From Promethearchaeota archaeon (GTDB taxonomy: Archaea > Asgardarchaeota > Lokiarchaeia > Sigyniarchaeales > SOKP01), in contig JALGVJ010000028.1 of the NCBI GenBank assembly GCA_029838195.1, positions 1 through 49,631 of the forward strand: DNA of 49,631 bases, read 5' to 3'. The translations under genes and the position numbers were made by a program. Positions 1 through 49,631 of this stretch are shown in pieces. Positions within the stretch are counted from its first letter, which is position 1. Every line of letters begins with the position of its first letter. The notes under the pieces are model-generated. The model saw nothing but the letters and a program-made list of their open reading frames with translations. It was not told the origin of the DNA and did not search any database.

Positions 1-128
1 CTCTTTTATTTTTGATTCGGGACCTAAATACCTCTGCCAGATTCTAGTTGGCTTTCCGTTAATTCTTGCAGTCTCTTCCAGGTAGAGATATACGTTTCCT
101 TTAATTTTTTTTTTACTAAATGGACCAT
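1..128 (-). mobile_element. IS1634-family transposase, 5' end only (runs off window), with -1 frameshift in an A10 run
   Basis: Manual translation: ATG at 128 gives MVHLVKKK. The -1 frame continues IKGNVYLYLEETARINGKPTRIWQRYLGPESKIK, matching the typical IS1634 N-terminus (KKIKGxxYxYLxExxRxNGKPxxxWQxYLG). Element end not located. Confidence 0.75.
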
Positions 129-677
129 TATATATAGTTAGTGTATACGACTATTTAAGCTTAGCGGTAAGGATCGTGACCATCACTTGACTTTCCTTGT
201 CATGAAGATCAATGGTTGGTGTACACGGGCATTTTTTCATGACAAGATAATGAACTCGCATGAATGCTTCTCCAAATCAAGAAACCCTAATTAAAGCTGA
301 TATTTTACGGCTAATTAGGACAAGTAAAATAATGTCGGTTTGAATATCAAAGCTAAATTTACAATTTCCTTTTTCTTTAAAAACTTATACCTGATAAGGA
401 ATCTTTCTCAATATTATTCCTTCTCCTTATCATTATAATTTTTAGTATTATTTCTGGGCATTATTTAAAGTATTTAGAAAAAACTTCAAAACCATAATGC
501 CAAAAGAATGCTTTATGAATCCATTCTTTCTAATAAAATAAGGATTTATGTTCCCATTTTAATCTATTTTTCTTCATGATGGTTATTTTCTTGAATTGAT
601 GAATAATTATTTTTATTGCTTATTATTATTTCATGAGTAATTAATATACATGATAAAAAAAATGATTTCATAATAAA

Positions 678-1157
678 ATGTCTGAAAATAGAGTAGAAAT
701 AAACCCTTATGATTACATGAACCATTTCATGAAAAGAGCAGCATTGCTCGTTTCCATGGGAAAGGATGGCAAACTAAACGTGATGGCGCTATTATGGAAA
801 ACTATTGGCGAATTATGGATGATTCCAGTTATAACCGTTGCTGTTTCACCCAGCCGTTATACTTTTGAACTTTTAACTAAAGGAGTAAAAGAATTCACGG
901 TGAACATCCCCTCAGATCGAAATGAGCATGCGATTGATACGTGTGGCACGTTGTCTGGAAGAAACACCGATAAATTTAAAGAGGCGGGTCTTGAAGTCAT
1001 TGAAGGAAAAAGAACGTCTGTACCTACGATTAAAGATTCCGATTTAGCGTACGAGTGTCAAATTGTCCATGAAGCCGATTCTGGATCCATGGCTAGTCAT
1101 CATTTATTTTTCGGGAAAATTCTCACGGCTTATGCCTCGAAAGAAATAATTAACTAA
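678..1157 (+). CDS. Flavin reductase-like (FMN-binding split barrel) protein
   Basis: Motifs NVM..W, SPSRYT, EFTVN, CGTLSGRNTDKF, YECQI, HHLFFG. Confidence 0.85.
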   Translation: MSENRVEINPYDYMNHFMKRAALLVSMGKDGKLNVMALLWKTIGELWMIPVITVAVSPSRYTFELLTKGVKEFTVNIPSDRNEHAIDTCGTLSGRNTDKFKEAGLEVIEGKRTSVPTIKDSDLAYECQIVHEADSGSMASHHLFFGKILTAYASKEIIN

Positions 1158-1261
1158 TTCACGCTTATTTTTTTATTATTTTTTCATTACAATTGTTTCT
1201 TTTTAAGAAAAGAAAAAAGTTTTTTAATTTTTATAAGATTTATCGAATTATAAATAATTTT

Positions 1262-2689
1262 ATGAAGGAGAATAATATCGTGGAATTTATTGAAGAACTT
1301 CCGAAAAAAATTCCCATTATGGCCGAAACCGACGTTTTAGTGGTAGGAGGTGGTCCTGCGGGCATTGCTGCTGCATTATCGGCCTCTAGACAAGGTGTTA
1401 AAACAATTATTCTTGAGCGATATGGTTTTTTTGGTGGAGTGATTACTCAAGCCATGATAGGGACAATTGCTTGGTATCGATATGCTCAAACCGTGGATGC
1501 CGGAGGTATTCAAGAGGAAATTGAAAGAAAAGCGAAAGAAATGGGGGCTAGCATAGATATCATCGGAAACGTTAAAAACAAGGAAATGGTGGAAACTCTT
1601 GAAAAAGAGGGGTTGATGGTAAATGGTAAATCAACTTACGAAGTTTTGGATACGGAACTGTTTAAATACGTTATAGATGAGATGCTGCAAGAGTCTGGAG
1701 TAACACCTATATTACATTGCTGGGCTACGGATGCATTAATGGAAGGAGAAGTGATAAAAGGAGTAATCACGGAAAGCAAGTCGGGAAGACAAGCAATTTT
1801 AGCCAAGCGAGTTATTGATGCTACAGGAGATGCCGACATTGCATTTCATGCGGGTGCTCCATTTCGCAAAAACCCAAAAAACGAATTGATGGAAGTCACC
1901 ACGAATTTCGGATGTAGTGGCGTTAAAATTGGGAAATTTTTAATGTATATTTATTTAAATCCGGGTAAAATAGGAGATTGGGGAATGGGAGGTGAAACTG
2001 AGGGCTCTTCGGAATCTTTTAGTTCATACCTCGTTGAACCCTTTAAAAAAGCGAAAGAAGCAGGGGAAATTCCGAAAGATGTATTGTTAGAATCATATTG
2101 GGGATGTTATACGGACGCAGGCGAAATTCCTTCTTTAAATGCTGTTCACATGACAAACATAGATTGCACGGATGTATGGGATTTAACTAGAGCGGAAATT
2201 GAAGGAAGGAAACGCGTGGTGTGGGCACTCGAAGCATTACGTAAGTATACCCCTGGTTTTGAAAAAGCCCGTTTGAGAAATATAGGAACCTCTTTAGGCA
2301 CGCGAGAATCGAGAAAAATAATTGGAGAATATAATATTACCGAACACGATGTAAAAAATCAGGCGAGATTCGATGATTCAATAGGAATTTGCCCGGAGTT
2401 CGTGGATGGATATGGAGTTGCCATTTTACCCATAACAGGAAGATATTTTCAAGTTCCTTATAAAATAACTGTTCCCTTAAAAGTGGAAAATTTACTCGTT
2501 GCTGGACGGTGCGTGGCAGGAGATAAAATTTCTCATGCTGCCACGCGGCAGATGTGCTGTTGTATTGTTACGGGACAAGGTGCGGGTGTTGCGGCTGCAC
2601 AATCTATTAAAGAAGATGTCTATTGTCGAGAGGTAAATATTTCGAAAGTGCAAGAAATCTTAAAAGAGAAAGGAGTCCGTATAGACTAA
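1262..2689 (+). CDS. FAD-dependent oxidoreductase (FAD_oxidored family)
   Basis: DVLVVGGGPAG Rossmann motif, IDATGDADIA, RESRKIIG, NLLVAGRC, GQGAGVAAA. Start moved from TTG 1193 to ATG 1262 (MKENN) because the upstream part is AT-rich low complexity. Confidence 0.85.
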   Translation: MKENNIVEFIEELPKKIPIMAETDVLVVGGGPAGIAAALSASRQGVKTIILERYGFFGGVITQAMIGTIAWYRYAQTVDAGGIQEEIERKAKEMGASIDIIGNVKNKEMVETLEKEGLMVNGKSTYEVLDTELFKYVIDEMLQESGVTPILHCWATDALMEGEVIKGVITESKSGRQAILAKRVIDATGDADIAFHAGAPFRKNPKNELMEVTTNFGCSGVKIGKFLMYIYLNPGKIGDWGMGGETEGSSESFSSYLVEPFKKAKEAGEIPKDVLLESYWGCYTDAGEIPSLNAVHMTNIDCTDVWDLTRAEIEGRKRVVWALEALRKYTPGFEKARLRNIGTSLGTRESRKIIGEYNITEHDVKNQARFDDSIGICPEFVDGYGVAILPITGRYFQVPYKITVPLKVENLLVAGRCVAGDKISHAATRQMCCCIVTGQGAGVAAAQSIKEDVYCREVNISKVQEILKEKGVRID

Positions 2690-2805
2690 CCCATGGGTTT
2701 CAAGAAGGAAAATTGGCATGGATAAATTTATTATTTTTTAAATTTATTTTTTTTACAAACGGATTTAAAAAAGAGTTCAATTAAAGATATAGAGGCGAAA
2801 TTTTA

Positions 2806-4239
2806 ATTTTAGAGCCACTGGTATTAAATTGTAGTGAATGCAATCGAGTATTTCAATTCCAAGTTATTAAGTATAGATGTCCCAAATGTGGGGGATTATT
2901 ATGGTACAGGCCAGATCTTGAAAAAATCGACCCTCGCTTCCTAAAACAAAGAGATATACGGAATTTTTGGGATTTTAAAGGGATCCTACCGAAAATTCGA
3001 AAGGAATTCATGATTTCTTTAGGAGAGGGGGCCACGCCTTGTAAATCTTCCAAAAATTTAGGGACCATTTTGGGAATAAAACATTTATTTTTAAAGGACG
3101 AAATTCAGAATCCCACAAATTCTTTTAAAGATCGCACGGCAGCATTATTAATTTCTCATGCGAGAAGCTGGAAATTTCGAAAGGTAATATGTGCATCCAA
3201 TGGAAATCAAGGGGCTTCTATTGCCGCCTATACTTCTCTTGAAGGAATGGGGTGCTTGAATATCATTCCTGAAGAGGTGGATGTTGGTAAAAAGGCGCAA
3301 ATGATTGCCTATAATTCAAAAATACTTGCAAGAGGAAAAACTGTTGATGATGCATTAGAAGAGGCTTTAAAAGAAAAATATATGAAAAAATATTATCAGT
3401 GTACTCCGGAATTTAATCCCTTGACTCTTGAAGGAGAAAAAACCATCGCTCATGAAATATTTATCCAAATTGGCTTGCCGGACTGGGTTATCATCCCAAT
3501 GGGAAGCGGCGGTTTATTAATAAGCATTTGGAAAGGATTTAAAGAGCTTTTAGAATTAGATTTAATCACGGAGATGCCTAAACTTGTAGGAGTTCAATCT
3601 CAAGCATGTGCCCCCATAGTAAATAGTTTTCATGAGAATGATCTTAATTATAAAAAAAATCCCTTGACCCTTAAGTCTCAAGCATTAGGGATAATGGTTA
3701 AAAAACCAATTTATCAAAATCTTGTCGTGAAGGCATTGAAAGAAAATCGCGGAGTGGCTTTAGCAATTCCCGAAAATCTAATTTTAACTTCTGAGGCAGA
3801 ACTTGCAAGAAATGAAGGAATCTTTGCCGAACCTGCTTCTGTATTGACGATTGCTGCATTACGAATGTTAATCCAAGAGGGAACTATTCATGAAGATGAT
3901 AAAGTTGCTTGCCTAATCACCGGGAGCGGTCTAAAAACACCCCATGTATTGGAAGCCTTATCTTCAAGGACTAAAACGGCCGGATTTGGAGGGATCCTCA
4001 GTACAAAATTAAAAATATTATCTCAAATCTCATTATCTAATCAAACAGGCATTTATGGAGCTAAATTGAAAGAAGTAATGGGCACCATTTCGTTACCTGC
4101 TATATATCAACATCTTAAGGAGTTAGAATCGAAAAATCTCATCTATAGAAAAAAAAAAGGGAAAAATGTTTATTATTTCATTTCGGAAAAAGGGCAGAAA
4201 GTCCTTGAAGCATTGGAAATACTAATTAACTTGCTTTAA
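2806..4239 (+). CDS. thrC: Threonine synthase-like fold-type II PLP enzyme with N-terminal Zn ribbon and C-terminal winged-HTH
   Basis: NPTNSFKDR PLP lysine, ASNGN, PMGSGG, EPAS, TGSGLK. The frame is open upstream of ATG 3010 to TAA 2782 and encodes CSEC..CPKCGG. Probable ATT start at 2806 after GAGGCGA. C-terminal ~80 aa are wHTH-like (LPAIYQHLKELESKNLI..YYFISEKG). Confidence 0.8.
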   Translation: MLEPLVLNCSECNRVFQFQVIKYRCPKCGGLLWYRPDLEKIDPRFLKQRDIRNFWDFKGILPKIRKEFMISLGEGATPCKSSKNLGTILGIKHLFLKDEIQNPTNSFKDRTAALLISHARSWKFRKVICASNGNQGASIAAYTSLEGMGCLNIIPEEVDVGKKAQMIAYNSKILARGKTVDDALEEALKEKYMKKYYQCTPEFNPLTLEGEKTIAHEIFIQIGLPDWVIIPMGSGGLLISIWKGFKELLELDLITEMPKLVGVQSQACAPIVNSFHENDLNYKKNPLTLKSQALGIMVKKPIYQNLVVKALKENRGVALAIPENLILTSEAELARNEGIFAEPASVLTIAALRMLIQEGTIHEDDKVACLITGSGLKTPHVLEALSSRTKTAGFGGILSTKLKILSQISLSNQTGIYGAKLKEVMGTISLPAIYQHLKELESKNLIYRKKKGKNVYYFISEKGQKVLEALEILINLL

Positions 4240-4261
4240 AAGATTAGAAAAAAAAAATTAA

Positions 4262-4876
4262 TTAATCATCCATTAAATAAATCTTAGAAAATGCTTGAGG
4301 GAACGTATCTATAATTCTTTTTCGGGTAGAACCGATGAAAATGCAAGCAATTGTTGCACCTAATCCTAATTGAATGATCCCATTGAAAATAAATTCGTAA
4401 AATGCTGCAGGAACACCAAATAGCATGATCTCATACAAAAAATATCCAAACACCATTACTAAGCCACCACAAATCACGGCTACGATATCTCGTATTTTTA
4501 ATTTTGAATGGTTAATTCGAGGATGAGAGATCATTCCTACGATGAAACCTTCTAATCCTTTAATAATCAAGGTAGCTGGGGCATAAATGGGATATCCAAG
4601 AAGAAGGTCTGCTAAAGCTGAACCTATTCCTCCAGCTAGCCCTCCAATAAGAGGACCTAATAGCATTCCCGTGATCATGACACCCGCATCACCAATATTA
4701 ATAAATCCTTGAGTTGCCGGAATTGGAATAGAAATGATCATTGTTAAAACGCAATTCATGGCAGCAAAAATCCCAATCATGGCAATATTCATGCTATTAG
4801 TTGGAAAAAGATAACCAAAAAAATGTTTAGCCTGGGTTTTAAACTCTTTTTCTTCTTTAATTGCTTCTTGATCCAT
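4262..4876 (-). CDS. ECF transporter S component (HmpT/PdxU2-like, COG4720 type)
   Basis: About 6 TM segments; GFINIGDAGV, GGIGSALADLLLGY, APATLIIKGLEG signature. Confidence 0.85.
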   Translation of the reverse strand: MDQEAIKEEKEFKTQAKHFFGYLFPTNSMNIAMIGIFAAMNCVLTMIISIPIPATQGFINIGDAGVMITGMLLGPLIGGLAGGIGSALADLLLGYPIYAPATLIIKGLEGFIVGMISHPRINHSKLKIRDIVAVICGGLVMVFGYFLYEIMLFGVPAAFYEFIFNGIIQLGLGATIACIFIGSTRKRIIDTFPQAFSKIYLMDD

Positions 4877-4895
4877 GATTTCTCAGTTTTATTTA

Positions 4896-4943
4896 TATCT
4901 AGGTTATGACTTATATATGTTTATCTAGGTTATAACTTATATA
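4896..4943. promoter_or_regulatory. Tandem 22-bp imperfect palindromes (candidate repressor operators) overlapping the TATA box of the ECF S-component gene
   Basis: TATCTAGGTTATGACTTATATA (4896-4917) and TATCTAGGTTATAACTTATATA (4922-4943): one mismatch, 26-bp period, dyad core GTTATAAC. A minus-strand TTTATATA box overlaps the second copy. Confidence 0.65.
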
Positions 4944-5119
4944 AATTTTTTGGTTTTTACATCATCCCACTAAATTTTATAAATTCAAGGACAGCTCAGT
5001 ATTTTCTGGGGCAAATCAATTTATTTTAAAGAATTTTTCATTTTAGTATCTCGTTGTTTTTATTCTACCAAGAGAGATAAAGTATAAAACCTTTAATTCT
5101 TTTTAATTTGTGATTTACC

Positions 5120-6256
5120 GTGATAGATTACCATTTCAATAAGGAAAAAGGGTGTCCATTAAAATTATTCACGCCTGGTCCTATACAAGTTCCGGATCGC
5201 GTGCTTGAAGCTTTGGCAAGGCCAAACGATACACATCGCTCGGAAGCCTATGAAGAGATGCATCAGATTGCTGTGGAAGGACTTAAGAAATTATTATACA
5301 CGGAAAATGAATGTTTTATAATGACATGCAGTGCAACGGGTATCATGGAAGCGTGCGTGCGAAATCTATTGGATAAAGATGAAAAAGGTCTTTTTTTCTC
5401 CATTGGAGCTTTTGGAGATAGATGGTACAATGTAGGACTCGATAATGGAAAAAATGCAATTAAATCAAGTGTAGAATGGGGAATGGCATTAAAACCTGAA
5501 TTCGTGAAAGAAATATTATCAAAAGATAAATACTCTGTCGTTTTTCTCCAATCAAATGAAACTTCCACGGGAGTATATAATCCCATTTATGAAATTGTAC
5601 CTATAATTAAAGACTATGGGGCATTAGTTTGCGTGGATGCGACTTCCTCAATGGCCGGAGTAAAAATCGAAGTTGATAAATTAGAAATTGATGTGTGCTT
5701 GGCTTCTGTTCAAAAATGTTTAGCACTTCCCCCTGGATTAGCAGTATGTTCTGTTTCAGAGAAGGCCCTTGAAAAAACAAAAACCGTAAAAAATCGGGGC
5801 CATTATTTTGATTTCCTTACTTATTTAAAGAAAAATAAGAGCCACCAAACTCCGAACACGCCTTCCATCCCTCAAATCAGAGGACTGATTGTTCAATTAG
5901 ATTATATATTAAAAGAAGAAGGACTGGAGAAGAGATTTGAAAGGCATGAGAGATTAGGAAAGCGAACGAGGATGTGGGCTCGGGATATGGCTCTCGAAAT
6001 GTTCTCGGAACGAAATTATGAATCGAATACGGTCTCTACAATGAAAAATACCTTACAGATTGAATGTGCGGAAATGGTCCAAAAATTATTGTTAAAAGGT
6101 TACCGTATAACCAATGGATATGGCCCTTTAGCAAATAAAACTTTTAGAATCGGACACATGGGAGAGATACAATTAAAAGATCTTGAAGAAATGTTAAAAG
6201 TTCTGACAGATATCATTGCTGACTTACGATTAGAAAAATTAAATCAAAATAAATAA
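5120..6256 (+). CDS. Class V PLP aminotransferase (serine-pyruvate/alanine-glyoxylate family)
   Basis: FTPGP, NETSTG, VDATSS, SVQKCLALPPG (PLP Lys), FRIGHMG. Confidence 0.9.
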   Translation: MIDYHFNKEKGCPLKLFTPGPIQVPDRVLEALARPNDTHRSEAYEEMHQIAVEGLKKLLYTENECFIMTCSATGIMEACVRNLLDKDEKGLFFSIGAFGDRWYNVGLDNGKNAIKSSVEWGMALKPEFVKEILSKDKYSVVFLQSNETSTGVYNPIYEIVPIIKDYGALVCVDATSSMAGVKIEVDKLEIDVCLASVQKCLALPPGLAVCSVSEKALEKTKTVKNRGHYFDFLTYLKKNKSHQTPNTPSIPQIRGLIVQLDYILKEEGLEKRFERHERLGKRTRMWARDMALEMFSERNYESNTVSTMKNTLQIECAEMVQKLLLKGYRITNGYGPLANKTFRIGHMGEIQLKDLEEMLKVLTDIIADLRLEKLNQNK

Positions 6257-6345
6257 AAGTAAAAAGTAAAAAAGGACCGTTCTTTTACCTGATTTAAGAT
6301 TGGTTAAGAATGGAACTGTTCTTGCTTCTTTTTGGATTTACGTGT

Positions 6346-6756
6346 TTAAACTTTATCTAAAACGAGTAATTTAGGTAGCTTCAACAATAATCTAAGGTTT
6401 CTTCCCGTCGTGCCCTTATTAAATCTTAATTTTCTCAAACCAAATTTATTTTTTTTCAAGAGCATGTGTAAAATCGAATATTGGCCATTTGAAAAATATA
6501 ACAGATCTTCGGGATCTGCCATTATTTCTAAGTCAAAAACATCCAATTTCCCTCGTTCTAAATTAAATTCTCCCTCACCAGCAGTGAGATTTACCCAAAA
6601 ATAATAATCCTTCTCAAGTTGCAAGCCTATATTAACTCGCGCTTTAAACGTTTGTAATAATTTATGATTTTTTGGATTTCGTTTTTTATCAATAATAATA
6701 CTGTCAATTACCGCCTTAAAAGTTGAAAACAAGTTTTCTTTTTCGGCTTCTTCCAA
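6346..6756 (-). CDS. Hypothetical protein, possibly SCP2-like fold
   Basis: Clean ORF; GAGGTGA SD 5 nt before TTG 6756 (track start is GTG 6765). The DLEIMADPEDL pattern resembles SCP2. Confidence 0.55.
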   Translation of the reverse strand: MEEAEKENLFSTFKAVIDSIIIDKKRNPKNHKLLQTFKARVNIGLQLEKDYYFWVNLTAGEGEFNLERGKLDVFDLEIMADPEDLLYFSNGQYSILHMLLKKNKFGLRKLRFNKGTTGRNLRLLLKLPKLLVLDKV

Positions 6757-7244
6757 TCTCCTCACCTCATATTTTCAATCATTTCTGAAAGATTTTAAAT
6801 TTATATAGAAGTTAATTTTTATTAAATAAAAATTTTCAACATTAAATATGGAAAAATAATTTTATTCTTTTTTAAATATCGATGCAAAGATAAGATTTTA
6901 AGGATACCTTACGCAAATATGAATAACAATAAATTGTATTCCCGGTTTTAACTAAAACAATTACTTAAAATCGAAAAATTTCAGCGACCAAGGCGAATGT
7001 TGTAGTAAGTAAAAAATCTTTTTTTTTCTCGTGCTGGCTGAACAAGCTATTTTCCCCGGCTCAATTACTTTCTCTTAATTTAATTAAGATGAGATATTCT
7101 TTCAAATGAGAATATTTCCATTTGCAGAGTAAATGATATGAATATTATTGATTCTGGGATTAACATTTTTCTAAATCGAAAAATATAATTTTTTTATCTT
7201 ATACCATTGAAATAAATTTAAAAATTCTGATAAGATCGAAGCTA

Positions 7245-8975
7245 ATGGAAATTCCCAAAGGAGAGCAGACCATTTTAAAAGCAATGGAAAAATTGGTTGG
7301 ACGTCCCATTCCAAGATTAGATTACTTATTACCTCAGATTATCGGTTATAAAGTATCAGATAATTACGTGAGCGGCTTAAGTCTGTTCTACTGTGGCCTG
7401 AAAATATTTCCTACCTATGTAAAAACTTTTTCACAATTAAAAGAACTATATTTAAGAGGAAATGATATTTACTTAAGAAATCCCGATATACCTTCTTTAC
7501 CCTCACTAGAAATTTTAGATCTTAGTGAAAATAAATTAAAAACGCTTCCAGGAAAGTTTGCTGAATTTAATTCTCTCAAAGAACTTTATTTAGAATCGAA
7601 TTTATTAACAACTTTACCACCAGCTTTTAAATCATTATTGCACCTGGAAATTTTAGATGTAAGCGATAATGATTTAATTCAATTCCCGGCTGTTATCAAA
7701 TATTTTGAAAATTTAAAACAACTTGATCTAAGTCATAACAAAATTACAGAACTCTCTGAAGAAATATCTTCTTTAAAAGCATTAGAGATCCTCTATTTAG
7801 GTAATAATCAATTATCAGCTTTACCAGAAACCATATCTTCCTTAAAATCTCTAAAACGATTAAATTTAATCAATAATAAACTTACAAATTTGCCTGAAAC
7901 GATTAGTTCCTTACCGTCTCTTCATTCTCTTTTTTTAAAAAATAATCATTTACAAGAACTACCCGAAACTATGGGAAATCTTAAAGAGCTTAGATATTTA
8001 GGATTAAGTCAAAACCAACTGAAAACACTTCCTGAAACCATTGGTAATTTAATTAATCTTGAAAATTTAAATTTAAGCATGAATAAGCTTGTTTCCTTGC
8101 CCGAATCTATTGGAAATTTAAAAAACTTACTACGATTAGAACTCTCGAAAAACCAACTATTAAAAATGCCCACATCAATTGGAAAATTAAAATTACTTCA
8201 GAGATTAAACCTTAATTGCAATCATCTCACGGAACTCCCGGATACCATTGGAAATTTAGACTCATTACAGTTCCTCATGCTTGATCGAAATAATTTAATA
8301 CGATTACCCCAATCGATTGGAAATCTAATTTCTTTAAAGGAAATGGATTTATATGATAATGATTTAGAAACCTTGCCCGAAACCATCGGAAATCTTTTAA
8401 ATTTAAATCTCCTGGATCTAAGTAAAAATAAATTGAAAACCTTACCGAATTCTATGGGGATGCTTACTTCATTGCGTGAATTGGATTTGAGCAATAATAA
8501 TTTAGAACGATTACCCGAATCCATTGGAAATTTGAGCTCTTTACGTAATCTAATTATAGGATTTAATAATTTAACGAATATTCCAGGCTCTATTGGCTTT
8601 TTATCACCCTTGGAAGTATTAGATTTGGGTAAAAATAAATTAACGTCCATTCCTAAAGAAATTGGAAATTTAAAATCTTTAAAATATCTCTATCTTTATT
8701 ATAATAATTTAGAATCGCTTCCAGAATCTATTGGAAACCTTATAGCTCTAAAATACCTGTATTTAGGGAACAATCAGCTTACATCGCTTCCAAAATCGAT
8801 AAAAAATTTAAAATCTCTAAAGTACCTCTTTTTAAGAAGTAATAAATTAAAAGCATTACCTAATTTGGATAATTTAAAAAATTTAAAATATGTCAATGTG
8901 GAAAAAAATCAATGGAGCACTTTTCCTGAATTCTTGGACGATTTGATTGAAAAAGGGATAAAAGTATATAAATGA
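7245..8975 (+). CDS. Leucine-rich repeat protein (about 22 x 23-aa LRRs)
   Basis: Repeated LxxLxLxxNxLxxLPxxIGNL units; no additional catalytic domain visible. Confidence 0.95.
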   Translation: MEIPKGEQTILKAMEKLVGRPIPRLDYLLPQIIGYKVSDNYVSGLSLFYCGLKIFPTYVKTFSQLKELYLRGNDIYLRNPDIPSLPSLEILDLSENKLKTLPGKFAEFNSLKELYLESNLLTTLPPAFKSLLHLEILDVSDNDLIQFPAVIKYFENLKQLDLSHNKITELSEEISSLKALEILYLGNNQLSALPETISSLKSLKRLNLINNKLTNLPETISSLPSLHSLFLKNNHLQELPETMGNLKELRYLGLSQNQLKTLPETIGNLINLENLNLSMNKLVSLPESIGNLKNLLRLELSKNQLLKMPTSIGKLKLLQRLNLNCNHLTELPDTIGNLDSLQFLMLDRNNLIRLPQSIGNLISLKEMDLYDNDLETLPETIGNLLNLNLLDLSKNKLKTLPNSMGMLTSLRELDLSNNNLERLPESIGNLSSLRNLIIGFNNLTNIPGSIGFLSPLEVLDLGKNKLTSIPKEIGNLKSLKYLYLYYNNLESLPESIGNLIALKYLYLGNNQLTSLPKSIKNLKSLKYLFLRSNKLKALPNLDNLKNLKYVNVEKNQWSTFPEFLDDLIEKGIKVYK

Positions 8976-9114
8976 TATTAATTAGACCTTTAATCCTCAA
9001 TTCTTTAACTTTTAAAATTCATCTACCATCCTTTCCCATTTTAACCCATGTCAAACTTAAATAATTATAAAATCATTATTCTTAACAAATCAATTAAATT
9101 TAATTTTACACGTC

Positions 9115-10965
9115 ATGAAATTAAAAGGTTTTATAGGAAATCTCCTAAATATCGATTTGAGTAATAATAAAATTACTCAAGAACCGTTAAATTATGATAT
9201 AGCAGGTAAATTCCTAGGTGCTGCTGGATATTGCGTGCGTTATTTGTATGATCACCTCGATAAAGATACAGATCCTTTGTCTCCCCAAAATATTTTAATG
9301 TTCATGACTGGACCTCTCTGCGGATCAAATGCTCCTACTAGCGGAAGATTTAACATCTGCGCTAAGAGTCCCTACACAGGATTGTGGGGAGAATCCAGCT
9401 GCGGAGGGTTTTTCGGCCCAGAATTAAAAAAAGCTGGATTTGATGGGATTATCATTAGAGGAAAGTCAAAATCTCCCGTTTTTCTTGAAATTACGGACGA
9501 AGGAACTGAAATCAAAGATGCTGCGCATTTATGGGGAAAAGGTATTTTTGAAACTTCTAGAATATTAAAAAATCAATACGGCCCGGAGCTCGTAAGAGTT
9601 GCTTGTATCGGACAAGCGGGAGAAAATTTAATAAAATTTGCAACCATAGCTTCTGAAGAAAAAGCTGCCGGTCGCACCGGAATGGGGGCTGTAATGGGCT
9701 CAAAAAATCTAAAGGCTGTTGTGGTAAAAGGTAAAAAAAAATCCTATGAAACAGCCGATCCTAATGGATTTAAAGATGCCGTGAAGGCTGCTATAGAAAA
9801 CGTGCAGGCGTCATTTGCTACTCAAATGTTTGGATTACTAGGTACTGCGGGCGGTGTTGATAAATTCAATTTAGAAGGAGAATTGCCGATTAAATACTGG
9901 ACCTTAGGCACGTGGGAGGGTGCTTATCATATTTCAGGAGCTACTGCTTCCGAGAAAATTTTTACAAGAAATTATCCTTGTTTTTCTTGTCCTATCGGAT
10001 GTGCCAAGAAAGCGCGGGTAAAAGAAGGAAAATATAAAACAGATGGAGAGGTAGAAGCTCCTGAATATGAGACAATTGCCGGTTTTGGTTCTTTGATTTT
10101 AAATGATAATCTAGAATCTATTGTAATTGCCAATGAGACTTGTAATGATTTTGGAATTGATACGATTAGTTGTAGTAGTACTATTGCTTTAATCTATTAT
10201 CTATTTAATGAAAATAAAATTACTTCTGAACAAATTGATGGATTAAATCCTAAATGGGGGGATATCGAACCGGCATTAGAAATGATAAGAAAAATTGCGT
10301 TTAGAGAAGGTATTGGAAATATTCTTGCCGACGGTTCTAATAATGTGGGAAAGCAATTTAACATTCCCTCGGATCAAATAGCGACTACTTTGGGAATGGA
10401 AATTCCCTATCATGATTTGAGACAAACCTATGGAATGGCTATTGCTTATTCTGTTGGAGCGCCGAGAGGTCCGTGTCATACTGCATGTGACATGTATATG
10501 GTTTTATTGGGATTACCTTTTGAAGAACTAGGGATAAAAATGATAGATCGTTATGATGATGGGGAAGACATGGCACGCAATTGTGCTCTTACTTATGATT
10601 ATCGTGCTCTTTATAATGCATTGACAATGTGCATTTTTTGTAATCCTCTTCCTTCCATGGTTCTCAACATGCTTAATGCGGCTACAGGTTTAAATCTTGA
10701 TTTAAATGAGCTGAAAATTATGGCAGAGCGAATATACATGATGAAAAGGTTATTCAATCTCAAGATGGGACTTACTCCTAAAATGGAAACCTTGCCAAAA
10801 ATAGTTCTTCAACCAGTCAAGGAAGGGGGGTCTGCTGGTAGAACACCGAATTTTGAGCAATTAAAAAGGAAATATTATGAGATTCGGACATTTGATCCAG
10901 AAACGGGATATCCCAGTCAAGAAAAATTAAGAAGTTTAGGGTTAGAAGATCTCGTAAAATTCTGA
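9115..10965 (+). CDS. aor: Tungsten-containing aldehyde:ferredoxin oxidoreductase family protein
   Basis: AKSPYTG, GRTGMGAVMGSKNLKA, CFSCPIGC, PEYET, GIDTIS, MCIF. Confidence 0.92.
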   Translation: MKLKGFIGNLLNIDLSNNKITQEPLNYDIAGKFLGAAGYCVRYLYDHLDKDTDPLSPQNILMFMTGPLCGSNAPTSGRFNICAKSPYTGLWGESSCGGFFGPELKKAGFDGIIIRGKSKSPVFLEITDEGTEIKDAAHLWGKGIFETSRILKNQYGPELVRVACIGQAGENLIKFATIASEEKAAGRTGMGAVMGSKNLKAVVVKGKKKSYETADPNGFKDAVKAAIENVQASFATQMFGLLGTAGGVDKFNLEGELPIKYWTLGTWEGAYHISGATASEKIFTRNYPCFSCPIGCAKKARVKEGKYKTDGEVEAPEYETIAGFGSLILNDNLESIVIANETCNDFGIDTISCSSTIALIYYLFNENKITSEQIDGLNPKWGDIEPALEMIRKIAFREGIGNILADGSNNVGKQFNIPSDQIATTLGMEIPYHDLRQTYGMAIAYSVGAPRGPCHTACDMYMVLLGLPFEELGIKMIDRYDDGEDMARNCALTYDYRALYNALTMCIFCNPLPSMVLNMLNAATGLNLDLNELKIMAERIYMMKRLFNLKMGLTPKMETLPKIVLQPVKEGGSAGRTPNFEQLKRKYYEIRTFDPETGYPSQEKLRSLGLEDLVKF

Positions 10966-11200
10966 ATTTGAAAATAAACATTATTAATCTATTTTTTTTA
11001 TTAAGCTTTTATTTCATAAATTTATTTATAAATAATTTGTCTGAAAAAACTTCATTTAAATTATCAGAACAAGGTATTTCTGTTTTATATATTTAACCTA
11101 ATTACAATTAAGATTGTCTGAAAAAATAGCTTTAAAATAAATAAAATAAAGGAATAATCAAGAGTAAGCTAGGATTTAAAATGTACGTGCTTCTTTTAGT

Positions 11201-12472
11201 TTATAGGTTATATGATTTTTTCTTATAAGTTCGATCAGTAAATATATAGATTTTATCTTTCTCGACTTCCACGGGATAAACATTTATACTTTTTATTTCC
11301 AATTCTATAATTAATTCTTTATTTTTATTCCCTTTAGGTGTTGTATTTACTAATTTATCTCGATATTTAATATTGTCAGCTTTAAAATGCAAGTATGTGT
11401 CTGTTTCATTGCCCATGATTATTACATCATCGCCTTTTTTTAATGAACCGTTATTTAAAGAAATCTGAGCGAAACGAGTTTTAGGATTAAAATTCACTAT
11501 TGTTCCTATTTTAATATATCTATAATGAGATAAATTAGCGGGGAAATTATGCTGTTGATCTTCTTCCGTGCATCTTTTAAAATAGAATCCCGTCGTGAAC
11601 CCCCTATTATATACTTTTTTTAATTCTGTAATCCATTTTTTAACTTTTTTCTTAGAAAACTCATTAGAATAATAAGAATCTATCGCTTCTCGATAAACTT
11701 TCGATACAATTTCAACATAATGGGGGTGCTTCATCCTTCCTTCAATTTTGAACGCATCTAGCTTAGCTTCTATTAATTCGGGAATATAACGAATCATGCA
11801 TAAATCTCGTGAATTGAGAAATCGAACGCCATCATAAATATATTCTTTCCCAGACTCTTCTTTCAACCACCATCTTCTTCTACAAGGTTGTATACAATTT
11901 CCTCTATTTGCTGATTTTTCTTCAGATCCACAGATATCTTGAGAGAAATAACATCTTCCACTGACAGATGTGCACATGGCGCCATGAACAAACACTTCCA
12001 CCTCTGATTTGGTTAAATTTCTCTTGATTTCCTTGATTTTCTCTAAAGAAAGCTCCCTTGCCAATATTATTCTTTTAGCTCCAAGATCCTCATAAAATTT
12101 GGCAGATAAAGAATTGGATACATTACATTGAGTAGATATATGAAACGGCAGATCCATGGATCTTGCTATTTCTAAAACGGCAATATCATGAACGATCACG
12201 GCATCAATTCCAGCATTTTTAGCCTCTTGCAAAACACGCCTTATTTCTGGTAGCTCATTATCATAAATCAAAATATTAGTAGTCAAATAACATTTCAAAT
12301 CATTAGAATGACAAAAATGAACTACATTCGGTAATTCTTTCAAATCAATATTTTCGGCTTTCATTCTCATGTTATATTTTTTGACTCCAAAATAAACAGA
12401 GTCCGCATGAGGAATAGCGGCCTTAATCGCTTTTAAATTCCTAGCAGGGGCCATTAATTCGACTCTTTTCAT
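11201..12472 (-). CDS. Peptidase U32 family Fe-S protein (TrhP-like hydroxylase)
   Basis: ELMAPA, HISTQ, RIILARELS, EVFVHGAMCTSVSGRC..NRGNCIQPCR, FKIEGR. Confidence 0.9.
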   Translation of the reverse strand: MKRVELMAPARNLKAIKAAIPHADSVYFGVKKYNMRMKAENIDLKELPNVVHFCHSNDLKCYLTTNILIYDNELPEIRRVLQEAKNAGIDAVIVHDIAVLEIARSMDLPFHISTQCNVSNSLSAKFYEDLGAKRIILARELSLEKIKEIKRNLTKSEVEVFVHGAMCTSVSGRCYFSQDICGSEEKSANRGNCIQPCRRRWWLKEESGKEYIYDGVRFLNSRDLCMIRYIPELIEAKLDAFKIEGRMKHPHYVEIVSKVYREAIDSYYSNEFSKKKVKKWITELKKVYNRGFTTGFYFKRCTEEDQQHNFPANLSHYRYIKIGTIVNFNPKTRFAQISLNNGSLKKGDDVIIMGNETDTYLHFKADNIKYRDKLVNTTPKGNKNKELIIELEIKSINVYPVEVEKDKIYIFTDRTYKKKSYNL

Positions 12473-12593
12473 GGATTGATTTTCTTTTTTAAATATAATT
12501 TAAACCTATATTTAAAAGAAGGGCATTACTCATATAAAAAAACAAATAATATTATAATTTACTACGTTCCTCTAAATCAAATGAAATAAAAAT

Positions 12594-13616
12594 TTAATAT
12601 ATAAAAATAATCATTAAAAACGATAAAAGTACGCCGAAAAATGAAAGCAAAAAAGTAAATACATGGTTATCAATAGTGATTCTTTGAAAATCAGTGCCAA
12701 TTTTAATTTTTAAACTGAAGAATTGTTTTGGTTTCAACATGCCATAAAAAAGAACACCTTGAAACCATCTCAAGTAAGGATAACTAAAAAACATGAATGA
12801 GCCCATCATCATGATGGAAAACATGAGGATTTCTAAAAAATTAATTTTATCATTTTTTATTGATAGAAAAATTATAAAAAATATCAAGGAGGGGATTATT
12901 CTCAGGTAAAAGGGAAAAGCAGCACCGATTTTATACCACTGAATTAATTCTTCCCTATATTTTGAAATATAGAAAAAGGGAATCACCATTAAAATTAAAA
13001 TTATGGGCGGAATTGTAATAAGAAATCGTTTTAAATCATTCCATTTTTTTTTCCGAATTAAATCAAGAAAAATTAATCCCAAGCCAGGTAAAGTATAATA
13101 TTTTGTAACCATCGATAATCCCAGAAATAAATAAAAGAGATATTGTTCATGATGATTGGCCTCTTCTCCGGGATAATAAATTAATGCTAAAAAGAAAAAT
13201 AAAAAGAAAAACGAATCAGTTACATGATAACCGCAGTTGATTGGACTGAAAATATTGTTTACAAAGAGAAATGGATTCAGAAGATACAAGCCGTAGGCAA
13301 CTTTAATATTCATGATTTTAAACCGCTTAAGCACAAAATAAAACAAAATACTCGTAAAAACCTCCCAAAAGAAAGCCCAAAATGCAAATATCTCAATGGA
13401 GCCAAAAGATAAAAACACGAATATTTCTAATAAAAATGATGTTAGAGGAGGATAATAAATAATATGTCGAAAATTTAATCCAACATCACCCCAAGATCTA
13501 TTTATATCAATAGCGTGAATGTAATAATAATAAAGGAGCATGAAAATTCTCATGCTTACCCCTAAAAATATTAAAATAAAACCAAGATTTTTCTTTAAAA
13601 CACTGAATAATTTCAT
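12594..13616 (-). CDS. Multi-pass membrane protein, GT-C (GT87/PIG-M-like) glycosyltransferase-like
   Basis: WGD...YYPPL luminal loop, LLNP, TDS, TKYY in a multi-TM context. Confidence 0.5.
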   Translation of the reverse strand: MKLFSVLKKNLGFILIFLGVSMRIFMLLYYYYIHAIDINRSWGDVGLNFRHIIYYPPLTSFLLEIFVFLSFGSIEIFAFWAFFWEVFTSILFYFVLKRFKIMNIKVAYGLYLLNPFLFVNNIFSPINCGYHVTDSFFFLFFFLALIYYPGEEANHHEQYLFYLFLGLSMVTKYYTLPGLGLIFLDLIRKKKWNDLKRFLITIPPIILILMVIPFFYISKYREELIQWYKIGAAFPFYLRIIPSLIFFIIFLSIKNDKINFLEILMFSIMMMGSFMFFSYPYLRWFQGVLFYGMLKPKQFFSLKIKIGTDFQRITIDNHVFTFLLSFFGVLLSFLMIIFIY

Positions 13617-13721
13617 AACTTTTCAGGTTGTATTCTAGAGTATAAAAAAGAATTATTTTTTAAAATTCATCCTTTTTATAAATTTTTTTTTAAGAGAATC
13701 CTTCCCTCTTTCAAGAGAAGT

Positions 13722-15107
13722 TCATGCATCAGCTATAGAAAATGCCCTTTGTTTTAAAACATTTCTAACAGAGTGGTAATCTCTTTCTATGAAAAGCGTG
13801 ATAATAATCCAAATGATTGCTGAAATCATCCAAAATAAACTACCTATGAGAATGGTTAATTGAAATTTATTAAATTCAATCATGATTAAAGCCCCAATTA
13901 GTATCCCTAATCCGGCACCAATAAAATCAGTTAAATCATATAAAGCACCTGCCGTTCCACGGTGTTCAGGCAAGTTTATGTTTGTTCTTGAAACACCGAC
14001 GGTTAAGCCAATGGGAGTTCCAAAAAATACTGCGAAATTAAAAATTATAATGAATAAAAAGAATGTAGGATACATGCGGAGGAACAAATCTAATTGATTT
14101 ATTGAAGAATCAAGGGAAGAAGGATAAGAAATTCCAAGGATTAATAAACTATACATGAATACTTGTAGGAATAAACATGTAATGGAAAAATATAATGTAT
14201 TTTTTACTTTCCCTTTTTTAAATTGCGAATCGATCCACTTTCCTCCGAAAATAATCCCAAGTAAGCCACCTAAAGCCCCTCCACTTCCCAATAACAAAAT
14301 TGCCACTCCTGTATTAATATTTAACCCATCATACTGATTACTCGTGAACCAATAATTAAGATATTTCGTTACAATAGTAACACCAATCATGCCGGAAATT
14401 CCTTGTAATAAAAAAAGGAGATTCGACCTTTTCTGGAGAATGATTTTAATATCTCTTATTTTCAGCCGATAAGAATAACTAATATCATGTACTTCTAAAA
14501 ATTCGGGTTCTTTTGAACCGATTTTTGGTTCTTTAACAAATATTACAAAAATTATCACGATTATTAATCCGATTAAACCAAAAATAAAGCTGGGAAATTT
14601 CCAATTCCCGATTAATTCTCCAATGATTCCATTAATTGCTATATTGGAACCTTTAATGATATATATAAAAATTGTAAAAATTGAAAATAAATAGCCCCTT
14701 CTCTCAATTTTAAAAAGATCTCCTAAATAAGAAGCCAATAAAGGGCCATTAGCTCCAAAAGAAAGTCCCCATAATACTTGGATCAAGGCAAAAGTAAAAA
14801 AATTAATCTCTATTATAAATAATAATAAACTTGCTGTAATCCAGAAAAGAGAACTAATCAATAATATAATCTTGCGTCTTGTATTAAAAATATCCACGAG
14901 ATAACCCCAAATAAAAATAGTGAGGGCAATAGTATAACTAAAAAACGATTCTGCGATTTGAATTTCCTCAAATTTTAGTTCTACCATGAGATCTAATAAC
15001 ATTTCCGAAATTTTTGTCCCTAATATCCAACAAGTATTAATTAATAGTAACCACAAAAGAAATAAATAATCTTTTTTCTCAATACTGGTCGAATTAGAAT
15101 TAATCAT
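13722..15107 (-). CDS. MFS transporter
   Basis: About 12 TM; WGYLVDIFNTRRK motif A, DLFKIERRG, PEHRGTA. Confidence 0.88.
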   Translation of the reverse strand: MINSNSTSIEKKDYLFLLWLLLINTCWILGTKISEMLLDLMVELKFEEIQIAESFFSYTIALTIFIWGYLVDIFNTRRKIILLISSLFWITASLLLFIIEINFFTFALIQVLWGLSFGANGPLLASYLGDLFKIERRGYLFSIFTIFIYIIKGSNIAINGIIGELIGNWKFPSFIFGLIGLIIVIIFVIFVKEPKIGSKEPEFLEVHDISYSYRLKIRDIKIILQKRSNLLFLLQGISGMIGVTIVTKYLNYWFTSNQYDGLNINTGVAILLLGSGGALGGLLGIIFGGKWIDSQFKKGKVKNTLYFSITCLFLQVFMYSLLILGISYPSSLDSSINQLDLFLRMYPTFFLFIIIFNFAVFFGTPIGLTVGVSRTNINLPEHRGTAGALYDLTDFIGAGLGILIGALIMIEFNKFQLTILIGSLFWMISAIIWIIITLFIERDYHSVRNVLKQRAFSIADA

Positions 15108-15165
15108 AAGTAATATAAATCATTGATTTAATTAAAAGTATTAAAATTTTGAGAAGAATACATTC

Positions 15166-15624
15166 ATGGTAAATGAAAAAAATAACAGAATTTCAAAAGA
15201 AAAATATTTTATGAAAATTGCAGAAGTAGTATCGGAAAGATCAACGTGCATTAAACGCAAGGTAGGAGCCTTGCTTGTTGCAGATGACCATATAATATCA
15301 ACGGGTTATAACGGAGCACCACCTGGATTCAAGCATTGCACTAAAAAAACGTGCTTGCGACAACATTTAAAAAGTGGAGAGCGTCCTGAATTATGCAGGG
15401 GCGTGCATGCTGAAATTAATTGCGTGATTCAAGCAGCCATCCACGGAACTTCTATAAAGGGAGAAACGATCCTCTATACCACGACTTTTCCCTGTACGAG
15501 TTGTTTAAAATTATTGATAAATGCCGGCATCAAAAAAATCGTATATAAAGAAGATTATAACATGGAAAATGAGGTGAAACAAAATTTATTAAAAGAATCC
15601 CATCTAATCATTCAAAAAATGTAA
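15166..15624 (+). CDS. dCMP deaminase family protein
   Basis: RSTC, TGYNG, HAE, FPCTSC zinc motifs. Confidence 0.92.
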   Translation: MVNEKNNRISKEKYFMKIAEVVSERSTCIKRKVGALLVADDHIISTGYNGAPPGFKHCTKKTCLRQHLKSGERPELCRGVHAEINCVIQAAIHGTSIKGETILYTTTFPCTSCLKLLINAGIKKIVYKEDYNMENEVKQNLLKESHLIIQKM

Positions 15625-15794
15625 TTTTTTCCTTTAAAATGCAAATCATTTAATCATTTAAAACAAGGTTTTCACAGGTTAGTAAACACGCATTTTTAAT
15701 CTTACTTATCTTTATCTTTTGAAAGAGAGGATAAAATCTATTAATCTTGAAAATTTATTCTCATGTAAAATGAATCGTGTATAACAAATAATTA

Positions 15795-17237
15795 ATGAAT
15801 TTGGCTAGTTCCATGAAAAAATTAGTAATTATGAAATTAGGAGGCTCTTGTCTTCGAGATGGGCCTTCATTTCAACAATCATTAAACATTATTAAAGAGT
15901 ATATAAAAAATAATAGGGTTATAATCGTAAATTCAGCAATTAGCGGGATAACTGATAAGTTAATTGAATTTTATAACATGGCATGTCAAGATGGCTTGAA
16001 TTCTCTCTCTATACTTCATGATTTATTTGAAAGTCACCAAAAAATCATTGATTCTATCATGCCACCGAATAGTGAAGAACATGACAATACCTTGAAATTT
16101 CTAAAAAAAAATATCGAAGAATTGACTCAATTAGGACGGGTCATTCAATTATTAAGGCCAAGCCAAAATATTTTAGATTTAGTGTTATCTTATGGGGAGC
16201 GTTTCAGTACTTATATATTCTCGCAATATTTAACGTCTCAAGGATTTAGCACGCAATTTATATCGTCAGACGAAATCATTTTAACCGACGATAATTTCGG
16301 AAGGGCCCTCCCTTTATTAGGTGAAACGGAAGAAATTTTCAATGAAAAAGTGGTCCCTCTCCTTAAATCTAATGATTCCCTCATTTTATGCATTACTGGT
16401 TTTTATGGGTCTACTAAAGAAAAAAAAATAACTACACTTGGTAGAGGAGGTACGGATTTAACAGCTGCCATAGTTGCCTACGCTTTAAAACCCGTGTATG
16501 ATTGCCGCGTGATTTATTGGAAAGATGTGCAGGGATTCCTCAATGCAGATCCGAAATTATGTCCTAAAAGCTTTCTATTAAAAACTATTTCTTATATTGA
16601 GGCAAAGGAGCTAGCATTTTTTGGTTCTAAGGTATTGCATCCCCTTTGCTTAGATGTAAATGAAAAGCGTGAAATACCATCGGAAATCCGGAATTTTAAT
16701 AATCCCTTTTCTCCGGAATTTACAAGAATAACCAAAGAAATTGTTAGAGATGAAAAAATCATTAAAGCAATCACTTCTATCAAGAGATTGTCCATGGTTA
16801 CCATTGAAAGCGGAACGATGATTTCTCTTCCGGGCACCGTATCCAAGCTATTCTCATTATTGGGAGAAAATAATATTGCCATCAACTTTATATCACAAAG
16901 CTCATCTGAAAATAATATAACATTTGGCATAAACATTGAAGATTCCATGAAAGTAAGTGCCCTGCTTCGAAATTCTCCTTTTTTTGGAAAACAATGGTTT
17001 AGTATTAAAATTGATAATGATATCTCTTTAATTGCGGTCATTGGAGCCGGAATGCTTCATACACCGGGAATAGCAGGAAAAATTTTTACTATCTTGGGAA
17101 AAAATAACATTAATGTTCGAGCTATCGCACAAGGCTCATCAGAGTTGAACATCACGATCATTATCGAGCGAAAAGATTGTAAAAAAGCAGTTAATGTTTT
17201 ATTTGAAGCATTTATCAATGATAGTACTAGCCGTTAA
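15795..17237 (+). CDS. lysC: Aspartate kinase with two ACT domains
   Basis: MKLGGS, GERFS, TTLGRGGTDLTA, KDVQG..ADP, GSKVLHP, QGSSELNI. Confidence 0.92.
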   Translation: MNLASSMKKLVIMKLGGSCLRDGPSFQQSLNIIKEYIKNNRVIIVNSAISGITDKLIEFYNMACQDGLNSLSILHDLFESHQKIIDSIMPPNSEEHDNTLKFLKKNIEELTQLGRVIQLLRPSQNILDLVLSYGERFSTYIFSQYLTSQGFSTQFISSDEIILTDDNFGRALPLLGETEEIFNEKVVPLLKSNDSLILCITGFYGSTKEKKITTLGRGGTDLTAAIVAYALKPVYDCRVIYWKDVQGFLNADPKLCPKSFLLKTISYIEAKELAFFGSKVLHPLCLDVNEKREIPSEIRNFNNPFSPEFTRITKEIVRDEKIIKAITSIKRLSMVTIESGTMISLPGTVSKLFSLLGENNIAINFISQSSSENNITFGINIEDSMKVSALLRNSPFFGKQWFSIKIDNDISLIAVIGAGMLHTPGIAGKIFTILGKNNINVRAIAQGSSELNITIIIERKDCKKAVNVLFEAFINDSTSR

Positions 17238-17256
17238 AATTTTTAAATTAAAATGT

Positions 17257-18507
17257 TTAAAAAAAATAATTCTGGAACTTTTCACGTGCTATTTTTTCTC
17301 TAATCTGTTTTCTTTCTTTACGTGTTAATCCTTTTTTTAATGCGTTATTGCAAATTTTTTTCCCAATATTAACTTTGGGATTATCTGACCAATTCACATC
17401 AAGAAGCAGACAGAGGTAATAAATTGCAGCTTGCATTAACGAGATTGCTACTCCAATATCAAATTCAAGGGGTTTATTGAGTTCAATTTTTATAGAAGGC
17501 ACGGACTCTTTTAAAAGAGCTTGGAAAGTTGCATCCACTTGATAATTAACGATCTCTTGAGCAGTTCTGCCATTAATATAATCGATCGAAGATTCTAACG
17601 CCATATCATTTATCTCGTGGGACACGGTCCATGCGATGGGCAGAACAACGTCTCTGGACCCCCCTAGCAAGAATTCTAATATTGAATGCTGGCATAATGG
17701 AGCGGAATGAAAAGCACCCATTAGACCTTTACCTTCCTTTCCCGTACTTTCTGAGAGTTCTTGAACAAATAGCCCAACTAAACCTTCAAGATGAATGGAA
17801 TAAGGCATGGAAAATATAACTCTGTACCCCTTAAGATATAAATTATAAATGTAGGTTGCTAATTCAAGTGCCATGTTATTAGTTAAGGGTTCTCCCATGA
17901 ACTGTTGATATCCTTGTTCTAATCCCTTTAAAAATTCATTAATCTTTATTCCCGCCAAATATGCTGGCACAATTCCAACATTTGTATTAGAACCGGCAAA
18001 TCGTCCGGATAAATCAGGTACACCTAAAATTGGACAATTTAATTCTTTTAGAATTTCATGCATCGTACCCCGGGAAGATAATCCTAAAAATTTATATCCC
18101 CTCGAAACGAAAGTTCCAATCGTGGCGTTAATATCAAGAGTTTCACCGCCTCTCGAGATCGGAACGACTAATGAGTCTTCAGGACTCGTAGTATCCAAAC
18201 ATCTTTTTAATTCAATCGCTCGAGAACTAGTTATTGGAATTATTGATTTTTCAGCTAAATGTTGTAGTGCTAAAAGCGTTTGAATCGAGCCCCCAGTTCC
18301 TAAAACAATTATGTTCTCAAGCGTGTCTTTCATGAAAGGCTCAGTTGCTGCTTTTATGGCTTCAAAATTCAAATAAGAATGCGTGTCTTTAAAAAATGGG
18401 AAGGGCCATTTTCTTTGATTTGATTTTATTGTCTTTAGTGACTGAATTAGTAGTTGTTCATTCAGTTTGGGATATAATTCTACTTCTATTACTGAATCTA
18501 AAAACAC
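17257..18507 (-). CDS. pgi: Divergent glucose-6-phosphate isomerase (PGI/SIS family)
   Basis: LGTGGS, SRGGET, SGRF, ESTGKEG, QHS, NPKVNIGK correspond to PGI motifs with substitutions. Confidence 0.7.
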   Translation of the reverse strand: MFLDSVIEVELYPKLNEQLLIQSLKTIKSNQRKWPFPFFKDTHSYLNFEAIKAATEPFMKDTLENIIVLGTGGSIQTLLALQHLAEKSIIPITSSRAIELKRCLDTTSPEDSLVVPISRGGETLDINATIGTFVSRGYKFLGLSSRGTMHEILKELNCPILGVPDLSGRFAGSNTNVGIVPAYLAGIKINEFLKGLEQGYQQFMGEPLTNNMALELATYIYNLYLKGYRVIFSMPYSIHLEGLVGLFVQELSESTGKEGKGLMGAFHSAPLCQHSILEFLLGGSRDVVLPIAWTVSHEINDMALESSIDYINGRTAQEIVNYQVDATFQALLKESVPSIKIELNKPLEFDIGVAISLMQAAIYYLCLLLDVNWSDNPKVNIGKKICNNALKKGLTRKERKQIREKIAREKFQNYFF

Positions 18508-18652
18508 TCATGACACCTATTTTTTTCAATGATTATTTAGCAATATATAATATTTTTATTAATCTTTTTTCTTATAATTAATATTAAATTGTCATGTTAA
18601 TTTGTAAAATTTATCAAATAAAACTAAATAAAAAATTATTGATTGACACTTC

Positions 18653-19018
18653 ATGACTACGGTAGATGAACAATTCGGCTTATTATTGGAAGATTTAATG
18701 AATAATATTGAAGCAAAATCCGTTGCTATCGTTTCCCAAGAAGGCTTAATTGTCAAATCTATATTGGAGGAGAGCACCTCAGAAATAAAATTAGCTGCTA
18801 TGACCGCTACAATTTTGTCGGTGGCCGAACGTGTTTTGGCGGAATTAAAGGCGGGCAGTCTCGATAATTGTGCTTTAACGGGGGATGAAGGGACATTCAT
18901 AGTGATGGCTGCTGGCAAAGAATTAATTTTAGCAGCATGTTTGGATTTAGACGCAAGAATGGATACTTGTTTTATTGAAATGCGGAAAGTTGCTCGTCAA
19001 TTAGAAAAATTAACATGA
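18653..19018 (+). CDS. Roadblock/LC7 domain protein
   Basis: AIVSQEGLIV, LAAMTATILSVAER..ELxxG, GxxGxxIV pattern. Confidence 0.88.
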   Translation: MTTVDEQFGLLLEDLMNNIEAKSVAIVSQEGLIVKSILEESTSEIKLAAMTATILSVAERVLAELKAGSLDNCALTGDEGTFIVMAAGKELILAACLDLDARMDTCFIEMRKVARQLEKLT

Positions 19019-19208
19019 ATTCAGAACTTTTCAAATTCTTTTAGCGGATCTTCCCTTACCCGCGATCATTTAGAATTAGTATCTTTTTAAATAAATTTGA
19101 AAATCATTAGCCTATCTGATTTAAAATAAGGGAAAAAATACTATCTATTTAAAATTTAATTTAAATCATCTTATAAAAATACAACTTTTTTTAAAAAAGT
19201 GAGAAAAT

Positions 19209-20486
19209 TTGGCTAAAGCTATAGAAGTTGAAAAGCAAGAGATCTTCAAGAAAGGAGATCCCTATTATTGTCCTGAATGTCAGAGAGAACATAAAAAGGG
19301 AAAAATCTACAATCAACATCTAAAATACGTCATGACTCCTGAAAAAGAAAAATCAGAGGAAAATTTAATAGAAAAAGATGACAATGAGGAATTAGAAAAA
19401 GACATGCAAGCGGAGTCTAAAGAGGGATATATGGACGACTTTTATCCTGAAGGCGAGGAAAATGAATTACTAGATGAGATATCAGAAGAAGAGATGCTTG
19501 CTGAAGGAGAGGATGAAAATGAGGATAATGCAAATCAAATTGAAGAATGCCTGGAGGCAGTTAAGAATTTACCCGGTGTAGGAGATGCCACGTTTAGAAA
19601 GTTAAAAAAAGCGGGATTTAAAAGTTTAGAATCATTGGCATTTACTCCTCCTACCATCATTCAACAAGAAAGCGGATTAGGAGAAAAAACCGTTGCTTCA
19701 TTGATAAAGGCCTCAATGGAACAATTAAATATTGGATTTAAATCCGCAGAAGAAGTATGGGAGCAAAGGAAAAATATTACTCGCATAACAACGGGCAGCC
19801 AAGAATTGGATAATTTACTTGGAGGTGGGATAGAAACAGGAAGTCTAACGGAATTGTTTGGCGAATTCAGAACCGGTAAAACCCAAATAATGCATCAATT
19901 ATGCGTTAACGTGCAATTACCTCGCGAAAAAGGGGGATTAGAAGGAGGAGCATTATACATTGATACGGAAGGCACTTTTAGGCCAGAAAGGATCATTCAG
20001 ATGGCAGAAGCATTAGATTTGGATCATCAAAAAATATTAAAAAATATCATTTTTGGAAGAGCATACAATTCAGACCATCAAATTCTCTTAATTAAAGAAG
20101 CCGCCAATTTAATTCGGGAAAAAAACATTAAGCTCATTATTGTTGATTCATTAATAGGTCATTTCAGAAGTGAATATATAGGGAGGGGAACGCTTGCCAA
20201 TCGCCAGCAAATAATTAATCAACATTTACATGATTTATTACGGCTCTGTGATATTTATGTGGATCTTGCCGTAGTGGTATCCAACCAAGTACAAGCAAAA
20301 CCGGACGTTTTTTATGGAAATCCTCTTCAAGCAGCAGGAGGCAACGTGGTAGCTCATGGATCTACTATTCGCGTGTATTTAAGAAAAGGAAAAGGCGAGC
20401 AGAGAATAGCTAAAATTGTTGATGCACCACATCTTCCGGAAGGAGAAGCCATCTTTTCCATAACTGAAGAAGGAATAAAAGATTAA
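19209..20486 (+). CDS. radA: DNA recombinase RadA with N-terminal Zn-finger/acidic extension
   Basis: LPGVG HhH, FKSA polymerisation motif, GEFRTGKT Walker [18 protein letters not shown] Walker B. Confidence 0.95.
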
Positions 20487-20548
20487 CAATTACGATATAA
20501 AATTATTAACAAATAATTATTATTTAAAACTCTGTTCAACCAATCTTT

Positions 20549-23500
20549 TTAGTTATCCTTGGTTGACGGAATAATGATCTTTTTCTTCTTGAATTTCTCT
20601 ATTTCAAGTAAAAGTCTTGTCAAGTCAATTTTACTCTCGTTTACCAGATATTCCAACAAGTCTACAATATAAAAATTTATTGAAGGGGGCCTCTTACTAA
20701 ATAAATATGTTAATTCAAAAATTTTTTTAAAAATTTTATTTTTTAAAATTAGCTCTTTTTTTAAATCCACATTAATAGAATGAGGTAAACAATAATTTAG
20801 ATAGAAATTTTCGTTTAAGAGATTCTCGATTTCATTTTCATTTAAAACACCTTGCTCCTCATGAAAGTTCTTAAATTGAGTACAAAAGTCTTTAAAAATG
20901 GTTAAAAAAGAGTCGGAAAAAGGGCCTTTCTCTCTCAATAGACCAATATTAAATGATTTGGTCCCGTAAATCATTAATGTTCCTATTTCAACTTCTAATA
21001 TTTGAATTGAATTAATTTTTTCTTTAAGTTCACGCTTCATTGCAATTAAATTCAAAATTTTTTTCATTGAACTATCGTGAATAGTATTAAAAATCTTGGA
21101 GTAAAGTATTTTATTTGTTTTAACGTCACTTATAAAAATAGTTTTTAATTTAGGCAAATCTTCTAATATAATTTGAAATTTTTTTAATTTTTGAATTTTT
21201 ATTTTATATTTAAATAAAATGTGTTTTTTTTGGAGTACGAATAAACTTATAATACTACCAAATATAAAATTTAATGAAGTAAAAATAGACAATAAAAACT
21301 CTGAATATTTAACAACTTTAATTTCTATATTTTTTAATATGAATTTTTTATAAAAATATCCGGGAATAACTTCCACATCAAAACTAAAATTTTTTGCATC
21401 AATGGGAAGAATAAAATGGAATACTGCAACTCCATTTTCACCCGTGAAAATGGTTTGGGAAACACTAAAGAATTTACCATTTATATATATTCTAGCAAAG
21501 AGTTCAGCATTACTTAGATTAAATCGTTCTATACCATTGTAATATTCCACTCGTAATGAAACCTTAAATTCTTCTCCAGCAATCGGATATTTTGGTTTAA
21601 TTATTTCAGAAATATTTACAGATAGCTTTTTATTGATGGATAAGTTAAAAACATAGGGTTTAATCTCATAATTTCTTAATGTTATGGAAACATTTATAAG
21701 ATACGTTCCAATTTTAAGGGCTGATGTTTTAATAGTTCCAATAAATAGATTATTAAATTCTTGATAAAACGTAATATTATTTTTTAGTCCGCCTTCAATT
21801 TCATTATTGGATATCCCTTGATAATATACGCTAACATCAAGAGTTTCATCTACCTCTGTAATTATCTCGTCATCAAAATCAGTATCCATTAGATAAAAAA
21901 CTAATATGAGATTTCCTCCTTCGAAACAATTATAATAATTATTAAGCCCTTTGGGATAAATTGGCCCGAGAGGATCATAAGTTCTTAAAATTATTATCAA
22001 GCTTTCATTACCATCAATAAAAAATTTAATTTGAGCTTCAGCAAAATCAAAATTAGGCGTTTTATTAATTTTAATTGTTAAATAATACTTAGCAGCATCT
22101 AATCCCTTTACACTAATATTTAAATAATAATAACCCGGCTGAGAACCGTTAAAAAGCGTCCAATTATGATTTCCAAAACCCCTTCCCCATATTGTACCAT
22201 TCTCATCAAATACCTGGATATCCGATGTATCAAGCCCTAATATGGGTTCATTAGTAATGCAATTATTAAAATAAAATTGAACCGTTTGATTACTATCGGC
22301 TCTTTTCAGATTTGATTCATAACTTAAAATTATGATAGATGAATTTGAAGCTCCCAGATCAATTTTCAACTCAAAATTTTGCGGTTTGTATCCAACTTTT
22401 CCAATAGAAAAATTTAGATAATGATATCCTGCTGAAACATCAACATTACTCGTGTTAACCTTTAAAGTATAATTTCCATTAGCATTTTCTATAAATTTAT
22501 AAACATATCCCTCGTGAACATGATTTTCTACTAAAAAGGCGCTATCAACGAGCTCTTGATTTTCAACAGAAGTATAATTAAATTCATACGTGATTTTCTC
22601 TCCTCTTCGAATGCTAAATTCCTTTCCAAAATCTTGTAATAAAGTTTCATTTTCATGAGCAATAATGGTGAAATTTTTCTCAATAAATGCAGCGGCTGAC
22701 GAATTAAACCAGAGTACTTGGACCCGAAACTCTAAATCCTCATTAATATTCGTGGTATTTGTTTCTGTAATGTTCCATTCCGAGAGAAAGAACTCCCTCC
22801 CGGAGGGATGCGTTATGTTGGTTGAGGTATGATTCAATCGATTCCCAAGTTTATCGGGATTGAAAATATACAGGGTAATGTTTTCTATATCATTGGGATT
22901 AGTATCTTCTAATATATTTTGGTTAAACGAAACATTAAATCGGACGTTATAAGAAAGACTTGAATTTGACGTGTAGATCCCATTTACATGTGGTTTAATT
23001 CCATCCAGTATAGAAAGAAGATTAGTAGAATTAGCTATTAGATACCAATTTGTACCATTTCCGGCCGGAAATACTCCAACTTCTTGAAATTTGTTATTTA
23101 CCTCTCTTATTACACATTGGGAGGTTTTATTTTCCGTTCCGTTCCATACTTCAATACTTTCTTTAATCCAATTAATCGGAATTGAAAAATTAAGGGAATA
23201 ACCCCCAAATGGAAATTGAAATTGGTTTATCTCTTGACTAATAGATACATTCCATCTAACAAACTTGTCATTATATTTTAATGTAAAATTTGAAGCCGCA
23301 TGTAAATTACTTTTGGTATAATTAATTTGAACCACCTGTATTTTACAAGTAACGCTCCACCAATTAGCTGTAATTTTAAATCTCAATAAATTATTAACCG
23401 GAATAAATTCTTTTTGGGAAATCCAATTTCCTGTTCCATTTTTACAATGATCGGGATTAAAAAGCGTATCATTTATTTTTAATCCAATGTCAATCGGATT

Positions 23501-24439
23501 TGCTGTATTATTCATGGGTAATAAATCAAGCACGCATCCAAAATCCAGAGTAGTATTAAAAATACCGGTCCCATTCTTAACAAGTTGCCAATTATTATAT
23601 GATGCATTATAAACAATTCCATCAGTTTCATCGATACCATCCGAATTTTTTCCCTCATCGGGCACGTATATCCATTCCAAATCCCCACCTTCCGTAGAAA
23701 CATCCATGACACCTATAAACCATGTATTATTATGCGTTTCTGAATTATCAAGGAAGGTTCTATTTTGAATTTTCCACCATCCTACAAAATTACTCTCAAT
23801 CGATGAAATATTCAATAATTTGTAGTAATAGTGATTATCCCCTTTAGGATAATTTTTTGATGTCTGTGGATCCCAAGTGGAATTATATAATACAATCTTG
23901 ATTTTTCCTGGCGCATTTTTTGTATTATTAATCCAGATCGAAACTTGTTCCAGATATCCATTACTTGCCATTTGGAAAGAAGTGGCTGTTGCGTTACTTG
24001 TTAAATTATAACTTGTAGTGGAAGAATAATTTTCTATTATTAATGATATATTCGAAGCATGAACTTGAGTAACCGTAATATTTGTAAAACTAGAATTGAA
24101 GTTAGCGTCTTTAGGGTGAGGAATCACAAAAGTATTATTACTGGGATCTGACGCGTTTAAATATTTGTTAAAAGAAGTATTATAGTAGGATTGATGTAAA
24201 GTAATATTTAAAATTCCCGTATTTTTCTCGATTTCGGAACTATAGGTTGTAGAAGAATGCAAGAGGTTATCTTGTTCAATTTTTTTAGGGTCTTCCCTTT
24301 TTTCTTGATTAATCATTTGAGTTGGATTTGTTAAATTCATCTCATGCTTAAATAAACTCAAATTAAGATTTAAAATCATCAAAATTAATAAAAAAATGAG
24401 AAAATGTTTTTTTTTTATGATGATCTTAAATCTTTTCAT
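20549..24439 (-). CDS. Large membrane-anchored surface glycoprotein with cytoplasmic C-terminal domain
   Basis: N-terminal signal/TM segment, beta-rich Asn-rich ectodomain with many N-x-S/T sequons, single TM (FLLSIFTSLNFIFGSIISLFVL), about 220-aa tail. Confidence 0.75.
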   Translation of the reverse strand: MKRFKIIIKKKHFLIFLLILMILNLNLSLFKHEMNLTNPTQMINQEKREDPKKIEQDNLLHSSTTYSSEIEKNTGILNITLHQSYYNTSFNKYLNASDPSNNTFVIPHPKDANFNSSFTNITVTQVHASNISLIIENYSSTTSYNLTSNATATSFQMASNGYLEQVSIWINNTKNAPGKIKIVLYNSTWDPQTSKNYPKGDNHYYYKLLNISSIESNFVGWWKIQNRTFLDNSETHNNTWFIGVMDVSTEGGDLEWIYVPDEGKNSDGIDETDGIVYNASYNNWQLVKNGTGIFNTTLDFGCVLDLLPMNNTANPIDIGLKINDTLFNPDHCKNGTGNWISQKEFIPVNNLLRFKITANWWSVTCKIQVVQINYTKSNLHAASNFTLKYNDKFVRWNVSISQEINQFQFPFGGYSLNFSIPINWIKESIEVWNGTENKTSQCVIREVNNKFQEVGVFPAGNGTNWYLIANSTNLLSILDGIKPHVNGIYTSNSSLSYNVRFNVSFNQNILEDTNPNDIENITLYIFNPDKLGNRLNHTSTNITHPSGREFFLSEWNITETNTTNINEDLEFRVQVLWFNSSAAAFIEKNFTIIAHENETLLQDFGKEFSIRRGEKITYEFNYTSVENQELVDSAFLVENHVHEGYVYKFIENANGNYTLKVNTSNVDVSAGYHYLNFSIGKVGYKPQNFELKIDLGASNSSIIILSYESNLKRADSNQTVQFYFNNCITNEPILGLDTSDIQVFDENGTIWGRGFGNHNWTLFNGSQPGYYYLNISVKGLDAAKYYLTIKINKTPNFDFAEAQIKFFIDGNESLIIILRTYDPLGPIYPKGLNNYYNCFEGGNLILVFYLMDTDFDDEIITEVDETLDVSVYYQGISNNEIEGGLKNNITFYQEFNNLFIGTIKTSALKIGTYLINVSITLRNYEIKPYVFNLSINKKLSVNISEIIKPKYPIAGEEFKVSLRVEYYNGIERFNLSNAELFARIYINGKFFSVSQTIFTGENGVAVFHFILPIDAKNFSFDVEVIPGYFYKKFILKNIEIKVVKYSEFLLSIFTSLNFIFGSIISLFVLQKKHILFKYKIKIQKLKKFQIILEDLPKLKTIFISDVKTNKILYSKIFNTIHDSSMKKILNLIAMKRELKEKINSIQILEVEIGTLMIYGTKSFNIGLLREKGPFSDSFLTIFKDFCTQFKNFHEEQGVLNENEIENLLNENFYLNYCLPHSINVDLKKELILKNKIFKKIFELTYLFSKRPPSINFYIVDLLEYLVNESKIDLTRLLLEIEKFKKKKIIIPSTKDN

Positions 24440-24663
24440 TACAATGATTATTTATTTATGTATTAAATTATCAATATATTATTTTTGTTAATGGTATAGA
24501 GATTTAAATTTTTTCCATGCTCCTTTTCTTATTTATATCAAAAAATTCATGTAAGCATTCCTTTTTATTGAATATTTTCTAATAGCATTCGAAAATATTT
24601 TAAAAGAAAATCGGTTAACCATTATGTAAAAAGTTAAAAATAGATTTTATAAAATACGAATAA

Positions 24664-25365
24664 TTACTCGTTATTCTCTCGTTTTTTCAAAATGATTCTT
24701 GCATCCACGCAAACCAAACCTTTATCATAAATGAATACCGGATTCAAGTCCATTTCGTGAATTTCTTCATTTTTCACTACGAGATCTGAAATCTTTAATA
24801 AAACATCCACGATTGCGTCTATATCTGCCTTAGGCTTTCCCCTATATCCATCTAATATCGGAAACCCTTTGATCTCATGAATCATTTCACGCGCATCATA
24901 TTCCGTAATAGGCGCAATCCTAAAACTTACATCTTCTAATAATTCTACTAAGATTCCACCTATCCCGAACATGAGAGCTGGGCCAAACTGTTGATCCGTC
25001 GTCATTCCGATGATCAATTCAGTTATTGGCTCTTTTGCCATCTTTTGAACAGAAATTTTCTTTTCAACTTTAGAAGGAATCGCCATTAATTCATCATAAG
25101 CTCGTGCTACTTCTTCCTTGCTTTTAAGATTCAATTTAACTGCTCCCGTGTCAGATTTATGCACGATATCTTCCGCCATTAACTTGAGTACTAATGGATA
25201 TCCAATGTCTTCTGCCGCGTCAAGGGTCTCTTCTTTCGATACCGTCAATTTTTGAGGCGGAATCGGAATTCCAATCTCTTTTAGTAATTCCTTCGATTCA
25301 TATTCCGTTAATACTAACTCATTTGAGTTGATTTTCTGCTTAATAAATTCCGTAATATTCATCAT
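24664..25365 (-). CDS. acdB: ADP-forming acyl-CoA synthetase beta subunit (ATP-grasp)
   Basis: LTEYESK, GYPLVLK, HKSDTGAV, FGPALMFGIGG, EMDLNP, VDARI. Confidence 0.9.
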   Translation of the reverse strand: MMNITEFIKQKINSNELVLTEYESKELLKEIGIPIPPQKLTVSKEETLDAAEDIGYPLVLKLMAEDIVHKSDTGAVKLNLKSKEEVARAYDELMAIPSKVEKKISVQKMAKEPITELIIGMTTDQQFGPALMFGIGGILVELLEDVSFRIAPITEYDAREMIHEIKGFPILDGYRGKPKADIDAIVDVLLKISDLVVKNEEIHEMDLNPVFIYDKGLVCVDARIILKKRENNE

Positions 25366-25659
25366 TTCAACACTCTAATCGAAATAATCCCATTTATTTG
25401 ATGGTAAATATTTAATAAAATCTTAATAAAAATATAAAATTATTGAAATCAATTTTTTCTCCTCATGAATAATGAAAAATATTTAACCAATCATTCTCGA
25501 TTTTTTTTCTTGCCAAAATCTTCAAGAATAAGAATGACTATTTATTACATCCTCCAATCATAGCAATTCTTGCCTCAATATAAAACAAAATAAAAATAAA
25601 ATAAAAAAAAGGAAAAAAAAAGCACGATTAATAAAAATTTATAGATAATTTTCAAGAAT

Positions 25660-28506
25660 TCATGCTATCCAATTTGGAGTCTTTCTAAGCTTTCTCCTTT
25701 TTAAATACTTCCGAAACTCTTCCGCAGGAACGATAAACACGCTTCCGAGAAATATCGCCACCCAATGATACCATCTATCCATAGGAACAACATGAAATGC
25801 TATGCCTAATGGTGTAAACAAGATTAATAAATGCAATGTAAAAGAAATCCCCGTAGCCCAAAATAAATGCTTATTTTTGAATAAATAGACGGGCTGGTAC
25901 TCGGATGTGCAAGAAAAAACAAAAAAAAGTTCAAAAAATACGACATTGGTGAAAATAATCGATTGCACAACAGCGATTTGGTATTCTTCAGCTGTAAATC
26001 TCATTCCAAAAATCTCTGTTCCATGGATTAAGCGTGGATCGATAATAATCCAAGCAGGAATCAAATATCTCCAACAAATTACATATAATCCCACGTCCGT
26101 TATTGCAGCAAACACGGCAGCAAAAATAATCGCATTTTTAATATCAGATATCATGTTAAACCCTTTACGTGGCTTGAATTTCATGACATTAGGATCTGTC
26201 GGAGTTAAACCGAGAACCATTGCGGGAATGCCATCCGTGGCGATATTAAGCCAGAGAATCTGAATTGGTTCCAATGGCTGAGCGAGATAAATAGACACAA
26301 ATACCTTCATCAAAATCCAAGCGGTAAAGATCATGAAGATCTCATCAAAATTGCAACTTAACATGTATCGAAAAAAGCTTTTAGTGGTTTCAAAAATACC
26401 CCGTCCTTCCTCAATCGCATTGACGATAGTAGCATAATTATCGTCAAGTAGGATCATGTCCGCGGCTTCTTGGGTAACCTCCGTCCCTTTTTGCCCCATG
26501 GCGACACCCACATTGGCAGCCTTCACGGCAGGTGCGTCATTTACTCCATCCCCGGTCATGCTAACGATATTTCCATTCGTTTTCAATATTTTAAGAATCC
26601 TAAATTTATGATCGGACGTAACGCGAGCGAAAACATCTACGTGTTCAACCTCATTCGCTAATTCTTCATCAGACATATTCTCTAATTCTGAACCCGTAAG
26701 TGCACTATCATTTTGCGTTAACCCTATTTGTTTAGCAATTGCTAATGCTGTAATCTTATGATCTCCTGTTATCATTATCGTTCTAATACCCGCATTTCTA
26801 GCTTCTTCAATAGATTTTTTTACTTCATTCCTAGGAGGATCAATGATACCAACTAAGCCGAGGTAAATAAAATTTTTTTCAATTTCTTCGAGATCATATC
26901 CTTCATTTAATGGTTTATAAGCAATTCCTAATACCCTTAGCGCATTTCTGGCAAAATATTCATTTTGCTCAATGACAAGAGATTTATATTGCTCAATCGG
27001 AATCTCTTTTCCATTTATGATCCCCGCACGAGCTTTATTTAATAACACATCAGGTGCGCCCTTGATTAAAGCATAATGCTTCCCATTAAATTTAACCACC
27101 ACGGACATCATTTTTCTATCAGAATTGAAAGGAATCTCATCGAGTTTTTCAGCTGTATCTTCAATATTCATTTTCATCGCCACTACTTTCAATGAAATTT
27201 CCGTAGGATCTCCTATCACTTCAGTTTCTCCTGTTTCTTGATCAATGATATTAACGCTCGAATTATTGCACGAATTACACACGTGCAGGAATAGATTCAT
27301 CACGTCGTCAATTTCAACGGGATTTTTGTTTTCATCAATAATCTTTCCTTTAATCCTATATCCCACTCCTTCAACGTCATATACCTTGCCATTGACAAAT
27401 ATTTTAATTGCCGTCATTTCATTTTTCGTTAAAGTTCCCGTTTTATCTGAACAAATAATATTTACCCGTCCTAAGGTTTCTACCGCTGTAAGTGTCTTGA
27501 CTAAAGCATTTTTCTCTGCCATTTTTCGCATGCCAATGCTCATGACCACCGTGATTACGACAACTAACCCTTCTGGAACTGCAGAAACGGCTAAACTTAT
27601 AGCAACCGTGAGAGCATTAATAATGTCATTAATAATTTTTGCTTGTGAAGATTCTCCTTTTGACACTAAGATAATTACCATTTCAGCAACAAAAATTAAG
27701 GCACAAACCAACATAATCATCTTTCCAAGAAACTTTCCAAAGCGATCGACTTCTTGCTGAAAAGGACTGGGCTCCGGCTCTTCTTCTTGAATTTTTTCTG
27801 CTATTTTACCAATTTCCGTTTTCATTCCTGTAGATATAACAATTGCTTCTCCATTACCTCTCGTAATATTCGTGCCACTATATACCATGTTTTTTCTATC
27901 GGCTAAGATAGTGTTTTCGTCCACCAAATCAATGGTTTTATGAACAGGTTGAGACTCTCCCGTTAAAATTGCCTCATCAGCATATAAAGAAAAGGCTTTA
28001 AATAATCTTGCATCCGCCGGAATCTTTTCTCCCTGTACCAAATGCAAAATGTCGCCAGGAACAACCTCTTTTACCTCGATTTCCTTTTCTTTTCCGTCTC
28101 TTTTTACTCTTGCTTTATGGGGTGCTATTTTTTTTAAACTTTCTAAGGATTTTTCTGCTTTGTATTCTTGATAAAAACCAAGAATTGCATTCACCACTAA
28201 GATTATGAAAATCACTAAAGCATCCAAAAATTCTGATGCTTCTTCTCCTCTAAGCAATTGATAGTATCCAACGATTAAAGAAATAGCAATGGCAAAAAAT
28301 AACAAGTAGACCAAGAAATCTTTAAATTGATTCAATAAGATTTGAAAGGCAGAAATCTTCTTTGTTTGAATTAACTCATTTGATCCGTATTTTTCTAATC
28401 GTTTTTTCGCCTCCTCTTCGGATAGCCCTTTTTCAATGGATACATTTAAAGCTTTAGAAATTTCTTCAATGGTTAAACAATGAGCAGCTAATTTTTTCTC
28501 CAACAT
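25660..28506 (-). CDS. P-type IIA (Ca2+-type) cation-transporting ATPase, copy A
   Basis: TGES, PEGL, DKTGT, KGAPD, TGDGVNDAP, NIATDG. Confidence 0.93.
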   Translation of the reverse strand: MLEKKLAAHCLTIEEISKALNVSIEKGLSEEEAKKRLEKYGSNELIQTKKISAFQILLNQFKDFLVYLLFFAIAISLIVGYYQLLRGEEASEFLDALVIFIILVVNAILGFYQEYKAEKSLESLKKIAPHKARVKRDGKEKEIEVKEVVPGDILHLVQGEKIPADARLFKAFSLYADEAILTGESQPVHKTIDLVDENTILADRKNMVYSGTNITRGNGEAIVISTGMKTEIGKIAEKIQEEEPEPSPFQQEVDRFGKFLGKMIMLVCALIFVAEMVIILVSKGESSQAKIINDIINALTVAISLAVSAVPEGLVVVITVVMSIGMRKMAEKNALVKTLTAVETLGRVNIICSDKTGTLTKNEMTAIKIFVNGKVYDVEGVGYRIKGKIIDENKNPVEIDDVMNLFLHVCNSCNNSSVNIIDQETGETEVIGDPTEISLKVVAMKMNIEDTAEKLDEIPFNSDRKMMSVVVKFNGKHYALIKGAPDVLLNKARAGIINGKEIPIEQYKSLVIEQNEYFARNALRVLGIAYKPLNEGYDLEEIEKNFIYLGLVGIIDPPRNEVKKSIEEARNAGIRTIMITGDHKITALAIAKQIGLTQNDSALTGSELENMSDEELANEVEHVDVFARVTSDHKFRILKILKTNGNIVSMTGDGVNDAPAVKAANVGVAMGQKGTEVTQEAADMILLDDNYATIVNAIEEGRGIFETTKSFFRYMLSCNFDEIFMIFTAWILMKVFVSIYLAQPLEPIQILWLNIATDGIPAMVLGLTPTDPNVMKFKPRKGFNMISDIKNAIIFAAVFAAITDVGLYVICWRYLIPAWIIIDPRLIHGTEIFGMRFTAEEYQIAVVQSIIFTNVVFFELFFVFSCTSEYQPVYLFKNKHLFWATGISFTLHLLILFTPLGIAFHVVPMDRWYHWVAIFLGSVFIVPAEEFRKYLKRRKLRKTPNWIA
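26432..26832. repeat. About 400-bp near-identical tract shared by the two ATPase genes (partner 29566-29966)
   Basis: By-eye alignment at offset 3134 shows about 10 substitutions in about 400 bp. Confidence 0.85.
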
Positions 28507-28802
28507 TATGCAATCTCCTATAGAACTTCCTTCTCTTGAGACAATCTATATAGTTATTTTATTCTGTAGAATGTATCATAATATTTGAGTAAAAAAATTT
28601 CTCTTAATTATTAAAGTTCATTAAAATGTTTTAGATTTTTCTCTTTAGTTTTCAATGATAACTCAAAATTTATAAAAAAATGGAAATTAAATACGATTTC
28701 CTAATAAAAAGTCTAATTTTCCAAAAAAAGAAAGATAAAATGCCGTCTAATTTTATTTCTTCCAATCATTACCTTAAAAATTAAAAAAATCGGGACACGA
28801 AG

Positions 28803-31637
28803 CTAAATATTTTTTTTTTCACGTTTACGACGAATAATGAACTTTCTTAGCTCATCACCAGGTATAATCCAAATTGAACCAAGGAATATTGCCAACCAGT
28901 GAAATCCCCGATCCATAGGAACCGCATGAAATGCATATCCAAGAGGGGTAAATAGAATTATTATGTGAATCGAAAAAGATAAAGCTACAGCCCAAATTAA
29001 ATGCTTATTCGGAAATAGCCACATGGGTTTATTTTCAGAGGTGCATGAGAATACAAAGAATAGTTCGAAAAACACCACGTTGGTAAAAATAATTGTCTGC
29101 ACGACTGCTTTTTGATATTCCTCTGCTGTATAAAAAATACCAAATATTTCGGTTCCCTGTAGTAATCTGGAATCTATCGTGCTCCAGGCAGGAATCAAAT
29201 ATCTCCAACAAATCACGTACAGTGCCACGTCCGTTATTGCAGCAAACACGGCAGCAAAAATAATTGCATTTTTAATATCAGATATCATGTTAAACCCTTT
29301 ACGAGGCTTGAGTTTCATTACATCCGGATCTGTTGGAGTTAAACCGAGGACCATTGCGGGAATGCCATCCGTGGCGATATTAAGCCAAAGGATTTGAATA
29401 GGTTCTAAAGGTTGGGCAAGATATACGTTAGAAAAAATTTTCATCAAAATCCAAGCCGAAAGAATCAAGATAATTTCGTCAAAATTGGCACTCAACATGT
29501 AGCGGAAGAAATTCTTGGTCGTTTCAAAGATTCCTCTCCCTTCTTCAATAGCATTCACGATGGTCGCATAATTATCGTCAAGTAGGATCATGTCCGCGGC
29601 TTCTTGGGTAACCTCCGTCCCTTTTTGCCCCATGGCGACACCCACATTGGCAGCCTTCACGGCAGGTGCGTCATTGACTCCATCCCCCGTCATGCTAACG
29701 ATATTTCCATTCGTTTTCAATATTTTAAGAATCCTAAATTTATGATCGGACGTAACGCGAGCAAAAACATCCACGTGTTCAATCTCATTCGCTAATTCTT
29801 CATCAGACATGTTCTCTAATTCTGAACCCGTAAGTGCACTATCATTTTGCGTTAACCCTATTTGTTTAGCAATTGCCAATGCTGTAATCTTATGATCTCC
29901 TGTTATCATAATCGTTCTAATTCCCGCATTTCTAGCTTCTTCAATAGATTTTATTACTTCATTCCTGGGTGGATCAATGATTCCAACCAATCCAAGAAAA
30001 ACAAAGTCTTTTTCCATATCATCTTTAGTGAAATTCTCGTTAAGAGGTTTATAAGCTAAACCAAGTACTCGTAGAGCTTGATGAGCAAATTCTTCATTCT
30101 TTTTTAAAATTTTTTCTTTTACCTCGTGAATGGGTTTTTCTTCTCCATTCCAGAGGCCCTTGGCAGTATAGTTCATCAATATATCGGGAGCTCCTTTAAT
30201 AAACGAATAAAGTTCCCCATCGACACGGACTGCCACGGACATTCTTTTTCTATCCGAATTAAACGGAATCTCATCCAATTTTTCCACCTGCGAATTAATA
30301 TTCATTTTCATCGCAAGGATTTTCAAACAAATTTCCGTTGGGTCTCCTATTACATCCGTATTTTTTCCATCTTCTTTTACGTTTATACTAGCATTATTAC
30401 AATACTTAGCTACTTGTAGGAATTTTTTCAAATAAGGGGTCATTTCAACCGGTTTCCCCGTTGCATTCACAATTTTGCCTTCAATGTTATATCCTACTCC
30501 TTCTACATCATATTCTTTCCCATCAATATATATTTTTACCACGGTCATTTCGTTTCGAGTTAAGGTTCCTGTTTTATCCGAACAAATGATGTTTATCCTT
30601 CCTAATGTCTCTACTGCGGTGAGTGTTTTCACTAAAGCATTCCTTTCGGCCATTTTCCGCATCCCAAGGCTCATTACAACCGTTATAACAACGACTAAGC
30701 CTTCGGGCACTGCTGAAACGGCCAGACTTATAGAAATCGTAAGCGCATTTATTATTTCCTCTATTTCTTCATTGCTAAATGCCAGTCCTTCAGTAGCAAT
30801 GATAATCAAAAATTCTATTATAAAAATGGCAAAACAAATAATAATGATGATTTTTCCCAAGAGTTTTCCAAATCGTTCAATTTCTATTTGAAATGGACTT
30901 GGTTCCGGCTCTACTTCTTGAATTTTTTCTGCTATCTTACCTATTTCCGTATTCATGCCTGTCTGAACAACCACGGCACTACCATTACCTCTGGTAATAA
31001 TAGTATTACTATACACCATGTTTTTTCTATCTGCTAAAAGAGTTTTTTCTTTCAATTCAGCTGGTTTTTTCAGAACGGGCTCGGATTCTCCGGTGAGAAT
31101 TGCTTCATCTACATATAGAGAGTATGAATTTATAAGTCGGGCATCGGCCGGAATTTTGTCTCCTTCTTCTAGAATGAGAATATCTCCCGGAACCACATGT
31201 TTTACCTCGATTTCTTTGATTTTTTCATCTCGTTTTACTTTAGCATTGCGAGGTGCCATTTTTTTTAAGCTTTCTAGAGATTTTTCCGCTTTGTATTCTT
31301 GATAAAATCCCAGAATTGCGTTAATTAATAAAATTATGAAAATTACTAGGGCATCCAAGAATTCTGAAGCCGGGTTTCCTAAAGAGAGTTCATAGATTCC
31401 CACAATGATTGAAATTACTATAGCGAAGAGCAATAAATAGACTAAGAAATCCTTAAATTGATTAATAAATATTTGCCATGCCGTAATTCTCTTTCTTTGT
31501 ACTAACTCATTCAATCCATATTGTTCCAATCGCTTGCGAGCTTCTTCTTCAGTTAATCCTTGTTCAATGGAAGTGTTCAATCGCTTTTCAATGTCCTCAA
31601 TTTTTAAAGCATGAGCATTTACTAAATCGTCTTTCAT
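28803..31637 (-). CDS. P-type IIA (Ca2+-type) cation-transporting ATPase, copy B
   Basis: Same motif set as copy A; tandem paralogue. Confidence 0.93.
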   Translation of the reverse strand: MKDDLVNAHALKIEDIEKRLNTSIEQGLTEEEARKRLEQYGLNELVQRKRITAWQIFINQFKDFLVYLLLFAIVISIIVGIYELSLGNPASEFLDALVIFIILLINAILGFYQEYKAEKSLESLKKMAPRNAKVKRDEKIKEIEVKHVVPGDILILEEGDKIPADARLINSYSLYVDEAILTGESEPVLKKPAELKEKTLLADRKNMVYSNTIITRGNGSAVVVQTGMNTEIGKIAEKIQEVEPEPSPFQIEIERFGKLLGKIIIIICFAIFIIEFLIIIATEGLAFSNEEIEEIINALTISISLAVSAVPEGLVVVITVVMSLGMRKMAERNALVKTLTAVETLGRINIICSDKTGTLTRNEMTVVKIYIDGKEYDVEGVGYNIEGKIVNATGKPVEMTPYLKKFLQVAKYCNNASINVKEDGKNTDVIGDPTEICLKILAMKMNINSQVEKLDEIPFNSDRKRMSVAVRVDGELYSFIKGAPDILMNYTAKGLWNGEEKPIHEVKEKILKKNEEFAHQALRVLGLAYKPLNENFTKDDMEKDFVFLGLVGIIDPPRNEVIKSIEEARNAGIRTIMITGDHKITALAIAKQIGLTQNDSALTGSELENMSDEELANEIEHVDVFARVTSDHKFRILKILKTNGNIVSMTGDGVNDAPAVKAANVGVAMGQKGTEVTQEAADMILLDDNYATIVNAIEEGRGIFETTKNFFRYMLSANFDEIILILSAWILMKIFSNVYLAQPLEPIQILWLNIATDGIPAMVLGLTPTDPDVMKLKPRKGFNMISDIKNAIIFAAVFAAITDVALYVICWRYLIPAWSTIDSRLLQGTEIFGIFYTAEEYQKAVVQTIIFTNVVFFELFFVFSCTSENKPMWLFPNKHLIWAVALSFSIHIIILFTPLGYAFHAVPMDRGFHWLAIFLGSIWIIPGDELRKFIIRRKREKKNI

Positions 31638-31753
31638 GGTTTTTTATTAGGTTCATTTAGTTTATAATAATATATTAATTATTTTAATTAATAATGAGTA
31701 TTATAGTTTATATATCTGAATCCCTTCCTTTAAAGGATTTTTAGGTGAATCTC

Positions 31754-32146
31754 TTGTTTAAATTAATTTTTTCACAAAAAGCTTTAGAATACATCAAGCA
31801 GTATAAAAATAAAGAAGAGCGTTCTGGAGAATTAAATAAATTTGTCGTGGTATTATTTTTTCATTCAACTAGTATGTGAACCATGACGTTCTGTGGAAAT
31901 ATAGTTGAATTGATTGAGAAAAAGAAAGTATATCGGGATAGCGATTTTGTATTATGGGAAAATACAAATATAAATGAAAACTTCGATAACGCACGTGGTA
32001 TTGAAGTATATATAGAAAAAAATTTGGTGAAGGAATTGATGAATCAAAAGCCCATAATTATCATTGATGCTGCTATAGGAAAAACGAAACAAGGAGATCA
32101 AATTGGAATGCTCTTTATAAAGAAAAATAAAAACGTGTATGGTTAA
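31754..32146 (+). CDS. Putative selenoprotein, HesB/IscA-like fold, 130 aa, Sec42 encoded by TGA 31877-31879
   Basis: SD AGGTGA 31743-31748, TTG 31754, 41 sense codons, TGA, then in frame into the 87-aa ORF: MFKLIFSQKALEYIKQYKNKEERSGELNKFVVVLFFHSTSM-U-TMTFCGN...GIEVYIEKNL...IIID. SECIS directly downstream. Confidence 0.78.
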
Positions 32147-32149
32147 AAA

Positions 32150-32185
32150 ATGACCTAATCTTATAAATTTTAGAAGATTAGTGAT
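32150..32185 (+). promoter_or_regulatory. Eukaryote-type (Lokiarchaeal) SECIS element in the 3' UTR
   Basis: A-TGAC / CTAATCTT (32155-62) / ATAAATTTTAG / AAGATTAG (32174-81) / TGAT: tandem G.A core, 8-bp perfect helix II, AAA 11 nt after ATGA. Confidence 0.8.
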
Positions 32186-32266
32186 TCGCTCGCGCGAGTG
32201 TTTAAGATGAAATGTTCCATAAAATGAAAAAGTAATTGAATAATCAATAAAAAATAAATAAAAGAT

Positions 32267-32890
32267 TTATTTTTTGAATTTTAAAAGAAGTTCAGCTACT
32301 CTTTTTCCAAGATCCTTGGCGATTAACCCCCCTAACTCATCTTTTTCTTCCTTTCCTAAAAATTCCTTTAAACCATGCTTTTGTAAACTCGTAATTGGGA
32401 TATTTCCTTCTAATACGGGATTTCCTTCCGTATTGCCAACAATAATCATTCCTTGGATCAGAGCAAAATTAATTAAATCGGAAATGACCCCTTCTCCTCC
32501 GTTTCTTAGGCCTGTAGCCGCCATCGGGGCAAAAATTACATCTTTTAATAAATAATTTTTCATTTTCCACGGACGCGAGCGATCAATCAACAGTTTCAAT
32601 TGCGAACTTAGGGAACCAAAATAATTTGGCGCAGCAATAATTAATGCATCAGATCCTAAAATTAAATCCTCTAATTTTTTTGTATCATCTTGTTCTGCTA
32701 AGGGACAATCGTGAGGAGGTCTCAAGCATATATCGCATCCATTACATGGAATAATATTAAAATCAGAAATCTGAATTTTATTAATAGCGAAATCTGCTGA
32801 AACGGATTGTATTCCTTCTATAGCATTATCTATTAAAAAATTACAACTTCTATTTTTCCGAGGTGAACCAACAATTAATGTAATTTTCAT
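32267..32890 (-). CDS. Iron-sulfur flavoprotein / multimeric flavodoxin family
   Basis: GSPRK, CNGCDICx6C cysteine motif, APNYFGS, IDR, RNGG. Confidence 0.88.
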   Translation of the reverse strand: MKITLIVGSPRKNRSCNFLIDNAIEGIQSVSADFAINKIQISDFNIIPCNGCDICLRPPHDCPLAEQDDTKKLEDLILGSDALIIAAPNYFGSLSSQLKLLIDRSRPWKMKNYLLKDVIFAPMAATGLRNGGEGVISDLINFALIQGMIIVGNTEGNPVLEGNIPITSLQKHGLKEFLGKEEKDELGGLIAKDLGKRVAELLLKFKK

Positions 32891-33023
32891 GGTACATGAT
32901 AATTTTTTATTATTTTTTATATTTTTTCCAAAATCTTCAATTCGTTATATTTGACTTTAAATTTAAAATATTTTTGGAAAATTGTTCAATAAACATGATT
33001 CTTATTTAATTAGGCAAGCTGAC

Positions 33024-33950
33024 TTATAAAGCTCGGAAAAACTCAGGTTTTAATATTTCCGAATGAGTTAACCCATAATTTATGACGGATAAAATTTGAT
33101 GTTTTTCCCTATCAAGAACTCCTTTTAAAGGGAGATAATTACTGGCGTGATTAGCTCGAAAAATACAATTAGCATTAGGATTATTTTTAAAATTCACGTG
33201 CGTTATAAATGTTTTTAATTCCTTTAAAATTTCTACAGATGTCATTTCTTTAAATTCACCCCGCATTTTTTTCTCGTAAAGAACTGTTCCTGGCGGGACT
33301 ATTAAGGTTAAAAATGCAATGTACCACGTTCTATCATTATTGGGACAAATTTTATTCACGAGATCTGCTGATTCAACAGCATGATGGTAAGAAAGTTCGG
33401 GATTATCAGCTCCGCCCAATCCATTGATTAAAGTAGCAGATAAAGTTATGTTTGCTTTCATCAGTTTTCTTGAAGCTTTAATATAATCCTCTTTAGTTGC
33501 GTGTTTATTTACCGCTTTAAGTAATGCATCATATCCGGATTCAAATCCCACGTATGCTATCTTTAAACCTGCCTCTTGTAAGGCTTTTAATTGAAGGTCT
33601 GATTTTTTTAGAATGTCTTTAGCGTGAGCATATACTCCAACTCGCTCAAGATAAGGAAAATTTTGATTTGAATGCTGTAAAATATCAAGTAGTACATCTG
33701 TAGGTGTTACCATGGCATTTCCATCAAGAAAAAATATTCTTTTTACGCCCTTTCCATAAATTTTCCTTGCAATATCAAGATCTCTTTTTATATCCGCAAC
33801 TCCTCTTATTAAAAATGGTTTTCTTAAATTAGACATGCAAAAATCGCATTTGAAAGTACATCCTTCTGTGAGTTGAATCAAAAGAGAATTAGCTTCGCTG
33901 GGAGGTCTAAATACAGGCTCCTTATAATATATTCGTTCATGGACTGCCAT
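33024..33950 (-). CDS. Radical SAM protein
   Basis: FRPPSEA, CTFKCDFC, YVGFESG, NHASNY. Confidence 0.92.
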   Translation of the reverse strand: MAVHERIYYKEPVFRPPSEANSLLIQLTEGCTFKCDFCMSNLRKPFLIRGVADIKRDLDIARKIYGKGVKRIFFLDGNAMVTPTDVLLDILQHSNQNFPYLERVGVYAHAKDILKKSDLQLKALQEAGLKIAYVGFESGYDALLKAVNKHATKEDYIKASRKLMKANITLSATLINGLGGADNPELSYHHAVESADLVNKICPNNDRTWYIAFLTLIVPPGTVLYEKKMRGEFKEMTSVEILKELKTFITHVNFKNNPNANCIFRANHASNYLPLKGVLDREKHQILSVINYGLTHSEILKPEFFRAL

Positions 33951-34004
33951 GGTTCTTGTATCACATGAATTAAGAAATAATATTCAATAATGCGGGAATA
34001 AAAA

Positions 34005-34718
34005 TTAATCCTTTTCAAATTCTTCCAATGAAAGTTCTCCTTCAATGTATAGCTTCTCTTTCTTCTTGTCCGCATCTTCCGGACGTTTAGAACATGAGGA
34101 AAGATGTCGAGCTAAGCGGGCATACATTTTCCCACAATATGGGCATTCTAATTTTTCTTGTTGTTGCTTTTTCGTGGAGGTTTTTTTCTTTTTTCTTCTT
34201 GTTCCTTTTTTTTTCTTTTTCTTAGCTCTTGATGGCAACACGTCATCAATTGTTGCATCTTCAGGGGCTAATTCACAGATCTCGAGATGGCCTTCAATAT
34301 CATCCGTGATTTCTCCACAGTAAGGACATTCTAAAGTTCCAATATCTTCTGCTTCTATGTCTTCTTTACTAGTTTTCCTCTTTTCATATTTTAATTCAAT
34401 TTCTTCCTCTTCCTCGAATTCGTCAACGGATAAATCAATTTCTTCTTCAACCAACTCGAAATCTTTTAGTTCTAATTCCTTTTCTTTGATTTTTTTCTCC
34501 GCTAGTCGTTTACTTTCTTCATATACTTCGGTGATCCTGCGGTCTGTTTGTGAATATAGTGAACACACTTGACAAACGTAAGCATGGGTGCCTAATACCA
34601 GATCTCTTGCGTCGCAATAACATAACGGTTGTAAACTATTACTATAATCTCCTTTGGGATGAAGGTGCTTGCAAGCGTTTTTTCTTGAAAATTTTAATTT
34701 TTGCTTTCTTCTAGGAAT
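34005..34718 (-). CDS. Multi-zinc-finger protein (N-terminal Cys/His cluster, two C2HC fingers, acidic and basic tracts)
   Basis: Frame open 50 codons upstream of GTG 34568 to ATT 34718 (MPRRKQKLKFSRKNACKHLH...CYC...CQVC), preceded by GGTGA SD. Fingers CPYC-x9-HLEIC and CPYC-x9-HLSSC. Confidence 0.7.
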   Translation of the reverse strand: MPRRKQKLKFSRKNACKHLHPKGDYSNSLQPLCYCDARDLVLGTHAYVCQVCSLYSQTDRRITEVYEESKRLAEKKIKEKELELKDFELVEEEIDLSVDEFEEEEEIELKYEKRKTSKEDIEAEDIGTLECPYCGEITDDIEGHLEICELAPEDATIDDVLPSRAKKKKKKGTRRKKKKTSTKKQQQEKLECPYCGKMYARLARHLSSCSKRPEDADKKKEKLYIEGELSLEEFEKD

Positions 34719-34835
34719 TGTTTACTCACCAAAAAAAATGGCAATTACTGAGATATAGAATGATTTATAAAATAAGTTTATTATGGTTTAAAGAATTAAA
34801 CCTTCAAATTATCATTTTTAGCACCTAATTTTTAA

Positions 34836-36413
34836 CTAAAAGTTAAAATGGATGGATTGAAGATCGGTAATGATCTTATTTTTAATAGTGAAATTCTGGA
34901 TGTTGGGAAGTAAATCTTCAATTAGATCCTTTAGGGCTTTGATTTTTTGAATGAGCATTTCGGGTTTATAAAGGGGAGATGACCTCAAAGGGTGCCCTCT
35001 CATGATTCCCTTGTTGTAATTTTCAATAGCTTCGCGGAGAAATAAACCTGCCCTGTCAGGTTCATTTAATCTAGCTTGATATGTCAATCCTATTCGTTCA
35101 AAAGATAACCCCGCCCCGACATAGTCTCTTGCTGCTATAAAATGTTTTGCGGCTTCTTGGAGTTCTTGTAAAGCACGTTCTATCTGGTCTATTTCGTTTT
35201 CTTGTATTGTTTTTAGTAATATATACCCCTTTAAATAATGACCTTCCCCAACATGGAATAAATTTTCGTGTTGGTTTGCAAAATCCATAAACTTTTCAGT
35301 GAATTCTTCGGCTAAAGTGAAATGTTCATTATTAATGCATTCAATTATGAGTTCACGGTATATTTCTAATACACGCGTGATCCGTTGTAATTTTTCATGA
35401 ATATTAATTGCTTTAGTGAATAATTCCACGCCGGAAACGGCATCTTTATTTTTAAACGCAATTTTTCCCTCATGAAAATATTTTTCCGCTTGTTCTAGTT
35501 CAATCTCGTCATCTAATTGCTTTAAATGGTGTTCAAGAGATTGTTTTACGGCCGAGTCATTAAAAATAATTTGCTCATCAAGGGATAATTCTTCAAACAA
35601 TTCTGGCTCTAAAGGATTTTCCTTTACTCGTGCTTTATTAGCTGTGGGGTCTATATACTCTTGACTCCAGTATTCTCCATAAGCTGATTGAAGTGGTTTG
35701 CCTTCTTGAACTCGCTCTGACAATTCTCTCATGAGACTGGCGAAAAAATATTTATTTAAACCATCGATAACATAATCCACGGCATGGTAATTATTTTCAA
35801 AATTAGGATCATTAAAATCTAAATTAATATTTGTAATCCGATAAATCTCAAAACCGGTATCATATTTTGTAATTTCATGGGCTTGCCCATTCTCGTCATA
35901 GATTTTTTCTTTTTTCTTTTTACCCAAAAGCGTATGGTCGTAGACCAGTCCAATGGCATCGTCATTTACTCCCTGAAAATATAGCTGATTAATTAGATCA
36001 TCTATCGAAAAGAATGGGTTAAATCCGGGGTGAGAATGAAACCATCCAATTATATAATTTTTTTCTCCTTTTTGAACGCATTCCTCTTGAATGTTGCTAA
36101 TAAAAACATAATGTTTTTCCTCCAATTGGACATCCGTGGAATGTCCGAACGTAAGAGCCTCAGCTCTGACGACATGAACAAAGTCTTCATCTGAATATCC
36201 AATTAACACACCATATACTTCTTTCCAATCATTTTGAGGCATTGAATTATTTGCAAATCTATTTGCATATAAAATTATGGTTTTATATGCTTCTGCTGAA
36301 ATTATTACGGGTTTTTCATTTTTAGTTGTTTCTTGATGAGATTCTATTTGGGATCCGTCTTTCTCCTTTTTACTATTAAAATCGTGGCGTGAATCTTTAA
36401 AATTTTCTGACAT
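34836..36413 (-). CDS. JAB/MPN+ (JAMM) metalloprotease domain fused to TPR-like helical repeats
   Basis: KEVYGVLIG, GWFHSHPGFNPFFSIDD = intact E..HSH-x7-S-x2-D motif; C-terminal half has helical repeats. Confidence 0.85.
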   Translation of the reverse strand: MSENFKDSRHDFNSKKEKDGSQIESHQETTKNEKPVIISAEAYKTIILYANRFANNSMPQNDWKEVYGVLIGYSDEDFVHVVRAEALTFGHSTDVQLEEKHYVFISNIQEECVQKGEKNYIIGWFHSHPGFNPFFSIDDLINQLYFQGVNDDAIGLVYDHTLLGKKKKEKIYDENGQAHEITKYDTGFEIYRITNINLDFNDPNFENNYHAVDYVIDGLNKYFFASLMRELSERVQEGKPLQSAYGEYWSQEYIDPTANKARVKENPLEPELFEELSLDEQIIFNDSAVKQSLEHHLKQLDDEIELEQAEKYFHEGKIAFKNKDAVSGVELFTKAINIHEKLQRITRVLEIYRELIIECINNEHFTLAEEFTEKFMDFANQHENLFHVGEGHYLKGYILLKTIQENEIDQIERALQELQEAAKHFIAARDYVGAGLSFERIGLTYQARLNEPDRAGLFLREAIENYNKGIMRGHPLRSSPLYKPEMLIQKIKALKDLIEDLLPNIQNFTIKNKIITDLQSIHFNF

Positions 36414-36499
36414 GAATTTAAAAAAAATCTGAAAACATTATTTTTTTCTTCTAAAAAATAATAAAAATAGTAATATAAAATTTTATCTTTCCTTGGAAG

Positions 36500-37714
36500 T
36501 TAAATCACGCTATTTCTCTTCAATTCTCGTATTTCCTCTTCCGAGTAGTTTAGAGACCTTAATATTTCTTTTGTATGCTGTCCAACTTTAGGAGCTATTG
36601 ATCTTATCGTTAATGGGGTTCTTGACATTTTGATGGGTGAGGCAATATTTTTTAATTTCCCTAATTTTGGATGAGTCGTATTAACAATCATATTTCGTGC
36701 TTTGATCTGAGGATCTACACATGCTTCCGCAAAAGTTTTAACTGGCATCACGCAAGCATCTAAGTTTTTAAAAACTTCGAACCATTCATCTCTTGTCTTT
36801 TTTTTAAATTCTTTTTCTAATTCTTTAAATACTTTTTCCTTTTCTTCTCCTTGTACGGTCTGTTTTAACATGAGATCCTCACGACCTAATCCTTTGCAAA
36901 GAGCATGCCAAAATTTCATTTCAATTGCTCCTACCGTAATATATTTGTCATCTTTCGTCTTATAGATGGAATAAAATGGAAAATCTCCATGAAGTGGGTT
37001 TTTGGTATCAATTTTTTGATTATATGACTCTGAAAAATGATGAGCAGCAGTCATGGGGATGAATGAGAATACGGTATCCGTCATAGAAATGTCTAAATAT
37101 TGGCCAATCCTCCCTTCATTACGTTCTCTTTCGATTAAGGCGGCCAATATTCCTATGGTTGAGATCAACCCACCTCCAATATCTGCAGATTGCATGCAAG
37201 GAACAATAGGTGGCTGCTCTTTATCAACTTCATTAAAAACACGTCTCGGTCGATTTTGATCTAACATTCCGCATATTCCAACATAATTTAAATCGTGTCC
37301 GGCGTTTTTCTCATAAGGCCCATCCTGACCATAGCCCGTTAAAGAGCAATAGATTATGGACTTGTTAAATTTAGAAACTGTTTGATAGTCTACTTCTAAT
37401 TTTTCCGTAACTCGAGGTCGAAAGGACTCTACAATGACATCTGACTTTTCAACTAATTTGTAAAATATTTCCTTGGCTTTTGATTTTTTAAGATTTAATG
37501 TCATGGATTTTTTATTTCTCATGATGATATGATTAAAGGCGCTAACCCGCGTGTGGTCTTTTTGAAAAAAAGGGGGAGGATTAGCATAAGGAAAGTTTGG
37601 ATCCTCTACTCGAATGACATTAGCACCTAAGTCTGCTAAGATCATCGTGCAATATGGACCAGGCAACATTCTCGTGAGGTCTATAACCGTGATATTATCT
37701 AAAGGTAAAGGCAT
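36500..37714 (-). CDS. CaiB/BaiF family III CoA-transferase
   Basis: LPGPYC..LADLGA, RNKKS, GYGQDGPY, GHDLNY, DIGGG, GQHT. Confidence 0.93.
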   Translation of the reverse strand: MPLPLDNITVIDLTRMLPGPYCTMILADLGANVIRVEDPNFPYANPPPFFQKDHTRVSAFNHIIMRNKKSMTLNLKKSKAKEIFYKLVEKSDVIVESFRPRVTEKLEVDYQTVSKFNKSIIYCSLTGYGQDGPYEKNAGHDLNYVGICGMLDQNRPRRVFNEVDKEQPPIVPCMQSADIGGGLISTIGILAALIERERNEGRIGQYLDISMTDTVFSFIPMTAAHHFSESYNQKIDTKNPLHGDFPFYSIYKTKDDKYITVGAIEMKFWHALCKGLGREDLMLKQTVQGEEKEKVFKELEKEFKKKTRDEWFEVFKNLDACVMPVKTFAEACVDPQIKARNMIVNTTHPKLGKLKNIASPIKMSRTPLTIRSIAPKVGQHTKEILRSLNYSEEEIRELKRNSVI

Positions 37715-37763
37715 GATAATTAATGAGATTGTTCATGAAAATTAAATTTAATGTAAAAAAAAA

Positions 37764-38270
37764 TCATAATTCTATGATTTCTGCTTCCATTTTCTCCGTA
37801 TCGATAATTGCAAACGTTCCTTTCCCAGTTAAATACCCACATGCTTCGCCGGGATTTACAACTAACACGCCATTCCCCAATTTTTTACTCATCACGGAGT
37901 GCGTGTGTCCAAAAAGCACAATATCAAATTTTCCTGAACTTGCAATGGCATCCACCGTTTCTTCATTAGGCATGTGAGAGGCAAAAACTCGTCTCTTATC
38001 AAGAGTTGCGATCAACTCATTTCCTACTAGATTGCAAATCTGACCTAAATTTTCTTTCAAAAAAACTCTGTCGCCATCGTTATTTCCAAATACTCCGGAA
38101 AAATTATGTTTAATTTTTTCATTTAAAGAATCAAACCATCGAACGACAAAAGCAGAATTGTAATCTCCACAATGGATGAGGGCATCCACGTCTCGTTCGT
38201 TCATAATTGAAACTGCTTTTAAAATATTATCCCGATTATCATGGGTATCGGATATTACAGCTAATTTCAT
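37764..38270 (-). CDS. Metallophosphoesterase (YfcE/MJ0936 family)
   Basis: SDTH, HCGD, GNND, GHTH, NPG; likely ATG start at 38270. Confidence 0.92.
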   Translation of the reverse strand: MKLAVISDTHDNRDNILKAVSIMNERDVDALIHCGDYNSAFVVRWFDSLNEKIKHNFSGVFGNNDGDRVFLKENLGQICNLVGNELIATLDKRRVFASHMPNEETVDAIASSGKFDIVLFGHTHSVMSKKLGNGVLVVNPGEACGYLTGKGTFAIIDTEKMEAEIIEL

Positions 38271-38417
38271 GTTCAGCCACAATGATTTCTTAATTGATTG
38301 AGGATTTAAATTAAGATATTATTATTATGAATATAAATTATAATAGATAAATTATTAGTTTTGTATGTTAAGTGTAATTTTATTAATCCATTATGGAAAA
38401 AATCAAGGGTAAAAAAA

Positions 38418-39494
38418 ATGGTTAAAGAATTTTTTAAAAATGAAAAAATGGCAATTGAGCAAAAAGTGAATGAATATTTCGAATCTCTACTTAGTTCCCA
38501 AAAAGATCCTCTTTTTTATGATTTTTTAACTCAATTAAAAGAATTCATCCTAAATCTTGAAGCTAAAAGAATTCACCCCGTCCTCCTCATTGCCGCTTTC
38601 ATGGGCATCGTCAATCCTTTATACGTACAAGATCAAATTGATGAAATTAGAAAAGTAGCAATCTCCGTGGAACTTCTTCATAATGCTCATTTAATTCATG
38701 ATGATTTAATTGATGAAGATATATTGCGAAGAAATAAACCAACTTTTCACGTGCAATTGAAGGAAGAACTAAAAAAGATAATTGACGCTAAGCAAATTTC
38801 AAAAAATAATGAAATTTTAGCTATTTCTTATGGGGAAAAAATGAGCGTCTTAGGTGGCTCCTTTGCTTATCTCCTCGGTCTGGACATCATTAAAGCTTCA
38901 AAATTCTCGGAAAAACTAAAATTAATGGCAATTAAGGAATATTCCGAAGCTATGGATTATATTATAAAAGGACAAATCATAGAAGAATACATGTATTACC
39001 ATGACATAACGATGTCTCTTGAACAGTATCTAAGTATAGCAGAATTACTCAGAGCCCGCTTATTCGAAAAATCTTCTAAAATTGGTGCCATCTTAGCAAA
39101 AGGAAACTTGCATTATCAAATAAAACCACTTTCAAATGCCATGCTAAAAATTGGACAAGCTCATGCGATCATCGATGATATTTTAGACCTTCATGAGGAT
39201 ATTCAAAATAAGAAAAAAAAAGTCATCTATATCCTGGCATTACAAAATACAAATGAGGAAGAATCTCGAATCCTTAAAGAAATTTATAATAAAGAAAGAG
39301 TTTCGCAAAATGATATCAAGCGAGTAGAAAAAATTTTTGCCTCCACGAACGCGCCCGTCATTGCCGAACATCTTGCAAAAAATCTCATTGAACAAGCAAA
39401 ACAAGATTTAAAAGATATCTATCCGGATCTTAATAAAAAGCAGAAGATTTTCTTTAATGAATTCAGTGATTTTCTTTTCCTTCGCAAGATTTAA
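38418..39494 (+). CDS. Polyprenyl synthetase family protein (divergent)
   Basis: KRIHP, HDDLID..RR FARM, DDILD SARM; likely ATG 38418. Confidence 0.8.
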   Translation: MVKEFFKNEKMAIEQKVNEYFESLLSSQKDPLFYDFLTQLKEFILNLEAKRIHPVLLIAAFMGIVNPLYVQDQIDEIRKVAISVELLHNAHLIHDDLIDEDILRRNKPTFHVQLKEELKKIIDAKQISKNNEILAISYGEKMSVLGGSFAYLLGLDIIKASKFSEKLKLMAIKEYSEAMDYIIKGQIIEEYMYYHDITMSLEQYLSIAELLRARLFEKSSKIGAILAKGNLHYQIKPLSNAMLKIGQAHAIIDDILDLHEDIQNKKKKVIYILALQNTNEEESRILKEIYNKERVSQNDIKRVEKIFASTNAPVIAEHLAKNLIEQAKQDLKDIYPDLNKKQKIFFNEFSDFLFLRKI

Positions 39495-39668
39495 AAATTT
39501 TTTCTACTCCATTAAGAGTAATTTTTCTTTTGAAATTAATCCTATTTATCTATTTAATTTTAAAGGTAAAGAATAAAATCTATATGAATTGATTCTTTTC
39601 TAATAATAAGCACGGAAGCATATTAATTAGTGCTTCAAGAAATAAAATAGAAAGAAGGGAGAGATTGA

Positions 39669-40580
39669 TTGATACTACAAAAAGTTCCTCCAGAACAAAT
39701 CATTATCAGGCCTCCCGTAGAAGCATATTCCGTTCTAATTCCTGTAACAGGGGGTTGCTCATGGAATAAATGTCGCTTTTGCGGTACTTACGGGGGTGTT
39801 TATGGAGTAATTCAAGATTATGCTATTAGGCCTTTAGAAGACGTACTACGGGATATAGATAGTTATTCTGAACGAAATTATCACGGCTTTCCTGTATTTT
39901 TAGCGGGAGGAAACCCAACTTCAGCACCGACAGATTATCTTGTTAAAATATTAACTCATGTAAGAAAGAAATTAAAAAATGTCCCAAGAATCAGTTGTTA
40001 TGCTAAAGCTCTAGATATCTTGAGAAAAACCGATGATGAATTGAAACAATTAGCCGAAGCAGGATTAGATATTGTATACATGGGTTTAGAATCTGGATCG
40101 AGTAAAATTCTAAGAATAATGAAAAAAGGAACCAATGCTCAATCCATGATCATAGCGGGAAAGAGAGTGTTAAAAGCCGGAATTAAACTTTCCTTATACG
40201 TAATATTAGGGTTGGGAAGTTATGAATTATCTGAAGAGCATGTTAAAGAAACAGCGAGAGTTTTAACAGAAATTAATCCAACAATATTTAGATTTAGGAC
40301 CTTAAATATTTTACCTAATACGCCTTTATGGGAAGATTATAAAAGTGGTAAATTTCAATTATTAAAACCGGTTGATTGTTTAAAAGAAGAATATGAGATC
40401 ATTGCAAATTTGGGGCCAAATGTTACATCCCAAGTATATAATGATCATATCTCTAATTATTGTTCCTTAGAATCATTGAATATTAAAGAGGATAGGGAGG
40501 TTTTTCTCAAGACCTTAGAATCATATATTAATGATCCGAGAATTAAAAATTTGCCTCGCAAGAATTTGACTCACATGTGA
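39669..40580 (+). CDS. Radical SAM protein (paralogue of 33024-33950)
   Basis: RPPVEA, CSWNKCRFC, YMGLESG, DHISNY. Confidence 0.92.
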   Translation: MILQKVPPEQIIIRPPVEAYSVLIPVTGGCSWNKCRFCGTYGGVYGVIQDYAIRPLEDVLRDIDSYSERNYHGFPVFLAGGNPTSAPTDYLVKILTHVRKKLKNVPRISCYAKALDILRKTDDELKQLAEAGLDIVYMGLESGSSKILRIMKKGTNAQSMIIAGKRVLKAGIKLSLYVILGLGSYELSEEHVKETARVLTEINPTIFRFRTLNILPNTPLWEDYKSGKFQLLKPVDCLKEEYEIIANLGPNVTSQVYNDHISNYCSLESLNIKEDREVFLKTLESYINDPRIKNLPRKNLTHM

Positions 40581-40812
40581 TTTTCAATCTTATTACTCCT
40601 GAAATAAAAAATTAGAATTATTTTAAGATTTCATGAAAATTATCTAATTTTTTTAGATTCTCTTCATGTTTAATTAAAATTTCACGTGAGCTCTTTAATA
40701 TTAATTGATGCATTAAATATGTTAAATATTAAAAATTTAAAATTTAATAACGAATAAGGTTTCATTAACAAGCTAATTTTGTAAAGAAATAAACATGAAT
40801 GAGTTGATTTAA

Positions 40813-41985
40813 TTGGGTTATATATATGGCATCTTAGGAGCTGGGCGGCAAGGTACAGCTGCAGCCTATGATATGGGAAAATGGGGTGAAGCGGAAAAAA
40901 TTAAGATTGGAGATTTAAATTTAGAAAATGCAAAGCGCGCATGTGAAAGAGTTAATGATTTATTAGGTGCTAACATTGGAGAACCATGTAAGGTGGACGT
41001 GACAAAAAAAGAAGAAGTTATCAGCATGTTAAAAAATGTTGATTCTTTTTTAAGCGCCGTTCCCTATTATTATAATTTAGATATCGCCAAGTGGGCAATT
41101 GAGGCGGGAGCTTCCATGTGCGATTTAGGTGGAAATACTAATATCGTGAGGGAGCAACTAAAATTGGATTCGGAAGCAAAAAAAGCTGGAATTAGTATTG
41201 TTCCTGATTGCGGTCAAGTTCCCGGAATGGGTACTTCATTATGTATGTACGCCATGAGTTTATTGGATGATCCTCGGGACGTATACATGTGGGATGGAGG
41301 GTTACCTCAACATCCAAAACCCCCTTTTAATTATCTCCTTACTTTTAACATTGAAGGATTAACTAATGAGTACGCCGAGCCAACAATATTCATTCGGGAG
41401 GGAAAATTAGTTGAGATTCAACCTCTTGAAGAATTAGAGGAAATTGATTTTCCTCCTCCAATTGGCAAGTTGGAAGCTTTTACAACGGGTGGAGGAACTT
41501 CTACCGCCCCGTTTACATTTGAAGGAAAGTTAAGAACCTATCAAAATAAGACCGTGCGATATCCGGGACATTATCACCAATTAAGAGCTTATTGGGATCT
41601 AGGATTATTTGATCTAACACCTATCACCATTAATGGAAACAAAATAGTTCCTAGAAAGGTGTTTCACGCTCTTTTCGAACCAAAAGTTAACATTCCAGGA
41701 GAAAAAGATTTAGTCCTCATTCGAGTTAAATGTTTAGGAAAAAAAAATGGGAAAGATCATGAGATCTCCCTCGAATTAATTGATTATCATGATGATAAAA
41801 CGGGCTTTACAGCAATGGAAAGAACAACGGGCTGGGATGCGTCTATCGTAGCAATCTTAATGGCTCATGGAAAGATTAAAAAAGGCGCAATTCCCGTTGA
41901 ACTTGCCGTTCCGGGAAAAGTTTTTTTCGAAGAATTAGTCAAGAGAGGATTTGAAATTTCTGTAAAAATTACGGAAATAATTTAA
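40813..41985 (+). CDS. Saccharopine dehydrogenase / lysine 6-dehydrogenase-like oxidoreductase
   Basis: GAGRQG, DLGG, DCGQVPG, GGLP, GLTNEY, KTVRYPGH, AMERTTG. Confidence 0.88.
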   Translation: MGYIYGILGAGRQGTAAAYDMGKWGEAEKIKIGDLNLENAKRACERVNDLLGANIGEPCKVDVTKKEEVISMLKNVDSFLSAVPYYYNLDIAKWAIEAGASMCDLGGNTNIVREQLKLDSEAKKAGISIVPDCGQVPGMGTSLCMYAMSLLDDPRDVYMWDGGLPQHPKPPFNYLLTFNIEGLTNEYAEPTIFIREGKLVEIQPLEELEEIDFPPPIGKLEAFTTGGGTSTAPFTFEGKLRTYQNKTVRYPGHYHQLRAYWDLGLFDLTPITINGNKIVPRKVFHALFEPKVNIPGEKDLVLIRVKCLGKKNGKDHEISLELIDYHDDKTGFTAMERTTGWDASIVAILMAHGKIKKGAIPVELAVPGKVFFEELVKRGFEISVKITEII

Positions 41986-42104
41986 TTGCGAATAAAAAAC
42001 GTAAATTTTTTTAAAAGAATTTTCTTATTAATCAGAATCCATAAATATTTTAATATACTTTTTACTATTCTTCAATATTCTTTTTTTAGAATATAAAAAG
42101 GTGA

Positions 42105-43580
42105 GTGCTTTTGTCAGATAAATATAGAAGAAAATTTCACAGCGACGAATTAATTGCTACATTCGATGATATTCTTATCTTACCCGGATACACTTATTTT
42201 AATCCAAATGAAGTGAATATTTCTTCCAAGTTAGGCAAACACGTATTTAATACACCAATCTTTTCGGCGGCAATGGATAGTGTTACAGAAGAATTAATGG
42301 CAATTCAGATGGCACTTTTAGGAGGAATGGGCGTCATTCATCGTAATTGCACCCATGAACGACAATTAGAAATGGTGAAAATGGTAAAAAGAGCACGTTC
42401 TTTCGTGGTGGAAGATGTCGCAACGATACATCTCGAAGAGCCCGTATCTAAAGCTAAGTACATGATGGAAAATTATGGGATCAGCGGTCTCGTTGTATTG
42501 AACAACTTGAAAAAAGTTTGTGGAATAATTACCAAGAGAGATATACCCTTTATCGATAGTAGTCTTAAAAATGGAAAAGTTAAAGATTTCATGACTAAAG
42601 ACGTGATTTCAATATCGCCTAATGCTTCTCGTGAAGAAGCCTTGGACGTTCTCTTTCGGCATCGTATTGAAAAATTGCCAATTATTGACAAGGAAGGATA
42701 TCTAAAAGGATTAATTACTAAAAAAGATTTAACCCCAGAATTTCCTCTTGCTTCAAAAGATGAGGAAGGACATTTACTCTGTGCTCTTGCTTTATCTCCA
42801 AAATTTCCAGAATCGCTGGAAGTCCAAAAGAAGCTAATGGAAATAGATAAGTATGTCGATTATTTTTTCATCGATGTCGCAGACTTCTATAAAGAACAAG
42901 ATATTCGCGCCACTAAAAAATTAATGGAGCTTTTGGAATCAGATTTTGTACTCGGTAATATTGGAACTTATAAGGCGGCCGAACATTTAATTACCAAATG
43001 TGATTTTTTAGAAGATAAATTTGTAGGCGTGAAAGTTGGAATGGGTTCCGGCTCTATATGCACGACCTCCATACAAACTGGAGTAGGGGCACCTACATTA
43101 TTTGCAACTGCACAAGTTGCTGATGCTATTGAAGAATACAATCCTAATATAAGTTTAATTGCTGATGGGGGTTTTAAAATTCCTGGAGATCTTCCCAAGG
43201 CGATAACTGCGGGTGCTGATTTCATAATGTCTGGACATTTCTTTGCGGGATGTACAGAAAGTCCAGGATATATAGATACAATTCAAGGCCGTAAAGTTAA
43301 AGTATATCGGGGCATGGGTTCTAAAGAAGCACGTAGTGCGGGATATGTTGCGGATCGCTATATCGAAGATTCTAAAATGCTCCCAGAAGGCGTTAGTGAT
43401 TACGTGCCTTTCGTAGGAGATGTAGCTGGAGTCTTATCCTCATTGAAAGAAGGATTAAGAAATGGAATGATTTATGCGGGAGCCAAAACTATTTCAGAGA
43501 TGAAAAATGCTGAAATTGGATTCATCTCCGTGGTAGGATATGGGGAAGCTAAACCTCATGATTTAATTGGTAAATATTAA
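42105..43580 (+). CDS. guaB: IMP dehydrogenase with CBS pair
   Basis: TFDDILILP, SAAMDSVT, IHRN, GSGSICTT, IADGG, YRGMGS, PEGV. Confidence 0.92.
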   Translation: MLLSDKYRRKFHSDELIATFDDILILPGYTYFNPNEVNISSKLGKHVFNTPIFSAAMDSVTEELMAIQMALLGGMGVIHRNCTHERQLEMVKMVKRARSFVVEDVATIHLEEPVSKAKYMMENYGISGLVVLNNLKKVCGIITKRDIPFIDSSLKNGKVKDFMTKDVISISPNASREEALDVLFRHRIEKLPIIDKEGYLKGLITKKDLTPEFPLASKDEEGHLLCALALSPKFPESLEVQKKLMEIDKYVDYFFIDVADFYKEQDIRATKKLMELLESDFVLGNIGTYKAAEHLITKCDFLEDKFVGVKVGMGSGSICTTSIQTGVGAPTLFATAQVADAIEEYNPNISLIADGGFKIPGDLPKAITAGADFIMSGHFFAGCTESPGYIDTIQGRKVKVYRGMGSKEARSAGYVADRYIEDSKMLPEGVSDYVPFVGDVAGVLSSLKEGLRNGMIYAGAKTISEMKNAEIGFISVVGYGEAKPHDLIGKY

Positions 43581-43743
43581 CTTATATTGATTTATTCAAA
43601 TCAAGGAATTAAACCTATTAAACTCGGGTTAAAGATTCTTAATTGATATTATCTTATTAAATAGCAATTAAGAAGTTTTTAACTAAATTTCATGTTTTCT
43701 TCACATGATAAAACATTAATGAAATAATAAAAGAAAAATTTAT

Positions 43744-45348
43744 ATGAAAAGAATAGAACGTGCTATAATTAGCGTATATGATAAAACTGGAATAAAAGAA
43801 TTCGCAAAAACTCTCGTGAATGAATTTAATATAGAAATCCTTTCAACGGGTGGAACAGGAGCGCTTCTTGAGAAAAATAACATACCATATGTTAAGATTT
43901 CTGAATATACAAGCTCTCCAGAACTTTTTGAGGGCCGTGTCAAAACATTACACCCTAAAATTGCTGGTGGAATTTTATTTCGAAGAGATTTAGAAAAAGA
44001 TATCAAGGACTCAATTGAAAATAATATTCCTCCAATAGACATGGTCGTATGTAATTTATATCCTTTTAAACAAACTATTTCAAGACCAGATGTCACGTTA
44101 AAAGAGGCGATAGAGATGATTGATATAGGAGGCCCTACTATGATAAGAGCCGCAGCAAAAAATTACCATCATGTTGTCGTAGTTCCTGCTCCCGCATGTT
44201 ATTCTCAAATTATTGATGAATTGAGAAAAAATGATGGCATAATTCCGGAAAAATTAAGAGTAGAATTAGCTATTAAGGCTTTTAGCTTAATAACGGATTA
44301 TAATTCAACCATCACTAATTTTCTCTTAAGCTCCTATCATCCCTCTGAAATGTTTAAACCCGTGATGTTCAAGACATATCAAAAAGTTTCCGATTTACGC
44401 TACGGTGAGAATTGGGATCAAAGAGCAGCTTACTATAGAGATCTGGCCAGTAACCATGGTTTATTTGATTTTAAGCAATTACATGGAAAAGATTTGTCTT
44501 TTAATAATTATTTAGATATTGATTCTTGCATTCAGATTCTTTTAGATTTTGGCATTAAAAACCATGTAACTACGATTATTAAACATACTTCTCCGAATGG
44601 TGTTGCCATGGATGAGCAAGATCAATTGATTTCCGTGAAAAAAGCATTTAGTACAGATCCTTTATCTGCTTTTGGAGGTATTTGGGGTTTTAATTCAATG
44701 CTAACCGAAGAAGTAGCTAATTACATTGTAAATGAAGAAAAAGTATTTTTAGAAGTGATAATGGCACCTTCTTATGAATCAAAAGCAATAGAAATATTAA
44801 AGCAAAAGAAAAACTTGATTATCTTGGAATTTGGTGATTTTCTTGAAAAAAGGAGTGAAATTTATTCCAATCCCGAATTAAGAAGCGTTCTTGGAGGTGT
44901 TGTAGTTCAAGAATATGATCATAAACCCGTGGTTAAAGAATGGAACGTGGTAAGCAAGAAAAAAATTAATGAAGAAGATAAAAAAGCTTTAATTTTTGCT
45001 TATAAAGTATCTAAATGGGCAAAATCAAATTCTGCTTGTTTTGCTCAAATTTATGATACGGGAATTTATACTATAGGAATTGGTGCCGGGCAACAGAGTC
45101 GAGTTCACGTGATAGAGTTAGCCGTGCGGAAAGCCAAGCAATTTGGGCATGAAAAAGCTTTAATTCATTCATATTTAGGAACAGATTCTTTCTTTCCCTT
45201 TCCTGATGGGCTGGAAGTAGCTGTAAAAGCTGGTGCTAAGGCAATCATAAATCCCGGGGGTTCTATTAGAGATGATTTAGTAATACATAAAGCTGATGAA
45301 TTAAATTGTGCATTAGTCTTTTGTGGAAAGAGAGTTTTTCGCCATTAA
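43744..45348 (+). CDS. purH: Bifunctional AICAR formyltransferase / IMP cyclohydrolase
   Basis: ISVYDKTG, GRVKTLHP, IDIGG, LRYGEN, KHTSP, GAGQQSR, PGGSIRD, RVFRH. Confidence 0.95.
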   Translation: MKRIERAIISVYDKTGIKEFAKTLVNEFNIEILSTGGTGALLEKNNIPYVKISEYTSSPELFEGRVKTLHPKIAGGILFRRDLEKDIKDSIENNIPPIDMVVCNLYPFKQTISRPDVTLKEAIEMIDIGGPTMIRAAAKNYHHVVVVPAPACYSQIIDELRKNDGIIPEKLRVELAIKAFSLITDYNSTITNFLLSSYHPSEMFKPVMFKTYQKVSDLRYGENWDQRAAYYRDLASNHGLFDFKQLHGKDLSFNNYLDIDSCIQILLDFGIKNHVTTIIKHTSPNGVAMDEQDQLISVKKAFSTDPLSAFGGIWGFNSMLTEEVANYIVNEEKVFLEVIMAPSYESKAIEILKQKKNLIILEFGDFLEKRSEIYSNPELRSVLGGVVVQEYDHKPVVKEWNVVSKKKINEEDKKALIFAYKVSKWAKSNSACFAQIYDTGIYTIGIGAGQQSRVHVIELAVRKAKQFGHEKALIHSYLGTDSFFPFPDGLEVAVKAGAKAIINPGGSIRDDLVIHKADELNCALVFCGKRVFRH

Positions 45349-45634
45349 TATTTAGTTCTAGGTGGTTTTTAAAAATGGTGCTTATTTTCTTTTTTTTATT
45401 AAAAATAAGTTAATATATAACAGATATTAACGATTTCATGCTTGTATTTCGAAATTTGAAGAATATATTCCTTCCATTCATGGTTGTTAGGGCTTCTTAT
45501 AAAATGAAAAAAAGTTTATAAATAAAAAAATATAATTGTGTTTATAGCAAGAAAATAAATCAAATCTGATTCCATAGTTCCTAAGAGGAAATAATTGAAT
45601 ATTTGACATAATTCATCGTAGGATTTCTTGAAAA

Positions 45635-45931
45635 ATGGATTTTTTTTTAAAAAATTTAGAAGAAACGCTTGAAGCGATTAATAAATTAATAGAGAATTCC
45701 GTATATGTAGTTAATACTAAAAAGATTAGAAGATGTAATAACATTAAATCTTCTAATCGGTCAAAAATTAATTTCATATGGAGATCTCTTAAATATCTTG
45801 AAAATTTGGGAATATTGGAAAGAAATGGAGCTCAATATCCCGTGAATTATAAAATAAAGGCTACGGAAAAAATAAATATTTCTAAATTCTTAGATAAAAT
45901 CAAAAATGAGAGGAAGAATTCTGAAATCTAG
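45635..45931 (+). CDS. Small basic hypothetical protein, winged-helix-like
   Basis: 98-aa ORF; IWRSLKYLENLGILE..Y helix-wing pattern. Confidence 0.6.
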   Translation: MDFFLKNLEETLEAINKLIENSVYVVNTKKIRRCNNIKSSNRSKINFIWRSLKYLENLGILERNGAQYPVNYKIKATEKINISKFLDKIKNERKNSEI

Positions 45932-45962
45932 TTTTACAAATTAATATTATTATTTTTATTCT

Positions 45963-48689
45963 TTATTTCATGCAGAGTTCTTCTAGTAAAGATTCATATT
46001 TCTCTTTCAGACCCTCATTATTCTTATCGTGAATCATCCGTTTCTGATAATATATGATATTTGGATACTTAATCTCGAGTTCATTAAAGATTTTTACCCA
46101 CTCTTTAAAATTTTCCAAGTATTCTACCACTTCGGGCTCATCTTTGAAATATTTAATATCTTCATTCTCATCAAAAGATAAAAATGAACGATATTTTTTT
46201 GGTCTGACTCCTTGAGCGATTAATAATTCTCTGGAGGCTTTCATTAAGAATGAATCTATTGTACTCCTCCATCTTACAATATTTTCATTCATTCGGTCAA
46301 TAATTTCTTGAATTTGTTTTATCTCTTGGGGAAATATAGTTTGATTTCTTTTAGTTAAAATCGCTTTAACCACGCTAAACTCATCATTAAATTTATTCAT
46401 ATAATCATTAATTAGTTTTTGAAATTGGTAAATATACGAATTATAATCCCTCGCAAATAAAACTTCATTACTTGAAAACGTTAAGGTATCTTCATCAAAA
46501 TTTCCTTTTAATATCTTTTTCTTGCGAAGGTCATTAAAAATTTCTTGCAAAATTTGGATCTCTTCTTCGGATAATTCTTTATTATAAAATAAGTCATGAA
46601 AAGAGAACAAAAAGCTGTTTTCTAAGATTAATTTTTTAATGCCTTTTTCAGTATAAAATAATTCTTCATCTTCACTTTGATAAAATAAACCCTTTATTTC
46701 TTGTTCCCGTATTAAATCTTCGATTAATTTTTTTACTAAATTTGGACTCACTTCAAATTGATTGAGGGCTAAATAATTTTCTGAGCGGCACTTTTCAATA
46801 ATTTCGTTTTTAAGTTCCTTTTCCGCTTCTTTTATTTTCCTTTGGTTCATGATCAATAGATCTCCTTTAAGTAGATAATTGATGTCAAAATCTTCTAAAA
46901 AGGTTAAAAATTTTGATTCTTCCATCCCTGTTTTTTCTAAATATTCTTTAATCGAAATTTGGCCCTTACTTTGCAATTCTTGACCAATGAGTTGTAAATT
47001 TTCGTTGATTTTAACTTCGAGATCTTCTATTCCGATATTTAATTCTTTTGCTAACTGCCGGATTTTTTCATTTATCATTCCCCTTTCAGAGCTTAATTTA
47101 ATTTCTTGAATTTTTTGATTTATATATTTTGAATAATAAAAAATCTCCTTATTTATATCATAAAGCCCGCTTCGCTTATCAATGTATAATTCAAATATTT
47201 CTAATAATAATAAAGGATTAATTTCTAACTTTTTTGAAATGCGTGGAATTTCGAAAAAACCTAAGATTTTTGAATTTTCTATTTCTTTTTCAATTCTAAT
47301 TTTTCCTAAGTTTGTTAACCACGTTGTTCCTTTATGATGGGAGGTAATATAATCTCTTGGTAAATTCTTTATCAATTTAATGAATGAATGATCTTGTAAT
47401 TTTTCTCGATATTCCTTTAAATCTATTGAACTAACTTTCGGAGCCATTAAATTTATTTGTTCTTTAATTTTTTCTAAGGAATAATATCTTTTTTCTCCTT
47501 TTCCGACTAAAATAAAGTCTTTTTTATCGTGAATAATTTCCCTAAAAGTCTTGAGCAGGAAAGAGCCGGGTAAATAGTTAAATTCATTCAAATCTAAATA
47601 TCCCTTGTTAGAAAACGCTTGTTCCACTTTTTTTCTAATAAACGCTTGCGAATAAAAATTTCCGAGCTCAGATAAATAACCTATTATGAAGCCTAATTTT
47701 GTCAATGTCTTTATAAAATTGCTCAATTCCCGTTTAGTAAGTAGTACATGAAAGGTTTTCATTAATTCTTTTCGAGAAAATTTTTTCTCCCTTGAGAAAT
47801 AATTCAGCAATTTTTTCTTTTCAAATTGTAAAAAAATAGTTTTCTTTTTCTCTTTATCGAGAAAATATAAAAAAATAAGATCATCTTTCTTTACATGGGC
47901 CTTGAATTGAGCCAAGAAATCCTTAAAATTTCCATTATCTCCTCGTTTTGTTCCAAATTCTAAACGTGTCATTATGAAATGATTCTTCAAATAATTGATT
48001 AAATCCTCTTTAGTCATGTTTTCAAAATTAAGGTTTTTCCTTGTTCTATAAAACTTATTAATTAGAGTAAGGATAAGTAAAGATAGTGGACTCACTATAT
48101 CTTTTGCTTGACGTGAAATTAAACCTATTAATAAATTTCTTAATTTTAAGAGATTCTCGAATTTTAATCGTGGTAATCTCGATAAGTAGGTAAGTAGCGA
48201 TTTGGTATTTTCCTCATTTTTTTCCATTAATAAAGAATTTATTAAAAGATCTTCCTGCAATAATTCAAGTTCTTCCGTTTTATCTAATATTTCTGTTAAA
48301 AAATAATGAACGTTTATGCGTACATCTTCCGAAGGGTCTTCTAAATGTTTTAATAATATTGAGAAGTTTTCTTTCAAATGTTTTTGGTCATGTAAGATAT
48401 GAAAACCTAAAATCAAAATTACGTTAATTCTTATTTTTTCCTCCTTTTTTTCTAATAATGGAATCAAGTCCTTTATTAATGAATTGGTAATAAATTTGGG
48501 ATATCGTTCAGCAATAATGCTCAAAATGTAAGTGATCGGTACTAAATCTCTTTCCTCTTTTAAAAGTTTTTCTAAGACATTGATCTGTTTTAATACCTTA
48601 CTCTCATTTCCTTTTAGAAGATTTTTTTCTAATTTCTTAACAATTGGATATAAGTTAGAATATTGCTCAAAATCATCTGTTTCAAACAT
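45963..48689 (-). CDS. HEAT/ARM-repeat N-terminus plus tandem winged-helix repeats (PCI/UFL1-like)
   Basis: HLEDPSEDVR HEAT signature; recurring units such as LGFIIGYL..FYSQ, QEIKGLFY..FYTE, ILKGNFD..FSS. Confidence 0.65.
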   Translation of the reverse strand: MFETDDFEQYSNLYPIVKKLEKNLLKGNESKVLKQINVLEKLLKEERDLVPITYILSIIAERYPKFITNSLIKDLIPLLEKKEEKIRINVILILGFHILHDQKHLKENFSILLKHLEDPSEDVRINVHYFLTEILDKTEELELLQEDLLINSLLMEKNEENTKSLLTYLSRLPRLKFENLLKLRNLLIGLISRQAKDIVSPLSLLILTLINKFYRTRKNLNFENMTKEDLINYLKNHFIMTRLEFGTKRGDNGNFKDFLAQFKAHVKKDDLIFLYFLDKEKKKTIFLQFEKKKLLNYFSREKKFSRKELMKTFHVLLTKRELSNFIKTLTKLGFIIGYLSELGNFYSQAFIRKKVEQAFSNKGYLDLNEFNYLPGSFLLKTFREIIHDKKDFILVGKGEKRYYSLEKIKEQINLMAPKVSSIDLKEYREKLQDHSFIKLIKNLPRDYITSHHKGTTWLTNLGKIRIEKEIENSKILGFFEIPRISKKLEINPLLLLEIFELYIDKRSGLYDINKEIFYYSKYINQKIQEIKLSSERGMINEKIRQLAKELNIGIEDLEVKINENLQLIGQELQSKGQISIKEYLEKTGMEESKFLTFLEDFDINYLLKGDLLIMNQRKIKEAEKELKNEIIEKCRSENYLALNQFEVSPNLVKKLIEDLIREQEIKGLFYQSEDEELFYTEKGIKKLILENSFLFSFHDLFYNKELSEEEIQILQEIFNDLRKKKILKGNFDEDTLTFSSNEVLFARDYNSYIYQFQKLINDYMNKFNDEFSVVKAILTKRNQTIFPQEIKQIQEIIDRMNENIVRWRSTIDSFLMKASRELLIAQGVRPKKYRSFLSFDENEDIKYFKDEPEVVEYLENFKEWVKIFNELEIKYPNIIYYQKRMIHDKNNEGLKEKYESLLEELCMK

Positions 48690-49129
48690 TTTCTATTCAT
48701 TTAAGTTAATTTAACCTAAAGAATTTTTTTAAATGTTGAAAAAATTTGAAATTCGAGAATTTCTAACCAATTGATTAATCAGCGTTGATATATATTACCC
48801 CTTCCAACATTCTTGGCTACAACATTTTAAAAATGTTATAAAAAAGATGTTTCATGCCATGCTTTTTAAAAGATGAGAAAAGTTGATGTAATTTTAGAAT
48901 TGTAAATCAATAATCATCTTTATTGAAATCATGGAGGGTATAAGAACAATTAAATGGCATGAGACGAAATGTTCTATATTAGATTTAATATAAATCCATC
49001 TTAGATTGTAAAAATAAAGGAGTGAGGTATTCATCATGTTACTCAATTATTTTATTGGGACGGAGGGTACCTTAACGGGCGCATTAAAGGATTACTTGAT
49101 GAATAGAGATCCCGAGGTTTCAGCAATAA

Positions 49130-49631
49130 CCTCCTGAAGTAAATTTTACCATTTCCGTGGTAGCAAATGAAACCATAATCATTCATCAGGAAGCCTTCAC
49201 CTTTGAGATCCACCACTTCTTGCATTTTTGGGACGTTGCACTCGTGCGAAATGGTTCTTGCGTGTCGCTCTCTCTTAACGTGTCTTTAGACGCTAATGGG
49301 ATCGCAATTAATCTTACCGAAACCTCCGTGCGTGCGGAGTTTTATCGGAATCAAGAGCTACTTGAAAACAAAGCCGCCAATCTCACGCACCACGAGAATT
49401 ATAGCGAGGTGATAGTTTTGCATGAAGCGTCTCCTTCCTTCTTTGCCCTCTTTAGGGAGGGCAAGCCCATCTGGTTGGGACTCCCCATCTATTCGCCGTC
49501 TCAAGCCCGAGCATTTCATGACATTATTCGGGGCAACCAAAAAACGACCAGGCGAAAAGGCACGTTCTGGTTTCGGCTCCTTCCCAGCCAGAAGATCGTG
49601 GCCTGCATTCGTCGGGGCGCTGAAGTGCGCG
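49130..49631 (+). pseudogene. GC-richer open frame running off the window; fragment or mosaic of unknown gene(s)
   Basis: Stop-free from 49130 to the end (first GTG 49157), preceded by a 33-aa ORF 49036-49137 with SD in another frame. Confidence 0.35.

Follow-up and report, generated by a model that had tools for sequence, protein, structure and literature searches.

A hidden selenoprotein gene in a lokiarchaeial genome is predicted to encode an IscA/HesB-fold protein with selenocysteine at the first-cysteine position

In following up an original prediction made on a stretch of DNA from a Promethearchaeota archaeon (Lokiarchaeia, Sigyniarchaeales; contig JALGVJ010000028.1 of assembly GCA_029838195.1, positions 1–49,631 of the forward strand; 49,631 nucleotides in full length, hereafter designated the window), we found that the reading of positions 31754–32146 as a hidden selenoprotein gene is strongly supported by comparative sequence analysis. 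Thus, the two short open reading frames (ORFs) called at this site would constitute one gene for a 130-residue protein with the IscA/HesB fold, the UGA at 31877–31879 being read as selenocysteine (Sec) by means of a SECIS element of the lokiarchaeal kind (lokiSECIS); we assign this reading a probability of about 0.9. The locus had been proposed to hold a mis-annotated and possibly undescribed Asgard selenoprotein, and this proposal now draws on a conserved UGA, homologues with Cys in its place, a covarying SECIS element, and the Sec machinery of the genome. The relevant features of the window are as follows.

28803–31637, reverse strand: divergent P2A-type (PMR1/SERCA-like) P-type ATPase, the sole conserved neighbour
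31707–31714, forward strand: TATA-like box TTTATATA, about 40 nt 5′ of the start codon
31743–31748, forward strand: Shine–Dalgarno-like AGGTGA, 5 nt before the TTG start at 31754–31756
31754–32146, forward strand: predicted selenoprotein coding sequence of subfamily A (read-through translation), with TTG start, 130 aa, and TAA at 32144–32146
31877–31879, forward strand: in-frame TGA, the predicted Sec codon (U42), TGA in 45/45 A-type genes
31892–31894, forward strand: TGT for Cys47, the Sec partner in the U-x4-C motif and an invariant column of the 41-sequence alignment
32150–32184, forward strand: predicted lokiSECIS (eukaryote-like), starting 3 nt after the stop codon, with AUGA at 32150–32153, C32154 opposite U32182, a helix of 32155–32162 with 32174–32181, an 11-nt loop at 32163–32173 (AUAAAUUUUAG), and GA at 32183–32184
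32187–32200, forward strand: GC-rich hairpin CGCUC-GCGC-GAGUG, immediately 3′ of the SECIS core

Re-reading of the sequence returned the layout just as first described, namely the TATA-like box, AGGTGA, TTG, TGA, and the 87-aa ORF. The frame runs from TTG 31754 through 41 sense codons, the TGA, ACC, ATG 31883, and 86 more codons to TAA, and its read-through product reads ..HSTSM-U-TMTF-C-GN.. around Sec (U42 and C47). The box at 31707–31714 may be a promoter element. Translation with table 11 splits the frame into two ORFs, one of 44 aa starting at GTG 31745 inside the Shine–Dalgarno sequence and the other of 87 aa, and the databases give the gene either as 40-aa and 84–87-aa 'hypothetical' fragments or with Trp under table 4; for example, a 71%-identical orthologue, present in four Promethearchaeota MAGs, is split into a 40-aa ORF and, after it, a 'hypothetical protein' of 84 aa. 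The chance of a 41-codon open frame at a single locus is about 4% at the GC content of 32.6%. Orthologues carry a GGTGA/GGTGG box at equal spacing upstream of the start, and in several the codon that corresponds to TTG 31754 is ATG, which supports this start.

Two peculiarities of the gene ends were observed among the orthologues. At the conserved start after GGTGA/GGTGG, several lack all of ATG, GTG, and TTG (L028:1501, L035:1869, L058:1203, L038:1863, and L044:814; also L011, L012, L015, and L033); in some, ATA, GTA, CTG, or ATT takes its place, and in others a stop or non-cognate codon stands immediately 5′ of the conserved F-K-[IVL] N-terminus. Judging from these alignments, non-canonical initiation codons seem to be used in the selenoprotein family, and perhaps in the lineage. 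At the other end, the C-terminal Gly codon of the 71%-identical orthologue (L003:3250–3258) is replaced by TGA, followed by TAA (..V-Y-TGA-TAA), 3 nt before its SECIS; this terminal TGA is probably a plain stop, the alternative being a C-terminal Sec.

The in-frame TGA proved to be conserved throughout the family. When 154 genomes of the window's order were searched in six frames, 54 gave matches, and every full-length match in these genomes, down to 25–36% identity, contained exactly one in-frame TGA; the orthologues, with 36–70% identity to the window protein, are all full length with one TGA each. In a profile search of 400 Asgard genomes the family was matched in 57, of which 53 belong to the window's taxonomic family; it is missing from 81 of the 134 genomes of that Lokiarchaeial family, though those genomes use Sec, and is thus present in about 40% of them. 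The Sec column of the codon alignment is TGA in 45/45 A-type orthologues from 11 genera, and TGA is also kept in the paralogous subfamily B. Moreover, the segment 5′ of the TGA contains no in-frame stop in the 45 orthologues, whereas the other two frames contain 119 and 188. Substitution rates at the first, second, and third codon positions are 0.435, 0.264, and 0.522 on the 5′ side and 0.374, 0.186, and 0.555 on the 3′ side of the TGA (45 genes), so that the order of third > first > second, a coding pattern, holds on both sides, and both halves of the gene are, on these rates, under purifying selection.

These data bear on two simpler accounts of the locus. TGA is one step from TGT and TGC, and Cys forms of the protein exist, as would be expected if a HesB-like gene had become a pseudogene by nonsense mutation of what was once a Cys codon; yet such an origin is exceedingly improbable in view of a TGA common to all 45 orthologues and to a paralogous subfamily, of the purifying selection on both halves, and of a covarying SECIS element retained only behind TGA-containing copies. 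Alternatively, there might be two small genes, a peptide of 41–44 aa ending at the UGA and an 87-aa protein re-initiating at AUG 31883 (UGA-ACC-AUG). Gene callers do yield these two ORFs here and in relatives, in agreement with the database annotation, and many A-type genes have Met two codons past the TGA. However, this Met is absent from at least 11 A-type orthologues (UTTF, UTIA, UTLA, UALA, UTSI, USVF, and others) and from all B-type paralogues (USG., USR.), the Cys forms are single unbroken ORFs, and the AlphaFold2 model described below folds the halves on either side of the TGA as a single domain in which their β-strands pair. Two genes would also leave the SECIS element without a purpose, and we regard this arrangement as very unlikely. 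The original prediction had itself asked whether homologues begin at M44 or have a residue other than Cys at position 42: they do not begin there, the N-terminal 41 codons being conserved as protein, and the homologues that lack the TGA carry Cys at that position. The search of Asgard genomes that it had proposed thus returned conservation on both sides of the TGA as well as TGA/Cys pairs.

The one-gene selenoprotein reading is further informed by the subdivision of the family, which consists of three subfamilies, A, B, and C, often in tandem. Subfamily A, to which the window gene belongs, has the motif ..S-x-x-U-[TL]-M-x-F-C-G-N.. and the C-terminal end N-V-Y-G, and subfamily B has ..I-Y-Q-Y-x-x-R-S-U-S-G-x-F-C.., with the variant U-S-G-x-[FY]-C. 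Subfamily C comprises Cys forms of two kinds, with either the single-Cys motif C-[SA]-G-S-Y or a Cys-rich loop, C-x2-C-x5-C-x2-C; one Cys-rich homologue is flanked in tandem by an A gene and a B gene. Among the Sec forms the only invariant Cys columns are 42 (Sec) and 47 (41-sequence alignment A1), and the Cys forms P0033, P0034, P0041, and P0042, together with tandem third copies, have Cys on the Sec column. Indeed, profile alignment of the Sec family with the Cys forms (hhalign probability 99.4%, E 1.3e-21) placed Cys36 of the latter on the Sec column. The genome of the window contains a second, unannotated Sec gene, of subfamily B (G000:C38:68858-69214, motif R-S-U-S-R-T-S-C), which has its own predicted lokiSECIS directly after the stop codon (G000:C38:68858-69290, locus L051/L083; 69.2 bits with the SECIS model R1 described below). 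As a side observation, we noted in a related Lokiarchaeial genome a small HesB-like protein (L088, G008:C15:30145-30393) that contains R-S-C-C-S and matches PF01521 below threshold; its resemblance is to the CC/Se motif family, and it could represent another branch of the superfamily.

The Sec machinery, whose presence the original prediction had proposed to confirm, was found in the same genome. The tRNA-Sec (53.9 bits), SepSecS (483.6 bits), and SelB/EFSec (255.6 bits) are all encoded on one contig (C3), and the SelD gene itself carries an in-frame TGA; these four are over the curated cut-offs. A PSTK-like gene was found with 153.6 bits and E 1e-44, below its curated cut-off of 290.5. Within the taxonomic family, 130 of the 135 genomes encode SepSecS. 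A decoding of the UGA other than as Sec, whether through near-cognate read-through or a genome-wide reassignment of TGA to Trp or Gly, might be suggested by the database calls that give W under table 4. Full-length database proteins with W at the Sec column do occur, and one that was checked translates only if TGA = W and so represents the same TGA as called under table 4. Genome-wide reassignment is excluded by the fact that TGA terminates 5 of the 26 long ORFs of the window; several orthologues of the selenoprotein gene also end in TGA. Furthermore, homologues have Cys at this column, not Trp or Gly, and the genome possesses the full Sec machinery together with lokiSECIS elements, so that non-Sec decoding has an extremely low probability in our estimation.

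Decoding of the UGA as Sec would be directed by the element that begins 3 nt after the stop codon. Its stem has nine positions, that is, C.U and eight Watson–Crick pairs, and the helix was independently predicted by RNAalifold from 42 family members. In the family alignment, 96.7% of the SECIS cells are paired, compared with 82.2% in shuffled and about 50% in slid controls, and compensatory changes occur in all eight Watson–Crick pairs. The GA and the last G of the loop are invariant, AUGA is at least 90% conserved (42 sequences), and the consensus loop is AAAAAUnnUAG. A covariance model of the family SECIS (model R1) detects the element 3′ of Sec-form genes that were left out of its building, the own-genome paralogue among them, and the same model detected no SECIS 3′ of the Cys-form genes. 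The GC-rich hairpin is folded by 41 of the 42 family members with differing complementary stems, 1–3 nt after the GA. An A:U closing helix pairing 32143–32147 with 32201–32205 around the SECIS and hairpin is possible.

Other selenoprotein genes of the genome carry comparable elements. The 3′UTR SECIS architecture of three vhuD genes equals that of the family, including the GC hairpin after GA, and the selD 3′UTR has the UGA/GA core, the loop, and the hairpin in common with it, with a stem of only 7 bp; the hairpin module thus recurs after the SECIS elements of selD (L061, from 2505) and vhuD (L107, L108, and L110). Model R1 misses the selD and vhuD elements, being too family-specific, and these were therefore compared by eye. 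Some further variation was seen. In the vhuD locus L107 the hairpin is enclosed by a lower closing helix, giving a three-way-junction shape. Four VhuD/FlpD homologues with in-frame TGA are present in the genome of the window (G000; C1:7185-7553, C84:56471-56839, C75:15316-15684, and C1:90957-91316), three of them with two TGAs each, and two of the SECIS AUGA motifs overlap the stop codon. A few orthologues of the window gene have a deviant 5′ SECIS core, AUGU in L011, L012, and L015 and AUAA in L029, with the coding sequence and TGA intact. Behind a B-type gene on an ENA contig (L079:4889-4962), the helix, loop, and GC hairpin are kept and the UGA of AUGA and the 3′ GA are absent, as if 2 nt had gone from either flank of the kink-turn core; AUGA..AA is found with the A-type gene of that contig.

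The element agrees with the published lokiSECIS in the descriptions available in part to us, in which AUGA is followed by a 9-bp stem, an 11-nt loop, and then GA (PMC4989117; PMC11227280), the loop starting A-rich and having an ultraconserved last G preceded by A (PMC4989117). Both the kink-turn core and the stem/loop by which Mariotti et al. 2016 recognized lokiSECIS are found at 32150–32184, as far as the available part of that paper defines them (PMC4989117). A scan of positions 31000–33000 against Rfam at E ≤ 10 gave no match to a SECIS family, and the Rfam models do not capture lokiSECIS; Mariotti et al. likewise obtained no significant matches with archaeal and eukaryotic SECIS models (PMC4989117). 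The family element is of the same kind as lokiSECIS and type I eSECIS-like elements and likewise lies right after the coding sequence, but in the parts of these papers available to us its host gene family is unlisted and the GC hairpin 3′ of GA does not form part of the lokiSECIS descriptions (PMC4989117; PMC11227280).

The fold of the protein was analyzed with an AlphaFold2 model built from the 41-sequence alignment (pLDDT 81.8, pTM 0.77). Its weakest part is the Sec loop (mean pLDDT 61 for residues 41–50), in which Sec42 is placed between strands 30–37 and 48–55 (β2–β3). The best nine Foldseek matches in the PDB were all of the IscA/SufA/HesB type. In VIA-align, 10 chains had Z ≥ 2, of which the nine listed (Z above 4) all have the HesB fold; IscA 1r94 gave Z 8.1 with 97/97 residues aligned, a further IscA 8.0, and SufA 7.7. 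Direct sequence comparison gave weaker evidence. The window protein had no match in Pfam or NCBIfam at E ≤ 10, a profile search of PDB sequences gave nothing relevant, and only a few relatives had sub-threshold matches to PF01521, TIGR01911, NF041239, and NF038090, those to PF01521 coming from 4 of the 41 family members (gathering threshold 26.3 bits). Direct alignment of the Sec family with E. coli IscA/SufA/ErpA was not significant (hhalign E 0.15), with Sec paired with Cys35. The Cys forms aligned with the same proteins at a probability of 51.6% and E 1.5e-4, their invariant Cys36 falling on IscA Cys35; since Cys36 occupies the Sec column, Sec42 corresponds by transitivity to Cys35, in accord with the original placement of the TGA at the first-Cys site of HesB/IscA proteins. 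The C-terminal C-G-C (cf. C99-G-C101 in alignment A3) is absent, and no Cys follows C47 in the window protein. Collectively, the weak direct sequence evidence, the lack of C-G-C, and the predicted HesB fold mark the window protein, on this model, as a distant HesB-fold relative outside every curated family. The HesB/IscA layout first read from the sequence is hence borne out by the predicted fold, its direct similarity lying below all curated thresholds; the further reading as an A-type carrier agrees with the predicted fold and the site of Sec and fails in the missing C-G-C, by which the protein is not a classical A-type carrier.

Among the neighbours of the gene, the divergent ATPase is conserved; its orthologue adjoins a gene of the selenoprotein family in 42 of 51 related loci. 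It has the motifs PEGL, DKTGT, and GDGVND. Among NCBIfam models it is best matched by those of the PMR1/SERCA type, with 626 bits against TIGR01522, below the 798-bit cut-off. The other neighbours pointed out originally, a flavoprotein and a radical SAM gene, are not conserved in this way: only the closest relatives have FMN-reductase-like and radical SAM genes next to the family gene. Their synteny was considered as a functional clue and set aside, as it is not kept outside close relatives. In the 21 related genomes searched, no canonical PF01521 protein scored over the cut-off, and it is conceivable, if doubtful, that the tandem family stands in for A-type carriers in these genomes.

Taking these data together, we propose the following scheme. 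The ribosome would decode the UGA at 31877–31879 as Sec, the lokiSECIS at 32150–32184, possibly with its GC hairpin, recruiting the archaeal Sec machinery; Sec-tRNASec would be built by PSTK and SepSecS from SelD-derived selenophosphate and delivered by EFSec. Sec42 would then lie in the β2–β3 loop at the first cluster-ligating Cys of A-type carriers, with the invariant Cys47 five residues on, and the product might be a small cytosolic carrier or chaperone acting with its tandem paralogues and the neighbouring P2A-type ATPase. We tentatively suggest, with a confidence just short of even, that the Sec/Cys loop binds a thiophilic metal or an Fe-S cluster, the site probably being completed across a dimer. 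Such a site is favoured by the location of Sec at a cluster-ligand position of the fold, by the C-x2-C-x5-C-x2-C loop that Cys-rich homologues have there, one of them in tandem between A and B genes, and by the link of the family to a cation pump. Against the metal link counts the nature of that pump: a Ca/Mn-type ATPase transports hard cations, which do not favour selenolate ligands. The chief alternative function would be that the U-x4-C loop is a redox centre cycling between selenol/thiol and selenenylsulfide, as in an oxidoreductase or a peroxide/disulfide sensor, without a metal site. Sec/Cys redox motifs occur in most uncharacterised prokaryotic selenoproteins, and these are thought to be redox proteins (PMC13188914). 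In the present family Sec and Cys are invariant and near each other in sequence, and an FMN-reductase-like gene lies downstream in the closest relatives. Yet the flavoprotein gene is kept there only in close relatives, the predicted fold is unlike thioredoxin, the equivalent Cys of IscA and SufA acts as a cluster ligand, and the Cys-rich loop of the homologues is typical of metal sites; moreover, the simple Cys forms are without a second Cys, making an intramolecular pair impossible there. We hold the purely redox function to be the less likely of the two. Returning to the metal or Fe-S site, its most specific version, a Lokiarchaeia-specific selenium-ligated carrier (the Sec/Cys/Sec tandem) partnering the P2A-type ATPase, is a speculative and, at present, doubtful proposal; if true, it would mean that a Ca/Mn-type pump works with a soluble selenoprotein, an arrangement for which we know of no described precedent.

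The finding has several implications. Eukaryotes have no closer known relatives than the Asgard archaea, whose Sec system informs reconstructions of the origin of eukaryotic Sec decoding. As the case illustrates, real selenoproteins can be missed both by surveys that depend on homology alone and by standard gene callers. The tandem arrays of Sec/Cys/Sec genes, some followed by a SECIS element and some not, offer a natural experiment on the exchange of Sec for Cys, and a testable lead towards selenium-based metal or Fe-S handling comes from the combination of a predicted IscA-like fold, a putative Sec ligand, and a conserved neighbouring P-type ATPase.

Comparison with the published lists of Asgard selenoproteins had been proposed at the outset. 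In the parts available, the surveys describe seven families, all found via homology to known ones, and the Lokiarchaeial HesB-fold family is not among them (PMC11227280; PMC13188914); measured against those parts, it would be an eighth Asgard selenoprotein family, comprising Sec subfamilies A and B together with the Cys paralogues that correspond to them. The term 'HesB' is absent from the 87 supplementary files of Huang et al. 2024 (PMC11227280), and our literature search found no paper joining selenoprotein, Asgard, and IscA.

Three known groups were considered as possible homes for the window protein. With IscA/SufA/ErpA (PF01521) it shares the predicted fold (Z 7.7–8.1 over the whole chain), the N-terminal strand–helix, and the Cys-bearing β2–β3 loop, and the C-[SA]-G-S-Y motif of the Cys forms resembles the A-type C-S-G-x-x-Y; it differs in having, as predicted, Sec for Cys, an extra Cys at +5, and no C-G-C. 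The CC/Se motif family (NF041239) likewise consists of small (seleno)proteins and was weakly matched by 5 of the 41 members (best E 0.0056), but the best listed score is 16.1 bits against a 40-bit cut-off, and its motif is CxxU/CC, not U-x4-C. The closest counterpart would be the HesB-like selenoproteins (TIGR01911, HesB_rel_seleno), which occur in Methanococcales and bacteria with the motif UxGP and one of which was 75Se-labelled in Methanococcus maripaludis (PMC13188914; PMC11097638). Like the window protein, they are small, single-domain, distant kin of IscA that occur in archaea and have one Sec at the first Cys and no C-G-C, and this model is the best NCBIfam match of the Cys homologue P0033 (E 1.8e-4); two of the 41 family members reach E 0.0012. 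However, the best score in the family is about 22 bits (22.1 for P0033) against a cut-off of 66.35, and a search of the window's genome with TIGR01911 at E ≤ 1 gave no match. The motif U-x-G-P (PMC13188914) contrasts with U-T-M-T-F-C in the window and U-S-G-x-[FY]-C in the B paralogues, and the SECIS of TIGR01911 is of the methanogen GAA/A type, whereas that of the window family is eukaryote-like. The window family is further distinguished from TIGR01911 by its tandem arrays of Sec/Cys/Sec paralogues beside a P-type ATPase.

Follow-up and report, generated by a model that had tools for sequence, protein, structure and literature searches.

A probable Lokiarchaeia-type SECIS element within a three-way junction behind a putative IscA/HesB-fold selenoprotein gene

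The stretch of DNA analysed here (the window, 49,631 nt) comes from a Promethearchaeota archaeon and carries a gene of 130 codons with an in-frame TGA and a SECIS-like element behind its end (Table 1). The TAA stop codon of the ORF 31754-32146 is located at 32144-46 and the element begins 3 nt downstream, with no T-run ahead of it. Translation may start at GTG 31745 or, more likely, at TTG 31754 behind GGTGA. Two convergent neighbours follow, an FMN reductase-like flavoprotein gene (PF03358) at 32267-32890 (-) and a radical SAM protein gene (PF04055) at 33024-33950 (-). The 120-nt gap between the putative selenoprotein gene and the flavoprotein gene is almost wholly occupied by the SECIS junction described below.

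Table 1. Positions in the window of the putative selenoprotein gene and of the parts of its 3' element. R1 is the covariance model described in the text.
Feature	Position	Strand	Basis or remark
TATA-like box TTTATATA, putative promoter	31707..31714	+	about 40 nt before the start codon; suggested by the sequence alone
Putative selenoprotein gene, 130 codons	31754..32146	+	TTG start 5 nt past GGTGA (31744-48), TAA stop
In-frame UGA, probably read as selenocysteine, SM-U-TMTFCGN	31877..31879	+	same alignment position in 31 of the 31 homologues listed; protein conserved on both sides
Probable helix I, 5' strand, UAUGG (last Tyr-Gly codons)	32138..32142	+	MFE fold and R1 alignment pair it with 32217-21
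Putative SECIS core, 5' side, AUGA + N (C)	32150..32154	+	sequence; AT invariant, G in at least 90% of 29 family elements
Helix II, 5' strand, CUAAUCUU	32155..32162	+	sequence; 96.6% of cells paired, four pairs with compensatory changes
Apical loop, 11 nt, AUAAAUUUUAG	32163..32173	+	A-rich start, AG end; final G invariant in 29 of 29; in line with the lokiSECIS loop rules
Helix II, 3' strand, AAGAUUAG	32174..32181	+	sequence and pairing alignment
Putative SECIS core, 3' side, N (U), GA, U	32182..32185	+	GAT invariant in 29 of 29 elements
Hairpin III, CGCUC-GCGC-GAGUG	32187..32200	+	folds; on the 3' (non-bulged) strand, between core and helix I
Probable helix I, 3' strand, CCAUA	32217..32221	+	MFE fold and R1 alignment; least certain part

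A hairpin at 32150-32185, 3 nt past the stop codon, had been proposed in the original prediction, and the exact string is present: ATGA (32150-53), C (32154), CTAATCTT (32155-62), the loop ATAAATTTTAG (32163-73), AAGATTAG (32174-81) as the perfect reverse complement of the 5' arm, T (32182), GA (32183-84) and T (32185). The arms of helix II, which had been called a perfect 8-bp helix, are fully complementary (32155-62 versus 32174-81). An AAA run in the apical loop begins 11 nt past AUGA as had been noted, and the in-frame TGA (31877-79), estimated to lie about 270 nt before the element, was found 273 nt upstream of it. A UGAN/NGAN quartet had also been read into the core. The basal C.U fits the N.N pair of such a quartet, and because 18 of 30 elements behind VhuD genes likewise lack a Watson-Crick pair there, C.U behaves here as this N.N pair.

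The SECIS elements described from Lokiarchaeota (lokiSECIS; Mariotti et al. 2016, PMC4989117) are found a very short distance from the end of the coding sequence; AUGA precedes their 9-bp stem and GA follows it immediately. Their loop has 11 nt and is A-rich over the first five, and its last nucleotide is an ultraconserved G, mostly with an A in front of it. The candidate agrees with the sequence criteria of lokiSECIS type I in AUGA, stem, loop, GA and stop-proximal position, and it stems from a Lokiarchaeia-type (Promethearchaeota) genome. Four of the first five nucleotides of its loop AUAAAUUUUAG are A and the loop ends in AG. The sole departure concerns the nine positions of the stem, which are filled by eight Watson-Crick pairs and the basal C.U. 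With a GA_GA core, 8-9 bp and an 11-nt loop the candidate also fits the type I eSECIS-like model for Asgard archaea, i.e. a GA_[G/A]A core, an upper stem of 7-15 bp with at most two mismatches and a loop of 8-20 nt (Huang, Xiao & Zhang 2024, PMC11227280).

The genome (4.5 Mb, 33% G+C), of which the window is contig 7, has a tRNA-Sec gene (53.9 bits, above the Rfam cut-off), SepSecS at a distance of about 800 bp from it, EFSec on the same contig (above the NCBIfam cut-off), a SelD gene with an in-frame TGA of its own and a PSTK-like gene. Because the archaeal/eukaryotic Sec pathway is present, Sec decoding is expected in this organism. The Sec cluster on contig 3 extends from 31433 to 38989 and comprises EFSec at 31433-32305 (-), tRNA-Sec at 36949-37035 (+) and SepSecS at 37832-38989 (+). 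The candidate element is found in the context expected for Sec insertion, 3 nt past a stop codon, with a UGA 273 nt upstream and with the Sec machinery encoded in the genome.

Within the order, 54 of 154 genomes had a match to the read-through protein, and almost every match contained one TGA and no more. When 400 Asgard genomes were searched with a family profile, the protein was recovered from 52 of the 134 genomes of a single Lokiarchaeia family and from practically none outside it. Two positions of the protein are invariant, C42, which corresponds to U, and C47, giving the motif U-x4-C-G-N. Searches of Pfam and NCBIfam with the candidate protein yielded no match, and a profile search against the PDB sequences found nothing for the protein family. 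TIGR01911 (HesB-like selenoprotein) matched 2 of 24 relatives weakly with a best E of 0.0012. In an AlphaFold2 model with a pLDDT of 79, IscA, SufA and related proteins of Fe-S biosynthesis made up eight of the nine best PDB matches; the best fold match had an E of 2.7e-3, a probability of 1.0 and TM values of 0.47/0.58, the link to IscA/SufA being drawn by fold comparison only. The gene product is thus predicted by the model to have an IscA/HesB-like fold.

The nearest named relative of the protein is the euryarchaeal HesB-like family of TIGR01911, which differs in its Sec motif, UxGP as compared to U-T-M-x-F-C-G-N in the candidate. The main text of the Asgard selenoprotein papers PMC4989117 and PMC11227280 does not mention HesB. 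A review of 2026 (PMC13188914) has HesB-like in its table of known selenoprotein families and names a Prx-like family, a homologue of the AhpF N-terminus and a DsbA-like family as exclusive to Asgard archaea. The family with an IscA/HesB fold and U-x4-C is absent from the seven Asgard families of PMC11227280 and from the Asgard families listed in PMC13188914.

For the analysis of conservation 29 elements were aligned, those of 27 orthologues, the candidate and a paralogue from the same genome. Sequence beyond the gene was available for 27 orthologues. Each of them keeps the TGA and has the element 0-10 nt past the stop codon; presence of the element in TGA-keeping orthologues is therefore complete (27 of 27). 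Across the 29 elements helix II was paired in 96.6% of cells, and the covariation sought among orthologues was found in four of its pairs, which changed on both sides, e.g. to CCGUUCUU/AAGAACGG in one orthologue (L039). In several clades the 3' arm of helix II contains one bulged nucleotide. Invariant in 29 of 29 are AT of AUGA, the last G of the loop and GAU. AUGA itself is found in 25 of 29 elements; three related genomes (L018, L019, L022) have AUGU and one (L033) has AUAA. The orthologues with AUGU or AUAA retain the in-frame TGA and the conserved protein. Either the core is less strict than modelled or these copies are impaired, and the variants are natural mutants by which the strictness of the kink-turn core may be gauged.

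The paralogue from the same genome (L010) is encoded on contig 38 at 68858-69259 (+). Its protein is about 25% identical to the candidate and has TGA at the same position (...YTRS-U-SRTSC...). The SECIS element starts 13 nt past the stop codon with a different loop and a stem, CCUAAUCUU/AAGAUUAGU, that is identical to that of the candidate. Thus the RNA stem is better conserved than the protein.

Other paralogues served as a natural control. Two genomes, G045 (L079) and G040 (L081), have a tandem array of three paralogues. The first and third of these have TGA and the element, the middle one is a Cys form (ISKQACAGSY) without TGA and without the element. In G046 (L080) one TGA paralogue with the element was recovered; the adjacent Cys paralogue is devoid of it. 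Because G045, G040 and G046 belong to one genus, the pattern is probably due to a single evolutionary event. TGA paralogues with the element as opposed to a Cys paralogue without it constitute a clean natural experiment. Across orthologues and paralogues the element co-occurs strictly with the in-frame UGA. The claim of the original prediction that the motif supports recoding of the UGA is itself supported by the conserved TGA, the element, the compensatory changes in the stem and the Cys paralogue that lacks the element.

Folds and alignment place the candidate element in a three-way junction that consists of helix I, the core with helix II, and the 3' hairpin III (32187-32200). For an alignment (A1) the regions 3' of VhuD genes of a single orthologue group were taken from 30 genomes, all belonging to the same family. 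It yielded a fold with the order helix I (AUGUGUU/AACACAU), AUGA-helix II-loop-GA, a 4-nt linker, hairpin III and the 3' strand of helix I. In A1 93% of cells were paired and 11 pairs had changes on both sides, values that were reached by 0 of 500 shuffles. Hairpin III of VhuD, AUGG-nnGCn-CCAU, is present in 30 of 30 elements with 99% pairing and an invariant GC in the loop.

The covariance model R1 was built from A1 and contains no sequence of the candidate's gene family. It was run without filters on the whole window and on 30 loci. Much as had been suggested beforehand, the candidate could in this way be scored with a model of selenoprotein 3' UTRs of the same lineage (VhuD, 30 genomes), and it ranked first: on both strands of the 49.6-kb window the top match was 32135-32230 with 21.2 bits and an E of 0.009. 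The second-best match in the window reached 18.1 bits and is devoid of helix II. The score of the candidate is modest (21 bits). In a search of 86 kb from the loci of orthologues and paralogues, R1 identified the site behind the homologous gene in 27 of 27 orthologue loci and in the paralogue of the same genome (L010) with 16-32 bits, while the off-target matches in the 86 kb numbered three only, all weaker. On the tandem loci L079 and L081 three of four elements behind TGA paralogues were recovered and none behind the Cys paralogue. When 150 of 5687 prefiltered candidates were scored genome-wide, R1 refound only its own VhuD source element. Because the other VhuD elements were missed, R1 is biased towards orthologues; together with the prefilter this makes the genome-wide run no fair test.

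In the candidate, MFE fold and R1 alignment choose UAUGG/CCAUA as helix I; an alternative in this copy is UUAAA (32143-47) with UUUAA (32201-05). About 16 nt are located between hairpin III and CCAUA, and in an orthologue of the same genus (L017) GCCAUAUA directly abuts hairpin III. In most orthologues helix I is formed by the last Tyr-Gly codons and the bases immediately past hairpin III. It covaries, with UAUAUGGC/GCCAUAUA versus UACGG/CCGUA, and at pair 11-87 of the alignment 13 sequences have UA while 11 have CG. Other clades have an A/U helix that flanks the core directly, AAAUAA/UUAUUU (L034) versus AAUAAA/UUUAUU (L042). The original prediction had called helix I weak. It is ambiguous in this copy, and it belongs to a three-way junction with an extra 3' hairpin that the earlier account did not contain.

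The stem of hairpin III differs completely between gene families while GC in the loop persists. The stems are AUGG/CCAU in VhuD, CGG/CCG in most orthologues of the candidate gene and CUC/GAG in this genome, L035 and L041; further elements of this genome have CCU/AGG, GGGAG/CUCC(U) and GUAGA/UCUAC. Neither hairpin III nor the junction is described in the main text of PMC4989117 or PMC11227280. Compared to lokiSECIS as presented in these main texts the candidate thus has two distinguishing marks, a gene family that is not listed there and a junction of helix I and hairpin III.

The value of hairpin III was seen in a scan of the 4.5-Mb genome. A bare descriptor (ATGA, N, an 8-bp helix with no more than one mismatch, a loop of 10-12 nt that is A-rich and ends with G, N, GA or AA) had 25 matches compared to 12-19 in five second-order Markov simulations. 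The full signature additionally contained hairpin III with at least 3 bp, at least two G-C pairs and a loop of 4-6 nt that includes GC. It had ten matches in the genome, the candidate included, compared to 0-2 in the simulations (mean 0.6). Hairpin III separates these ten real matches from about 15 chance ones. A loose descriptor (stems of 8-10 nt, two mismatches) gave 257 mostly meaningless matches. The ten full-signature matches belong to three VhuD and two VhuU genes, the candidate, the paralogue on contig 38, a beta-grasp gene and two small ORFs, and all of them stand behind ORFs that contain TGA. Thus comparable elements are uncommon behind ordinary genes, and the Cys paralogue, too, is without one.

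Could the hairpin be a chance inverted repeat, and the gene a pseudogene or two small ORFs divided by a true stop codon? The MFE stability was not significantly different from that of shuffled sequences (z of -1.3 and -1.2), the AU content of the genome is high, and chance accounts for about 15 matches of the bare descriptor per genome. Yet more than 50 genomes have TGA at one and the same position, flanked on either side by conserved protein sequence, and the element is conserved with covariation and is the top match of the independent model R1. We consider a chance origin extremely improbable.

The scan also touched other genes. In VhuD/VhuU genes at four places (contig 1 at 7652, contig 75 at 15189, contig 35 at 169227 and contig 34 at 92291) the stop codon is the UGA of the AUGA core, thus the coding sequence overlaps the element. 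The beta-grasp-like gene of 138 codons on contig 34 at 12232-12698 (-) (L014, L119) reads ...DPGC-TGA-TGA-, has 37 conserved codons after the double TGA and is followed 15 nt past its stop codon by a full lokiSECIS with hairpin III. It was matched in 53 of the 61 genomes of the family, nearly all with two TGA, some with three. On contig 19 (29920-29954, -; L011) a full-signature SECIS is located about 36 nt behind a small ORF with a single TM segment that ends with ...LTGSNS-U-PG-stop and possibly encodes a tiny membrane selenoprotein. Further SECIS elements on contig 39 at 9928-9962 (-) (L012) and on contig 34 at 75832-75866 (+) (L013) stand behind small putative zinc-ribbon ORFs, one of which reads CPSCG...SS-U-PLSFKCKNCGG and the other CTSCG...CPSCK...LPK-TGA followed by hard stops.

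A conserved structure of the 3' UTR may have a role other than Sec insertion, such as stabilisation of the 3' end, termination or regulation by an L7Ae-bound kink-turn, with the UGA being read through by other means. The location of the element at the very end of the gene, T-rich runs past hairpin III in some orthologues, the fact that AUGA/GA cores are generic kink-turn motifs and the persistence of the core variants AUGU and AUAA are in line with such a role. On the other hand, the established selenoprotein genes VhuD and VhuU are followed by the same architecture, and the element is absent behind the Cys paralogue of the same operon-like array. Furthermore, 10 of 10 full-signature matches in 4.5 Mb stand behind TGA ORFs, while a general terminator or stabiliser would be far commoner. 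A different role of the structure is therefore quite unlikely in our view.

Boxes C and D of C/D small RNAs have the sequences RUGAUGA and CUGA. The 5' AUGA and 3' UGAU of the element resemble parts of them, which raises the question whether a box C/D-like small RNA gene or another kink-turn RNA gene merely abuts the ORF. Yet the 5' motif is AAAAUGA and not RUGAUGA, a perfect helix with a conserved loop takes the place of guide sequences between the boxes, and Rfam showed no C/D-box match at the gathering threshold or at E <= 10. In addition, the position of the element is tied to the stop codon of the TGA gene in every genome. We give next to no credence to a separate RNA gene. The readings as terminator, stabiliser or small RNA fail because they leave the strict link with TGA unexplained. 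ARAGORN found no tRNA in the window.

Among the known SECIS types the eukaryotic one (SECIS_1, RF00031) shares with the candidate the location in the 3' UTR, the AUGA/GA quartet, unpaired A's 11 nt past AUGA and a distant UGA. Differences are the helix II of only 8-9 bp, the loop fixed at 11 nt and the extra hairpin on the 3' strand of the candidate. No Rfam family reached its gathering threshold anywhere in the window, and around the site (32100-32260) no SECIS family was matched even at E <= 10. Of the original label, a eukaryote-like SECIS, the resemblance remains, as a Lokiarchaeia type, but membership in the eukaryotic family does not.

The euryarchaeal GAA_A SECIS of Methanococcales/Methanopyrus is likewise a 3'-UTR element of archaea with a PSTK/SepSecS/EFSec pathway; in contrast to it the candidate has neither a GAA/A bulge nor a GC-rich two-stem structure. 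An element of this type was ruled out since the sequence and folds of 32147-32266 showed no such bulge in helix II or hairpin III, in line with the distinction from the methanogen GAA/A type made in the original prediction. A bacterial SECIS was ruled out as well. The region 31874-31945 after the UGA folded worse than its shuffles (z +1.36), and because there is no hairpin after the UGA, a bacterial-type signal is no alternative.

Taken together, the hairpin at 32150-32184 is very probably a type I lokiSECIS in the 3' UTR of the gene 31754-32146 that serves the in-frame UGA of this gene. The tandem G.A pairs would form a kink-turn-like core on the mRNA, and the folded element may recruit EFSec with GTP and Sec-tRNASec, either directly or via a further protein. 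The EFSec complex would then decode the UGA 273 nt upstream as selenocysteine in place of termination by the release factor. The expected product is a protein of 130 residues with an IscA/HesB fold and a Sec-x4-Cys site. As the start of the element is only 3 nt past the stop codon and the last codons are engaged in helix I, the structure would have to be melted by a ribosome that terminates. Its action would thus be confined to the time when the ribosome is still further upstream.

The junction is similar to the k-junction in secondary-structure topology only (Wang et al. 2014, PMC4005666; Li et al. 2023, PMC10573300). Its tandem G.A core has an extra helix on the strand without the bulge, as indicated by the covariation in A1 and in the orthologue alignment. 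The linker of the candidate comprises 2-5 nt, and the candidate is a putative recoding signal while the known k-junctions occur in riboswitches and DUF-3268 (PMC4005666, PMC10573300). L7Ae does not fold known k-junctions (PMC10573300). By analogy one may speculate, and we do so with considerable doubt, that hairpin III stacks on helix I, that the core folds with metal ions alone and without an L7Ae- or SBP2-type protein, that the GC loop of hairpin III docks EFSec or an adaptor, and that eukaryotic SECIS elements lost this arm when SBP2 took over. SBP2 was reported not to be found in Lokiarchaeota or other Asgard archaea (PMC4989117 among the reports), and a k-junction, if real, would explain its absence there.

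In this archaeon the element authenticates, as we read it, a selenoprotein gene that annotation splits in two. The gene represents the fourth gene family with evidence for the Lokiarchaeia SECIS being a three-way junction with a conserved side hairpin. The junction bears on the evolution of eukaryotic SECIS elements and SBP2 and on the question how archaeal SECIS elements in the 3' UTR are recognised.
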